Shown here: positions 1-64,000 of the stretch, in pieces | Layout of the letters: every line of letters starts with the position of its first letter | Position numbering within the stretch: position 1 is the stretch's first letter | Assembly: GCA_964188305.1 (NCBI GenBank) | Contig: OZ076890.1 | Length of the DNA stretch: 64,000 bases | Reading direction: 5' to 3' (one strand) | Source of the DNA: Podarcis bocagei | Taxonomy: Eukaryota | The notes under the pieces: model-generated | The model's input: the letters and a program-made list of their open reading frames with translations, nothing else | The model's database searches: none | Told to the model about the DNA's origin: nothing | Position numbers and translations under genes: made by a program

Positions 1-964
1 CTTTCCTCCCCCTATTGCAGCTGTAATTTACTTTACCAGAATGCCTGAATTAAAATGAATGCAGCTACAGCAAAAAAAAATCCGAGATTGACAGCAATTC
101 AGAAGCAACAACTTTATTCATAAAATTTAGACACTTGTTCCTTGTTAATCCTCCAAACACAACATCTGGATTTTAATCTTCAGGCTAAAAGGATCACAGA
201 TGTTTTGAGAGAGAGGGTAAAAACAACACAATATTTTGATAAATTAGAGAAATGGGCACGATGTTGCAGTTATTGTAGTTAAAACCCAGAAACGCATGGC
301 AAGAATGAAGCAACAAACACAGTTTGTGGAATGTTTGCCTAGGCATTTAATTAACAAAGTAGTACCTGGTGCCAAACATAAGTCAGGGACAAAATAGCAA
401 TGATTGCCTCTGAATCTGAACATCACTTACTGCAAAAGAAAAATTTTAAAAAATAAAATACTTTTAATCAGATCAAACCTTGCTTCAGATCTAGGCTTGA
501 TTACTTCTACTCCGGCCCAATTTGTATGTGGATTATAGTAGCATGTTGGGTTACCCTGTGAAAATTGAAGGGGATCCTGGAAAATCAGGGTTCAAGATAA
601 TGTGGGGAGCCTCCAGAAGTACAGGCTTCCCTGTTTTACCCTTTGAATCATGGAGGAACAAAAAGGGATGTAGGCAGAGCTAGTTCCCACCCTCCATCCC
701 ATCATGTGTTTGTTTAACTCAAAATATGAATGCTTGAATATGGCTTTTGGGAAACTGTCCAAGCAGAAAATTCTATTCTGAAGGCCCTTCTTCAAGTCCC
801 CTATCAATGGATGGACATTTGTAGTAGGACCTTCTTGCTTGTGGCATCTGAAATGTGGACTAGCCTCTTTAAGAACAACTAAGTCAGTTAGTTTGGTCAG
901 TTAGATAAGGTTAAGTTCAGCTGGTGGCTGTTGCACATATATGGATGTGGCTCTTAATGAAGTA

Positions 965-1483
965 GTTGGTTGTGGGCATCTGCTGTCTCGAAAGACAATG
1001 GAGTACGCTTCTGGAAGTAAAGTCAAACTGCTGCGTTAGCAGCACAGAAGTGACCTTCCCAGGGCACAAGCCTGGACAGTGTGTATGGAGGTCCTGGGCG
1101 GCCCAGAAAATGTGGTCTAAAGGAAAGCAGAGCAATATATTTGGCACCAGTTAGCCTTCAGGAGTTGCTGGAAAGAAGCATACAAAATACCATCCAAACA
1201 TTTTAGGGACTCCACTCCAGATTTATGTACAGTTTACTCCTTAGCCTTTTCTTTTCCTAAATATATATTGCAACGCAGCAAAGATTTAAGATCAGAGTTT
1301 TCCTTTCCCTAGATGGACTACCTTCCCAGGTTGACAAGCCCCATGTGCCCTTCACTTCCCTCTACAACAAGTGCAGAAACCACCTTCTTGACCATTGGAC
1401 TTACTACTGGTCTTGCCTGCTCATTCCACCAGTGCCTGTCTTCACATGCAGGGAAATCCCTCATTCACTGAGGATTTGAGACC
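965..1483 (-). mobile_element. Non-autonomous (bipartite) RTE-clade LINE derivative, 5'-truncated copy
   Basis: Collinear with 31548-32248. It shares its 3' tail (minus strand ...CAGCAGTTTGACTTTAC...CTCCATTGTCT...AGACAG...GATGCC) with the coding RTE 3' end at 8755-8985, but the sequence upstream of the tail is non-coding. Confidence 0.7.
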
Positions 1484-3354
1484 TCTAGATTGCATCTGGG
1501 ACTTATTGTAGATAGGCATGAAATAAACTGTGCAAATGTACTATGGGGTATTTTAAGGCTCCATATCCTTTATCTCCCTGATGTGAGGTAGCTGAGAAAA
1601 GAAAGAGGGAGAGGTTTGAGTTTAGCAAGAACTGACATATTCTCCAACATTTCTCCCAATGTCCCCTCTTGCTCCTCTACAGTACTGCAAATTCCCCCTT
1701 AAATGCCACCCACTTCCATCTGCTCCTGTCCTATTCTTCCTCTCTCCAGCTTTCTAGCCCTGGACACCAGAGCCAGCAAAGTGCCACCCATACCTGCATA
1801 CCTCCCTCCCTCCCATTTTCCTCCAAATTATACCTTCCCCCACTTCCCACCTACCTCTTCCCCAGTTCCTCTATTCTCTCTTCCCTCCCCACTTCCTTCA
1901 GTTACTAGAGACCTTTCTCCAAGGCCTTCCCCAAGTCATATACTACAGACACGACTCCTCTCTTTTTCTTCCATCCCCCTCTTCCTTCTTCCATCCCTGC
2001 TTTTAGAACCTTTGGAAACAGTTGATGAAAATAGAGTAATAATAGACTGCTGCACATAAAGGGATTGAAATAAATATACATTACTTAATTAATTAATTGA
2101 TTAAACAAACCCTGTTTTTTAAAGAGCAGCGCCCATTACAAATAGCTTCCAAAGCATCTTGGATATTTATTGCCAATTTCCCCCAGTCAAGGAACCAGTG
2201 ATAACCATGGATTTTTCTCATCCCTAGTTAAAGCCATTTAGAGCTAGATAAGACCTGATAGAATTTCTTTCTACCAAGACAGCAAATGAATAAGATGGAC
2301 ACAGAAATAAAGCTTGAGTGTCTGTGTGGAAATGATAGCAAGATAAACATCCTTAAATTTAGTTGAGAAGAGAATAACAGCACAGAAATTAGGCTGCCTG
2401 ACAATAAATGGATCAAAGAGCTGTATCATTGTAGAATATTCAGTGCCACACAAAGACTGAATCTTTTGTCATAAATTCTGAAGTAGATATAACATTGCAG
2501 AAATCATCATGGGGGGCGGGCAACATTTTATTTTAGGAGAGCTGACACCAAGCAATATATCCAAGCACAACTAAAACTTTGGCTCATGAACAGATACCGT
2601 ATAGGGATTTCTATAAATTGTGCTAAAACTGGGGTCTGAAAAATGGCGCTTAGGGGAACCACATGGTCTCAGACACTTCCCATGGTGCTTGCCAAGGCCT
2701 CTTGCCCCTCCTTTTTTAAAAACATTAAGGCACACAGATACCGTCACTCTCTTACTTTTTTTTTTGCCTCAGGGTGGTTTCTGGACCCCATGACAGATCC
2801 TGTTGTTTTAGGTCTAAACATAACCAGTTTTTCTTCTGTGAAATGGGTATTTTATAGGTGACAACAACGGTTTCCAATTGTATCCAATGTATCCATGTGC
2901 CTCCTGTGCTAAAGACTCCTGTGCTAGAGATTACTGATGATTTCTGTCACTAGGGGGCATGTCAGAAATCAAATGAATGTCACAATTATACAACTAAACA
3001 CACACACACGTATCCAGCACAAGTAAGACAACAGGTTCACTTATTCAGATATCAAATTAAACTAGAGTTGATATAAAAAGGAACTCAGAAGTCCTGGACC
3101 CTTGCTCCAATTTTCACACAGAATTATAAGTCAATGCTGCTGCAGAATGTTCCCTCTCATAACTGTTCCTATAATATTGAATGATGATCCTCCTTGGGAT
3201 AGTTTAGGGCTGATGCTGCTCCTGACTCAATGCAGATGCCCTCAGTGTGATTGCAGCCAGCTGTAGGGTAGTTCATACAGATCATTTGTTCATTGGATAA
3301 GCTGTCATCCCTGCTGTGTAGCGTACTTATGGAAAGGCTCAGTTTCACAAACAA

Positions 3355-3770
3355 ATGGGAAAATCTGTCCATTTCCCTCCAGTTTTCCCAGCCTTATGTT
3401 TGTGGCCTATTTCTGTATCTATATACATTAAAAAAACCAGAAAAACAAAAACAAACCAAAATAGTCTGTGCAAAAAAATAATGCGCATTTCCATGCACAT
3501 TTCTCATAACATACACATTTGGCTCACTATGCTTAATAAAACATTTAGAAATGTGTTATTTCCCCATACTTAGTGATTTTTCCACAGTACATTCACTAAT
3601 ACACACATTTTTGCACATTTCTTGGTTTGTGAACCACGTTGCAAGTTTTGGTGAAAAATTGACATATTTCGAAGGATAGCTTTGTTTTGGTTCATGTATC
3701 AGTTTGTGATATGTGAATTAGGTGGGCATTCTTTAAATTCAAATGGAAAAAGAAATCTCCACCATACCTA
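3355..3770. repeat. Old dispersed AT-rich repeat (AGGGATG...CATCCCT-ended MITE-like family), degraded copy
   Basis: Collinear similarity to the copies at 28095-28480, 40247-40668 and 45888-46931 (e.g. GTGAATTAGGT, TTTAAAT..AAA.GGAA, AATCTGT). Confidence 0.55.
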
Positions 3771-6698
3771 GTTGCACTGGTGCACACAGCAACTGGGGCA
3801 GCTTTAGATAATTACTAGAGTATGAAAGTGCATGTGTGCTACAACAAATACAACATATGGTATTTATTTCTAAAATGGTCCTCTAACACACAACAGTGGC
3901 ACTTTATCTAGCTTTTATAGTCATCCTGGATTGGGATCAGAAGCTACTGCAGCTTCTGCCAAACCAGGATGTTCTGCTTAATACGGGACACTTGGAGGGT
4001 ATGTGAATGCAACCAGAAATTAGCTTTCTGATTTTGCCCAGATTCCATCTAGTTAAATCTCATTTGTCCTACAGTTGCCTCCCTAAGGTTTCCAAGAAGT
4101 TAACAAATAGGGCACAAATAGTTCCACTCCCACACCATTTGTGCCTGAGAAACTAATAGTCAGAGGCTTACTACCTCTGAATTTTTAGTTCTCTTAGCAA
4201 AAGGAGTACCCACGTAGGAACAGGAAGCCTGGCTTCAACTCAATTATTCAGGCTTAGATAACTGTACAACTTCTTCTGCAATTAAATGAAGTGTAAAGAA
4301 TTCATTCAGCTCCTCCACTCTTTCCCTGTCCTCCTTTAGCATCCTTTTGCACCTTTGTCATTGAAACAGTCCACACCTGCTAGAAGCAGGTATCCAGCTT
4401 TTGACAGATTTAAAGAAATGTTAATTAACTTAACATTTCTAGCAACGTGTTCTTGTGATTCATTTTTGTTGTTTGTCTCAAATGCAACTTACACTTTTAA
4501 GTTCTTTTTTGTTATCTTACTTGGGCAAGACTCGTACATGGTGATTTGCAGAGCATCCTTTATTCTGCTCATTAACGACACCGACCTCCTCCAGAATTAA
4601 TCCATGGCATTCATTCAATCCAAACTTCTACTATAGTGGTTTTAAATAAGCTTCAAATGCCCTGAAAAGATGTCACTTTCTTGACTTTCCTTTTCAATTC
4701 CCTTATGAGGGATTACCTGAGATTTGAGAAGTTTCCACTCTTGAAACTAGATATAACTGTGCTGAACTTTCAGAGCAACGTTCTACTTATAAATGGATGA
4801 GTCAGTAGTCATTGGTTTCTACACAATGGCCAAATTCTGTGATGTGAGTGTGTATCCAGTTACTGTAGTCATAGAGTGGAACTAATGCTACCACCATCAT
4901 AGGAATTGGAGCATCAATATATATTCCACCCACAGGAAGCTGCTCAGCACAAATACAAGCTCAGCTGGGGCAAGGATCTAGTCTGCTTTTATGGGTTTTT
5001 CAAGAAAATCATGCAGGGTCAACTCATGTGCAAACTAAAATGGAAATGAAAATTCCTCTACGGTTTTGCAATCTTCTTTGCACGTTGCAAAAGTGGGGAG
5101 GCATGATCTGTCATTTGGGACAGCTGCCAGACAATTTAAATATATATGAAGAATGTCCCTAGGAATGACACTACGTCATCACTACTGGGACATTCTCAGT
5201 GAGAATGTCCCGGGACTTGCTGTTTGTTGCAATTCTGTTACTGCTTGGAGTGGCAGGAAAGCTTTTTACCCACCGTCTCTCTACCACAATAAACTCCTCG
5301 CCCCAGAAAGGATGAGGACCCTATGTGTAGCTAAAGTCCCCAAAGTATCTCCCATTTTCACAGGAGACCAGTAGCCTGGTGAAAGTGGAGTTTATTTTCA
5401 GTCAAGCATTTGCATGTGTCTGGCATTTTCATCAGTAGAAATCAGAATTATCATTAGACTTTTTCCCCCCGTGAATGGGGATTTCCTTGAGAAATATTTT
5501 AGGAAATAATTGGCTTAATATATGTTTTCTTTTATTGCGGAATGTTGCTGAATTGTAATTCTAAGTTTTAAGATTCTGTATCATTGTTCCTTTTATCTTT
5601 TGTTTTTAATTGTGAGATATTTTGGACGGGCATTTGGTCAGAAAAGCTGCTTAAAATATTTTAAATAAAAATAAAAATGTATATCACAATAAAACTTTAA
5701 TTAAATATGATGCTGTTAGGAATAACCTTATGCCACTGGCTACTTAGATTTTTGTAGATGGAAGGACATTATAAAACATAGTTTCAGCTGGCCAAAATAA
5801 GTATTAGTTTTGTCTAGCACTGCAGAGCCTTTTAAAAATAACCCTTGTTTCTGCCTCCCATCATAGATGTTGACAAGTTGAACGAATGATTCCAAATAAC
5901 CCAAGGTTAAGTATTTCATGTACAGTACTACCCATATTCCTATAACATAGCAGTTCTATCCAGAAATATCACTGTAATCATTTGATTAAATGATTGAGTG
6001 AAACACTCATTCTGTAAAATGACTAAAAATTGCACTCACCGATCAATGATGGGTTTTACATTATGAACAAATGGACATGTTAAAATATAATGAAATGTAA
6101 TATCATGCTGTATAAGTACATTATTAATTGTATGAAATGATAAAAATTGATCACAAAGTGGGCTACATGTCCCATATTTATTCTGAAATATATCATTATA
6201 TGAAAAGGATTATGTGAAAGAAAACTGATGGGCACTGAGTTCGTTTCGGTTGCAATTAGCTGCGGTTTGCCAAATTCATATGAAAAATGTGCTAGTATAA
6301 TAATAAAAAATAGCATTTAAGTATTGTAAGATGTATTTTAAAGAGTAAGTACTTAACTAACAGGGTTCATGAACCTCTGAAGCCAGCCTTTATAGAGTTC
6401 TTGCTGTAAAGTGCAAATTAATTAGATATCAAAATGCCACCTGCAGTGAATAAAATCCCTAAATACTTAAGTGGGAACAGTGCATTAGCCAAGGTATTTA
6501 GGGGAACAAATTCTTCTGTAGTACTCTTCTTATAAGTAGTAACGGAAGGCTGAAAAGGATGCTACAGAAATGATTAAGATCCTCCTTGATGAAATTCTTT
6601 ATCAGTACCTAAAGTACAGGACATTTCCCTGTGGTTCTTAGCTAGTTCTTAATTATAGTCACCTATCCACGCACCTAAAAAGATGGGGGGGGGGGCCT

Positions 6699-7195
6699 TG
6701 CTGAAATCCTGATTATGTTCTTATATGAGACCAGTTCATAGGATAACCTTGTCAGCATATGAGCTCATCGCAGCTGCAGACAGCCAGCTTGTTTATATCA
6801 TGTGATATGGCTAGTTGTGGGAAAGTAAATTCCCGGAAGTTCACAGGCTGGATAAGTCTTTGTGAAGAGTGTAATATGAGACCTTCCTCTTGCGTATGTA
6901 CAGGAAGTACAGGAAGTCTTTGTCACTTGACTGCTGGAGTTTGAAGAGTACAGACACGTTTTCTGTAATGCTGAAGAGTCAGAAATAAAAGGATGTAAAT
7001 ACACGTTTCTGGCTATCTCCTTTCCCTGCCAGGGAGCAGGAGTGAGTGGGTGTGCTCTTCCCACGCTGGGAAGGGTCGCTTATTGATACCTAGCCTGAGC
7101 TTGCTGGGGAATGCAGCCAGGGAGGTCAACCGGAGACCAAGCCGGGTGCCTGGGAGAGTTGCCAGCTTCTCCCTATAGAGGCTTGATTTCCAACA
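6699..7195 (+). mobile_element. Solo LTR related to the copia LTRs at 19322/22903
   Basis: TG...CA ends with an imperfect terminal IR (TGCTGAAATC / GATTTCCAACA) and AATAAA near 6985. Collinear blocks shared with the copia LTR: TCATGTGA, GGAAGTACAGG, AATAAA, GGGTGTGYTCTTC, ACCTAGCCTG, GCAGC, GAGGTCA, TGCCT, GCCAG. The TSD is only partial (GGCCT/AACCT). Confidence 0.7.
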
Positions 7196-7774
7196 AACCT
7201 CACTAGCACCATTCTTTCATAAATTGCATGGGGAACCTCCATGTGAAAAATATGCTCTCTACTTCATAATTTATGCCCTACCCTATGGATGGCAGAAGTA
7301 TATAATTTGACAAACTAGTCCATACGGCTGTTCTACTCCCGATGGGATGGAGGGAAAAGTAGTTATATCCAAGGTATTCTGACACTCAAAATCAAGATAA
7401 AATGGCAGTAAGTAAGGTGCTTTCAGATGTCCTTCATGCAAAATTGAAATTGGGAGTCTTAATTCTAGCTGCTAGTTGATCTGTATTGTTTCTGTATTGC
7501 ATTGAGTTAATCTTCACTTTCATTTTGGTACTGCCTTTGAAGTGACTTGTAAATCATCCAAGTAAGCTGCGGCAATTAGGGATTTTTAAATATTAAGCAT
7601 TTTTTCTAAGTTCTAGAGCCCTTACAAATGGTCACATTGTCTCAAGAAGAGTTATTGTACTGCAGGATAGCTTGGTGATTTATAGCATCCTACCAAATAG
7701 TAAAGTGAATTCTTCCACTGAATTCTGCCACTGTGAGGTCCATATGTGGTGAGAGTCATGTACAGGTTAGATAA

Positions 7775-7885
7775 GCCTTGTCCAACCTAGTGGTTCTCCA
7801 GGCCTTTTAGACTACAACTCCCACCATCCCTGACAATTGGCTGTTGAGGTGATGGGAGTTGTGGTCCAAAGCATATGGTTGGACA
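7775..7885. mobile_element. Degraded hAT-type palindromic MITE
   Basis: ACTACAACTCCCACCATC...GATGGGAGTTGTGGT internal inverted repeat, the same core as 46296-46439 and 63400-63536. Confidence 0.65.
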
Positions 7886-8754
7886 AATCTTTCTTAGAAA
7901 CTTCTTTAATTGATTCAAATGTTGCTTTTGTTATTGTACTGTACTGTTCACATGCCAGTTTGTGACTATACATTTCAAACAAGGTGCCGTCAACTGCTTC
8001 AAATGAAATGAGCAATGTTCAGCCATTGACCTTCTGCTGCTAACAAGCACAATCTGAAATGGTAAAAGGTGGGTGAAGTGCGTGGTAAAAAATTATATGC
8101 TAAAATCCATTAGCAGGTAATCATTCACTTTCTGCTTAGTAGATGATTTTGTATCCTATAGTCATGATTAAAAACTGTTTCCTTCCCCCCTCATGCTTTG
8201 TATGATAATTCTCAGAGATTTTACCTTCTCAGAAGAGTCAGGTCCCTTGCAGTTATTCTCTGTGCAAAATAATCCAAATGTGCCCACCCATCCTCACTCT
8301 ACTTTGATACACCATTCTTAAATCAATTTACTAGATCAGCTAACAGAATCACAACAAGTGCATGAGAACATCTTTAAAAGGAGCTCTTATGTTTACAATG
8401 TGTAGCTCCCCCCCCCCGTCTCAGTCACTTTTTACAAATCGTTTAGGTGTTGGAATTTTAATAAGGCTGTTGATATTACAAGCTGAGGCAAAAAATACAG
8501 ATTGAATTGGGCACTGAGTGACATCTGAATGATGAAAGCCTAGGCTTTCAATAATCTGATACTGTTAGGCTGTGCTGAGAACTAAATAGTGTATTTAAAT
8601 AATAAAAAGTACTTCCCTTTAGGATATACCTTTGCATATCCATTTTGCATAAGACTTTGAAGCATATTTTGTTTTCTGTAGTACTATGTGATTCATGGGC
8701 ATTATGTACAGTTATTGTATAGACAGTTATTGTATACAAACGGTTTTGCAATAG

Positions 8755-8985
8755 CTGTTGGCATCTGTCTGTCTTGGGAGACAATGGAGGGGTGAGCCTT
8801 TTGGAGTAAAGTCAAACTGCTGAAAGCTTGCAGTGCCTTCTGTGGGTGTAGAGACCGATGTGGAAGAGACATGCTTTGTTGCGGCTGGGGCAGATGTAGG
8901 CATCCAGTTGTGCTGCTGCAGATGCAGCATGGCATTTCTTCTCTCTGTGCTCCTCCCAGCGGTGGTCATTCCTTCTTGGTACTGC
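8755..8985 (-). mobile_element. RTE-clade LINE 3' end (C-terminus of ORF plus 3' UTR)
   Basis: Minus strand translates RWEEHREKKCHAASAAAQLDAYICPSRNKACLFHIGLYTHRRHC, a decayed form of the RTE C-terminal CxxCxKxCxSxIGLxSHxRxC motif, followed by a short 3' UTR. Confidence 0.75.
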
Positions 8986-10868
8986 AATTATATCAATTAA
9001 ACTGTAATAAGATTATGAAGTCTTCTTCATACAATTTGGAATGATATATCAACAATATATATGAAGTGTCTCCAATTACACAAAATGCTTAACCCTACCA
9101 TGGATGCAGACCAATACCTTCAGCACCCACCATAGGGCAATAACAAAACAGCCACATTAGAAAAATTGCTTTGGTGAAGCCCAGTTCACCAGAACAATTG
9201 TGAATGCTTAGTTTTGCCATCCCATTGACAGGTGACTAATGTACATCCATAGCAAGGTGGGTTGGGGGGAGGGAAGGCTGGGCCTCCTTTTGCAGGGTGA
9301 GAGTGGAACAGAATGGAGAAGTTCTGATCTGCTCCAGAGCTGTAATTCCATGGATTTAGGTGACAGAACTAACTGGCCCAGAGGCAAGTCATAAGCTGTG
9401 GCCAAACAGTAAGCCAGAGCAGATGGATGCCTGAGGACTCCTGCTAAGCCAGGACCTGTATCTTGTATTCCTGCATCTTTCTCAATTATATAGCAAATAG
9501 AAGTAACCCAATATTTTCAAAGTCTCAAACATTCTTTATAATGTATGTTACAGTGACCACATGCTTTGACTGATTTTCCCACCCTTAAGGATCATTTTCT
9601 TTTGATTATCTGCAATGGTATCAAGTTTGTTTCATGATTCGCAGTATGGATTATCCTGTTTTTCATCTGCTTTTCTTTCTTTCTTTTTCAGTAAAGTCAT
9701 ATTCTATGTTAAATTACAGAAGTCACTCAACCAGATTAAATGTCACTATATCAGCCTCGGCGGTGGATCAATGCTGTAAAGGCATTCAACCTGATAACAT
9801 TAATCCTTCACTCTCTTTGGTATCATGAGTTTGATTTCCCAGTGAGAATTTGAACTTGCAAGAGATGGCAGTGATAGAAGTGTAAATCTCTACAGTAATG
9901 CCAGTGAAAATTTATTCTTAGTAGGTGGAATAAGAAATGGATTAGAGTGTATTCTTATGAATGGATCACCCCCTGGCTGGATTAATGTAGTGAATGGTAT
10001 TTTGGATGGTGATTGTGATTTTTGATATTTATTTATTTATTGTAAGGGAGATGGGTTTGCCGCATTTCGGCATCAGGAGATGGGAAGGGTGCTTGAGGAG
10101 TCTTAACATGGCAGCAGTTCAGATTTTTTTTTAAAAAAAATGAAACAAAAACAAAATGCAGAACAACAAGATGTTCTGCAGCAGCAACTATAGCTGCCAT
10201 ATCTATAGGTGTCATTTTCCAAAGGTATGTTTTCTTCTTCTTCATAGAATTCCTGCTGAGAGAAAGTTCCATGATGTCCAAAGGGGTTAGCCGCCTCTGA
10301 CGGCAACCCCAGCACTAGCACACAACCCTCAGACCACCTCAGTAATACTCTTAAATATATACTAATATTTTTTGTTTTGTTTTGGGGAGTTTTGAGGATT
10401 TTCTACTAAAAATCTACCTGGAAACAGGACAGGGAAGACTTAATTCCCTCCCCTCTGAGAACTGGGATGGACCAGATTTTAATGGACCTATCTATTCCTT
10501 CTGATACGCGAGTTGTGACTCATCTAAAGGGATTTGACCACGTGCTAGTTATTAGTGCTAGGAATGAACTAGTTTACTAAACCAAACTTTACTTAACTAG
10601 TTCAAAAATCTCTGAACTACACCTGAAAGTAGTTTTCATAATTGCTGAGTGAACAGAACATGAATTAAGTTCATTTTGGGGTAGAAAGCTGAATGATTTC
10701 TCTTCAAATTCATTTTCTTACAGATGTTTTTTTAAAAACACACACACACACTAAAACACTCCAGACTCTTTTAAGCTTACAGATCACAAGTGAAATGAAT
10801 CGAACAATTCACATTCCACTGGTTATGCGTTTTCATATTTTCTTAGACTTCAGAATAGCATATTGTAA

Positions 10869-11220
10869 GGGACATGGGTGGCACTGTGGGTTAAACCACA
10901 GAGCCTAGGGCTTGCCAATCAGAAATTCGATGGTTCAAATCCCCGCGAAGGGGTCAGCTTCCATTGCTCAGTCCCTGCTTCTACCAACCTAGCAGTTTGA
11001 AAGCACGTCAAAGTGCAAGTAGATAAATAGGTACCATTCCGGCAAGAAGGTAAAAGGCGTTTCCGTGCACTGCTCTGGTTCACCAGAAGTGGCTTAGTCA
11101 TGCTGGCCACATGACCTGGAAGCTGTACGCCAGCTCCCTCGGCTAATAAAGCGAGATGAGTGCCACAACCCCAGAGTCGTTAGCGACTGGACCTAATGGT
11201 CAGGGGTCCCTTTACCTTTA
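10869..11220 (+). mobile_element. Sauria SINE, full length
   Basis: tRNA-like head GGGACATGGGTGGCACTGTGGGTTAAACC...GGTTCAAATCCC, core AAGTGCAAGTAGATAAATAGGTACC, and (ACCTTT)n tail. Confidence 0.92.
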
Positions 11221-11431
11221 AGGTTCATAATGCTGAACTTTTTTTTTTTTTGCCAAGGATCATTTGGATGAACTTGAACTGCAAACTGAACATGAACCAA
11301 ACTATTTCATTTAACAAAAGAAATTAACATGAACTAGAATTATCTCCTTTGGGGGCATTTATTGAGGCTTTTATTAATATCATAGTTTATCTGGCTGTTA
11401 AGTGTTTGATGCTGCTATGTAATAATTGTTT

Positions 11432-11510
11432 GGATTTCCTGCTTGGCAGGGGGTTGGACTCGATGGCCCTTGTGGTCTCTTCCAACTCTATGATTCTATG
11501 ATTCTATTCT
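11432..11510 (+). mobile_element. CR1 LINE 3' terminal fragment
   Basis: GGGGTTGGACTCGATGGCCCTTGTGGTCTCTTCCAACTCTATGATTCTATGATTCT: the CR1 3' hairpin plus (ATTCTATG)n octamer tail. Confidence 0.85.
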
Positions 11511-11894
11511 AACTGTGGAGGCAACCGCGTCCCCCGTTCAATAATGATCATTGAATAATTGTTTCAGCACTAGTTTCTGCACTCTTACATCACACACTTG
11601 CACAGATTGATTGGTATAGTAAAAGATAGTGTTTCACCTGCTTTTTTGTATTAGATAAAGTAGATTGCCCAACAGACCACAGACCTGAACACTCTGGCAA
11701 TTAACTTTTCTGTAAATGGAACTACCCTCATTGTATTATACTTTATAGTATTTCTCTCTGTGTGTGTGTGCATTGAAAACGTAGCCTGATTAATAGAATT
11801 GCACAAATTAATTTTTCATCCCAAAGTGGAAGCTAATGGAAGCTAGTGGAAAATAAAGTAAAGCAGCTTTGCAACAGATCAATGAACTTGATGG

Positions 11895-11941
<47 letters not shown>
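11895..11941. repeat. (ATT)n microsatellite
   Basis: Pure trinucleotide run. Confidence 0.95.
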
Positions 11942-12411
11942 GTCACACTATAGAATTGCAGTTCACAGGAAACAAAGATGCTGTGTCTTGCATTATTTAT
12001 AAATAATGAACTATCATAATAAAACAGTATTAAGAAACAAAGAAAACACAGCAGAAGGAGAAATAACTGTTTTAGAGCAATTTAGGTTATCATGTTATTT
12101 TCCAAGCATATGAAATATTGAATACATTTCTACATTTCAGCAGTTCAGGCAAAGATTAATAATGCAGCTTTCTTGTTCTTCTTCCATGAAACGTATTTTT
12201 GGGGGCGTGTGACAGAAGTCTGCCTGTAAAATCAATGAGAAAATTATGGACTACTAAATAAAGGAACAACATCATGAATCTAATCACACAAAGGACCTTT
12301 GTTTATGCATTTAAAACTATCTACTTGGTGGGATGTCTTTATGCAGATGTCTCTGGTGCCTAAATAGCAGGCAGGGTGGTAAGAAAGTGGTAAGAAACTG
12401 AAAGATATATA

Positions 12412-12653
12412 CAATGGTACCTCGGGTTAAGAACTCAATTCGTTCTGGAGGTCCGTTCTTAGCCTGAAACTGTTCTTAACCTGAGGTACCACTTTAGCTA
12501 ATGGGGCTACCTGCTGCCAACGCGCCGCCACCACACAATTTCTGTTCTCATCCTGAAGCAAAGTTCTTAACTTGAGGTACTATTCCTGGGTTAGTGGAGT
12601 CTGTAAGCTGAAGCCTCTGCAACCTGAAGCGTCTGTAACCCGAGGTACCACTG
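12412..12653. mobile_element. Tc1/mariner (Tigger/pogo-like) MITE
   Basis: TIRs CA(A/G)TGGTACCTCGGGTTA / TAACCCGAGGTACCACTG with TA on both flanks; no coding capacity. Confidence 0.88.
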
Positions 12654-14804
12654 TAATCCATTCTTCACTCCAGCCCCCAAATACTGGGGAAAGCAATAAC
12701 ATCCCAGGGAACAATTGTGCATCATGTACCCTTCCTTCATGTCATTACTGGTAATGGAGGGTAATTGACTGGTTGCCTTAGTCCTGTAGAAGTGAAGTCA
12801 TTCAGGGAAGTGCTAGAAAGAGAGTCAGCTTTTCTCACACACACATCCTTGAGCTCTTATTCCTGTATAAATTCGATTGATGCAAAAGCATGGTCGATAA
12901 GCAAGGAATTGTGGTTTCAGTGTTTCTCCCCCAACTCCTTGCTCTGTCCCTCAAGTTTTTCATTTGCTGTTTTGCCCTGGAACCAAAGTTGTTTGCAGAA
13001 GAAAAACTCTGCAGTGTCCAGCACCTTTGTGAGCCAGGGGAAAATTTGGACTGATTGACTACAAGGTTTTGCAAACAAGATTTGCAAGAGTTACATATTT
13101 CTCTTTGGACCAAGAGGAAGTGCTGTTGGTCCTTGAATTAAACAAAATACTTATTCATTTTGCTCTGTGAGTATCCGTTGTTCTCATGTTGTGCTTCCCA
13201 TTGTTTCCCCTTGTTCATTTCAAATCTCTGTAAATTTTATTCCAAGTAAACCCTGTATCACCCATGCAGACAAAGGTCTTGATCTTTAGCAGCTGGCAGA
13301 GAGGAAGTGAGAAACAAGGGAATGCTAAGTGGAAACACTCTTGGAAGTTATTGTCTCATCTTAAAAGCTATATGGACATAGTGCTAACCTCTCTGGAATC
13401 CCTTTACCTTTTAGTTTGTTGAGGCCTACTTAAATTTCCACAGCCAAATTTTCCATGTAGGTGAAGTGGTCATTTGTGGCAAGAGGTTCAGAAGTTTAGC
13501 GGGGACAGTTGTTTGACAGACTTGAATCAGCAGAAAGGGGCTCAGCACTCCTTCTGTTTATGCTGAGTGGAATGTCATATATCATTCAATGTGTATATCA
13601 TCCTCTAAGGAGCCTGACATGGACTGTGATTAACTTATACACCTGATCATATATGCAGATTCTTACTATACAAGACCATACAGTAAAATAAAACTGAAAT
13701 ACAGTGATATATATTAGTTTTGGCAGGTGGCTGGTGTTTTAATGTAGATTACTTGAATTAGAAACGTTCTAAAATTATGGGGAGTGTTAAATTTGCAGCT
13801 TGGGGCTGAGGTGACTGTCTGAAGAGAAGACAATTAGAATTGTTACTCAGGTTCCACTGAGATGAACTGGAAGTTAATGGGACCATGACAAGATTCTATC
13901 TGCCTGGTCTTGGAATAAGCCCATTTCCTGAACTTTCTGTGGAGCAATTAACAGGGCTGCACAGATTACACAGCCTGAGAATCTGTTCCATAATGTCAAA
14001 AAATGTGAAAGGTGTCACATCATGAAAGAAACAAACAGAGGTCAGTCTGTTCATTGATTAGATAACCTGAACTCTACACTAGAACCTTTAATGGTAGTAT
14101 AGACCTTGCTCTTTTGTTCCCAATTATATTCATTGGCTTCAGAAAGATCTTGACTTGTTCTTTCTGCTTCACAACCACTTAATAATGTGCAGTAAAAGTT
14201 CTGTTGACAATTCATATAAAGCAATTATAAACCTGACAAAACATCCCTAACAGGTTCATGAGGTCAAAATAAAAAAAAGCCAAGTGGTATATCATGTCTG
14301 ATTTTCTGGTAATGAGTACAGTATTTACTAAGGAATGGACACAAGCACATTTTACCACTTTCACCAAGGGAACCTTTTCTTCATATAAATTATTAGCTTC
14401 TGTCAGTAGCTTATAAGCATTGCTTAATGGTCAATAATATATCCTGGATTTTTTTAAAAAAGAAAAGACCTCACAAAATCAAAGTTCAATTATACACATT
14501 TTTGTATGTATTTCCTCCTTAAAATAAACATTTTGTATGATTTTCCCACTTTTTAAAAAAAAATCGACACCGAACTTAAAAAAATCAAAATATCCAAATA
14601 ATAACTGCATTCTAATATATGAATCATAGAGTTGTAGAGTTGTAAGAGATCCCAAGGATCATGTAATCCAATCCCCTACTTAAAATTACAGATCAAACAG
14701 GATTATACTTCATATAAGTATAAGCTAGCTATGAAACTGCAATAAAGTGTTTTGGTATTTTTTACATTTTTGTAACCACAAAGTCAAAATTAGAAATGTA
14801 CAGG

Positions 14805-14807
<3 letters not shown>

Positions 14808-14862
<55 letters not shown>
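14808..14862. repeat. (CT)n(GT)n compound microsatellite
   Basis: Direct inspection. Confidence 0.95.
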
Positions 14863-15944
14863 CTGTGTTGGGAGGAGGCACTAGAAGAGGAGGGTGTCAC
14901 TAGGACTTGGGATGGAGACTTCAAGCACAGGGAACTTGATCACCTAGCCCATTCTGCCACCTCTCTTCATGCCCCACACCTGATGTCACATATGACATCA
15001 CATATTTGGTCCAGAACAATGATTTGCAGCACAATCCTAAACATGTTTACTATGATGTAATCTCACCAACAATGGAACTCACTCCCTAGTAAGTTTTTTT
15101 TGTTTTTGTTTTTGTTTTTAGGATGTCAGTCATTAACAGGAAGGTGTGTGACTAACTAGTGAGTAAAAGTAATTCCAACACAGCATGTGTTGTAACCAAA
15201 TCTCTATTTTAAATAGTGCTAAGACTGTCATTGCATTGAATCAGAATGGGACTGACTCTATATCAAACTTTATATTCAAAATAATATCTTGCATACACAA
15301 ACATACAAACTACTTCTAATTATTGGCTAATAATTTATTGGTTGTCTTTATTTTTATTTTATTTTTCAGCAAAAGTTTGGGTTTTTCTTCTTTGACAAGT
15401 TGTTGGTATCTGTATTGTTTTTGAAGCTATGTGGATGCACCTTTTTCATATCATATTTTGTCTATTATTTTCAGCTGCTTAATCTTTCTAAGATTCATTT
15501 TCCCCCTTCCATTGACACCTCTCATCCTTTAATTCACCCTTTGGTTTTTTATCTCAACTGGATTATTGAAATTCTTTGCTTCTTGGTTTGTCCTTATCTC
15601 ATCTAAGGCCTCTTTCTACTTGCATTTTATTCTATTGCTACTTTTAGATTCCATTCCATAATATTGATCATCTCTCTCCATTGCTGTTTTCTCTCATTGA
15701 TTACCTTATCCCGTCTGTATACAGTACAACAATTTATTAACTTTTTGGTACATCTATTCCATAGCTCCCTCGTATCTTTCTTCCCTGACTTCAATTTATT
15801 GTCCTCCTCAATCTCTTCATTTTTCTTTCTAAACCATGGTTACTTTTAATCTCATTTGGTTTTCTCTCTCTCTTTGTACTGTTTTACCTTGTCCTTTTTC
15901 TTTTTCTTTTTGTTTCAAACACACTGTTTGATATTTCTTCATTT

Positions 15945-16270
15945 AGACGCTTTTTAAACAGCTTAATTATATCAGCTAGAAGGAGTTCCACAAATTGGAT
16001 CTACAATACTGAGTGCAAAGCTCCTGGTGGTTATGAGCCACACATCCTAGTCAAAGGCAACAACTAACAGTGACTCCCGAAAGACCTCAGTGATCAGGCA
16101 GGAATATAAGGAGTCAGGTGTTCCTGACCCAATCCTGGACCCAATTTGGTAAGGGCCTTGTACATTAATACAAGAAAATTGAGCCAGTCTCAGTAGTAAA
16201 TAGTACAAGCTTTCAGCCAGCAGAATTACATGCTGGTGATAGTTTGCTCCCTCAACTGTCTTGCAGCAGA
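15945..16270 (-). mobile_element. Old L2 LINE fragment
   Basis: GGAGTTCCACA, AAGACCTCAGTGATCAGGCAGG and AGGGCCTTGTACATTAATACAAG resemble the antisense L2 ORF2 C-terminal region also seen at 35795-36780. Confidence 0.5.
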
Positions 16271-17783
16271 AGGTGCCTTGTATAGGCTGAAGGTTTAAAC
16301 TAGACCTGCAAAATCAGGTCTGCACCAAGTCCATATAAGCTCTCAAGCGGGTCTGTGTATTTGTGTGTGGCAATGTAGCTGGCAGAAATGAGGATCTGAA
16401 AACCTCAGCTATATGCCCTCAGCTGCATTTTAGCCATTTTTCCTTCAGTTAAGCACCATGTCTGCAAGTAAGCCCCACCAGGATAAAGTAGCTTGAGTTG
16501 GAGAAGTATACATGTGTATGGTGGGATGGCAACAAATCAGCTCTTCTTTCCTGCTTGCCCATGCTGTATTTTGTCACTCTTACTCCTCTCTATAGGGAAT
16601 AGACAGGCCAGAAGGACACAAATAAGGTCTTCCATCACATCTAAATTTCCTCCTAAGAGTTCATTCCTGCATAAAATCTTGTTTTATTTCTGTGGCTAGT
16701 TCTGCCACCCTACATTGCATGCATGCTCAGGATATCTGCCTGGAAAAACAGGTGTGAGCTTCTCACACTGGAGGTCAGAATCATTTTTATGTATCACACA
16801 CATCTGCAACTGGCCTAACTGCATATAAGCAGGTACATCTAGCTGTCCTTTATCAATAGATCCAATGACAATATGAAATCTGCTCCGTGTTCCGTGTTAC
16901 TTGCAATGTGGATGTGGCACTGAAAGTGGACAGCAATGGATATCCACAGCATCCATGCTATTGTTTCAAAAGAAATATGTTTTATGATATTTTCTTAGCA
17001 AGTAGATTAGATAAGGTTCTGTGAATTGTCTCCACAGTCACACAAGAGCCTGTCTTATGAATGTTTGAGCTACTTGGTTGTATATGCTGATTTTAATGAC
17101 CATAATGGGCCCCACTGTCATCTTCAGAGAAAATAATACATGATTTAAAAGTCTCTCCCAAGAGCACACTGCTTATTCAATACACCACAAAAAGCTCTAA
17201 TAATCTGCATTTTTAGAAGATGCTAAATTGTGAGATGAAATCCAGAATTTTATAAACAGCTAGAGGGGTTATTTGTATAATACCAGACTGCAATGCTTGC
17301 TTTTGAAAGCAATGCTGTTAATGTACAGATACAGATATAAATCTAATATATATATATATTGTTAATTAAAATTGTTTCAACCTCAGTTCTTTTGTATACA
17401 TGGTCTATATACTAACATGAAATGTTTGGGCTTGATAGTTTAAGAAAATTACTTCCACGATGGTATACCAAAAAAACCACAGTATGTTCAATGGGATTAA
17501 GTTTTAAATGCGGAAAATCTGTTCCTTATATATTGTCAAAGAAACCTAATTAGGTGAACTTTTAATACTGGGAAATGAATTTGGCCTTTAGTTAAGAATC
17601 AGTGAGTCACAAAAGGTGCTTGGCTAGTTTAATGCTTAAGAGGTTCATGCTTAATTAATACAACATGAATCAAAATGTTCAGCCATGCCTGAATTTTGCA
17701 AATTTGCAGCCAGTGAACTATTAGAAGCTGGGGTAGGAGGGGATAAATGTTAAGAAGTAACTAGGAGGATAATTCTCTAGCAC

Positions 17784-17784
17784 C

Positions 17785-17821
<37 letters not shown>
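17784..17821. repeat. (CTGT)n microsatellite
   Basis: Direct inspection. Confidence 0.95.
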
Positions 17822-19321
17822 TTATTCTGAGCTCAATAATATGGTTAATTAGAAGAATGCCTAACAATCTGTCCTCCCTGTCCTAAGACGAACCAACATT
17901 AATTCATCCTCTGCCACCTCCCAGCAGAGGAAGAGCTCCAAGCTAGCACACTTTTAAGGTCATTCTTAAACCTTAGGCGTCACACATTAATTACATGAAG
18001 AACAGAGGGACTGTGCAGCTGTGCTTTTGGCTATACCCCTGTGGCCTATGGTTTCTCTACCCTTGCTCCCCAACCTATGTGTTAGGTTGCCCAATTGTAG
18101 TGATACTTTTATGTGGAATCTTTCTGCTAAGAGGAAATACAAGAAGGCTTCCTTGACTCAGACACCCATGTTAATTCATGATTGACAGGGTTAGGGTGAG
18201 ACCAAAAAAGGTCACCTGACTACTCACTTTTCCTATTTGCATGAGTAATGTGTGGCAAGACTTTCAATGGTCATATTATCTATCCATACACATCACACTT
18301 CAGAAAGTCTCTCATGTGCATCTCTCCTCTAGCTATTTCCCCTCCCCTAAGCAAATGCTCCTACAAAGTTTGTGATTCTCTCAAACCAGCCATCAATTCT
18401 GCTGAAGGACTAGGTATCATTATGATTGTGCCACATGCAACTGATTGCTAGCAGGATTGTTGCAAGTTTTCAGGGCGAGTTCTAGGAAGCCCTGGGCACA
18501 ATGGCATCCAGTGAGCCCCTTCCTATGTTACCGGGCCCTGGTGGGTTTACCTGGTATTGGTGATCTGAACAGCACCTAGCTGTTGGAGGGAAGGAGAAGC
18601 AAATAATTATTTGAACTTCTCACAATTTCCCAAAGTGATGCCATGTTGGTTACATGGTGGAAAATTAAAATGGAAAGTAAGTCCATCTGTCAGGTTTTAC
18701 ATAGAGTGCCAGACCAGATGATGATGATGATGATTTATTTAGAGGGGGCAGAGATCAGCAGTGGGCTCTGTTAAGAGCTGTTCAAGGGTGGAATGGCTGG
18801 GTGCTAGTCACTTCGTTTGGTAAGAGCTGTTGCACGGGTGATCAAATGTTTTCAGTAAAATGTCTTCTAAAGTCCACTTAGAAGCCATAGGTCAATAATG
18901 AAAAGCTATGTAGTGTACACATCTTTTGTAGGATGTGACTTCACAAAATTGTGGGATCTGCTTCATTTCATTTCTATGGCAACAGGCATTTCCTCAATTT
19001 CTTCCATTTCTGCTTAACCAAAATCTAAGTAAGGGTGCAGTCTGATGAAAAGGAACAGAATTTAAGAGAGGCACACCTCACCAGAAGAAGACTTCTGCTG
19101 GAACCCAGCCCTCCACTGTTTGCTAGCAATAAGAAAACTCATCCTGTGGGTGGTTTGAGGTCACTAGGCCTATTTACCTTCATTGAAAAGTGGAATTGTT
19201 GACATAGTCTTTTTCTGCCAGGGATAATTAACTTCCCATAACCCCAACCATAAAATTATGCTGAAAATTTTCACCAGGAGACATGTGGGGTTGTAGTGCA
19301 TACACATCTCTTGCTACTAAC

Positions 19322-19793
19322 TGTTAGTATCTCAGCTCACAGGCAGAGGTACCTGGCCTCCCCCAAGGCAATTAAGCTGGATACTTGATGACCTCTCCGC
19401 TGCGTCTCCCGGCAGGCTAGGTCATAACTCCGGCGATTCTCCTCATCAATCAGACGTGAAGAACACACCCTCCGCTACTCTGCTTCTCTCCCCCTCCCTG
19501 CATTCTCCCAGGGAGGAGAAATGAGACAGACAGGAGTCCTTTCTACATGTTTATTCCTGTCACTCAACAGTACATAGAATTGCATCTGTTCCCTTCAGAC
19601 TCCATCAGAAGAGACTCACACTCCTCCCCTGTACTTCCAGCACAGGTCACATGACACTCTGAGCTAACATCTGGTGCTCAGTACAGAGAATAGGCTCCAC
19701 CTTTTCCCCAGCAGTACAGCAGCAAACCACAACATCCTGTTTTGCATTCCAGCAATCTGGAGCTGGCTTTTGCATTGGTGCTTTTTCCCAACA
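19322..19793 (-). repeat. 3' LTR of the copia element
   Basis: Direct repeat of 22903-23374, with 5 transitions and no indels by manual alignment. Minus-strand AATAAA at 19550-19555; E-box/M-box GTCATGTGAC at 19646-19655. Confidence 0.96.
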
Positions 19794-22316
19794 TCCTCCC
19801 CCAAAAGCATCAATTGGCAAAACATGATCCAGAGAAGAGAACAAACAGTTGTTATACATATAACAGTCCCCTGTTGTTTCAGTTCCACCCTTGGAACTCC
19901 CCACCACTAGTTTCACCAATGTACCTCTCTGGTTGTCTGGCTTCCAAGGAATGAGTGCTTCTGCATTACCTTGGTTAGCTACTCTCTGTTGTGTCTTTGT
20001 CTCTGACTTAGACACTGCTTTAACCTGCTTTGAGTTGTTAACAATAGCAACACATGCAACAGCTAAGTTAGCAAACTCTTTTGAGTACCTCTTTGGTGGT
20101 ACACCCTTTGTAACTCTCTCAGACCTGCGTATGAGGTTCTGATCCTCTGTGCTCACTGGTTCAACCTTTGGACTCTGTTGAGAACCAGTAGCAATGGCTA
20201 ACAGTGGTTCTTCCTTCATCTGTGAAGGTCTATCCATTGTGTGAGATTTTCTCTCAATGACTGTTACAACTGAACTCTCTGAGCTATCAGTGTCATCATC
20301 ATCAGTACCACTGTAATCTGTGACATCAGAAAAATCATCATCATCATCTGAATTGCCACCTGTGGGAAATGTGTGTTCTCCTACCCGCTCTTGTTCGGGA
20401 GCACTCTCTAGAAACTTTGTGAGAATCACCTGACCAGATTCAGACAAAATTACTCTGTAGAGACCCTTTTCATAACCCACAAAAATGCCTCTGGCATTCT
20501 TTACTCCACCTGGAGCTTCTGTTCTCACATGAGACCCGAAAACCTTAAAGTAGGCTACAGAAGGTTTTCTATTGAACAGCTTCTCAAAAGGAGAACATCC
20601 CAACTCTGTTGAGACTTTTCTCAACCACACATGAAGATAGGACGCTAGCGATTCGGCCCAATATTCATGTGGCAAATGTGAACTCAGCAATTGCGCATGC
20701 ATCCCCTTTTGCAATTCTTTGTTCACTCTCACACAGACCCCCCTGTTCCACGCTTCGGTCGAAACAGCAATTTTGTGATCTATCCCTTTTCCATCCAGGA
20801 ACTTCTGAAACTTCTGTAACAGAAAAATTTGCTTCTCATCTGTGAAAAGACAATCAATGTTAGCATCATGCATACTCTTAACCTTGTCACAAAACTCCTG
20901 AAACTTTTCTAAAGTTTCTTGCGGTTTCTCCATCAAATAAACCCAAGAATAATTAGTGAAACAATCCACACACAAAAGGTAATATTTTGCACTGCCCCTA
21001 GATGGTTCTAGAGCACCAATCACATCAGCATACACCCGCTGAAATGCTTTGTCGACTTTCGGCACCTTCCGGGCGCTCGTTTTGGTCACACCTGCAAGAG
21101 AGATTACGTTAGAATCAGAAGAATTGCATTTCATGTAATCACTTTGATCAAAAGTCAACAAATACAGTCCATCTTTCTCTTTGGCAGTAAGAAACAGTTC
21201 TCCATCTTTGTAGATCTTGCAGCTTTTAGCATCATAGGACAGTTTCAGTCCTTTCTTTGCAATCTGCGACACGCTCAGCAGATTAAATCTCAGTTCCGGA
21301 ACCAGGTAAACATCGCTTATAGTCAAGTTCAGACTCTCAAGATTCACAGTCCCAATTCCGGTTGCTTCCAGCTCTTGACCATTGGCCTGTTTCACAGTGA
21401 AGCTTTGCTTCTTCAACGTCGAAAACAGTCCTCTGTGCGGGCATAAATGTTTTGTGCATCCCGTGTCGATTATGAAGGCGTTCCCAACATCTGGCGTGGT
21501 TCCTTTCGCCATCATAGCCTTTGCAGGTTTCACCTGGTACTTGGTACGGCTTTTGCCTGACGCCTCAGGCTTCGTAGAGCTGCTCTTCGCTCCTCTTGAC
21601 TGGCGCGGCTTCTTACAGTTTCGCTGTAGATGCCCAATCTGTCCACAATTATAGCATTGGACAGCACTCAATGCTGTAGCATGCTCTGCAGTAGCATCAG
21701 CAGTGGGAAGATTTGAACTCTGTTCTACCCTCCCCCTGCCCTTCACTTCCAGTGCAGCAAGTCTGTCGTGTTCGTTCAGGACGACGGCACACACTCTTTC
21801 CGCGGTTAGGTCCTGAGCCGGTAGGGAACCAAGCTGACTGGCAACAACCTTGTAGGTGCGATTAAGGCTGTTTATCATCATGAAGCAAAACACTTCCTCC
21901 TGAAGACGGAAATTGCGCTCCACCATCTGTTGACGCAGAAACTTCATCTCTGTCAGGTGCGCTTGGACATCACCATCAGGCGCTAGTCTCAGATTGGTCA
22001 ACTTCTCAAAATACAGCAACGCTGAAGAACCAGCATCTCTCTGATGCGTTGTACGCAGCGTATCCCAAACCTCTTTCGCGTTTTCTAAATACTGGATATG
22101 CACCAATTGCGCGTCTGAGATACACAGTATTATAGCAGTCCTGGCCCTCACGTTCTGTGATTCCCAACCTCTGGTTGGTGCTGCAGGGATGGGGTTTTCA
22201 ATTACATCAAACAGCCTCTGATTCTGCAGCAGGGCCTTCATCTTTACAGACCAAGATGAATAATTGTCATTATTTAGGGGAGGTGGGCAAGGCAGAGCTC
22301 CCTTCTTGGCATCCAT
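19647..22316 (-). CDS. Copia Gag-protease-(degenerate integrase) polyprotein, 889 aa
   Basis: First ATG at 22316 in strong Kozak context (AAGATGG); the ORF track start at 22490 is a TTG. Copia gag N-terminus LNNDNYSSWSVKMKALL; zinc knuckle CYNCGQIGHLQRNC (21615-21656); aspartic protease FIIDTGCTKH (Asp 21465-21467) with NLLSVSQI; integrase core RVYADVIG / YYLLCVDCFTNYSWVYLM / FTDEK / WAES / FKVFGS..GIFVGY; RRSER motif. No YVDD-type RT motif. Confidence 0.93.
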   Translation of the reverse strand: MDAKKGALPCPPPLNNDNYSSWSVKMKALLQNQRLFDVIENPIPAAPTRGWESQNVRARTAIILCISDAQLVHIQYLENAKEVWDTLRTTHQRDAGSSALLYFEKLTNLRLAPDGDVQAHLTEMKFLRQQMVERNFRLQEEVFCFMMINSLNRTYKVVASQLGSLPAQDLTAERVCAVVLNEHDRLAALEVKGRGRVEQSSNLPTADATAEHATALSAVQCYNCGQIGHLQRNCKKPRQSRGAKSSSTKPEASGKSRTKYQVKPAKAMMAKGTTPDVGNAFIIDTGCTKHLCPHRGLFSTLKKQSFTVKQANGQELEATGIGTVNLESLNLTISDVYLVPELRFNLLSVSQIAKKGLKLSYDAKSCKIYKDGELFLTAKEKDGLYLLTFDQSDYMKCNSSDSNVISLAGVTKTSARKVPKVDKAFQRVYADVIGALEPSRGSAKYYLLCVDCFTNYSWVYLMEKPQETLEKFQEFCDKVKSMHDANIDCLFTDEKQIFLLQKFQKFLDGKGIDHKIAVSTEAWNRGVCVRVNKELQKGMHAQLLSSHLPHEYWAESLASYLHVWLRKVSTELGCSPFEKLFNRKPSVAYFKVFGSHVRTEAPGGVKNARGIFVGYEKGLYRVILSESGQVILTKFLESAPEQERVGEHTFPTGGNSDDDDDFSDVTDYSGTDDDDTDSSESSVVTVIERKSHTMDRPSQMKEEPLLAIATGSQQSPKVEPVSTEDQNLIRRSERVTKGVPPKRYSKEFANLAVACVAIVNNSKQVKAVSKSETKTQQRVANQGNAEALIPWKPDNQRGTLVKLVVGSSKGGTETTGDCYMYNNCLFSSLDHVLPIDAFGGGCWEKAPMQKPAPDCWNAKQDVVVCCCTAGEKVEPILCTEHQMLAQSVM
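19794..19802 (-). other. Polypurine tract (PPT)
   Basis: Minus strand GGGGGAGGA directly abuts the TG of the 3' LTR. Confidence 0.9.
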
Positions 22317-22870
22317 CTTGAAGCCAAGCCTCCAGCTCACACTGTCAAGCAAGCTGTAAAATCCAACAGTCGTTTCCTGCCTTTCTCTTTGCAGGCAAAC
22401 TGCAAGTTGTTTATGCTCTTTGCACCTGGCAGCAAAACGCTGGCTGCTACAGAAAGTCCCTTTCCAAGAGCACGTAAAGCTTGTAGCCAAAACACTCTAT
22501 GGCTTAGTTTCGCTTTCCCAGCCTCACAATGCAGCTGCGTAGCCAGTAACTTTCCACTATCGTTACTTAGCAAGAGTGCATTCAGGACTTCTTATCTTAA
22601 CCACAGGAATTTGTGGAATGCAGGCTTCAGCTTCCAAGCTGCAGGCCTTTTCTCCCGGAGCTTTTGTTTTTCAAACGCAGAGCTCCCGTGAACCAGGGAA
22701 TTAATCAACCTGCGTTCACACTTTTAGCCCAAAATGCAGCAGCATACCTTGATCTCCGTTGCTTGGAAAACACCTTCCTCTGGGTCTGTTCAGCCTCTGG
22801 CTTCTGTCAGACACTTGCCTTCTCCCTTGGAGCAGAGGAGGACATTCCACCAGCCTCTCATGCAGATGTC

Positions 22871-22900
22871 CGATGAATCGCAACCATCCGAAGGCTGCCA
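22871..22900 (-). other. Primer-binding site, split and extended, complementary to initiator tRNA-Met
   Basis: Begins 2 nt after the 5' LTR: TGGCAGC-CTTC-GGATGGTTGCGATTCATCG, versus the complement of the vertebrate tRNA-iMet 3' end TGGTAGC-AGA-GGATGGTTTCGATCCATCG. Confidence 0.85.
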
Positions 22901-22902
22901 TA

Positions 22903-23374
22903 TGTTAGTATCTCAGCTCACAGGCAGAGGTACCTGGCCTCCCCCGAGGCAATTAAGCTGGATACTTGATGACCTCTCCGCTGCGTCTCCCGGCAGGCTA
23001 GGTCATAACTCCGGCGATTCTCCTCATCAATCAGACGTGAAGAACACACCCTCCGCTACTCTGCTTCCCTCTCCCTCCCTGCATTCTCCCAGGGAGGAGA
23101 AATGAGACAGACAGGAGTCCTTTCTACATGTTTATTCCTGTCACTCAACAGTACATAGAATTGCACCTGTTCCCTTCAGACTCCATCAGAAGAGACTCAC
23201 ACTCCTCCCCTGTACTTCCAGCACAGGTCACATGACACTCTGAGCTAACATCCGGTGCTCAGTACAGAGAATAGGCTCCACCTTTTCCCCAGCAGTACAG
23301 CAGCAAACCACAACATCCTGTTTTGCATTCCAGCAATCTGGAGCTGGCTTTTGCATTGGTGCTTTTTCCCAACA
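22903..23374 (-). repeat. 5' LTR of the copia element
   Basis: TGTTGGG...CTAACA on the minus strand; CCAAT, TGTGGTTT (RUNX-like), GTCATGTGAC (23227-23236) and AATAAA (23131-23136); no clear TATA box. Confidence 0.96.
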
Positions 23375-24835
23375 CTAACATCTAAGATACATCTAAGAAA
23401 TGAGACTGGTTTTCTGCACAGTGTTTGTACTGAAGAAAAAAGTAGCAAATTAGGGGCTGGAATAAAGGCAGCAGAAGAGACCTGAAGGTTTTTGTTTCTA
23501 GTTTGAAAACGGTTTTATAAACATGAGGGGTGTGGGTGTCTCAAGGCACACTGTTTTCATTGGGGAACTGGTTCATAGAACAACACAGTCTGATTTGCCA
23601 TGCTCAATGTGTACATTTATAAATAAACAAAGGGAACATAAGTCACCAATGCTGTCTGTTATCGCAAAGAAACAGATCCTGTAAAGAGGCCAACCGTAGA
23701 ACTTTCTAACACTTGGGAATAGGGAACCTCCCTGCTTTGTGTAAGACTATTGCAACCTTACTTTTCACAGCTGTTGAAAACTTGGGAGACATGGACTGCA
23801 AGCCGACTGATTGTCTTTGGTTGAAATTATACCTTTCTAGTGGAGAGTTGTACATTAGGAAGTGGACAGAGCTCACTTAGTTAATGGAGCACTGGAGTTT
23901 TCGAGTAAACGAAACTAATGAATCCCTGTAGTGCTGGCAGGGCTAGTCACTGGCCCAATAACAGGTGGCTAATTGGCCCAGCTGGGACCAAATATGGGCA
24001 ATGTTAGCTAGTTGGCAAAGGAGCTGCATAAATCTGCACTGATGGCTCTGGAGAGAGACAAAGTTCTAGGGGAGGGGGAAGTTAGCCTGAAGGGCAACCT
24101 GGGGAATTGAAGGGGATTCAATTTGCTTCTTAGAGTTAAAAGTTGTTTTTAAGATATGGTTGACTGTTCATATCTTATATGATATGAAATTAAATATTTT
24201 ACATTGTTAAACTTTGTTTTAGCAGTAAACTGAAAACTTAAGATGAAGTATCTGGATCTTCTAATGGACTTGGCTGATTATTATTTTCTAGCTTTTGTTC
24301 CTTGCTCTGGTCTAGAGGTTCTCTGTTATGAATGATGAAGGTTTTAGTCTGATAATCACCTCCTCATACAATCAGAAATTCCTGCTGCTTCTATATTTCT
24401 GCTAAATCTAATCACCTGTGAGCTAGAAAGGCTGAGGAGAGATGTTTGACAGTCCTTCCCTCCTCTCCCCTGGAAGACAAGCTTCACCAATTTGCAGCCT
24501 TTTCTTCCCACACGAGGCTTGCAACTGGGACTTGGTTTCCAGCCTTTGGGTTGCAATGTGATTGTAAAACCAAAGTTGGCCCAAATGCCTGTTCATAATT
24601 GTAAATGTCTCCTTTTAACAACAAATCCGATGTTGACATACATAAATTACAAGAGAGAGGCTCAAAGGCAATTCGAGCCTCATGCATGAGTATACAGCTC
24701 ACAGGAGAGGAAAGAGATTTTGTTTTTTAGCAGTTGTGGGGAAAGCTCACAAATGTTAGTGTAACTGTGCAAGGGAAGTGGGGTTGCCTTTAACTACACT
24801 GAAATTATTCTAATGCTTCTGCTTCCAGATGGTTC

Positions 24836-24842
<7 letters not shown>

Positions 24843-24896
<54 letters not shown>

Positions 24897-24898
24897 TG
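24843..24898. repeat. (CT)n(GT)n compound microsatellite
   Basis: Direct inspection. Confidence 0.95.
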
Positions 24899-25124
24899 AC
24901 ATAGTGGGTATATTCTCATCTTCCCTTTAGAAAAGTGTAGACAATGTTCTTCTGCAGAGGAATAGGCTTCATTTGTCATATTTACTTGGGAATGACTCCC
25001 ATGAATTTCAAAATCAGGATTTCAACCTAATTTCACTTCCTGTTATATTAATTTTGAATGTCCAAATGAACAGGACATATATAATCAGTGAAACTCTTTT
25101 ATCAGCTCAATGGGACTTTAGGTA

Positions 25125-25245
25125 AGATCCCTTCTTCAACCTGGTGGCCTCCAAATGCTTTAGACTACAACTTTGATTATCCCAGACCACTGACTATGGT
25201 AGCTAGGTATGATGGGAGATGAAGGACAAAGTTGGAGAAGGCTGG
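25125..25245. mobile_element. Degraded hAT-type MITE
   Basis: CCTTCTTCAACCTGGTG...GACTACAACT...GATGGGAG...GTTGGAGAAGGCTG. Confidence 0.55.
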
Positions 25246-26562
25246 TGCATAAGATCATAGCCTAAATATTTGCAACATGTGGTTTGGGTTTGAGAGCACA
25301 TTGGAGGATATACCAAGTTCTTCAGGGCAATGAGACCTCTAGATAACAGTATTCTGTATCACTGAACATAATATGAATGTACAGTACAAGCAAATAGGAC
25401 ACAATTACTATTTGCAATATAAGAAAACTAGTTCTTCACAATCCTTTGCTTTATCTTGAAAAACACAATGCTATTGTTGAGAAATTCCAGTTATGCAGTC
25501 TCCAGTCATGAACCTTAGGGTCACAGTGAATAGGTAGCAAAATTGCAAAAGTTTTTCCAGCATTTCCCCCCTATTTGTTCATAGTGACCTGAGGTTCAAG
25601 CTAGCACCAGACATGTACTGCTTATTAAACAGCATATTACACACAAACTACCTGACTCTTATTTTGCAGGTGGATGCGTGATGGAATCTAACAGAATTCA
25701 GAAGTTTTAAACTGCTTTGTTTTTTTGTTTCCTCCCAGAAAACTAAATATATTCATTGCAAACACAGGAGTTCATGCAGTATCCTTTGTCGTTGAGACAG
25801 AGAGAATGCCAGCTCATCCTAAACACCTCAGATATCCCATTGGGGCAAAATGCTCTGATATACAACTTTAAGAATGTATTATATCTAAATTTAAAGGTTT
25901 CTTATTTTGCCTACTACATAATAGAGGAATTATTCTTTGATGGGTAGAACAAGAAAACTACAACAGCCTTATTTTCATCTTCAAATCTCCTTCACTTAAT
26001 GGATGGAAGAGTGGTTTGTTGTGTTTGCTTCCACAGGTCCTACCCCTAATCACACAGTCAGCAGAATTTGTGCATGTTGCACTATGTGTATGCAACAGTA
26101 TGAATAATTCATAGCATGATCATACAAGGTTCTCAATGGCATGGAAAAGCAACAGTTGCACATAGAGCTACATTCACATGAATTGCTGAACAAGCATAGA
26201 TCAGAGCCAGGACCAGAAGACTTGCTTCTGTTTCCACACAGACAGCGAGCGTGGTCTAAAGGGTTATTAGACTCATTGGAACCTTAATCTGCAGGTACTA
26301 TGTCCTGGTATGTGCTGAACTATGGGCAGTATATAGGAGTAGAAAGTGAGCAGGCTTGCCAGGCTTGCAAATAACGATTTTTAACACTTACTCAACCTTT
26401 ATTTATTGCCTATGAATTTGTTGGATGGAGAAAGGGGAAAATGAATTAATTTTAAAAGGATATCTGAAAAGATGTTTTAGAGAAGGCAGCAAGTGAATAA
26501 AACAACTACATGACTGCTCACAGTTTCCACTACATTCCATGGGGTTTACCCCTCAGTAAGTA

Positions 26563-26804
26563 CAGTGGAACCTTGGTTGCCGAATGTAATCCAATCCTGA
26601 AGACCGTTCGACTTCTGAAATGTTCAACAACCAAGGAGCAAACAGAGAATGACAATTTCAATGGTGAAAATAGAAAAACTGCACCATGGAAGCCCTTCGA
26701 CTTCCATGCAGCATTCGAAAAGAGAAGCAATTACTTCCAGGTTTTCGGTGTTTGAAAACCGAAATATTCAGCTTCTGAGACGCTCAAAAACTGAAGTTCC
26801 ACTG
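26563..26804. mobile_element. Tc1/mariner (Tigger-like) MITE
   Basis: TIRs CAGTGGAACCTTGGTT / AACTGAAGTTCCACTG with TA flanks. Confidence 0.8.
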
Positions 26805-27824
26805 TATATCTAGAATTGCACCTTACAATACAACAATCTGCTACATTTGTCTACTCAGTAATAAACCTCATTAAGTCCAATAAAACGTAAGTAGGAAATA
26901 GTTTTATAAAGTTTTCTCCCCTGTAAGGGGCGAATAATTTTAATACACGAAAGCTAGATCCACGCAGGCTTCCAAAGATTCCAGTTGGCTATATCTCTAT
27001 CTCTTATCACATTCACATTTTGTTTATTTGTTCATTTTGTTACTTTCTTACCCTTCCTTATATTAGATAAATGCATTTAACTAATGTGTATCTAATCTGC
27101 TGCCCTGAAATCTGCCACTTCAAATGTGATGAATGAAAGAGCCATATTTTTTTCTACAAGGTTTCTCCTTTAGATTTCCTTGTGATGCCAGAAGACAGAC
27201 GGAGGATTGAGTCTTGGTCCCTTAGGATGTTTTACTGTTGTAATGGAATTAATAGACCTGACCAAATGAATGATTCATGAATGCAATACTACTTGACAAA
27301 GCTTCCCAGCTGAGTTTAGTCCAGCCCAGGAACTTGGTGTGATTACAAGCGTGAGATTTTCCTTTGTAACAAGACATATAAATAAGAGAAAACACTTTGT
27401 TGAACTTCTTTTTATCAAACTTCCAACAGAACTAGAAGATACTTAACAAAGTCTTGAAATGTAGATAAAGAGTTTTCAGTTTAAGATGAAGACTTCTCTC
27501 GCAATCCTCATGCAGATAAAATACAGATAGTTCTGACTAGATTCAATTTCTGAATCACAAAACAGTCAGGTGGGTTCATGCAATAAGGAATGATCACATC
27601 TGTTTCCAGCCACAATCTGTGACCACAAAACAAAGGAGTGGAAGCAAATTCCCCCTCCTTCCTATGGGAACCTTGGGTATGTGAACCTGACAAGGGTACC
27701 CAAGAGGCATAAATAAAGGGCACCCGCAAGGAGACTCCAGGCCAAAGGCAGTGAAAGATAACTAAACTGTGTCCTTGATCCAGAAATGCCTCATGGTGTT
27801 TAACCAACCAGTTCTTAAAACAGG

Positions 27825-27955
27825 TCCAAGGATGCAGAACCTCTGAGAACCTGTAACCCTCCAGTTGTTGTTGGACTCCCAGATCCTATTGTTTGCAGCC
27901 AGCACAGTCAATGGTGGTCAGCAATCAGGGGAGTTTACAGGTTATCTCCCCCTAG
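27825..27955. mobile_element. Degraded hAT-type MITE
   Basis: AACCTGTAACCCTCCAG.TGTTGTTGGACT...TTACAGGTT core similar to the other copies. Confidence 0.45.
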
Positions 27956-28094
27956 CTTAGTCAAACCTCTTGCCTCCCCAAATAATCTCTCTTCATAGAA
28001 GCATTTTTGTATTCACTTGCTTGAAAGTATTCCTCATTTAAATTAGTGGAGCATTTTTCTGAGTAGATATGCATATAATCACTATTGAAAGTAG

Positions 28095-28480
28095 TGATAA
28101 GTTTCAGTTTCTCTCAGTTTCTCATTTTTCTAATCTTAATTCATATCTCCACATTTCCACATCAGTTAGAGGATTTTTTTTTTTTTAAAAAAAGTCCTCA
28201 TGAAAATTCAAAAGCATTTTAGTGTGAATATATTTTTAATACACACTTATTTAAAGATACACTTGGGATCTGCCTAATATAGAGCATTTAAATTTTTTTT
28301 TACTAATCTATGCACTATTATGCATAATCTATGCAGACTCAAGTATGTGCAATTTTGTACACATTGCTTGGCTGGAGAACGGCATTGTAAAATTCAGAGA
28401 AGTACAATTTTCAAAATGATTGCTTTTTTTCAGTTCACATATTGTTTCAGAAAGTGCAAATTAGGTAGGTTTACTAGCAG
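28095..28480. repeat. AGGGATG...CATCCCT-family repeat, partial
   Basis: Collinear with 40247-40668 (CACATTTCCACA, AGTCYTCATG.AAATTCA, ATTGTTTCAGAAAGTG, AATTAGGTAGGTT). Confidence 0.65.
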
Positions 28481-30160
28481 CCAAGTGCTGCCTTTAGGTA
28501 GCTTTTTATATTCTACTATGGTAATGATATTACTAATCATCTTGTAAAGTTCAAATGCATTGTTATGAATCTGGGGCTGCAAGACACACTAAATTCATGC
28601 TTAAGTTAGTGGTAGAATTTAATTTAGGTTTGTAGTATTAAAGCCAGGAAATAACCAGTCTTTAGGATAGACCCAAGTGTGTATTTGAACCGTGCTACAC
28701 CTTGCTAGTCATTTAATTAAACCAAGCGCTAGATATAATTACGTCAGAACTGGCCTCCTGCGTGAATCAAAGAAACTTGCCTGAGAGGGAAAAGAGGTGG
28801 GGCCCTTTCGGCTGGAGAGAGAGAAACAAAGAGCCTAGAGAAGGGAGGGGAAACAATGTTTTAGAATCAGATTCTCAAACCTTTATTGGCATATGCACAA
28901 GATTCTAGAAGGTGTCTGTTTGAATCAAATGCTGTGCTTATGGAGAATACAAGACCTTCTTGGAGTGAAATGATGAGGACCCCTCCACTGTAGCCTCAGG
29001 TTGTATATATGTGGAAATAAACCATAAGACACCACAGTCTCCTCCATGCCTCACTTTCCAAAAGGGAACACAGACCCTGGGTAAGTGCCTGGAACACCCT
29101 GGAATTTTGTACTGTTGTGGATATTGGGAGTGGCATGTAGCTGTACTTACTGAAGGCAGGATGGCTGATCAGTAGCATTTCACAACTAAGCCAATCCAAT
29201 TATACAGTTAACTTTATCCCTGAATGAAGGTGTCAGATCTATTTGTTTTCCGTTCCTATCCTGCAGCCCTGATAATTCAGTTGAAGAAAGATATTTCAAA
29301 GTCCAATGAGGCTTTTATTGGCCCAGCTTTTGCTGCACAAATCAGCAAGAGGAAAATGAAATTTTCCCAGGAAACATTTGTTTCCAGAGAGAAATGGGTG
29401 GAGGAGACCAGGCATGTTTCTGCCCTATCATCAGTCACCTAAGGCAGATGACCTACCTGACCTAACCACAGGGCTATTTTTCTAGATAAGGAGTCAAGGT
29501 TTATCTATGAGCCATGCCATATTGTCAATCAACCTCTTCTTTTCCACAAAGGCAAGTAGTTGCATTTCTGCTTGTGAAGAGGCAGCCTCTTGGGAGCAGT
29601 GGGTGCTTGAAAACTGTGAATAAATTAAACCAGGTAAGATTTTGCAGGCATCCTTATTGAATGGTTGCAAAACTTCTAAAAAAAAAAAAAAGCCTATGTT
29701 TATTCAGCAGGAATGCTTGCAAATCCTAACTGATTTTCAAGGTGAACCAGAACATGTAGAGGAAGGGAGGAAGCAGCAGCAGCTACTTGATTTCTCATAG
29801 GTCCCATTTAGTTACTCAGGATGCAATCTATATTCCCAATCCCCATCCTAGAGAGATTTGATGGACACATTCCACCCAGTGCAGAACAGCTCCATTGACC
29901 TTTGTCTGTGGAGTTGTCTTAGTATCATGAAGCTTCCTGTTCCACCCACTTGCGAGCTTGGCTTACTGCTGAGCATTTTGGAAGCAGATAGGTGCTGAGT
30001 TGGCTCATGATGCACTGGATTCTGTGGTGGGCCCACTGAATCCAATTGATGGCATTGGATCTGATCACTACACCATCTTGCCTTTTGCTCTAGCTGGTGT
30101 GAGCAACAGGGCCATAGCAGTGACAGCTATGCCACTCCACTCTACCCAGATGGCATTTGG

Positions 30161-30536
30161 TAAAAGGTAAAGGTGAAGGGACCCCTGACCATTAGGTCTA
30201 GTCGTGACCGACTCTGGGGTTGCGGTGCTCATCTCGCTTTATTGGCCGAGGGAGCTGGCGTACAGCTTCCGGGTCATGTGGCCAGCATGACTAAGCCGCT
30301 TCTGGTGAACCAGAGCAGCGCACGGAAACGCCGTTTACCTTCCCGCCAGAACGGTACCTGTTTATCTACTTGCACTTTGATGTGCTTTCGAACTGCTAGG
30401 TTGGCAGGAGCTGGGACCAAGCAACGGGAGCTCACCCTGTTGCGGGGATTCGAATCGCCGACCTTCTGATCAGCAAGTCCTAGGCTCTGTGGTTTAACCC
30501 ACAGTGCCACCTGTGGTTTAACCCTCTGCGCCACCC
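30161..30536 (-). mobile_element. Sauria SINE with 11-bp TSD
   Basis: Reverse complement of 10869-11220; TSD ATGGCATTTGG at 30150-30160 and 30537-30547. Confidence 0.93.
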
Positions 30537-31547
30537 ATGGCATTTGGACTGTCATCCTAAACACAGATACAAATTTGCTAAGGGGAAAATTGTGAGAAAG
30601 TTAGCAAACTTAAGCCCTCCACCTGTTTTTTTTGTTTTTTTTTGGTTAAGCAGATGCTTAATTTATCCCCATAAAAACCAGTAGTTTAAAAATCATTCAT
30701 TTTGGGTGGATCATGTCCTACAATTTGAATGGCCATTCTTAAGGCGCCTTTAATTGGCCCTACAGGCTCAATGTGGTTGCTAAAATTGCCAGATTATATA
30801 ATTGGGATTTGAGTGCTGCGTTTGCTGTGACACCATAGGTTGTTTCCAGTTAAAAATGCTTTATATATCTATATGACAGTTTGGAGCATTTAAATATTTC
30901 TGCTGGGTTCCATTTGCTGAAATATAGCACCGAGGCAATCAACGGTACAATTGCACCATTCAGATTTCTACAGCCCCTGGCTAGCCATAATACAAATGAT
31001 TCAACTTTCCTCAGCAGTCTTTATGACTTACAGTTACAGTCTATAATACTGCGGCACTAAACTTCATCCTCCTATTCAAATTACTTGCAAAGGAAACCAG
31101 AAATAGCTGGGACAGTCACAAAACTGCCAATATCAATATTGCCAAGAAAAAGCTAGCTGTCCTCTAAGAATCAAAATCAACTGTAAAGCAATTTGGACAT
31201 TTTAAAACAATTTCTATGAAAAGTTAACCTTGGCTTTATTAGAAATTTGAATCAGAGAGATATTAAACCATTTCAAAGCTGGCATTTTTGGGGGGATGTA
31301 GTTGACCTATGGGGGTACCCATGCCTTGATATCAAAGGTCTCTGGAACCAATTAAACATAACCAGATGCAGAAGTGAATAATATATATGCTGGTTTTTTT
31401 AAATACCCACATTTGTAATGTGTCATATATTCAATAAGCCATACTAGATTAGAAAAGGTGATTTCATAAGACTATCTTATATTAGGTACTAATGCTGCAA
31501 TGTGATCTACAGTTATTCATTATTTCAAGAGTTTCATGTAGAGGCAA

Positions 31548-32248
31548 GTTTTGGTATCTTTCTGTCTTAAGAGACAATGGAGTGCACCTATGGGGGTGAA
31601 TCCAAACTGCTGCATTAGCAGCACCGAAGTGACCTCTCTGGGGCACAAGCCTGCACTGAGTGTATGGAGGTCCTCAGCTGCCCAGAGAACAAGACCCCTC
31701 TCTTTGCCATGTTGCTGTGGCCCAAAGGAAAGCAGTGCAATACATTTGGCACCAGCTTGGCTGCAGAAGTTGTCAGAAGAAGGTATAAACATGCCATCCA
31801 ACCATCCTAAGGACTCAACTCTGGATTAGTGTAGGGTTTGCTCCTTAGCCTTTTCTTCTAGAGAATATATTGTGCAAGGCAGCAGAAATTTAGGGTCAGA
31901 GTTTTCTTCTTCCCAGGTTGATGAGCCCCATCTGTCCCTTACTTCCCTCTACAGCACATGCAGAAACCGCCTTCTTGACTGTTGGACCATATTATCTGCT
32001 CAATCCACTGAAGCCTGTCTTATTGTGCAGAGGAAGTGTCTGACTCACAGAGGATTTGAGACTCACTAACTATTCACACCTGGTTTAGCCAGCCAGTTGA
32101 AGCTGGCTGCTGTTGCATGCTGACAATTTCTAGGAGCCACAGGTGAGAGCTGAGTGCAGGGTGGGGACCAAAGGTAGATAAGCTACCCTGGAAGGAGCAC
32201 AACAAGTCTATCACCAGAGGTACTCCTCTCCCCTCCCCAACACCCCAT
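31548..32248 (-). mobile_element. Non-autonomous (bipartite) RTE-clade element, near full length (~700 bp)
   Basis: RTE-type 3' tail fused to ~600 bp of non-coding sequence; homologous to 965-1483 and 38425-38500. Confidence 0.7.
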
Positions 32249-32808
32249 GATCAGGTTATTATCAAGTTATTGCATATTAATCATTCATTATCAAAATAAC
32301 ATACTGCAGCCAATTTCATGGACACAAGTTCAAAATACTTCCCCAGAGAAATTAATGACAAATAAACAATAGTTCCCTCTTTCATCAATATGTCCAATGG
32401 TTATTCCTTTCTTTCCCCCCCCTCTACATTTGTCTAGGGCAGTTCAGTGAAAATATGCTGAAAAGTAAATGACACTGTATTTCTTACCTTACTGCAAGGA
32501 AGCAAACATAGGTTTATTGCTTGTTTATGCCTTTCCTCCCTTTATTTCCCAAATATTTTTGGTAAAGTAATAAGCAACATACAGTATCCTGTGGGTTTGG
32601 GAAGGGTACTCACTGTGTGAGTAAAATATGTAATGGGTCTGTCCTAATACCAAGAAATAGCAGCAGTCTGGAAAACTTCACTAGCTACCGTATATTTGTC
32701 TGTGATCAACAACTCAGCACAGCAGCTAGGACTTATTATGCAGGCAGGACTAAGGTTTCTACTGAGCTAAGAATGGAACCACACCTGGGAAGGGTGGTTT
32801 CTATTACA

Positions 32809-33060
32809 GAAGAAGAAGAAGAGTTTGGATTTGATATCCCGCCTTTCACTCCCCTTCAGAAGTCTCAAAGTGGCTAACATTCTCCTTTCCCTTCCTCCCC
32901 CACAACAAACACTCTGTGTGGTGAGTGGGGCTGAGAGACTTCAAAGAAGTGTGACTGGCCTAAGATCACCCAGCAGCTGCATGTGGAGGAGTGGAGACGC
33001 GAACCCGGTTCCCCAGATTACGAGACTACCGCTCTTAACCACTACACCACACTGGCTCTC
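32809..33060 (-). mobile_element. tRNA-derived CORE/MIR-like SINE (Squam3-like)
   Basis: Minus-strand head GAGAGCCAGTGTGGTGTAGTGGTTAAGAGC (A box)...GGTTCGCGTCTCC (B-box-like), CORE-like GGTGATCTTAGGCCAGTCAC, and (TTC)n tail. Confidence 0.85.
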
Positions 33061-35794
33061 AATCTCAGATCAGGCATGTCTCTTAAAGTGACAGGCCACA
33101 CTCACTACACAGCTGGGGAAAAGGGGAAAAGAAAAAAGTAATGTCTCTTTATGCTTGCAATTCTGCACATGTTTAAATCCCATGAATTTCAATGAGAATA
33201 AAGCAGCCTAACTGTATAGGAATGCAACAGATACTTCTAATATATTCATATCAATTCTAAAGGCATATAGTCCTTTGCTGAGCATGCATATTTCTTCTCT
33301 CTGAGTGCAAGGATTCTTGTACATAACTGTCACCAAGGAGCTCAGCCTCTCTACTGTTTTAAATATGGCCTTAGTACCTTCATTTTGAAACCTCCCTGTT
33401 GCCTAGGCTTAGGCAGTATCTAGCTGAAGTGTGGATTTGCTGGCCTCTGTCCATATTAATCAACAAGAGGGACTCTCACTAGCTATGGAGAGGGGATTAA
33501 AACTTCTGGGGAATGCAAATACCTTTCTCTAAGGCTGCAATCTTAACCCATTTATCTGTTAATAAGCTACACTGGATGTCAACGTTCACCTTTTTAAAAG
33601 GGAAATTCCCTTATTCCGAATAGGATTCCTCGCAAGAAAAGGGAAAAGTTGACAGCTATGCACTGAGTGTAACCCAGTCAAGCCATACTGGGTACATCTT
33701 GATTTGTCCTACTGATGGAGGAAGTCCTGATGCAGGAAGCTCCATAGCTGAAGCATTGACATCACTGGTAGTCAATTAAGACAATTAACATCTATCAGCA
33801 TTACTTACAAATTTAAACCCTTCCCTGGAACACACTTTTTCACATCATATTCTTTTCCACTCATGTTGGGAAGTTGGTGGGATGCTTAGAAATTGATGGT
33901 GGACACACTTAGATCACATGATAGCCTAGGTTATTTTTTGTCCTAGAGGCTTCTTCCCTCAGGTGACCAAACTTACAAAAGTCTTCTCTAAACCCATATG
34001 GCCCCATTTCCTTGGGTTAACTCCTAGCCAGCTTAGTTTACCCTTCTTTCCCTTTATTCCTAGGGTCTCCACCTCCCTTCAGTTATTTTTATACTCATAT
34101 TGTCCATAGGACTAGGCATTGTTAGACACCATGAATTAATTCTTTATGAATTTTTGGGGAACAAAATGCCAGCTTTTTGACAACATTATGCCTCCTTTTA
34201 TTTGGAAACCTCCAGGAAAAAGGCCAAGGATAGGCTGACTCTTCTAGTTTTCCTTATGCATGGAACTGCTATTATACTGTTGCGTATGACTGCCTGGCAC
34301 ACATAAGCTTCTCCAAATTTGATGTTTGAATCCTTCTATCTTTAGTGCCCAGTAGCTTTAATAAAAGTAGTACATTCTTATATTCACATTGTTGTTGCCT
34401 TACTGGTAATTGTCTGTGGGATGACTTTTAGGTGCAAAGACGAAGACACACATTCCTCTTTCACACATGAACATTAGCATGTGTAAATGAGGATGTGTGA
34501 TAGCATGCCTAAAAATATACTAGTAGGCCCAGGTTTTTTTGTCTAACAGTACTGTCCATGGCAGCTGTTTTGTGCTGCCACCTAAAGCACTTTTATCAAT
34601 ATATGACTGCCAGCACATTCTCTTATTTTGCCACCACCCCTCACAGAGTAGACCTATTAAAGTCCACTGATTTCAATGGATCTGCTCTGAGTATGGTTAA
34701 CTCTGTTTACTATGCTGTCTTTACATTCTTCCTGTAGGAGATCACTGAATATTGTGGAAGACTAGATGCTGATTTTTGTGTAGTATAAAATACAACAATT
34801 TTGCATATTTTGTGGGAGTGTAGATTGAATATTGGTTGGTTCAAACTGAAGCCTACAGTTTTAATAAAACACATGGTACTACACCAAGAGTAAATTTGGC
34901 CCAGAAACTCTTGTGGCTACATCATCTACTATCCAAATTACAACATTTCCTTCTGTAATTTAGGCATTCCTTTGATCCATAGTTAGATGCCTTTGTCACC
35001 CAACAGATGGCTGGCAAGTTAATGTTTCCCCAAAGTATACTTTCCTGCAGCATATGTGACTATTAGAGACTGAAGAATAATTGGGCACTGAACTGAGATT
35101 CTATACATGTATGAGCATTGATAATGCTACGTGCTTATGATGACCTGTATTATAATAACTTTGCTGAGAATATTGCAGATGTAGGAGAAATAAGAACACT
35201 TCAGACACATGAGATATAAAGCACTTATTCACATTGGATTATACACATAAGGTGTGTGTGTGTTCTGCCGATTCCCTCCTGTTTTTACAATCCTCCTCAC
35301 CATTTACTACAACATTAGAAGAGGTCATCCCAAGTCAGAAGTAGTTTTGGGGGTACACAGGGAAAGGGACATATAAAAATCCCCTTGTGCATGTAAACTT
35401 GAGGAAGGGTGATGTGGAAGGAAAATCAGGATCCAAGCCAGTAAAACTAACATATTGCTCTTTCACTGGCATGGACAACTGGATAGTTAACAAAGAACCA
35501 ATTTCCATACCATGAGAAATGGCAGGAATAGAGGAAACTGGGATAAAATGATTGTCTGTAGAACAAGACTTCTGTTAAAGCTTTAGAATGCTGGAGCTGT
35601 AAACTCTGAGGCATAGCGTGAAGTCATTTATGTGCCATCCTAAGGAACTTGGGCAACAATCTTATACAGAAATCGCATCTTCCACAGGGGCTACATTCCT
35701 GGCTATCACATGTATAAGTAAAATTGTATAAAGTCAGAACACTCCTGAGAAAACTAAGAACCAAGCAAATCCCTCTGACCTCCTCCATGCAAGT

Positions 35795-36780
35795 CTCCTT
35801 GTGGAGAGCAATCCCCAGGCTGGGAGCCACCAGAGAAAGGCCCACTCTCATGTTGTCGCCTTTCAGACCTCTCACAGTGGAGGTACAAGAAGAAGCACCT
35901 CAGATGATGGATGATTGCATGGTCCATGTCTGTTCCTATGGGGAGAGGTGGTCCTTGAGGTATTGCGGTCCTGGACCATTTAAGGCTTTATAGGTCAAAA
36001 CCAGCATTTTGAATGGGGCCCCAGAAACTAATTAACAGTCAGTGCAGTCAGGTCAGGATTGGTGCTCAAACTGTCTTGCCCCAGTGAGCAACCTGGCTAT
36101 TTAATTCTGCACCAGCTGAAGTTTTCCAACTGTCTTCAGAGGCAGACTCACGTATAACGCATTGCAATAATCTAACTTAGAGATCACCAGAGGATAGACA
36201 GCAGAAGTTAGGCTGCTCCTGTCCAGATAGACGTGCAAGTGGGTCACCAGCCAAAGCTGATGGAAGGCACTTCACACTACTGAGGCCACCTGAGTGTCAA
36301 GCAGCAACAAAGGATCCAGGAGTACCCCCAAGCTGCGTACCCACACATTCAGAGGGGTGGAACCCCATCAAGAGCAGGCAACATCCCAACCACCCAGTCT
36401 AGGGAACCACTCACTAATAGTGCTTCAGTCTTATATGGATTGTGCTTCAGTTTATTCATTGTCATCCAATCCATTGCCAAAGCAAGACCACTGCCACACA
36501 TCCTTCACACAGATGTGAAGGAGAAGCAGAGTTCTGAGGTATACTGCTGACAACGTACTCCAAAACTCAGTGGTTTCATGTAGATGTCAATCAGTATGGA
36601 GTATAAAATAGAACCCTGAGGGAACCCCACACTGAAGGTTCTACAGGGCCAAAGAGGGCCCAAGCATCACCCTCTAGAAATGACCATCCAAGTAGGAATG
36701 GAACAACCACTAAACATTGCCACCCACCCATAACTCACACTGCCGCTCCATGAACAAATGACTAATGGAAAGATCTACAA
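35795..36780 (-). mobile_element. L2 LINE ORF2 fragment, decayed
   Basis: Minus strand yields SKLDYCNALYVSLPLKTVGKLQLVQN (36105-36185) and a frameshifted GVPQGSIL-like RT motif near 36605-36632. Confidence 0.8.
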
Positions 36781-38424
36781 ATACTGTGAAAGCATATCAG
36801 ACCAAAGGCTTTATTGTTGTATAAACTATGCACAAAGAAATTGGAACACATGCCCTATAAAGTCCAGACATAATCTAAAGCCCACCTAGGTTTTGTTTAA
36901 GAAAATCAGAATGAATGTTCAATAGATAGGTCATCTGGAGATGTCCTGAGTTTCCACAGATCTTTCCAGAATTTAATAAAAACAGTATTTATAGTTGTTG
37001 TTTTTTAAGTTGGGTGGAGGTGCTTAAGCAACTTGCTATCAACTATTTTCAATATATTGGATTCCAATTGATTTACTAGCCATTTTGTCTTACATAAGGG
37101 TTTTATGTGAAAGGTTGAGGAAGGCACACCAGCTCCCAACTGCTTTCTGATAAAATTAATTGGCCATGAATTTGTTAGTAGTCGAGCCTTGAAGTGGGAC
37201 GAGAATGGAGCACAGGTACATATTATCTTAATGTACAATGATGTGTGAAACGAATCATAGCCTTGTCAACAAGATAATAGTGAATTATATAGTGTTCATG
37301 GTTGAAAGGCAATGTGACAAGCAGACTGGGTGTAGTTTTGTAAAAGCTGCCAATTGACATTTATATTTCAGAAGTGCAAAATAAAGGGAGCCGAAATGTG
37401 TTCATTAAGCAGCAAAGCATAAAAGAGTATGTGGCTTCAATGCAGTGTTCATGAATCCGGAGTTCTTTGTTGAGTGGAGGGCAAGCCTGAGTGGCTTCTC
37501 CTTTAGTTAGGTGCACAATCGTTATAACAGTCAATTCTCTTTCTCTGACAGACACACATTTGACATTAATAGAATTCACCTAAACCCATAATGGGGACAA
37601 GATGCATGAATTTGAATGAGACCTGCAATAAATTGTTTCTGTATTTCGGGACTTAGCCTGATGTTTAAGACACTTAGATATGCTAGTAACATTTTTTTTT
37701 CCACATTAGCAATTAAAAAGCATTCCTGTCAGGATAAAAATGATATCAAGGAGTTTTGCTTGAGGAGTATGATTAGCCACACTTCAAATGATTTAGTTAT
37801 AAAATTACATTCCACAGAGCCTCCCTGTGACAGGAGAAAATAGTGTAAACCTCCCTAAGCTTAGAAAGCCCAAAATGAAAATGAGTGTGTAAACGTACTA
37901 ACTCTTGGGCCTTGAAAAGTTTGTTTAAAAGAAAAGTGAAGCAATATTAGTATCCATTCATTCTCATTGTGGTGGGGAATTGTGGTGGCAACAGGGAAAA
38001 TGATGTGTGGGATTGCACAGAAGGGGCAAAGGAGATTTCTAGGTGGGTGAGCAGTTTCCCATGTTAAGATCTTTGAAAGAAAAATAACCATATAGTTCAA
38101 GTTAAAACAGTCATCCTAAACATATTTTTTCCTGAGATTAGTCATGTACTGTTTCAATTAGGTAGGTGTGTATAAAATATGCATTAACTAATTTCAATAT
38201 TACTGAAAGGAAATAGGCTTTCAGACAAATTTTACTACATATTTCCTTGACATACAAATTAGACAGGACACTTTCTTTAGAAAATAGTTGCTGCTGAACC
38301 AGTGAAGGCAGAACCAGGAATGTAGATTCTCTATAAGGAAAGTAAGAACAAGCTGAGGGCCCTGTACACCTAAGAAACCCAATGCATGTATAACCCAAGT
38401 GTTCAAAAAAACCACACCCCGGGA

Positions 38425-38500
38425 CATGCCATGCTGACCATTTCTAGGAGCCACAGGTGAGAACTGAGTGCAGGGTGGATACCAGAGGTGGACAAACTAC
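38425..38500 (-). mobile_element. Fragment of the RTE-derived element 5' region
   Basis: ATGCTGAC.ATTTCTAGGAGCCACAGGTGAGA.CTGAGTGCAGGGTGG is near-identical to 32117-32165. Confidence 0.75.
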
Positions 38501-40246
38501 ATGCTCTCTAAAGGAACCTCAGTTACATGTCAGTGAACATTTTCTGCCCACCATGCATTTTTGCAATTTCAAAGCCATTTAAACTACAATTTGGGCCTCT
38601 TCCAGACAAACTGTTTAATGAACATTGAACTTGATTGGTTGCTACTTATTGATTTATTGATTTGCAGGAAGGTTACATCACCCCACACCCCACAATCACT
38701 ATCCCACACTTTCCAGTACATTTTCCTGTCACTTTCCTTACTGCGAAAGGACCATTGAGAAGAGCAGGTTCCTTGGGCAAGAGCAACAAATCTGGTTTAA
38801 CTGTACAACCTGGATTTGCCATTGCACAAGTCAATTCCACCCGCAAAATATTGACTGCCTGGAAAGCACCTTGGCATTGATAAATTCCAGAACTTATATG
38901 TTACTGGCCTTTGGAGACTGCTTTTTCTGAAGCAACTCTCCCTCTTCCTGTGATATATCATCACAGGAAGGAAAAGACAGTGGGATGATTAGTGAAACAA
39001 AAAGAGAAAAGGTCAGGTTTCAGGACCTTTTCATTCCTATTCTAAGGTGCATGACGCACTGGCTGCCAGCATTCAGTCATCTTATAGCTAATGAATCACT
39101 TAAAATGATAAAACTAAGCAACTAGCTGCGTCCTTGATTGTGTGGGGGAAATGCAAGGGAAATTTTTTCAAACAACTAATTGTTCCTGTTTTGAACTGTA
39201 GTTATATCAAAGCTAATGACTAACTGCTTGAGAATGTTGATTTTCAATGGAAATAAAAGCTGACTGTGAGTATTGACAATACTGGCATTATATCTCTTCA
39301 TTTAAATAAGGATTGTGTGACCTTTTATTTTCAGAGATGGGATCGGTGTGGTGTTACTGCTCTTAGGCACATTGCTGGTGCTACATAATGAAAAGAGTTG
39401 CATGCCTTGATGCTCTATAACACAGGTGACTTATTGGGAGGTGTGTTCTTTTCATTTCCAGTAAGCCCTGCTTTGATCGCTTATCTTTTTCACCCAAGCA
39501 ACTGTGAGTCACTTAGACAACACATCACATCACATCCTTGTGGATCCTCAGTATTTTGGAGGACAGGGTGCATAGACAACTGTTGGATATTTGTTGTGAA
39601 TTATGTGGGTTGATCCAGAAGTGGTTGTAAGGGAGCATGACCAGTTCATTTGCACTGGGCATGGAACCTTGGGGAGAATGCCACAACTATGCTTTAGAAT
39701 GGAGCATGAGAATTGGAGGGTGCTGAATTTTGGCATCACACAGGGCACCACTGAAATTTGAGAACCCAAGTGTTCTTCCCGAACAGGGTTCAGTTATTTA
39801 GCGATAGCAAATCTCTGTGTTAGTATTAGGGAGAAAGAATAACAATGCTGGCCCTCTGAGATAAGATAGTGTCCCCCCACCCCAATTTTATACCTCAAGC
39901 CAGGTTGGGAAAATACCTCCCTTCTATTGGCTCTGGTCAGAGCAGGAAGAAACCTCCTTTCCTCCTTTGTAATCTAGTGGCAGTCTAGTTATGGCAAACC
40001 AAAGAAAAAGGGTGAACTCACTTTGTCCTTACAGAGCTCCACAGAAAACTTCATAAAAAGCTTCTAACCATCTTCATTCAGAGCCATAGAACAGCCTATT
40101 GGAATGTGAGTAATATTTCTACATGTGCCTTGATTATCTCTAATACATCTATGTATGAGAGCTTTGTGGAGTCTTATTGATACTATCCAGAAAGAAAACC
40201 TCCATACGGAACACCAAGGTCTGCCATTAGTTAGGCTTAGGCTTTG

Positions 40247-40668
40247 TAGGAATGGGCAAATCTGTAAATTTCATTTTTCCCCCTCAATTCCTCATTATTT
40301 ATAACTTCAGTTCTGTACATTTCCACACAGTTTATGATGGCTTTTTTTTTTTAAAGAGTCTTCATGGAAATTCAGCAGAATTTTAATCCTAGTTCCTCCT
40401 AATGCATACATTTTTTGCAAAACAATTTCCCCTACTATAATGTACTTTGTATGCTATTTTTACTAATATGTGATTCCCCCCCCCAACACTTTCTCCTAGT
40501 TTATACATTTTTCTACACATGACTAGGCTGCAGAACTGCATTTCAACATTCAGACAAGTGAAAATTTGAGAGATGGCTATGCTTCAGTTCATGCATTGTT
40601 TCAGAAAGTGTGAATTAGGTAGGTTCACTTTTAAATGCAAACGGAATTGAATTTCTCCCTCATCCCTA
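40247..40668. mobile_element. AGGGATG...CATCCCT-ended MITE-like repeat, complete copy
   Basis: Termini TAGGAATGGG / CCTCATCCCTA form a short IR; homologous to the 3355, 28095 and 45888 copies. Confidence 0.65.
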
Positions 40669-41637
40669 ATTCTTTATGCTCAATAACAGGATCTCACAAA
40701 TTGTGTGTGTGTGTGTAGTGAGAGAGTTAATGGTGTCTATGTTGAAACAGAAATGTTCTGGTTATTCCTGTTTTATGAAGGACCTAGTTCTCATTTATCA
40801 TTTGTTTTGGTATTAGACAAAGTAATAAATATATTTTTCAAATACAAAATGATGTTTTCCAAGCCACAAAGCTGTATTTCTCAATTAAGCAAATATTCTG
40901 GATTCCTTTCTAAATCCCAATGGGAATGCCTTGGTTTATGGTTATGAAATGCTTCAGTGTTAGCCTCTTAGCATACTGAAATCCATAAATTTAAAAAGAG
41001 CACAGCTTTGGTTGTTAGCAGGTTGCCTCAGTCCTGCATCATATTCTTTTTCTCTCAAAAGAATCACTGGACTTTGTTGCTTGTCATGGAAGCCAACCCA
41101 ACAGAAAAAAGGGAACTCTTTCTGAAGACTGAATCTGAAAGACTTTCACAGCTATGATTTAAGTAAAGCACTTCATCTCTTTAGGTAGATGGAGCTCAGG
41201 AAGATTAATAAAGCCAAGAAAAGGATCATCTTCAGAAGATATCGCATCTCTGTCAGCCCCTCTATAGGAATCACAATGTGTGCACCAGAGTGCAATGAGG
41301 AAATATAATCCTTTTTTTGAAATCATTCAATGAATTGTGTTGAACCATGTATTCAGTGGAGCTGCTATGACAATTCACTCCATCTCACATCTGAGCATCT
41401 TTCTTCACAACGGCCAAGTTGAAATCTTTCTGAATTTTGGGCTGTCGGAATCATATCCAACTATAGTTGACTGAGCCAACTTTACTGAAACTTTTGGTTC
41501 TGCTCTCATGTAAGATGCTCCCAATAAGAGGGAACACTTGCAACACAGATTTAAAGTCCCCTCATCCTGGTCATCCACATGCATGGTCAATGGGAACCTT
41601 GAGGGAAGGAAACATCAATGCAGATACTGGTCTACAA

Positions 41638-41764
41638 CAGGGTGGGGGGAAACCTGTAACCTCCACATGTTGTTAAACTACAACTCTAATCATCCCTGAT
41701 CATGGGCTTGGTTGTTAGGCACTGGAGCCCAATGGCATTTGAGGGCTACAGTTTCCTACCCTGA
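41638..41764. mobile_element. Degraded hAT-type MITE
   Basis: CAGGGTGGGGGAAACCTGTAACCTCCA...GAGGGCTACAGTTTCCTACCCTG terminal inverted repeats. Confidence 0.65.
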
Positions 41765-43962
41765 TCTTCAAGGAAGTGGGGGCATGCAAAATGCCATAGA
41801 TTGTGGCACATTAGGACCTGCCCCCTCCAAATATTGCTTCCAGCTCCACTGGTTCTGGACTGAGATTAGAAGCAAGGAATGTCCTATGTGTCCATGATCA
41901 AGACTTTCTTACCTAGAGCTATGGCATTTAAAATCCATATTGCAGTTGATTTCAATTGGATGCTATTTGCTGTATAGTGATAAAACATTGCTAAGATGGG
42001 ACATTGGCTACTGATGCCTGTCATGTGCCTCTTCTGCCTTGGCAATAGAAGAGCATGCTCTCCTCCTTCTCTTAGAATAATCACATTTGTTAGCACTCAT
42101 CTTATGCTAAAATGCTATTACTGCTGACTTGGGGTGGGTAAGGGATGAAGAAAGATGGTAATAATGACCCCACCCAGAAGTATTTGAAAGAAATGATAGA
42201 AGGAACCTCAAAACTGCAAAGTGTCAATTTGTAAGTGTGCACAGTGCAGATGTGTATATTGACATATTTGTTCAGGACTATTTTGTCCTTCAATCTACTG
42301 TTAAATTGTCTAATTGGAAGTGACTTATCTCTTTGTTCACTGCATACAGTAGTGGGAGTAATTACTACCACAATGGCTGTTACTTGGAAAATATCTCTTA
42401 TTATGGCACTGCAATAGGCTTGATAGGCTAAAGTGATGTCTTATGAAGCAAAAGGTATAACAATCTTTTTGCTGGCATCTGCTTGGGTATAAACCTATGA
42501 AAATTATCTATGGCAAGACAATATAAATTATTCTTTATAATTTAACACATTTCTATGCTGCCCTATAGACAACCTCCTCTTTGGACAGCTCGCAAATTTA
42601 AAATACTGCTCTGCATTTAATCTGTAGCCCTGTCTTCAAGAAGCAGAGGCTTAAGCTAAGCCTTGCTTATTAAAACACCTTAGCTTTTTTAAATATCCAG
42701 AGTAAAAAATGAGGCATGTGCAGACTGACATAGGTTACTGAATCCAGTATCTCATTGAATGCTGGGTTTAAAAAGAATTAAACATTTATGCAATTAGAGA
42801 AGGTTTGGATAATAGTTATTTATAGCTTTAAAGACACGGTCTGTCCCATCTTTAAGACTCAGAAAAATTGTCAGTGCTTCCTTATCTCACTCATTTGCAC
42901 AACAGCACTGTGACCTAAATCCCAGCTATTCCATTTTTTACATATGGAAAGCTGACAGGGAGGTCATCCACTGAATCAGTAATCTGCAACTGGAATTGGA
43001 TTGCAGGCTTCACACACACAGCACATGCTATTGGAAAAGAAGACGACTGTGGCTGCGTACACAGGATACATTTATAAAGCACATAGCTTCCCTCAAAGAA
43101 TTCTGGGCACTGTAACTCATCCTTCACAAAGTTACAATTCTCAGCATTCTTAACAAGCTACAGTTCCCAGGATTCTTTAGAAGCAGTCATGTGTAAGTCA
43201 AGCACTATATGGTGTATGTATACTGGAGTAGGGTGGGGCAGCGTTCTTTTCTATGACGGGCCATTGATGCAAGGGGAAGGGCAGGAATCAGTCAGGAAGC
43301 AGATTTACTAGTAGTCAAGGTCAATGCCAAAACAATTCTCTAACTCCTTCAAGGGGAAACGTTGCTACAATCACTAATGGCAAACCTAGAAGCTGTATGC
43401 TAGTGGTGGGTGTGGCCCAAACTGGGCGTGGCTGCTCTGTGCTTTTGCATACACAGAAAGACGTGGACAGAGAACTTTGGATACATCCCCTAGTCACCCA
43501 CAAATTTAGAATTCCAGTATCTGATCTCTTATATATGGAGGGTTCTTGGTACCCTATGAAGATGCTCCTATCTGTTTAGCTATCATTGTCTCATCCCCTT
43601 CCAGCGCTGTCTCCACTTGCAGCCATTCTGCTTGGCTGCATCAGAGGGAGAGATGAGACCTCTCTACTGGCCTGGTACAACCACTTGCCAGTTGGCTCCT
43701 GCATTCATAAAATGGTCATGCTATGTTTATTTCCTTATTTTCCTTTTCCCTCTCTCTTTTAACTTCTGTGTCACATCTGTTAAATCCCAACCCAAGTTAA
43801 ATACACGGCATTGCAATGCAATGTGATAAAATATTTTAAACTGTGAACTGCCTTGAGTGGTAAGGGGAGAGAGACTGTATATAAATGTAGAATTTTTTTA
43901 ATGCATTCCAAATCTACCGAGGAAAGGTCATCTTCATATGACTTGCTTTTAATTAATTATGT

Positions 43963-44501
43963 TTGGACTACGGCAATGTGCTCTATGTGGGGCTACCTTT
44001 GAAGCTGACCTGGAAACTACAACTAATCCAGAATGCAGCTGCTAGCCTGGTGACTGGGAGCGGCTGCCGAGACCACATAACACTGTTCTTGAAAGATTTA
44101 CATTGGCTTCCAGTACATTTCTGAGCTGACCTTTAAAGCTCTAAATGGCCTCGGTCCAGTATACCTGAAGGAGCGTCTCCACCCCCATCATTCTACCCGG
44201 ACACTGAGGTCCAGCACCGAGGGCCTTCTGGCGGTTCCCTCACTGCGAGAAGCCAAGTTACAGGGAACCAGGCAGAGGGCCTTCTCGGTAGTGGCACCTG
44301 CCCTGTGGAAAACCCTCCCACCAGATGTCAAAGAGAAAACAACTACCAGACTTTTAGAAGACAACTGAAGGCAGCCCTGTTTAGGGAAGCTTTTAATGTT
44401 TGACAGACTACTGTATTTTAATATTTTGTTGGAAGCCACCCAGAGTGGCTGGAGAAACCCAGCCAGATGGGCGGGGTATAAATAATAAATGATGATGATG
44501 A
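43963..44501 (+). mobile_element. L2 LINE 3' end
   Basis: Translates LDYGNVLYVGLPLKLTWKLQLIQNAAASLVTG...HITLFLKDLHWLPV, followed by an L2 3' UTR ending GATGGGCGGGGTATAAATAATAAAT. Confidence 0.9.
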
Positions 44502-45166
44502 TACTTTGTTTTAGGAGACTTGTGAACTTGATTAATCTGGGGGACTTTAACTGAGGGTGCTTTTCTGAAGCACAATATTTAGTAAAGTGTTTTCTAGAAG
44601 CATTCGTTGAACATTTTGGAAGTTAAATTGAAGCTGCAAATATGGTAATGTAGTTTATACATATAGAAATCTATGTCTATATATCAATTGCCCAAACCAT
44701 AAATAGTCAAGGTAACTGTACAGATGATTTATCAAAACCAGCCAGAAGCAGAAGTAGTAATAGCAAGAAATACATGGTGAGCCAGTTATCCAAAAGAACA
44801 TGAAATTATATTTCCTTGCCTTGCTGTGCATTTATCTTGGGTTAATGAGAACTTTGTTTTTGTCTTGTTTGTTATATCTACATGAAGCACAGCTGGGTTT
44901 CCGCCAATAAGTTATTACTCTGACAGCACAGGCCTAGGCATGTTTACTCAGAAGTAAGCCCCACTGAGCTCAATTGGATGTACTGCCTAGTTAGTAATGT
45001 ATGCAGACAGATGTCCCTCATTAATCCTGACAAACTGCCATCTTGAGTGATAAATGTAGGTGTATTCCACACCCTCTCCTACACAGCTTTGCTCTCTAGC
45101 AGTTTCACCTTCCCTGCTTGCTCTTTTCACAGTCTTCTTGTTCCAAGTATCATATACACATGAGGC

Positions 45167-45398
45167 ATAAGAATCTGCATTAAACTGAGTCAGACCATTG
45201 GTCCATCTAGGTCAGTATTGCCTACCCTTACTGGCAGTCAGACCATTGGTCCATCTAGGTCAGTATTGCCTACACTTACTGGCAGCAGTTCGCTGGGGTT
45301 TGAGACAGAAAACACTCCATCCTACCTAGAGATGCAGGAGATTGAACATGGGGCATTCAACATGCAAAGCAGATGCTCTACCAGTGAGGTATGGCCTT
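45167..45398 (-). mobile_element. tRNA-head / CR1-tail SINE with internal 48-bp tandem duplication
   Basis: Minus-strand head GGCCATACCTCACTGGTAGAGCATCTGCTTTGCATG...GTTCAATCTCC; CR1-like tail CTAGATGGACCAATGGTCTGACTCAG...TTCTTATG. Confidence 0.7.
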
Positions 45399-46159
45399 TC
45401 TCAAAGACAGCTCTTAGACCATTTTCCCAGGTCTGATTTGTGACAGATTAGAATACACATAGGGCAGTACAGAAATGTTGTGCCTATACAGATTTACTGA
45501 GGAAACCAAATGCATGTCAGAGACCTGATGGAATCTGGGATAGAGCAGGTGATGTCAAGGGCAATGTACTACAAGGAATGTGAGCAAAGACCAGGCTACA
45601 TAGGACCCTGTTGTTCTGTAGTTTAGACCCACCTGTAGCTAGGACCTACTGGGAAAGATAAACTCCCTCAATTTCAATGGCAAACTCATTTCACGCACTA
45701 TGTTGTGGTATTGGGAAGACACCCTTGGATTTTATTATGTAATTTCTGAAGATGTTCATCTGAAAACTAAATTGGTCAAGATTTCATTGTCTTAGATTGT
45801 AAACTTCACTGCTTAGGAATAAGCTAGATGTGATATTATTCATGTCCTTAGAAGAGTCATAGTGGTGAGAAGTTGAATTGTCAGCATTATGGATGGGGGA
45901 AGGGATTTGGTTCAGCTCCATCTCATTTGCACTTCCCAGAACAACATGCAAACCAAAGCATAGCTGCCCTTCAAAACTAGCACTTCTCTGAAACCCATCT
46001 GAAAAATACACATCTGGAAAATGTGCATATCAGAGGGAAATATGCATATAAATGCATTTATAAGGGAAATAGCTTACAGGAATGCAGTGTATTAGGGAAA
46101 TTTGATTGCAGAGATGTGCATATGAGGTAAAATTGCATACACAATGTGTAGATCAGGAG

Positions 46160-46806
46160 CAGAAGTGTGAACACATAGGCAGAGCCAATCCACTCTTGGC
46201 CATCTGTTTCCGCTGCATCAACCTTTCTGCCACCTCACCCCTAGTAAACAGCAGTCACTCAGCTGGTGGCAGGTCAGGTCCACTACTAATTAGGACAGCG
46301 GTTCTCAACCTGTGGGTCCCCAGATGTTGTTGAACTACAATTCCCATCACCCCTAGCTAGCAAGGCCAGAGCTCAGGGATGATGGGAGTTGTAGTCCAAC
46401 AACATTAACATCTGGGAACCCACAGGTTGAGAACCGCTGGATTAGGAGAATGACTGCTCCCCACATCAAATGGGGTGTGTACTTTGCATGGACGCGCGCA
46501 GCACCCCTGATCCTACACAGCTCCTAGCATTATTGCCTGGCATCGCCCCCCCAGGCTGGATTCCTGGAGGTTCCCGCCCAACCTTGGACAGTCAACCAAT
46601 CCTGGTGGGGGAGGTATTGCCAGGGGAGTTGGCCAGGTAGGGGGTGGGACTTCCCTACCCACACAATAGAGAGTGGCCCAAGGCCTAAGCCAAGGTCTCC
46701 CTACACCTGAATCTTAAATAAAGTTGTGGTCAATTTTAATCCCATAACACAGTGTCGCGTGTCTTTATTCCACACGGGGGGGGGGGGTCTCCGCCTGTCT
46801 GCGCAA
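46160..46806 (+). mobile_element. Unclassified GC-richer element ending AATAAAGTTGTGG...GTGTC.CGTGT.TTTATTC...TGCGCAA (possibly DIRS/Ngaro-derived)
   Basis: Inserted into the surrounding repeat; 3' motif series shared with 50901-51260. The family assignment comes from memory of similar ends and is unverified. Confidence 0.5.
46296..46439. mobile_element. hAT MITE with 8-bp TSD
   Basis: TIR CAGCGGTTCTCAACCTGTGGGT / ACCCACAGGTTGAGAACCGCTG; TSD AATTAGGA / GATTAGGA. Confidence 0.92.
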
Positions 46807-47677
46807 ATACACACTAAAATTCTGGTGGACTTTACAGGGGATGGGGGATTGCAAACTGGATATGTGGCAAACTAGATTTAAGATTGGAAAAATGGAGAGA
46901 ATCTAAAAATTGACAAATTTACCAACCCCTAGCCAGCCTGAGGAGGTTTGAGATACTTTGGAACCATGGTGTGGCAAGAGGCAACTTTATCTCCTCTGTG
47001 TCCCCACCATGATCCTCGTTGGAAATCCCCTCCACTTTCAGCTTGCAACATCAGTTTGTATCATTGAACACTGATGAAGCCACTGTGAAGCGTTTTTTTG
47101 GCATGCTGACTCGTGTTGTGAATACTGAAACAAACCTTGAGAAAGTAGCTTGCCACCTTGTGACTCACCCCATATTTCAAAGCGTAGGTGGTGAGTCCAG
47201 CTGTTGGAGCACTGACCAGACTGCTAAAACTGTCAACTAGCAGTGATTTATTTCATTGGCGCAACATCTGAACAAAGGTATAAATCAGCCGGCCCTTTGT
47301 TCTAGGGGAGAGGTGTGTGGTAACATCTGGATAATCTGATATAAATTTAAGGAGGAGGTCAGCCAATAAACTGTACTAGTCTCAGGCCGGATCCTTTGAG
47401 AGCAATCTATTTTATATATAGTAAAAATGTTTTAAATAAACAAATTGAAATAAAATATAGCTGGACTTGGGTCCAACCCTGGATTTAGGAAATCATAATT
47501 GTTTGGGTACATATTTCAGAACAGATCCAGTATAATCCAGAATGGATCTAAAATTGGTCCTGACTATACCAGAACGATGTCATCCCCTTGAAGCCAAGAC
47601 CAAGAAGTTTCTAGGGAAGCTTTGGCCTTCAGGCTGCAAACCAGGCCAAATATACTTGCCCCTATGTGTGACAATTT

Positions 47678-47780
47678 CATAGACTTACAGAATCATAAAG
47701 TTGGAAGGGACCCCATGGATCATCTAGTCCAACCTGCTGTAATGCAGGAATATGGGGATCAAACCCATGACCTTGGCATT
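47678..47780 (-). mobile_element. Short CR1-tailed SINE/LINE fragment
   Basis: AGAATCATAAAGTTGGAAGGGACCCC...ATCATCTAGTCCAACC is an antisense CR1 3' end, followed by a tRNA B-box-like GGGATCAAACCC. Confidence 0.7.
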
Positions 47781-50700
47781 ATATTGTCATAGGGGAGCCA
47801 GAAAAGTTGGTAGATATTATGAAAGTTCTATTCTTAAGGCTTCATGACACACAAAATCCGTAGATATTACAACTGGTGTGCAGTCTATCCAGTATGTCAT
47901 TATGGGAAACATATTCCCTTTATGTTCCAGTTTCCTGGACATACAATTGATGAAGCATAATAGTAAACAGAAAGCTTACCAAAAATAGCTTTATTAATAC
48001 CGTAAATAAGATATTTGAATTTGCCTCTTGGACTAAGAAACAAATGTCAAATGGAGGCCACTGGCAATTACCCTGACAAATGTCCAGGTTACATATAGAT
48101 GCTCTTTCAGAACCTTCACAGCTTTTGGTATTCATGTCATAGTGTCACTGCAGTTCCTTTGAATAAAACTGTGAATCTAAACTACCTTCTTTTCCTCTAC
48201 AGCACTTTCCCCCAACACCTATTACTGATGCATTCTAGCAAGGCAATTTTGGAACTTTATAATGATGTTGCTTGAATCCTAGTTGTCTATAAAACAAGAC
48301 CTCACTTTTCAAGGCTGGCAAACTGACATCTTCCCAAAAAGCACTTTAAGCAGTGACAAAGCACATTGCAAACCTAGAATGTTAAACGGACCACTGGTGA
48401 TATATCTTGAATGTCTGAACACACACTTAATTAGTGAAGCAATAGGGAGGTTCCATGTTATAAATAAACTGAATACAAGCCAAATTCCTGCAAGCGTTTT
48501 AAAAAGTTATGTCACATCATGTAGATTGTACAACTGAACAATGACCTTTTCATTAACGTGGTATGACTTTTGTCAACCCACAGCATACCATTTCTAAAGG
48601 AAGCACATTGCATGGATAAGAAAGATGTCAACCTCTTTATCAAGGCATCAAGCACAGAACTTTGGTGACACTAACAACAACAAAAAAGCTGCTTTTTTCG
48701 GGGGGGGGGGTGATCCTAAAAATTTCACAGCAAGTTTGAATCTATTTCAAAACAGAATATGACTGATTTGCATAATGTTTTTGGACTCTATGAAAGATGC
48801 TTATGAAATTCCATTTAATCATTTTCCTGTATTATTGTTTATAAAGCATCACTAGTGTATCAGTTATCAAGCATGATTTTTGGTAAGATTTCCTAAATCT
48901 GGAGAGACTGCTATGTGCAGATTATACTACCCATAGATTTGCTTTGCTTTGGATTTTTCTCTTCCCCAGGAGTAATGTGCACATTCATATAATTTTGTTG
49001 AAAGTGTGTTTCTGTGCATGACTGCATCAACTCGGACCTTTCCATTTTGCTTCTTTGTGACTGTGTGTAGTCTATAGGCAGTGCCATTCTTCTAGAAAAA
49101 GAGGTGGAAGAACTCACCATGAACACCTTCATTCTTAAAATGGCAATGGCGCCTACCAGAGAGGTGCCAAAACTGAATTCCAGCGAGTCCTGGCTGGGGG
49201 AAAAACCCCTATCTATAGGCTTATCCTTGCTTTTGAAATCTTGCAATAGGAGTCTGCGTCTATGGTAAACAATCAGATGATGATAATGATGCCAATGATA
49301 TAATATCTGGGAGTATAACATTACCCTGTGAAATCTGCAGGGATGCATTTTTGATGCCATCATAGCTGAAGGCTATGGCTTGAACTCCCGTTACAATATG
49401 AATGGTTAATACAGATCCTGAAACTCCAGTTCATAGATCTGTGCTGTGGCTCTTGTTTCTACTACATAGGGTTTTTTAATATATTTTTTAAATTGCAACT
49501 GGAGATGCAAATCTGACTAGCATATCCTTAACTATATTTTGTTTGCTTCGTGGTATACATAGGAATCTGCATTTCCTCCCAAACCAGGCCCCCTGGTTTC
49601 ATTCATGCAAACGTGTGTTCATGCACACTACCATTTTAACATAGTATCCCAAATTGCATTATTCATTTATGGAATGCCTAATACCCAACTAGACTAAGTG
49701 GTTTACAAGTATAAAAACCAATGACCCAAACATTCAAATGCATCCAGGCATAATTGAAATATGCAATAAAGCAATCCCATTCAAACAAGAGATTCAGGTC
49801 AAGATATCAAGGGAATGTATGTATAAACGGGTCTTCAAAACTGGCTGGATACCAAGAGGAAGGGGTCTCTTGTATTTCAAATTGCAATGGTAATCTTTTT
49901 CTGGATTTACTTTCCACTGTGAAGGTTGGTCTATAAAGGTAAGTGAGGCACTACCCAACCAAAACTAAGTTTGTTCTTGCAGCACTCAGGAAGGAGGAGA
50001 CAAAATGAGAGCCAGCTGGGTCTACCTGTCATTGTCTCTGGCTACACCTATTATTTGGGCTCACTGCAATCCACCACATCAATTTCAGTGGGCACCAGCC
50101 GCCACTGATAGGTTATCTCCTTTCCAGGCAAAATATGGTGCTTTCCACCAAGCAATTGACTGGCCATAATCTTTTCCAAAGCCCCAACTGGCTATCATAG
50201 GGAGTCATAGGATGAAATCTTAATCTCACTTACTAAGAAGCAAGACCCATTAAACACAATAGGACTCACTTTAGAATTAACATTGATAGACTGGTACTAC
50301 ATTGTTGAGCCAAGACTTGGTTTTCAAGCCAAATTCAATTAATATTTTGAATTTTTGCTGTATAGCAGATTACAATTTATTCCCTTCATGCATTCTAGTC
50401 CTTATATCCAATGCATTAACAGTTTTTTTCCTCCTTATCCTCAAATGTCACATGCAATATATTTTCCCTATGGATCTTTAATAGTGTGTGTCTGATATAG
50501 ATTCAAATTATTTGCTTAGATTACATTAGGTAAATCCTGATAATTTTTTTTGGAAAGGCTGTTACTTTTTTTACTGCTCAATCATTCTTAAGTTCAGAAA
50601 ATCCTTGAGATGTTTTAGCTGATTACCATTATCTTCCAGCCTCTTTGCTGAGATGAGGTTGGCTTTCTTATTCATGGTATGAAAAAAAAAGCTTATCCTT

Positions 50701-50900
50701 TGGAGGACACTTAGAACTGTAGCAGCTTTTCACCTATTAATTTAAGAGGACTCTAGTGAGTTGTTTTACAATGTATAATTTAAAAGTGTAGGTAATGTAC
50801 CCCTTTAACCTTTCTTTTTCTTTTTCTTTTTATCGTTTCAGTTTTGATACCTGATGTGACACTGTTACTGCTCATCAGCTGTCAGTTATTTATAATTTTG

Positions 50901-51260
50901 GAGGGGAGGTTGTGGCCATCACCTACCCCTCCTCTTTAAGGGTATTCCATTAAAGGAATCCGGGGGTTGTGGTTCCCGTCTGATTGTAGCTACTAGTGCC
51001 ATGGCACAACCTTTCTGGTGACCCTGGGGGAGCTCCGAGTTTATGCACATCAACAGGGCTCCCCCTACATGTAGTTAACCCTTGTGAGACTTCCTGTAGG
51101 GTGGGCAGCAGTCAGATATTGTCGGTTCGGGTCCAATGCCTAAAGCCAATACCACTCACATTCTGTACCCAATAAAAGTTGTGGCCTTTTTTCACCCATT
51201 AACCTAAAATACTGGTGTCCACGTGTTTTATTCATCATTGTGCGGGGCCTTGGTGCGCAA
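50901..51260 (+). mobile_element. Unclassified element related to 46160-46806, flanked by a long direct duplication
   Basis: Same 3' motif series ending TGCGCAA; flanks 50769-50900 and 51258-51375 are direct repeats. Confidence 0.6.
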
Positions 51261-54200
51261 TGTATAATTTAAAAGTGTAGGTAATGCAACCCCTTTTTCT
51301 TTTTATCTTTTCAGTTTTGATTCCTGACATGTGACCCTGTTACTGTTCATCGGCTGTCAGTTATTTATCATTTTGTATCTTTCCCCCTATTTTTGTGGTG
51401 CTCTAAGGATGCATTTGTGGCTCAGCTCATTTGGCCATTAGAACATTCTGCTGGGATCAGCAGAATTGGTGGGATGGAGTTCAAAGACCCAAGGCACTCA
51501 TCAAATCCTTACCCCTAGAATCTCACACCACTCTGAGATTAGAGTGGCGTATGTAACAATATTATCACAAATCCAACCCGCGACCCTTTTCTTATGATGT
51601 ACTACATTGAAATCAGAAGTGCTTTCATCCTAAAACAGTCAAAAGAAAATTGCTTTTGTCCTTTTGTCTGATGATGATGGTAGCAATAGAAGCGTGCTCC
51701 CTTCAAAACAACAACAACAACATTTACAGCAAACATCTTTCTACTTGCATGAATGGGTGGATGATCATTCAGATTCACACCAAAAGGATGCACAATGAGA
51801 ACCAGCTGCTGTGAAGTATCGTGTAAGAGTTAACTACAATATAACCACACACAATAGGAATCAGGTCTGCATGATTCTATGCAGATTACAGTGTAAAATG
51901 CCATTGATGAAACAAACAAAGGAGATTAGAGCATGGGAAATTTAAGATAAGAAAATTGCAAGCACTTGCAAACGGAGGTGGTGAAACGTAGCTCTCAGTC
52001 AAGGAAAAGTGAAAGCAAACCATGAAATGGAAATTGGTGATTATTTTTGAGCATGACAGGAAATGAAATCAAATTTCTGCACTCCCTTTTGAATGGCATT
52101 GTGAGAATTCAAAGCTGTACACCCAATGCGCTCAGTGCAAAACGTGCTTTCTCGAAAGAACAGAACATTAGAAAAGTAAGCTTTAAAATATAATGGGTAA
52201 GTAGATTAAGGAAATGTGGAATGTAGGTGGAAACAGAAAGGCAACTAAAGGGCAAAGAAGTGTGGTTTGCCTTTTTCCTCTTTTGCTAAGCCTTTGATCG
52301 CTTTTTGTTTGTTTGTTTCATACATCAAACACTTCTATCAAGTGTCACCCAAACCCTCTTCAGACATTATGAAAATGGTGGTGTAAATTTGAGACGTCAG
52401 CAGGGATAAGAGCACTAAATCCACTTTCTCAGTCAGAGTTTTATTGCATTCCAGCTCATGGAAGGCAATAACTGGTATAAATTATTAAATTTCTTTTTTA
52501 AAAAAGGGGGGGGCATTCAGAGATAGTAAGCCATAACTTGATTGTGCAGAATCCTCCATTATGAAGCCTTAAACAATTTGCAGTGCCAGGGTTTATCTGA
52601 CAACAAAGAGATGCTAAAAAGGAGAGGGACTTGCTAATTTGGCACCCACACCTCCTTGTGCTTGGTTAAGGGTGGAATGTATTCTAATTGGAAGACCTTC
52701 CTTTAGGTAGGCTTGATACTCAGACCTACCTTGTTAAATGTAAGAAATCTTCCCATCGCAATGGAGGGTGAAATCCATCATTGTGTTTGTCAACTTCCAC
52801 TCATTCAACTGGATTTCATCTTTCTTTCCTCCCTCAGTTCCAAGGCACCACTGGATAAAACCCTAACTTTAGGAATTATCATGAATGCTTAAAAACAAAT
52901 TCAGAATAGGACTAGGTGCCACAGTAGGACTAGGGAGACTCGGGATAAAATCATCACTCACCACTTAAGGCAAGCACCTATATGTTTCATAAGGTTGTTA
53001 TGGTTCAGATTCTAGCTAGGCTTCTGCAAAGGGGTCTTTCTTTTCATAGTTGAAAGGAAGATCCCACAAGATGAGCAAAGGTCATCTTACATTAATTAAT
53101 TATATATTCCATCAAGTCTTCCTATTAATTAGGCTAATGGACTAATCAGTCGGATAGTTTTCATTATACTAGCATGGACAGTGGATTTGCCTTTTGACTA
53201 CTGGCAAAGTTACCTTGTCCGATATACCATAGAAATCTGTAGAAAATCAACTTTAGAAACAACATCAATCCATCTGCTTCCACACAGCTTCAAGTAAGCT
53301 TTCTTACCTTGACCTGAAAATGTAACCTTAATCCTTTTGTCAGCCCCGGGATTCATCATATAGTACTGGCTCAAACTTACTGGAATATTACTTTAGAGTT
53401 TGTAGAAAACACAGTAGTAGATCCTCAGCTTATTATATCTGGGGTTGCTGGTGTTTGTTTTTTTTTGGAGGTGGGAGGTAGGCTCTTAAACTTTAGAGAT
53501 ATATCCTATCTATCCATTTGTCATTCTGGTCTCTGCTTTAAGGTCAGAATAAAAATTAAAGTTGATTTGCTCACCTGTTACCTCTATAAACCATTCAGCA
53601 CTCCTCTTCTTTGAAAAAATTCCCTGGCTTTTGAGCAGTCCCAAGAAAGCTATAAAAAAAATAAGCTATTCCGTTTGTGTTCTGCCTCTGTGATAGCGAC
53701 TGTTTCATCTTAATGGCTCTCTCTACCATTATCTTTCTCTGTGTGCTCTATTGACCCACTGAAAATGCAACACAATTATGAAGCTTCAAAGCTATTTTAT
53801 TCTCATGGGATTTGTAAGCCCAAAGAAAGTGTCACCAGACAAGCAATACGAAAGATTGGTGGCATATGGGCACATCTGCTGTTGTTGCTTTTAATCCTCC
53901 ATTTTGCAATAACCAATAGTTCATGCCATGCTAAACACAATCTCTTAAAGAGCAAGATAATAGCAGGCTTGCGCTGAAATTGCTGAAGTGAGTTTTCACT
54001 TGCAAATGGCTTTTATATATACCAAGCCCGCATAAGAGGAATAATTTGGTGTCATGGACAGGAATTACCAGGAACAAAAGATTCATAACTGCAGTCAATG
54101 ACATACAGATTAAATACAGAATTCCATAATCATTAATTATAATCAGTTCCTTACGGAGGGTGTAATTTCATTTAATTACACAAAAAGCTAAGATAAATCA

Positions 54201-54564
54201 ACGTAATACCTGCCTACGGCAATTGAATTCTCATCCCTCTGTGGCATCTGAGATAGAACTCAATAGACATGTTTGAACCAGAGATCCACAGAGCATTACT
54301 ATCTGCCATAAAGTACTCTTTCTTTCCCTCCACTTTTTTGACATTGATGTTTTCTGCTGCCATGCTAATCTTTCAGATGTCTACTTTGCAGCGCATGACT
54401 AAGAAGTTGGTTCTCAAGATGAGCAGCTTCCAATATCCTTTGCACAGAGACCACAGATCTATTTTCACAGGGATACAGTATGATTTTTTAAAATGATTAT
54501 TATATGGTATTTGGTTTCACCTGAGATGAAGAGTGCTCTTGTGGAAAGGGGAGAGTGCACTTGG

Positions 54565-54660
54565 TTGGAAGCCTGCTTGCGGGCTTCCCATAGGCATCTG
54601 ATTGGCAGCTGTCAGAACAGGATGCTGGACTAGATGGGCCATTGATCTGATCTAACAGCA
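54565..54660 (+). mobile_element. CR1-type 3' fragment
   Basis: GGCATCTGATTGGC.GCTGT.AGAACAGGATGCTGGACTAGATGGGCCATTG.TCTGATC. Confidence 0.7.
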
Positions 54661-55856
54661 AGGGTGCCAACTCTATGGGGTCGAGGTATATTTGCCCTCC
54701 CTCCCCCCCAAATATCTCTTGGGAGGGGGCCAGCCCCCCCTCAATATTGAGGGAGCAGAGGTGGTGAAGTCAAGCACAGTGTGGCTTCAGTTGCCGTCTC
54801 CTCCAGAGCATGAAAGAGAAGCCACCAGTTATTGAAGCTGTGCCACTCTCCACACTTGGCCTTCTCCTGACATCAGATGCACAACACACACGGTGGCTCC
54901 CCTTAGTCTTGGGTACAGGTTGGTGTTTCTGTGCAGAGGTTCGTCATATGTTCTTCTGAACCACAGAAATATGGGCAGAAACCAACATGGCAGTTGAAAC
55001 CTAACAAAGTCTAGAGAGTAAGAAAATGAGCTTTGCACCTGAGAAATTCCTGGTTCCAATTTTATGTCAGACATTTGGTTTGTTCCCTTAAGCATGTCCC
55101 TTTTCTACATAATATAGAATTAGTAATTCTTACCTTCTGTACAGGATTGTTCTAATAACTTCTGATAATTGGAACTGTGCTTAAATACCTCCACAGACAT
55201 TTGATACGTTGTACAGCAGCACTGAGTAGATTGGCCAGTGCTGCAGAACAGATATCACCAGCAAACCTTCTTAAAAATTTCCAGGAAAGTTTCTGAGTGA
55301 CTAATCTCCAATAAAATGAGTCACTTTGCACACATTCATTTAATTGAAGAGATGGATGACTCTACGTATGTGACTGTAATCAATAAATCATGCCTTCCAA
55401 GAACACCTCACATTTAATACCCTATTAACAGCTTGACATAGGACTGTTACCACCATTGCACATCTGCAATGAATATAGGAGAGTTGGAATCATACTTCTG
55501 GGCATCCTCTCTATACTCCTAACTTCTGTGCATTGTTCTGAATGACCAGAGAGGCTTACATGGATAAACAAGAATTGTCTATAAGTGTGGCACTCCATTT
55601 ACTCCTTGAAGTTCCTGCCTACAAGCACAGACCACTGTGCACACATTTGAACAATGTGTGGAGACTGAATGTATAGAACAGACTAAGTCTTGATCACACA
55701 CACAAACATCAAATATAGACAATCAAACAATTATTGATTACGCGGTCACAGACCTGCTGAACCTGCATATATATAGTGAATAAGAAAGGTGCTTGTCAAA
55801 AATATGTGATGAGCATTTCATCTTATTTTGTCTTATTAAAGATGGATCAAAAGCTA

Positions 55857-56025
55857 CCGTATTTTGTCATCTCTAAGACGCCCCCCATGTATAAGACACC
55901 CCCTATTTTTGGAGACCCCGATTTAAGAAAATGGGGGGAGATACTATCCGTGTATAAGATGAGCCCAGATTTTGAACATTATTTCAGAGTTAAAAAAAAA
56001 AAGTCTTATACACGGAAAAGTACGA
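55857..56025. mobile_element. Tc1/mariner (Tc2/pogo-like) MITE
   Basis: TA-CCGTATTTT...TAAGAC / GTCTTATACACGGAAAAGTACGA-TA; internal TATAAGAC repeats. Confidence 0.75.
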
Positions 56026-58937
56026 TAATTCTGGTGAATGCACCACTAGCACAAGGGCTGTGCTCTTTATCTCAACAGAATCCATTCAGTCAAACCTTAT
56101 TCTTTGACACTGAGCACTTCAGACTGCAGAAGGCTATAAAGAGCAGGCTATAAAGAGCAGAGTGGATGCCCATTGCCTGTGATGAAAACAAACAAGGGTT
56201 TATCCCCCATACTACTAGAAACTATGGCTTTGTGCTAATGAACATAGGCTTTTCAACTCATTGGAACAATATATATTGAAAAAAGTTCTTTGTTCCAGCT
56301 GTAATTTGTAAGTGAAGAAAATGTTGATTAGGGAGCTAAACCGGATTGAATCAGGGATATGATGCTATAATGAAAAAGGCTGCTAAGGACATGGCCTTGA
56401 CTGATTTATATAGGATAGATACAGTATAATGTAGTTGGGTTTAAAAAATTAAAAATTGCTTGATGCTATCTCCATGTAGCTTTAAAGTCCATGGGTTAAA
56501 ATCTTTGGAAATGGGCATGCATTCAGTCCAGGATCAGAGATGCTTGAGGAAATAGAATCTTTGTGAACGTTGATATGAATGGACCTGATCCACATCATCT
56601 GGACTAATGCAGGGAGCAGAAGTTACTCCTCTGGCTTTTCTACTTCCTGAATATTCCAGTATTGTTATTTTTTTAAAAAAGAAAATGCAGAAATGTGACA
56701 GAATGCATTTGTGAATGAACGAAGGCAAGGGAGACACAGATTGGTAATAGATTGGGCCATACACAGAATAAGCAAACAGCACTGAGAAATACAAATGCAT
56801 ACCTGCCCTTATTGCTCAGGCTCAGAGTCTCTGCAATAGTCCAGCATACATCATTTTCAACTGATTGAAATGCTCTTCCTTGCTGTGTGGGTAGGTCTCC
56901 GTTTTCTTTGTTACAAAAGACTGCTGTGAAGTTGTCTGCTTTCCTATATAATTAGGATGATACAACACTTGCAACACTGAATCGGAAATCTGGGTGTGGG
57001 TGAAAAGGGGAATATGCTGTTTGCATTTTTAAAAAACCCCACACCCACACAAAAGCTAAGGTAAGCCCTGTTCCGTGCCTAATAAGCATGGCACGTCTTT
57101 GCCCGGTGGTGCTGTGGCCCATAGACTGCAGCAAAATACTGGGCAAGTTTTTGTCCGGTATCTTCTCTGTGTGATGGGCTCATAGGAAAAAGCTGTCCCA
57201 TGAGCCCTTGCTGAAGAGAGGAGAAGAAAGCTTATATAAGGCTGCTTTCCCTGGATCTCACAGCCATTTTGCTTTGAGAGCTTCCTATCCACCTATCTTG
57301 GGGTTAGAGCCTGGCCAACTGACTGGCTCCCATCGTACAGGCTTGGAGCGATCCAAACCTAATGGATCCATTCTATCAACTTGGGGCTTGTGGAATGATG
57401 AACTGATCCTGGGACCCAATGCCATGCCAACCCTTGCCCTGCCTGCTGCTGCTGTCAATACAGATTTGGCCTGATTTCATCCCATCACCATGGCACAGTC
57501 TGGTTATTTTGCTGCTCTCATGGGTCGCATAATGTACCTGCCTGGGCAAACAGTATTAAAGCAGGGCTACATATAAACTGATATTAGTATACAATGCTTA
57601 ATCCAAAGTGATTTCTTTGTGTCAAGAATATGTATGCTTTGAACACAAAAGAGTTTTCCTTATTTCCAATATTATTTTTCTTTTACAAATAGGAATTCAT
57701 GGTGTGTCAAGAAAGTACTGTTCGGTTTAGATACAATTATGCAGCATATGGCTTTTCTCCTCAAGGTTATCCTGCTATTTTAGAACAGTTTGAGGTTCTT
57801 AAGCTTTTGTGGCAATGACTTAAATAACATAATTTCCTTCACCTGTCTTCTTGCCTGGCCAAAATGATCAATTTGAAAATTGTCCTCTTCCTCTCCATAT
57901 CATTTACATATATCAAGTCTTCAGAATATTAAACCTAAACTCCTTTTAACTGTCTTTCAACAGAGTCTTCTCTTCTTTTCAATATATTTTAAGTTGAATA
58001 TATGAAAATTGAATAATCATAACTAGAACAGGGTTGTTTTCACATTTATTTTTCTAAGTATTAAAAATGGCCTCTCATTTTCAAAGTTGCCTCTGCCACT
58101 GTCCAACTAGTAGTGAACATATTGTTATTGTCTCAACACTGTGCTTTCTGTTGCCATATTCCACCTTTATGCCAGTCTGGCCCAATACATTTTGCTGTCT
58201 GAGGCAGACAAGAAAACAGTGTCCCCCCCTGTTATGTCTCACTCCTAAAAAACCCAAAAAAACCCTCAAAACATTTGCCTAGCTGGGTGGTGAAGAGACC
58301 TTTCATAGCTCTTTGCATCAGCCTGGGAAGTTTGGACAAGCAGAGATGCTGAGCACCACCCACAAATGTGACTGCAACTCCCCTCCAAGTTCCTCTGGTG
58401 TCAGAACAAAGGGAGAAGAATTGACGCCCAAATAAATAAATAAGAAGGGTGGGAGGCTGGACAGTTCTGATAAAAAATGCTCCACCCCAACGCAAAACTG
58501 TCGCCTCTGCCAGCCACCCCCTCCCAAGGGTGCAGCCCTGAGAGCCCAAGGCAGGCCCAGCTTGGCTGGATGGGGCTGCCATTGGTTTCCAGATGACCCT
58601 GGACCAGTCCTTACTTGCTGCTAATAGCACAGACCCCAGCATGCCTTCTCAGAAGGAAGCCTATTTAAATTCATCAGGGTTTACTCCCAGATAAAATCCT
58701 CTACAGGATTGTACCCTAAAGACTTTCTAGGGATTCGTTTAGAACAGGCCTCTAGTTGTTTGGCCCTGAACATCAACATCCTTACATGGAAGCCAGCTGA
58801 ATTCGAAGCTTATTAGGAAGTTTCTTCATCTTCTTTCCCCCCGCACCCTTTAATGTGGAAGAACATCCCTGTTGGATTGTGTTGACTTCCTTTCTGGCGA
58901 AAATCAAGAGATGGCATAACAACTTGGTTCTGCCTCC

Positions 58938-58995
58938 TCACAGAATTGTAGACTTGGAAGGTAACCCAAGGGTCCAACCCCCTGCTGTGCAAGAA
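58938..58995 (-). mobile_element. CR1 3' fragment
   Basis: CACAGAATTGTAGACTTGGAAGGTAACCCAAGGGTCCAACCCCCTG. Confidence 0.6.
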
Positions 58996-59025
58996 CCACA
59001 GCTTTGATTTGTAGTCTTACTGCAA

Positions 59026-59091
<66 letters not shown>

Positions 59092-59306
59092 TTATTTATA
59101 CCCCGCTCATCTGGCTGGGCTTCCCCAGCCACTCTGGGAGGCTTCCAAAAGAATATTAAAATACTATAATACATCAAACATTAAAAGCTTCCTGAAACAG
59201 GGCTGCCTTCAGATGTCTTCTAAAAGCCTGGTAGTTGTTGTTCTCTTTGACATCTGATGGGAGGGTGTTCCACAGGGAAGGCGCCACTACCGAGAAGGCC
59301 CTCTGC
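59026..59306 (-). mobile_element. L2 LINE 3' end with (AAT)n tail (59026-59090)
   Basis: Reverse complement of roughly 44272-44490. Confidence 0.9.
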
Positions 59307-60386
59307 AATTTATGGCTACAATCCAGTGCACCCATCCTTATTATTACAATCATTTTATTATCCTGAAGTGTAGCAGTGTTGTACTATAGCAGAAAACAAC
59401 AATGAAAGCGTCCTATGATACATTAAGGACTTCACAAATTTAGTATGAATTTACTATAAATACTATACTGTGATATTTATTGATAAAATTTCAAAACACT
59501 AAAGGAAAGGAATCAATTTATGCATTTAAAGCTTGCTCCATCTTCCATGTTGAAAGTATGTGCCGAATACGTCCGAGAGATGTTTGAGGCCCAGTCAGGA
59601 AAGAGAGGAGCACTCATGCATGAATCAAGATTGAGATCTTTCTCTTGCTAATTACTGGAGGTCAGGCATTTGCAATGGCTAAATATGACACCAAATCATT
59701 AATATAAAACTTTAAAAGATTGTGAGCCAGAATGCAACCTTGTTTCACTTCTCTCTGTGCTTTAAAAGCATTTACGGTACCTGGTAGCATACGGGAACAC
59801 AAAAATATACTGGATATCCTGAAACATTTCAGCCCAGTTTAGGAATAAATGTTTGTGCCTGTTTTAAGTAAAATAAATGGGCAGTAAAGTCAGAACCATG
59901 GGTGCCTTACAGAAGCACCAGTGTCAGAAATAATTACCATTCTCATATACCTTCTTGATGATCCATTTGTTCATGGATAGATTAAATGCAGAATACAAAG
60001 ACATAGATAATAGACTTTGCCAACAATGACCTGGCAAACCTGACTGTGCATGAATAGGATGTCACATTAATGTATGAAAAATGTACCTGTCAAAAGTTGT
60101 TTTACATGAATTTGACACCAACCTTTTCTAAAAGCATTTTGATTGATAAGGCAGCCTTGAAATACAATAAAAAGAAATGTAGTGTTCGATATCTTAGAAC
60201 CTTTTGTTACTTGCCTCTTGGATCCCTTGTAACTTTTACTTAATTTTAACTTTCTTTGCAGATTAAAATTGAGAGGAGTCCTCTGCTTGTCTTCCCTGAC
60301 TCTCCTATGTGGACAATAACATAACTGGACCACCAGGGGGCAGAGGTACCTGGAAAACCTGAAATGAAACAAGTTCTGTAGGATAA

Positions 60387-60388
<2 letters not shown>

Positions 60389-60438
<50 letters not shown>
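60389..60438. repeat. (AT)n microsatellite at the L1 tail
   Basis: Direct inspection. Confidence 0.95.
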
Positions 60439-60441
<3 letters not shown>

Positions 60442-60838
60442 TATGAATGATTTTTATTGGTTTTTACACATGGTTTAGAACACAACATCCAACTTTCATA
60501 TAACATAATCAACTCCTGGCTATCACAGCCTGAGACTTCCCTCTTCCTCGACTAGTGGTTTTCTAACTTACTCTCTATTATTGCACTTGTTATTTTAATT
60601 ATTACTGTTATATCCCTATCATAGATAAACAAATTAAAAGTTATTCTTTGCAATAATTTATACTGTTAACCTACAAAACTTCCTGCAACCCTACTAGCCA
60701 AGTCACTTGTTTACAATTATCTTTCAAATATCTTTCCGAAAACTCTGATCTTGCTGGTTCCGAATTTTCCCTGTTAGTTTCGCCAGCTCAGCATAATCCA
60801 TCAATTTCATCTGCCAGTCTTCTTTCACTGGTAATTCT
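60393..60838 (-). mobile_element. L1-clade LINE 3' end with 16-bp TSD
   Basis: Minus strand translates QELPVKEDWQMKLMDYAELAKLTGKIRNQQDQSF (resembles a reptile L1 ORF2 C-terminus), then a 3' UTR with AATAAA. TSD TGTAGGATAAGAATAT at 60377-60392 and 60839-60854. Confidence 0.85.
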
Positions 60839-61347
60839 TGTAGGATAAGAATATTACCCATACTCACTATTGGGCATTATAAGAGAAAAGGTGTTGTTGC
60901 TGTTATAAAAAAAAAATATTTGATTCTCTCAATCTCAGTGAGAAGGCCTGAAAAGCAATATAGATTCTAGGGTGTCTTTGTTCTAAACTCCATGCTAGTC
61001 TTTGTTATACTTGACCAGAGAACCCAAGAAAACCAGGATATAACCATCAGAAGTAAAGCTCGAGTCCTATATCCACTTACCTGGGAGTAAGTCCCATTGA
61101 ATTTAAGGGATTCAATAGTCATATAAAGGACTGTGTTATTTTCATGTATTCGTGAAGCAAACTCTCTTCAGCTTGTTCTCTGAATATGCTTTAAAACTTT
61201 TCTTTTTCTTGCCTTTTACAGCTCTTGCAGCTTTACAAAAGCTCTGCATCTCAGGCATATAATGGGTTCCAATTGTGATTTCACCTGAGTGTCAGCAACA
61301 GTTGCTACACATGAAGTAGCACTCTCCTTGACAACAAATGGAGAACA

Positions 61348-61477
61348 ATAGAATCATAGACTTATAGGGCATCATCTAGCCCAAAACCCTGCAGTGCAGA
61401 AATCTTTTGCCCAACCTGAAGCTAGAACCCACAACCTTGAGATTAAGAGTCTCATCCTCTACCAACTGAGCCATCCC
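61348..61477 (-). mobile_element. tRNA-Lys(CTT)-derived head plus CR1-tail SINE
   Basis: Minus strand GCTCAGTTGGTAGAGGATGAGACTCTTAATCTCAAGGTTGTGGGTTCTAGC closely follows vertebrate tRNA-Lys-CTT, then CTAGATGA...TCTATGATTCTA. Confidence 0.8.
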
Positions 61478-62249
61478 ACAGGACCTCACCTGTCTTTTCC
61501 CTTAGGCCTCACAGAAATGTGACTTAACGTTGCCATGAAGTCAAATAGTTGTCATTTTTGTCTTTTCTCCATGAGCACTGGCCTGCAACAATATTTAATA
61601 GGCTGAATTGGTGAGCCATATACAATCCAAGTCAAGAACCAACACTTGGCAGCATTTCTTCAGCTGTGTTGCCTTCTTCCAAGTTTCTAGGGATGTATCC
61701 AACAAAGTTCATTGCCCTGTTAAGTATTATTGGTTTAACTGACACTGAAATGTGAATATCTGTGTATTGGTGAAAAAGTTTGACATGGGAAGATTCCATT
61801 GAAGCTGAAGAACAGCAAGAAGAGCTCTTTCAGAGTTTTGATGAGTCGATAATTAACTAATTGTTGTTTCCTGCTAGCTAACATGTGAGTGTTGTAACCT
61901 TGGATCAGGTAATTAAGGTACTGAGTTGCAAATTCACCATCTTGCAATGGTGGTGGCTGGCTCTTTGTTCTCTCTGTAGAGTGAGGATGTAAATAAAGCT
62001 CTCCCAGAAGCTGCACAGCCTTAGGCAGGCTAAGGCAGCCTGGAATGGGGGAGAGAGGCACCGTTTTGATTTTTGGAGTTATCTTTTATTACTAAGAAGC
62101 CGAGCCTGTGCTGGACAGCACAATATATCTTATGGATATTTTGGAGGTATCATTTACTCTATTTTGTTATGGTTTTGAAGAGTTTTGTAAGAAAAGTTTG
62201 AATAATATTTTCATGGGTCTGAACAATGCTTAATTCCAAAAGGAACGGT

Positions 62250-62352
62250 TTTTTATTATTTATATTTATATACTGCCCATCTGCCACTCTGGGCAGCTCC
62301 CAACAAAATATTTAAAACACAATAAAATATCAAAAATTGAAAACTTCCCTAT
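62250..62352 (-). mobile_element. Short L2 3' UTR fragment
   Basis: TTTATATACTGCCCATCTG..CCACTCTGGGCAGCTCCCAACA, as at 59095-59150. Confidence 0.65.
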
Positions 62353-62366
62353 ACACCACTGTCTTC

Positions 62367-62406
<40 letters not shown>
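62367..62406. repeat. (AGT)n microsatellite
   Basis: Direct inspection. Confidence 0.95.
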
Positions 62407-62825
62407 ATATTTTTTATATGAGAATGAGTGGGGTTTTATTTTCTACACTAATGGCAGGTAACCTAAACCAAAATAATCTGCTGGAACGTATGACAGCACA
62501 TAGGAGAATAATACAGGTATTTGGATATGCTTGAATAAATATAAATTAGATAATATTCTATTGTAAAGAGATTGGTTAATGCAGAAGTAAAATAAATCAA
62601 TAATTTCAGTGCATGTGGCATCTTTATTAATAGCTACTGATTTTTTTACAATCAACGTCACATCACATTAGCAGTGACAAAATAAATACATCTCAAATAC
62701 ATCTCAGAAACCAACTGTTGGGTGACAGCTATATAGCTAGCATCTCCTTTTCCATTTTAAAGAAATCTATGCCCGTACAATCTTGCAACCCCCTGCAATT
62801 GAAATGGCACTTTGCAGAGACAAGG

Positions 62826-62940
62826 ATAGCACAGAATCATAGAGGGGACCCCATGGTTCATGTAGTCCAACCCGCTGCAAAGCAAGAATCTCGACTAAAG
62901 CATCTTTGGATGTTTCGACAGGTTGCCTTCAACTGCAGGA
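62826..62940 (-). mobile_element. CR1 3' fragment
   Basis: CACAGAATCATAGAGGGGACCCC..GGTTCATGTAGTCCAACCC.CTGC.AAGCA.GA. Confidence 0.6.
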
Positions 62941-63399
62941 ACCATGGATGGGGAAGCAGAAAGCAGTAAATGGTTAGGGTATTCACAGTGCTTTTATCTT
63001 CAGGTGGTACTCAAGGGAACACAGTACCGGCATGGTTTTTGTTCGTTTTTTGTTAAAAAGTGTGACACTTACTGTAACAACTTCATGGTGAGTATTTGCA
63101 CCTGTTTTCTTCTAGCCAAAATAAAGCACTAGTTATTTCACCATTCCTTTCACCCACTTTTCAATATCCTATTCAGCCCAAGTGACACACAATCCCTCGC
63201 ATGCAACTTTCTGGGGGCTGCATGTCAGTGTTGGCCATGACCAGAAGCAAAAAGTAGGTGGCACAATCAAAATTGACTCCTCCTTTTGTACAGAAGGTGA
63301 CATACTAGTCACACAAAAGTCCAAAGTTTCTACACTCACACCTCTCCATTCCCCATTCAGGTTTGTGAACAATAATCCTCCCTGCTCTATGTCACATGG

Positions 63400-63536
63400 C
63401 AGGCATAGACAAACTCAGCCCTCCAGATGTTTTTGTACTACAACTCCCATCACCCCCTGACCACTGGTCCTGTTAGTTAGGGATAATGGGAGTTGTAGTC
63501 CAAAAACATCTGGAGGGCCGAGTTTGCCTATGCCTG
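63400..63536. mobile_element. hAT MITE with 8-bp TSD
   Basis: TIR CAGGCATAG.CAAACTC.GCCCTCCAGATGTTTTTG and its mirror; TSD TCACATGG / TCACACGG. Confidence 0.92.
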
Positions 63537-64000
63537 TCACACGGCAAACTACTTTAGAATCTGAAGTAACTTTCAAAGCTTATTTTTGTCATGGGAAGGG
63601 TGTGTATGTTAAACATGAAAGAAATAAAAAGTGACACTTTTGATAACGCTTAAAGTAACTCTTTGGATCCAGACACAAATTTTTAACATCTGTCTATGGA
63701 AATCTGTGAGAATGAACTTCTTCAGGGGAAGTGACATTTAATCTGGAGTTCAGTGCCCTAGGAATCCAATGTGGGTTATTCTACAGAAATAGGTTTAGAA
63801 CTGGAACAACAGCTCCATATTTTAACTCTCTAGACTTACAATGTATAGTACCGATTTTATTCCAGTCAGTGGTGGATTAATTTTATATTCACTTCAGTGA
63901 ATGGACCATTAAATCCGTTATACCATTTATGGCTAGACTGAACATATAGAGAGGAATTCAGAATGAGGTATTAGTGAAAGAGCCTCAGTCTGGATTTCTT

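Follow-up and report, generated by a model that had tools for sequence, protein, structure and literature searches.

A recent copia-type insertion without reverse transcriptase, probably from an old non-autonomous lineage of lacertid lizards

We identified a copia-type LTR element of 4053 bp on the minus strand of the window (the whole 64-kb stretch of DNA that was analysed), at positions 19322-23374; all features described below lie on the same strand. It inserted recently and is likely to belong to an old non-autonomous ('semi-autonomous') Ty1/copia lineage of lacertids, with a polyprotein that is probably still expressed. The first-pass annotation had proposed a long-lived lineage of this kind, with selection for expression of its polyprotein and mobilisation in trans, and the diverged copies found in two genera, their grouping in one clade and a dN/dS of 0.30 support that proposal.

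Both LTRs (5' LTR, 22903-23374; 3' LTR, 19322-19793) are 472 bp long and have TG..CA ends (TGTTGG...CTAACA in the 5' LTR, which carries AATAAA at LTR position 239). They differ by five mismatches, all transitions and two of them at CpG, an identity of 98.9%, in line with the young element and near-identical LTRs described initially. The 5-bp target duplication GTTAG borders the element at either end (upstream copy, 23375-23379, flank ...GATGTTAG before the 5' LTR; downstream copy, 19317-19321), so that both LTRs and target site have the form seen in Ty1/copia elements. A clean 5-bp duplication together with intact TG..CA ends is the signature of a Ty1/copia-type integrase. The polypurine tract (GGGGGAGGA, 19794-19802), which recurs in the related elements L002A and L004, adjoins the 3' LTR. 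Target duplication and polypurine tract are present as annotated, but the primer-binding site departs from expectation: a TGG sits 2 nt after the 5' LTR, within the primer-binding-site-like TGGCAGCCTTCGGATGG (22884-22900), which deviates from the TGGTAGCAGAG common to the three other copies of the family. Because of this aberrant site the window copy itself may, judging from its sequence, no longer be mobile. The leader or 5' UTR (22317-22883) has a start near-identical to that of L001. Neither further copies or solo LTRs nor tRNA genes or Rfam families were found within the 64-kb window.

A single ORF of 889 codons (19650-22316; 19647-22316 with the stop) runs from an ATG with no internal stop and is by a wide margin the longest in the 64 kb, the runner-up encoding 150 aa. 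With LTRs that have diverged by only ~1%, the lack of any disruption of the ORF since insertion is unremarkable in itself; the key point is that it was already open at the time of insertion. Pfam matched the domains of the fully open Gag-protease-integrase frame noticed earlier: a copia-type Gag (DUF4219 and Retrotran_gag_2, the latter with E 4e-22; aa 14-186, 21759-22277), the CCHC zinc knuckle (zf-CCHC) of a nucleocapsid (aa 220-236, 21609-21659) and an aspartic protease (Pol_BBD, E 1e-20; aa 281-356, 21249-21476) with the active-site DTG at residues 284-286, followed by weak matches to rve and SH3. Past the protease come a short filler at the site expected for the HHCC zinc-binding domain of the integrase (aa 391-425, 21042-21146), the integrase catalytic-core fold (aa 426-585, 20562-21041) and a C-terminal SH3-like domain (aa 586-640, 20397-20561). 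Further on lie an acidic Asp/Ser-rich linker predicted to be disordered (aa 641-728, 20133-20396), a pre-RT linker (RRSERVTKGVPPKRY..., aa 729-786, 19959-20132) that is the final part collinear with full copia elements before the RT deletion, and a trace of RNase H (GTETTGDCYMYNNCLFSSL, aa 811-829, 19830-19886); the final 48 codons and the stop (19647-19793) fall within the 3' LTR. Descent from copia is evident from the copia-type Gag, a protease ahead of the integrase, placement in the copia tree and collinear alignment.

The RT (RVT_2) and RNase H of an autonomous element are lacking, as is its HHCC and D,D(35)E integrase, of which D431 and D493 are kept. Pfam detected neither RVT_2 nor gag_pre-integrase in the ORF, and searches of the tail by BLASTP against 25 copia proteins and with a purpose-built copia RT/RNase H profile recovered the pre-RT linker only, in agreement with the RT loss reported at first. 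The RNase H vestige reported alongside it holds up, but as a match of only 19 residues, 68% identical to the RNase H region of the RT-bearing element L002B (small targeted search, E 5e-6); its motif is conserved in the Zootoca copy. The trace was revealed solely by comparison with this lizard element. A likeness of LTR-encoded residues to an RT motif in a MAFFT alignment (KPAPDCWN vs KQSPKCWN) was dismissed as chance because its E-value is 1.0 and the sequence lies within U3. Alignment with full-length copia polyproteins confirmed that the integrase has lost its zinc finger and catalytic Glu: the HHCC region is gone and Val529 stands at the Glu position, with the 35-residue spacing retained, and DNGGE is lost as well. 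Nevertheless, the core and SH3 domain are predicted to fold with pLDDT >90, and the model resembles known core and two-domain structures of retroviral integrases, with TM scores of up to 0.84 (target-normalised). Taken together, alignment and structural prediction describe an integrase that is folded yet catalytically dead.

Collinear RT-less copies were found at two loci of Podarcis lilfordi (L001 and L002A) and one of Zootoca vivipara (L003), and all four copies, the window element included, lack HHCC and have the Glu-to-Val replacement, a coding defect shared across the lineage. L001 is the closest to the window element, with 84% identity over the whole element and 91.5% nucleotide identity in the coding part; its LTRs differ at 2 of 458 positions (99.6% identical). 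L002A, collinear to aa 842, has ~70% nucleotide and ~57% amino acid identity to the window element, and L003 contains an intact single-exon ORF of 869 aa (43% identity) between LTRs that are 100% identical. LTR identities of 98.9-100% in three copies, along with the target duplication of the window copy, indicate that the lineage transposed recently. Glu-to-Val integrases are also encoded by the Podarcis gene models P0001, P0026, P0027 and P0028, while P0002 comprises Gag/protease exons of the family only.

Between the window element and L001, dN/dS is 0.30 overall (95% CI 0.21-0.41), in contrast to the value of about 1 across the ORF that, according to the first-pass annotation, would have spoken against its proposal. 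The values by part are 0.13 for Gag, 0.16 for protease, 0 for the SH3-like domain (0 nonsynonymous vs 6 synonymous changes) and 0.37 (0.20-0.72) for the tail, whereas the filler in place of HHCC and the LTR-encoded end of the ORF evolve neutrally, with dN/dS ~1. The integrase core, compared with L002A, has a pN/pS of 0.36 (0.25-0.49); synonymous sites are saturated in the deep dN/dS comparisons, which used protein-guided alignments, and broken copies were read through with X at every break for dN/dS as well as for the tree. As had been suggested for the deletions of this lineage, indels between the coding regions of the window element and L001 mostly preserve the frame (7 of 10 are multiples of three). 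Sequence comparison indicates that the polyprotein, dead integrase and tail included, is under purifying selection.

It could still be argued that the ORF is dispensable, with packaging, copying and integration of the RNA all left to a helper's proteins; constraints at the RNA level or repeated recombination with an autonomous partner would then account for the low dN/dS. L001, with three 1-bp deletions in gag, appears either to have been mobilised with these frameshifts or to have gained them very fast, and the mixed synonymous divergence among domains (dS 0.07-0.27, window vs L001) could hint at mosaicism. We consider this explanation unlikely, however: a constrained Val529 integrase and an RT-less tail are beyond the supply of any autonomous partner, no autonomous element with a similar Gag/protease appears among the closest database proteins, the indels are mostly in frame, and the difference between synonymous and nonsynonymous sites is a protein-level signal. 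If real, the gag deletions would mean that broken-Gag copies are still mobilised and would weaken a strict cis requirement, but they may instead be assembly errors; in the same assembly, the RT-bearing element L005 has clustered frameshifts between identical LTRs.

The constraint might also reflect a host-beneficial or element-restricting function rather than the element's own transposition, for instance through a product of Gag and dead integrase that interferes with active copias in the manner of Fv1 or Ty1 p22. A dominant-negative role would fit an integrase that folds, is inactive and is maintained by purifying selection, and annotation lists the Zootoca copy among the protein-coding genes. 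Such a function has a low probability nonetheless, since the characterised copies, unlike a domesticated gene that is single-copy, LTR-less and at an orthologous locus, are all bounded by LTRs, very young where measured, and lie at unrelated loci, one of them with a target duplication; the lineage is therefore mobile and multi-copy, unlike a fixed gene present once per genome. In Zootoca, the 'gene' itself consists of one intronic exon whose ORF is flanked by identical LTRs. An element could both interfere with its helpers and parasitise them. ORFs of the family are annotated as host genes under names such as 'FAM168A isoform X1' and 'vomeronasal type-2 receptor 26-like'.

In a first tree, without RT-bearing lizard elements, every RT-less protein fell in one clade. 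After addition of two such elements of P. lilfordi, L005 and L002B, the window element, L001, L002A and L003 form one clade (SH-aLRT 100) beside them, and the Logan contig family P0030/L004 possibly represents a separate RT loss. In the free tree this family groups with L002B (SH-aLRT 80), but a single RT-less clade that includes it remains acceptable by the AU test (p 0.225). Like the window lineage, P0030/L004 is an RT-less copia, with a 3.7-kb period, the same polypurine tract and a Gag-protease-integrase ORF of 845 aa terminating shortly after the same RRSER..PPKR..EFA linker; unlike it, the integrase keeps HHCC and DDE, and the ORF stops ~280 nt ahead of the polypurine tract.

L005 (identical 376-bp LTRs, target duplication AAGTG) and L002B (target duplication GGCAC) are candidate helpers. 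They belong to the same wider clade as the window lineage and share its Gag/protease/integrase order, its TGT..CCAACA ends and a 5-bp target duplication, but they carry HHCC, DDE, RT and RNase H. Over aa 702-744, the window element and L002B have 58% identity in the pre-RT linker. Gag is only 23-33% identical in the two families, and they have no nucleotide similarity to the window element, LTRs and leader included. They use another type of primer-binding site, presumably matching a different part of initiator tRNA-Met, and the sampled copies of both are broken as assembled. Mobilisation without any copia helper, for example through copying by an RT of another kind and insertion that needs no integrase, might be considered given that no cognate helper was found here and that an integrase-independent retrotransposition pathway is reported in yeast (as cited in PMC13570524). 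This route is very improbable in view of the window copy, with its clean 5-bp duplication and undamaged TG..CA termini, and of the young RT-bearing copias with the same LTR termini in the same genome.

That the window element is a one-off decayed copy, produced by post-insertion deletion or assembly collapse of an autonomous copia, is hardly credible: RT-less LTR elements are mostly dead copies a priori and an ORF open since insertion fits chance at 1% LTR divergence, but the missing zinc finger and the Glu-to-Val change recur at three other loci in two assemblies and two genera, the two LTRs stand 3581 bp apart in the window copy and 3582 bp apart in L001, and dN/dS is 0.30. The first-pass annotation had named a single copy with near-identical RT-bearing sisters as the finding that would overturn its proposal; instead, L001, L002A and L003 share the structure, and a search of 15 billion proteins yielded no RT-bearing sister of near-identical sequence, the closest proteins with RT being at most ~32% identical.

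A lineage without RT and with an inactive integrase would depend on other elements for the enzymes that it lacks. We propose that the lacertid lineage lost RT, nearly all of RNase H and the integrase zinc finger, and that Val replaced the catalytic Glu, while one polyprotein with Gag, zinc knuckle, active-looking protease, folded dead integrase and tail would have continued to be expressed. Element RNA would be packaged by its own Gag and processing carried out by its own protease, with RT/RNase H and active integrase provided in trans by co-resident RT-bearing copias, for which the L005 and L002B families of P. lilfordi, sharing TGT...CCAACA LTR ends, are the candidates. The 5-bp duplication of the window copy is of the copia-integrase type and cannot be the work of its own integrase. 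The conserved dead integrase, acidic linker and tail would then have a non-catalytic role, most plausibly as a handle by which helper Pol enters the parasite particles or acts inside them, and possibly in nuclear import too. A bolder and rather doubtful extension is that the RT-less copia is a vertebrate 'capsid-bringing' hyperparasite, which makes its own particles, uses the dead integrase and acidic tail as an adaptor to capture Pol (RT/RNase H/integrase) of distant autonomous copias, and can thereby outlive helpers and switch from one family of them to another across lacertid genera. On this view L004, as a sister lineage with an intact integrase, may represent an earlier step at which RT alone was lost.

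The usual view of non-autonomous LTR elements is that they are short-lived deletion derivatives in need of a near-identical partner. The present lineage, RT-less and with an inactive integrase, has instead spread into diverged forms in two or more genera of lizards, with protein identity as low as 43%; its entire polyprotein has remained under purifying selection, and it was inserting until recently. How far trans-complementation between distantly related LTR elements reaches, what the integrase fold does non-catalytically in particle assembly or reverse transcription, and whether parasite-of-parasite dynamics shape the unusually diverse retroelement communities of squamates are now testable in a vertebrate. 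On the practical side, such ORFs enter annotations as host genes.

Among known systems, mouse ETn/MusD and deleted IAP elements are vertebrate LTR elements without coding capacity that are mobilised in trans; they are retrovirus-derived and close in sequence to their helpers, and are not known for a conserved dead integrase. The first-pass annotation was aware of no vertebrate Gag-protease-dead-integrase element, and our full-text literature search likewise found no vertebrate description of one and no paper on an RT-less Gag-protease-integrase element. Tomato TARE1 was checked and is not analogous. Barley BARE-2 and BARE-1, as described in PMC4350172, form a two-component parasite-helper system within copia, but BARE-2 has no Gag and takes it from a closely similar partner, whereas the window lineage does the reverse, keeping Gag without RT and having no sequence-similar partner. 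Non-autonomous LTR families that retain Gag, as had been pointed out, or Gag and protease are well documented in plants (PMC4350172, PMC13570524). TR-GAG elements resemble the window lineage in being LTR-bounded, at most ~4 kb long and RT-less, with an open Gag ORF and putative mobilisation in trans, and for TR-GAG1 a full-length partner was not found (PMC4350172); these plant elements encode Gag only, while the vertebrate lineage adds a protease that looks active and an integrase that is dead but folded, both under constraint. The GAG/PROT families of sugar beet also keep Gag with protease or partly decayed Pol domains, and many have been mobilised recently yet have no traceable autonomous partner (PMC13570524). 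In contrast to their patchy or decayed remnants, the window lineage has the same polyprotein ORF in different genera, in one piece and without interruption, and purifying selection could be measured on its inactivated domain.

The retrotransposon occupies 4053 bp of the minus strand of the window (19322–23374) and is bounded by two 472-bp LTRs (5′ LTR, 22903–23374; 3′ LTR, 19322–19793; both minus strand), each starting with TGTTGG and ending with CTAACA. The two LTRs differ at five positions, all of them transitions (K = 0.0106), and two of the five fall at CpG sites, of which each LTR has seven to nine; both of these are CpG-to-TpG/CpA changes located in the 3′ LTR. At commonly assumed squamate rates, this divergence would correspond to a few million years. 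An 889-codon ORF extends from its ATG over window positions 19650–22316 on the minus strand, with the final 48 codons and the stop encoded by the 3′ LTR; the next longest ORF in the 64 kb encodes only 150 aa (48911–49363, minus strand). The LTR comparison and the ORF scan bear out the first-pass annotation on these points (five differences in 472 positions, all transitions, and an 889-codon open frame). That annotation also listed a target-site duplication, a polypurine tract and a primer-binding site as present. The pentanucleotide GTTAG is indeed duplicated at the element ends and the polypurine tract GGGGGAGGA adjoins the 3′ LTR, but the primer-binding site, TGGCAGCCTTCGGATGG, is aberrant, differing at about five positions from that of the rest of the RT-less family, with an adjacent leader that matches the related copy L001 of Podarcis lilfordi. 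With LTR divergence of about 1%, some 14 substitutions would be expected in the ORF since insertion, so its still being open is unremarkable; the point that needs explanation is that it was open on arrival, not that it remained so afterwards.

Owing to the element, G+C content rises to 0.45–0.47 over window positions 19322–24000, compared with approximately 0.38–0.40 in the flanks. Perfect microsatellites are found on either side, (CTGT)9.5 at 17784–17821 and (TC)18.5 at 24843–24879. The window also contains interspersed repeats of about 130–590 bp (10866–11220 and 30164–30511, in opposite orientations; 12408–12655; 43963–44502; 46296–46439) that are 75–97% identical to sequences scattered in Podarcis and Zootoca loci. 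No Rfam family matched these repeats, which point to the window being of lacertid origin and are probably SINE-like elements or repeats of another lacertid type.

Pfam matches in the ORF comprised the copia Gag, DUF4219, a CCHC knuckle and the protease domain, together with weak matches to rve (E 0.022) and SH3, and neither RVT_2 nor gag_pre-integrase was matched anywhere in the 889 codons. In alignments with RT-bearing copia polyproteins, Gag, the knuckle (C-X2-C-X4-H-X4-C) and the protease (DTG at residues 284–286) are intact and collinear. Where the zinc-binding HHCC domain of integrase belongs there is a short unrelated filler (aa 391–425). The integrase core retains D431 and D493 and has lost the DNGGE motif; Val529 occupies the position of the catalytic Glu, with the 35-residue spacing intact. 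The SH3-like domain is followed by an acidic Asp/Ser-rich stretch and by the pre-RT linker RRSERVTKGVPPKRY, past which similarity searches revealed nothing recognisable as RT. The sole match downstream is a collinear stretch of 19 residues (aa 811–829) that is 68% identical to the RNase H region of L002B, an RT-bearing copia of P. lilfordi (E 5e-6 in a small targeted search), so RNase H persists only as a trace. These results agree with the first reading of the element as one that lacks RT, has a vestigial RNase H and encodes an integrase without zinc finger and catalytic Glu. AlphaFold2 models aa 424–643 as an integrase core followed by an SH3 domain, with pLDDT >90, and its confidence is low for the linker and the tail; Foldseek matched integrase structures of foamy virus and RSV (E 1e-14 to 1e-11, target-normalised TM up to 0.84).

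Protein searches identified P. lilfordi and P. muralis gene models derived from related copies (P0001, P0002, P0026, P0027 and P0028); comparison at the DNA level rests on three genomic loci. L001 (P. lilfordi OX395127.1, 8140–12179) is collinear with the window element, with an LTR spacing of 3582 bp versus 3581 bp, 458-bp LTRs with two mismatches, and nucleotide identity that is 84% for the entire element and 91.5% when only coding sequence is compared. The 3′ LTR of L001 falls 11 nt short of full length and runs directly into a fragment of another copy of the family (L001:12184–12567), which covers the integrase C-terminus and the acidic linker at 94% identity to the adjacent element; the annotation has fused both into one chimeric protein, P0026. 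L002A (P. lilfordi OX395145.1, about 14958–18375) is older, with LTRs about 95% identical, the 5′ one truncated, and remains collinear with the window ORF as far as aa 842 (about 57% identity), with one frameshift and one stop. In Zootoca vivipara (L003, OY735905.1), an intact single-exon ORF of 869 aa lies between identical LTRs within an intron of FAM168A and shares 43% identity with the window ORF over aa 10–838, with the same domain content; a stretch of about 45 nt, made up of primer-binding site and leader sequence, recurs past its 3′ LTR, and a clean duplication is absent. This intronic ORF (L003:10001–12610) has been annotated as a host protein, XP_060129920.1 'FAM168A isoform X1', and copia exons make up part or all of P0001 and P0002, two Podarcis models named 'vomeronasal type-2 receptor 26-like'. 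HHCC is missing from all four copies, each of which has Val in place of the catalytic Glu, and the Zootoca copy has also lost the first Asp. The suggestion that the window copy represents a lineage rather than a one-off decayed element is borne out by these three loci.

The polyprotein of the RT-less lineage is maintained by selection. Nei-Gojobori dN/dS between the window copy and L001 is 0.30 for the whole ORF (95% CI 0.21–0.41), well below the value of about 1 that the first-pass annotation named as refuting its reading. By domain, it is 0.13 for Gag (0.06–0.24), 0.16 for protease (0.03–0.40), 0.38 for the integrase core (0.15–1.10), 0 for the SH3 domain (no nonsynonymous and six synonymous changes) and 0.37 for the tail, aa 729–836 (0.20–0.72). 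The filler replacing HHCC (about 1.0; 0.24–4.66) and the LTR-encoded C-terminus (about 1.07; 0.28–4.50) serve as internal neutral controls. Deeper comparisons, with L002A and Zootoca, gave pN/pS of 0.34–0.65 across all domains, including 0.36 (0.25–0.49) and 0.44 (0.33–0.54), respectively, for the dead integrase core, values that are conservative only in sign because synonymous sites are saturated. Seven of the ten coding indels between the window copy and L001 have lengths divisible by three; the remainder are 1-bp deletions, all in the L001 gag, which could be real mutations or assembly errors. L005, an RT-bearing copia from the same assembly as L001, likewise shows frameshifts, about three of them grouped in its integrase core, even though its two LTRs are identical.

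A second RT-less copia family is represented by a circularised unitig from Logan ERR14657514 (P0030/L004; L004:1–3766, 30-nt identical ends, period 3736 bp). Its 845-aa ORF stops shortly after the linker shared with the window element, and its integrase has intact HHCC and DDE; the polypurine tract is the same GGGGGAGGA, and the primer-binding-site region, TGGCGGTGCTACCCAGC, differs. In a tree of the Gag-protease-integrase region of 30 sequences (IQ-TREE, LG+C20 PMSF, quick search; breaks in damaged copies bridged by an X), the four copies with a dead integrase group as one clade (SH-aLRT 100), nested in a strongly supported lizard copia clade that also includes the RT-bearing L005 and L002B as well as the Logan family. 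Since P0030 pairs only weakly with L002B (SH-aLRT 80) and the AU test does not reject one common RT-less clade (p 0.225), the loss of RT may have happened either once or twice. In a search of 1.84 billion cluster representatives, the closest RT-bearing proteins are at most about 32% identical.

The RT-less lineage is mobile, with young LTRs in three copies and a 5-bp duplication at the window copy, and is incapable of its own reverse transcription or integration. The element would furnish its own Gag and protease and would rely on a supply in trans of RT/RNase H and of a functional integrase. Candidate helpers, present in the P. lilfordi genome alongside RT-less copies, are the families of L005 (L005:7509–12456; identical 376-bp LTRs, TSD AAGTG) and L002B (L002:20420–25298; LTRs 96% identical, TSD GGCAC). 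Both have the TGT...CCAACA termini of the RT-less family, but their Gag is only 23–33% identical, no nucleotide similarity to the RT-less element was found in the LTR or leader, and their primer-binding sites are unlike the TGGTAGCAGAG(GATGG) of the RT-less family. The latter would be complementary to vertebrate initiator tRNA-Met at its 3′ end; those of L005 and L002B presumably resemble the complement of its anticodon stem(-loop), as in Drosophila copia. The most interesting question raised by the element is the conservation of its dead integrase and acidic tail. Ty1 RT activity requires the C-terminal region of integrase, and integrases oligomerise, so it is plausible that these regions act as an adaptor for the helper Pol.

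Semi-autonomous LTR elements are already known as a concept. Plant TR-GAG elements encode Gag only (PMC4350172); in sugar beet, 28 families keep Gag/protease, and 24 of the 43 domain-carrying families have no traceable partner (PMC13570524). BARE-2, which lacks Gag (as described in PMC4350172), is the converse of the window lineage. Full-text literature searches turned up neither an RT-less Gag-protease-integrase element nor any comparable case in reptiles. What appears to be new here is the vertebrate host of such an element, the persistence of an RT-less lineage across genera, and the constraint measured on an inactivated integrase.

Follow-up and report, generated by a model that had tools for sequence, protein, structure and literature searches.

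The 64,000-nucleotide stretch of Podarcis bocagei DNA analysed here (the window) carries a non-autonomous Ty1/copia element whose integrase (IN) has lost its catalytic glutamate and its zinc finger. On the evidence of codon comparisons, this dead integrase domain is very probably a selected pseudoenzyme. Judging by the sequences of its relatives, the disabled integrase is a trait of the family and not of a single decayed copy. The family appears to be a natural separation-of-function case, in which a replicating lineage dropped integration chemistry and kept the integrase body under selection, and this selection predates the divergence of the Podarcis and Zootoca forms to 46% identity.

Structure of the element

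The element spans 19322-23374 on the minus strand, as do all of the internal features given below, and its 4,053 bp encode Gag, protease and IN without a reverse transcriptase (RT). The hallmarks of Ty1/copia are all present, namely long terminal repeats (LTRs) of the TG...CA type, a primer binding site (PBS), a polypurine tract and a 5-bp target-site duplication. The paired 5' LTR (22903-23374) and 3' LTR (19322-19793) are each 472 bp long and differ by 5 mismatches (98.9% identity), and the duplication, GTTAG, is found at both flanks (23375-23379 and 19317-19321). The PBS (22883-22900) is a mismatched variant. The polypurine tract, GGGGGAGGA (19794-19802), is common to three other copia families of this genome, S, A2 and A3. 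A single open reading frame (ORF) runs from a conserved Met through Gag, protease, dead IN and tail to a stop within the 3' LTR (19647-22316), and with the stretch 5' of that Met the full open frame covers 19647-22496. Within it, the copia Gag capsid region (DUF4219 and Retrotran_gag_2; 21759-22277) was identified by Pfam, and the CCHC zinc knuckle of the nucleocapsid (21615-21656) by Pfam and motif reading. There follow the aspartic protease (21156-21476), whose DTG Asp (21465-21467) is present in 77 of 77 copies, a shortened protease-IN linker (21039-21161), the pseudo-integrase catalytic core (20547-21047), the SH3-like IN C-terminal domain (20397-20546) and the basic motif RRSERVTKGVPPKRY (20085-20129). 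Copia membership is also indicated by the Pfam copia Gag and Pol_BBD matches, by the position of the IN in a phylogenetic tree and by a 19-aa RNase H relic 3' of IN (19830-19886; 68% identity to A2), which marks the far boundary of the RT deletion.

Autonomous elements encode RT and RNase H; RVT_2 was absent from this element in the Pfam search. RT matches were obtained in 4 of 60 family loci and belong to other families that adjoin or are nested in those loci. Locus L104 was rejected as a dead-IN element with RT, its RT being part of an unrelated 1391-aa family, and L119 was rejected as an RT-bearing member, its RT sitting in an adjacent element. L248 proved to be a solo LTR of the window's family, which interrupts an A2 gag and is flanked by a 5-bp duplication. 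At L104:4956-5410, too, a solo LTR of this family lies inside other copia sequence with such a duplication.

Loss of the catalytic residues and zinc finger

The first-pass annotation had described a DD(35)E triad converted to DD(35)V, and its reading of the active site holds: Asp1 (GAT, 21024-21026), Asp2 (GAT, 20838-20840) and Val (GTG, 20730-20732) are in place, with 35 residues from Asp2 to Val. The motifs DEKQIF, AWNRG, WAES, FKVFGS, GIFVGY and RRSERVTKGVPPKRY were likewise found at the positions it had claimed. The Val stands at the catalytic Glu position, where NRGVCVRVN aligns with NGLCERVN and NGLAERAN of the closest live relatives. In 88 copies (the window plus 87 fetched top matches), this site was GTG in 34, GTA in 26, GTT in 22 and GTC in 4, with one Ile and one Glu. 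The observation that GTG is one base from GAG is correct for the codon, but because Val occurs in all four of its codons, this closeness is not evidence of a recent mutation. Val persists in subfamilies as distant as ~60% identity and recurs in database proteins of Podarcis and Zootoca, and an exact-pattern search, which is not a census, returned nine matches with Val in all nine. The lone Glu copy is nested in the youngest clade and carries the family's other losses.

The zinc finger was lost in two steps, the HH-bearing segment being deleted and the CxxC half decaying later. Five live relatives have linkers of 92-96 aa, whereas that of the window's element measures 41 aa; of the 53 linkers read across 67 loci, 51 fall within 34-42 aa and the other two contain insertions with stops. 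Nine older copies, read by eye, have CxxC in register, and the window retains one Cys (21126-21128). The claim that the HHCC finger was cleanly removed is therefore right as to the two His, which are gone with a deletion of ~53 residues, but not as to the CxxC half, which outlasted that deletion. The D,D(35)E triad and HHCC finger of an active integrase are thus replaced by Val at the Glu position in 86 of 88 copies and by linkers of which none of the 53 examined has a His pair.

Copies and distribution

A DNA search with the element gave 771 first-look candidates, 40 of which were scored, and searches with diverged relatives recovered subfamilies from 96% to ~60% identity. A second young subfamily, at 78% identity, has Val in 20 of 20 copies. 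Open frames of at least 890 aa were present in 101 of 150 scored matches, and young dispersed copies showed LTR identities of 96-100%, 13 of 19 being flanked by 5-bp duplications; the sampled copies are top search matches, in which intact copies are over-represented. Sister copies with Glu and an HHCC finger, which the first-pass annotation had named as evidence against its reading, did not turn up: the sisters have Val and no HH.

Database relatives come from Podarcis lilfordi, P. muralis and Zootoca vivipara. The Podarcis proteins P0002, P0003, P0004 and P0007 have Val at the Glu site. The Zootoca protein P0008 (XP_060129920.1) is 46% identical; it too carries Val and lacks HH, and its two Asp positions are occupied by Gly and Asn. 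The gene models P0008, P0002 and P0010 bear the names FAM168A or vomeronasal receptor; all or part of each is the polyprotein of this retroelement.

Capsid-less variants of the window's family (L137, L138, L146, L151, L158 and L155, and protein P0010) have a frame that is still open across protease and dead IN, with an IN omega of 0.31. Their common junction sequence is joined to 3' halves both old and young and recurs in a protein of P. muralis, which suggests repeated recombination. Young capsid-less copies are interspersed with full-length ones on the IN tree, so that recombination may lend them their omega signal, and we give it little weight.

Selection on the pseudo-integrase

Codon models gave omega values of 0.20 for the capsid, 0.28-0.29 for the protease, 0.30-0.32 for the IN core, 0.28-0.29 for the SH3-like domain and 0.50-0.51 for the tail. 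The unmasked core gave 0.32 and shifted frames gave 1.6. An omega of 1 was rejected for the core (2dlnL ~273; first 68 copies, null model with a fixed kappa of 2.5), pairwise omega was 0.23-0.32 in all five divergence bins, and a stop codon within the core and SH3-like domain was found in 4 of 88 copies. The neutral evolution and frequent stops by which the first-pass annotation would have its idea judged are thus not what the family displays. Live INs of sister families have omega values of 0.16-0.22; those of the dead IN are about twice as high yet far below 1, which points to a genuine, though relaxed, constraint.

Changes private to one copy were near neutral in every domain. In the core they comprised 41 synonymous and 107 non-synonymous changes (observed/expected N:S 0.92), and in the SH3-like domain the ratio was 0.83. 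Since shared changes are constrained and private ones are neutral, selection acts on replicating lineages, in cis, and not on inserted copies or for the host. Silent sites have diverged less in the SH3-like domain and at the 3' end than they have in Gag, a pattern suggestive of recombination or RNA signals, neither of which accounts for omega below 1.

The proposal that a dead domain is kept for a non-catalytic job is therefore upheld as to protein-level selection, but several of the jobs suggested are disfavoured. Interference with the helper, or a benefit to the host, is at odds with neutral private changes, and cDNA binding at the active site with the fact that the active-site residues are those lost. 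The motif RRSERVTKGVPPKRY (RRSER..PP.RY), which had been put forward as a nuclear-import signal, is a generic pre-RT motif present in every copia family examined in the genome and is therefore uninformative about this element. A heteromultimer with helper integrase is a possible job.

Retained and lost parts of the fold

The Pfam comparison recommended by the first-pass annotation recovered two of the three suggested models, both below threshold: rve scored 15.4 bits (cut-off 32.6) and SH3_retrovirus 20.6 (cut-off 27). In the window element gag_pre-integrs gave no match at E values up to 10. Live relatives scored 43.6-52.6 bits for rve and matched gag_pre-integrs weakly. Among 32 sites conserved at 85% or more in 79 live copia INs (one artefact row having been dropped), 19 were kept, mostly structural, and 13 were lost, mostly in the active site or loop. 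The catalytic Glu is among the lost sites, together with the GGE and PxxNG positions and a number of conserved basic residues. Several of the replacements are identical in the Zootoca protein.

In a comparison of 13 segments (10 family rows and 5 live rows), the catalytic loop was the segment least similar to live relatives (identity 0.17). The helix that formerly bore the catalytic Glu (20679-20738) has been rewritten, with 32% identity to live relatives and 88% within the family, and ranks first of the 13 segments in identity to the Zootoca protein (72%).

A structure model built from a 90-row mixed alignment reached a pLDDT of 96 and matched the PFV core with a Z of 21.3 and an rmsd of 1.6 over 157 residues, while a 17-row family-only alignment gave a pLDDT of 36. 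The higher value leans on live integrases, and the fold is accordingly a prediction by homology; an RNase H-like core and SH3 fold may have been retained. The complex of dead IN and A2 IN, predicted without alignments, received a score of 0.02 and a mark of 0.34, values that speak neither for nor against an association.

Related copia families and possible helpers

The dead IN pairs with the Zootoca protein (100/100) inside an S/A2 clade (100/100), on a long stem for which the tree tool gave a long-branch warning. Family S (L171-L182; 59 matches at 93% or more) is a sister non-autonomous family whose 850-aa ORF encodes Gag, protease and an IN with live HHCC and DDE; RT is absent from all 12 of the close copies examined. 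The RT-bearing relatives of family S that were found are degraded ones only (L183, L186, L226 and L227). Families A2 and A3 are autonomous and young (LTRs mostly 99-100% identical) and share the polypurine tract of the window's family; their INs are ~36% identical to its IN. The first 20 autonomous elements considered as parents were rejected at only 22-29% identity.

In 16 of the 17 A2 copies first fetched, the C-terminal half of the capsid and the knuckle are missing and the Glu and RT motif are retained; 15 of these 16 were found with a capsid-less probe, and the proportion is not a frequency. A2 with full capsid gave 38 matches at 93% or more. The capsid-less A2 copies (L211-L225 and L230) are young and abundant, with protease, IN, RT and RNase H intact and the capsid C-terminal half replaced in frame.

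The families also differ in their primers. The PBS of sister copies of the window's family is complementary to the 3' end of a tRNA-Met(CAT) gene, the window copy being mismatched, whereas that of sister families matches an internal stretch of the same tRNA, which corresponds to the half-molecule type as set out in an excerpt of PMC6317226. A primer switch thus separates the window's family from its relatives, and the candidate helpers have a different PBS type. Matched and mismatched PBSs occur together within young subfamilies, a pattern that would arise if some progeny had their PBS rewritten by the tRNA. Contig C19 (96 Mb) holds a large share of the copia matches, including ~90 near-identical degraded A2 copies, and is possibly a repeat-rich sex chromosome or an amplified block.

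RNA-Seq evidence

No RNA run on record covers the window, and runs X23 and X24 are, by species label, from a related lizard; ~12% of each was read, and reads were assigned at family level. The window's element drew 188 (X23) and 180 (X24) reads, mostly sense, over capsid, IN and tail, and at this low depth no splice joints were seen in them. A2 drew 668 and 370 reads, none of which covered three bins across the capsid part; the capsid-less type dominates A2 RNA in both runs, and on inspection by eye the loose read ends fit capsid-less A2 as well as A3. At L229:3293-4841, four reads from one run, with two different starts, jump over 1,547 bases bounded by GT..AG, possibly a spliced A2 RNA without most of IN and part of RT.

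Proposed role of the dead integrase

An element without RT must obtain RT and live IN in trans from another element, and a dead IN selected in cis must benefit its own RNA. The account we favour, and to which we give about an even chance, is that the dead IN is a dimerising, RNA-binding module of a Gag-protease-IN polyprotein that aids particle maturation and the intake of helper Pol. A long-lived, still-spreading non-autonomous copia lineage would retain it through selection during its own replication. The domain would fold and dimerise through its core, bind RNA through the SH3-like domain and tail, and contact a helper Pol, for which A2 and A3 are candidates, with the outcome that the element's own particles assemble, mature and take in that Pol. 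Direct stimulation of RT by the dead IN is unlikely, as reverse transcription in Ty1 and Ty3 was not restored when IN was provided separately from RT, according to an excerpt of PMC5371799. Against an assembly role, the doubling of omega relative to live IN could stem from simple fold maintenance.

Fold maintenance is the essence of an unlikely but serious rival, passenger constraint, in which a jobless domain fused to Gag and protease must stay soluble and destabilising changes are purged. The mostly structural nature of the retained residues, the doubled omega, and a frame that stays open into the LTR despite a poorly constrained tail (omega 0.5) all fit it. However, this lineage was able to delete, since RT and the HH segment are gone, yet the IN has lasted to dS above 1 and into Zootoca; moreover, the segment best conserved relative to Zootoca is the rewritten Glu helix.

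That helix figures in a more specific and rather doubtful scheme of divided labour between two families, in which the window's family would provide capsids, capsid-less A2 would provide RT and live IN, and the dead IN would act through its rewritten helix as a hook pulling capsid-less Pol into the particle. Hints in this direction are the retention of the Glu and RT motif in capsid-less A2 and the RNA reads, which are zero over the capsid for A2 and cover it for the window's family. Complete A2 and A3 also exist, so that such a partnership would not be obligate.

It is improbable that the dead IN serves as an outer or flanking subunit of a mixed intasome, a core and C-terminal domain without N-terminal domain that fills non-catalytic places and favours integration of its own cDNA by helper IN. 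PFV outer subunits are resolved as cores only and the flanking dimers of MMTV and RSV give C-terminal domains in trans (excerpt of PMC5329712), and Ty1 IN is reported to be multimeric in vivo (PMC8487063, also in excerpt). The identity to candidate helpers is, however, only ~36%, basic residues that live INs conserve have been replaced, and the top structure matches include no copia intasome for comparison.

Residual metal-dependent activity through the two retained aspartates is very unlikely. Asp1 is present in 79 of 80 copies and Asp2 in 82 of 85, but the Asp codons barely vary at silent sites, so that their retention carries little signal; the Zootoca protein has lost both residues, and the catalytic loop is 17% identical to that of live relatives. 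A dominant-negative or host-domesticated restriction factor against autonomous copia is scarcely credible: a dead subunit could in principle poison multimers and the Zootoca protein bears a host gene name, but inserted copies decay neutrally, candidates number in the hundreds with young dispersed insertions, and the element relies on the very helper it would block. Nor does the family resemble a domesticated gene, which would be a fixed single locus without LTRs under post-insertion selection; it is multi-copy, has LTRs and accumulates private changes neutrally.

Comparison with known systems

In the literature searched, which took in few subscription papers and neither Repbase nor Dfam, where the family may be named, we found no selected dead integrase in a replicating element. 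The closest functional parallel is with class I (DDE-dead) IN mutants of HIV-1, whose dead IN still functions in particle maturation and in binding RNA, and shows complementation within mixed multimers (PMC9144474); those mutants are laboratory-made and have an intact N-terminal domain, whereas the present domain belongs to a natural lineage without one. The family points to non-integration roles of IN (assembly, protease timing, RNA capture and partner recruitment) that so far come mostly from HIV mutant studies and hardly at all from copia.

Sugar beet non-autonomous families also combine Gag and protease with an IN remnant, but the excerpted text of PMC13570524 describes them as decayed remnants and reports no selection on a dead IN. 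TR-GAG elements, non-autonomous LTR elements for which a role as trans-acting Gag donors to Gag-less elements has been proposed, resemble the window's element in their ~4-kb length, LTR-PBS-polypurine tract arrangement, single Gag ORF and lack of RT; as defined in the excerpt of PMC4350172 they contain Gag without protease and IN, whereas the present element has an intact protease motif and a dead IN, both under selection, and an animal host. The pol-less Athila families are likewise old and non-autonomous, with ORFs under purifying selection and proposed cooperation, but they are gypsy elements, and the ORFs kept are Gag and Env and not a disabled enzyme (excerpt of PMC2410132).

A genome with complementary defective copia families is a setting in which cooperation between elements can be tested. 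Capsid-less A2 is BARE-2-like, with intact Pol and defective Gag, and the window's family is its mirror image; unlike the BARE-1/BARE-2 pair as outlined in the excerpt of PMC4350172, both kinds coexist here with complete A2 and A3.

Follow-up and report, generated by a model that had tools for sequence, protein, structure and literature searches.

The primers of LTR retrotransposons, as surveyed in plants, comprise the whole tRNA 3′ end, a 5′ half-tRNA and a self-primer, with no 3′ piece among them (PMC6317226). When a half-tRNA is used, cDNA starts from the 3′-OH of nt 40 (PMC1181622). Ty1 needs boxes matching the T and D arms, located 3′ of a 10-nt primer-binding site (PBS), for both primer packaging and initiation (PMC3592414, PMC4974528). 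In retroviral priming m1A58 acts as the plus-strand stop (PMC8599865), and m1A gives rise to both arrest and misincorporation by reverse transcriptase (RT) (PMC4787781). The site described here lies in a Ty1/copia element that lacks an RT and pairs, with interruptions, with tRNA-iMet from position 76 to position 41.

Results

The window, i.e. the whole 64-kb stretch of DNA analysed, carries on its minus strand a young RT-less Ty1/copia LTR retrotransposon. Direct-repeat detection and alignment of the LTR pair place the 5′ LTR (472 nt, TGTTGGG...CTAACA) at 22903–23374, and the same alignment places the 3′ LTR at 19322–19793, both on the minus strand; the two align over 472 nt with five transitions between them (98.9% identity). 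The target site duplication (TSD) GTTAG flanks the element on both sides (19317–19321 and 23375–23379) and the polypurine tract GGGGGAGGA (19794–19802, minus strand) abuts the 3′ LTR. In four public runs, each labelled as a different organism, contigs of the empty site join 19315 to 23374 and skip 4058 nt, showing that the insertion is absent from those runs and confirming the boundaries of the element. A 947-aa open frame (19647–22490, minus strand; Gag ATG at 22316) encodes copia Gag (Pfam PF14223, PF13961), a zinc knuckle (PF00098), a Pol beta-barrel protease domain (PF22936) and an integrase remnant of SH3 type (PF25597), and its protein matches come from Podarcis wall lizards. The copia-type Gag/protease/integrase order, the TG..CA LTRs and the 5-bp TSD all identify the element as Ty1/copia. 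The Pfam search of the frame found no RVT_2, hence no RT, and the element is therefore a non-autonomous Ty1/copia derivative, as had been proposed in a first-pass annotation made from the letters alone.

A 61-aa ORF (22716–22901, minus strand) takes its start ATG from the spacer and the PBS; neither exact nor word-sharing relatives of it were found in the protein collection. Elsewhere in the window, two direct-repeat pairs of ~75% identity lie 30.6 kb apart (954–1317 and 31533–31921) and represent an unrelated dispersed repeat.

Pairing was assessed against human iMet (sequence from PMC8216282 and PMC12775451), with which lizard iMet is taken to be identical on the strength of the perfect matches in four of the elements discussed below (L003, L001, L007 and L009). 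The site occupies 22902–22863 on the minus strand, 2 nt past the terminal CA of the 5′ LTR; the spacer is TA (22901–22902), relatives having spacers of 1–2 nt. The acceptor segment TGGCAGC (22894–22900) pairs with iMet 76–70, with C opposite A73, where relatives read TGGTAGC. It is followed by an unpaired CTTC (22890–22893), forming a 4 × 3 internal loop that faces U69-C68-U67; AGAG stands in its place in L003, L001 and L008 and is paired there. Pairing resumes in the T-arm segment GGATGGTTGCGATTCATCG (22871–22889), the complement of iMet 66–48, with G opposite A58 at 22881 and a U·G53 pair at 22876. A bulged G (22870; A in L003) then separates the complements of C48 and U47, and ACATCTG (22863–22869), with A opposite G45, forms the complement of iMet 47–41, a stretch that takes in the variable loop and reaches the top of the anticodon stem; complementarity ends there. 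All these segments lie on the minus strand, and together they pair 30 of the 36 tRNA positions from 41 to 76. The first-pass annotation had described an iMet PBS extended into the T arm, with pairing to 76–70 including the C:A73 mismatch, a CUUC/UCU loop and pairing to 66–48 with one G·U and a mismatch at A58. This layout is exact and the extension is borne out, with 19 nt against 66–48 and then 7 nt against 47–41; the latter pairing, past the bulged G, is an addition to that description.

The site is the strongest match to antisense iMet in the 64-kb window: it scores 19, where 2000 shuffles gave a mean of 8.1 (sd 1.5) and a maximum of 16, and a 17/19 match would arise by chance with a probability of ~6e-9 per site by our own arithmetic. 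Neither ARAGORN nor Rfam detected a tRNA or a known RNA family in the window. Its other antisense-iMet matches (9338–9460, 29978–30100 and 38438–38560) are gapped noise. We also considered TATGGCAGCCTTCGG as a thrice-deleted PBS for the 5′ half and dropped it, as it was not significant at any gap cost. The LTR segment AGCAGAGTAGCGGAGGGTG (23047–23070, minus strand) is similar to the 5′ end of iMet in sense orientation (1–8 plus 14–19) or, alternatively, to the complement of iMet 74–62 with two G·U pairs. We regard this likeness as chance, since an estimated ~0.2–1 such matches are expected per scan and the segment is absent from the L003 LTR.

Set against the known site types, the window site begins as a Pseudovirus-type site does, where priming is from the tRNA 3′ end (CA, TA, TGG, with TGG within 0–5 nt of CA), but the at least 8–10 contiguous nt of that type are reduced to 3 + 3 pairs split by C:A73, followed by the loop. 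A T-arm complement lies 3′ of the PBS as in Ty1. A scan of 22300–23380 for the D-arm complement of the Ty1 type gave only runs of 8–9 nt, a size expected by chance. The half-tRNA complement of hemiviruses ends at nt 40, whereas that of the window ends at 41, on the other side. The 18 contiguous nt before m1A58 of the retroviral type are not found in the window; the first block of L001 fits them exactly.

Duplex energies were calculated with parameters for unmodified RNA, so that tRNA modifications are ignored, and discriminate weakly. On this scale the window site and iMet form a duplex of -40.4 kcal/mol, compared with -27.3 +/- 3.8 for shuffled tRNA (1 of 500 shuffles was better). Other tRNAs reach -27 to -30 kcal/mol against the site, which equals the shuffled background, and therefore add little. 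The first 19 nt of the window site alone give -17.5 kcal/mol, as against -33.6 for the canonical 18-mer and -40.4 once the extension is included; the gain of cofolding over separate folds is ~15 kcal/mol with the extension versus ~3 without. Within the weak statistics of such energies, it is the extension that would carry binding in the window copy.

Relatives were collected by an exhaustive protein search and by contig look-ups, and the window element was aligned with L003, L008, L001 and L004. L003, from the P. lilfordi assembly GCA_947686815.1, is 91% identical to the window element in protein and 84% in nucleotide sequence and has an LTR of a different subfamily. Its LTR is followed by TGGTAGCAGAGGATGGTTTCGATTCATCG-A-ACATCTG, a contiguous complement of 76–41 with T opposite A58. 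L008, from the same assembly (61% Gag identity), reads TGGTAGCAGAG-TTGC-TGGTT-GGGG-CGATTCCATGGACGTCTG. L001 (GCA_963506605.1; 43% protein identity) has an RT-less architecture like that of the window element, and its site consists of a perfect 18-mer TGGTAGCAGAGGATGGTT (iMet 76–59), then GAGCTC, then TGGTTTCGATCCACGGACCTCTG. L004, from a Logan contig (46% Gag identity), reads AGAGGATGGTTT-GA-CGATCCAGTGCCCTCTG and is without the first seven letters. By our count the paired positions within iMet 41–76 number 35/36 in L003, 34/36 in L001, 31/36 in L008 and 27/36 in L004, next to the 30/36 of the window. The sequences of L002 and L006 fall short of the PBS.

The complement of the T-arm segment is kept in L003, L008, L001 and L004, and the complement of 66/63–41 persists in elements with only 43–61% protein identity to the window. 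The end point is position 41 in all five elements; the next letter is unable to pair with C40 and beyond it the sequences diverge. Blastn found no similarity between the leader of the window element and those of L001 or L004, the alignment being confined to the coding region. Pairwise identity of block versus flank was not informative, 60-mers aligning at 0.5–0.65 under lenient gaps. As the complement and its end point are shared by four relatives at 43–91% protein identity, the extended PBS is a maintained property of the clade. Within it the part facing the T arm and variable loop is constant. The acceptor part varies, being degenerate in the window, deleted in L004 and duplicated in L001. 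Perfect matches to iMet directly after the LTR run to 23 nt in L003, exactly 18 nt in L001 and 11 nt in L008, and these satisfy the contiguity of the Pseudovirus type. Thus T-arm complementarity, which the first-pass annotation had proposed to check among copies, is retained, but neither the split nor the G opposite A58 is a fixed feature: the letter is T in L003, L001 and L004 (with GA inserted in the last) and GGGG in L008. Both the split and the G are private to the window copy or its subfamily.

An RT domain was seen in none of the sampled members of the clade (window, L001, L002, L003, L004 and L008; the relatives with 38–91% protein identity to the window ORF). The frames of the window element and L001 hold Gag, protease and an integrase remnant without RVT_2, and the L002 product holds rve without RVT. 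The pattern suggests a lineage of considerable age that has long done without an RT of its own.

The nearest RT-bearing copia elements recovered were L007 and L009 (P. lilfordi; 33% identity) and L005 (32%), with RVT_2 present in L007. All three have a classical internal PBS, GGTTATGGGCCCAGC, which is the complement of iMet 26–40 and thus the half-tRNA PBS of hemiviruses. The two types of site, 26–40 and 41–76, adjoin exactly at 40|41. In L007 (5840–5905) and L009 (5838–5905) a U5 box, CCCAGCAA(A/G)CTCTCTGCAGCGCTACCA, is similar to the complement of two parts of iMet, the D arm and the acceptor strand on the 5′ side; judging by these matches, most of the 5′ half could be held by U5 box and internal PBS together. 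L007 also carries a repeat array with a period of ~84 nt (3892–5080) upstream of its copia element.

Discussion

The explanation that we favour, and consider probable, is that of a clade whose PBS is complementary to iMet 76–41 and in which priming by an RT acting in trans is anchored by the extension. Such a PBS matches the whole 3′ portion of iMet, from 76 down to 41, instead of the usual 8–18 nt. In the window its acceptor-stem part has degenerated to 6 pairs in 11, so that most of the binding would come from the 27 nt that face the T arm, the variable loop and, in the anticodon stem, its first three bases. The long duplex would hold the tRNA with its CCA end 2 nt from U5, and minus-strand DNA synthesis would start from that end once RT was supplied in trans. 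Annealing and priming presumably occur, the extension would be kept by selection for pairing and the window copy would still be primable. The comparative data, with 66/63–41 kept at 43–61% protein identity, fit the 'selected T-arm anchor' that was one branch of the first-pass annotation.

One rival to this explanation concerns the window copy and not the clade. The feature could be functional in the clade and the window copy dead at its PBS. C at 73, CTTC in place of AGA (both in the acceptor part) and G58 would then have no role and would have arisen either when the copy itself was reverse transcribed or within a sublineage that was dying out. We think this unlikely, although it is the strongest of the rival readings. 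The acceptor parts of L003, L001 and L008 are perfect, the first 19 nt of the window site bind poorly alone and the variant is seen in no other copy. No second copy of the TGGCAGCCTTCG variant was recovered, either by exact look-up or by word searching with the 61-aa ORF, and so the window PBS may be a private and possibly disabling change. Metagenome contigs scanned for GGATGGTTNCGATTCATCG yielded only 20 chance bacterial matches without PBS context. On the other hand, at 98.9% LTR identity decay since insertion predicts, by our estimate, well below one change in 38 nt (<<1), so the variant came from the source RNA or from the copying event. In the same direction, though weakly, none of the 40 listed of 569 places where contigs carry other letters lies inside the site. 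Moreover, an older version of the PBS in L001 also begins TGGCAG, and C opposite A73 may therefore be an old, transmitted state.

That older version lies past the 3′ LTR of L001 (6848–6908), where a second PBS-like block, GTGGTAGCAGAG-TTC-TGGCAGAGCTCTGGTTTCGATCCACGGACC, is followed by poly-A with no visible TSD. It starts with the same TGGCAG as the window variant. The block may belong to a tandem or recombinant element, or be an aberrant end with a copy of the primer.

Lesions at the 58/59 junction bear on how the extension is kept. The window has G for T, L008 has GGGG for T and L004 has GA inserted directly after T58; in L001 the perfect block ends at 59 and the complement resumes after an 11-nt insert, while L003 is clean. 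These are four independent events among ~19 lesions over 36 positions (~0.04 by a crude Poisson estimate), and the three largest indels in the block all sit there. Across four lineages such clustering is suggestive only. It would fit either an unpairable m1A58 or an RT that stalls or errs there while copying the primer. In the former case the letter opposite A58 would be free to change, because m1A58 cannot form a Watson-Crick pair. The point made of A58 in the first-pass annotation thus survives in a weaker form, as lesions at 58/59 in four lineages, and not as a fixed G opposite A58.

If RT erred while copying the primer, the extension could be a by-product. RT would read through m1A58 during plus-strand strong-stop synthesis, strand transfer would write a copy of the tRNA into the progeny, and the extension would be refreshed repeatedly, with the lesions at position 58 as RT errors. 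Recurrent re-copying of this kind could keep the extension without selection for pairing, and we regard it as improbable though worth weighing. It accounts for the perfect 18-mer of L001, which ends exactly at 59 with an insert and then an older PBS-like remainder behind it, for the differently joined PBS version past the L001 3′ LTR and for the clustering of 58/59 lesions in four lineages. The exact 18-mer beside the older remainder argues that these elements do, on occasion at least, acquire a copy of the tRNA. Arrest and misincorporation at m1A (PMC4787781) and the complementarity of lentiviruses past 18 nt, up to one nt before 54, which has been interpreted as tolerance of read-through (PMC8599865), point in the same direction. 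However, Ty1 and Ty3 are reported to inherit their PBS strictly, without tRNA copying (PMC7472051). States that do not derive from the tRNA are shared and inherited here also, such as the T that the window and L003 both have opposite G53, and the lesions at 49/50. Moreover, read-through is expected to reach the next block, t6A37, but all copies stop short of it, at 41, and the segment 76–59, which should be the most refreshed, is the most degenerate part of the window copy.

The first-pass annotation had also raised an RNA switch, in which the hairpin GCAGCC-UUCGGAU-GGUUGC hides the PBS until the primer is loaded. The hairpin is present in the predicted fold of 401 nt, but its 5′ arm exists only in the variant letters private to the window copy and the local fold has z = -1.5, with 12 of 200 shuffles folding at least as well; we consider the switch unsupported and very improbable. 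Least probable of all is the same annotation's fossil of a single ancient read-through, captured and now decaying neutrally: read-through would indeed be expected to leave antisense tRNA immediately 3′ of a PBS (PMC8599865), but a neutral capture would be erased over a divergence at which the same segment and end point persist (43–61% protein identity, with the leaders of L001 and L004 unalignable), and the block is therefore maintained.

Returning to extension-anchored priming, the meeting of the two site types at 40|41 leads us to a tentative proposal, itself rather unlikely and drawn from the sequences. The site of the RT-less clade may be built for the 36-nt 3′ piece of iMet (41–76) that the candidate helper discards, or one tRNA may bridge helper and parasite RNAs before it is cut. 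In the bridging variant, a tRNA shared by the two RNAs would tie packaging to priming. The data fit a whole tRNA bound over 41–76 and a fragment primer equally well.

Comparison with known systems

Complementarity beyond the acceptor stem has been described in retroviruses (HIV-1, the lentiviruses, the U5-TΨC contact of RSV), where an 18-nt PBS has extra contacts and likewise reaches past A58 into the T loop, but in lentiviruses it stops one nt before position 54 while the lizard site reaches 41 (PMC8599865). Other retroviral contacts lie in U5 (PMC3592414). None extends over the T arm and variable loop into the anticodon stem. Ty3 likewise combines an 8-nt acceptor match with T- and D-arm complements for iMet in a bipartite PBS; unlike in the lizard site, the second part lies at the opposite end of the genome (PMC4974528). 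The hemivirus type (Drosophila copia, 1731, Ty5 and Osser) shares with the lizard site the copia superfamily, iMet and the pairing of one side of the tRNA. It pairs with 26–40, the 5′ piece, whereas the lizard site pairs with 41–76 and starts at the CCA end. We know of no element complementary to the whole 3′ piece of iMet, and a literature search of incomplete coverage found no description of such a PBS.

The closest system is Ty1, of the same superfamily and with the same primer, in which a short acceptor match is also followed 3′ by T-arm complements. The first-pass annotation had likened the site to these extra contacts of Ty1, and the T-arm complement 3′ of the acceptor match bears the likeness out. 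The boxes of Ty1 (0, 1 and 2.1) are short, 6–7 nt, with spacers of up to 28 nt and a D-arm box among them, whereas the lizard site is roughly one block of 36 nt without a D-arm box. Moreover, the lizard site lies in the untranslated leader, ~585 nt before gag, and that of Ty1 inside gag.

If the extension amounts only to a stronger form of the Ty1 boxes, it would extend the Ty1 mechanism from yeast to vertebrates. The repeated lesions at A58 may offer a natural read-out of the effect of m1A58 on PBS evolution outside retroviruses. A PBS matching the 3′ piece in full and adjoining the known cut at nt 40 would suggest a fourth way to use iMet, next to the three recognised primer types, and points to a way in which a long-lived RT-less lineage could share the primer supply of its helper.
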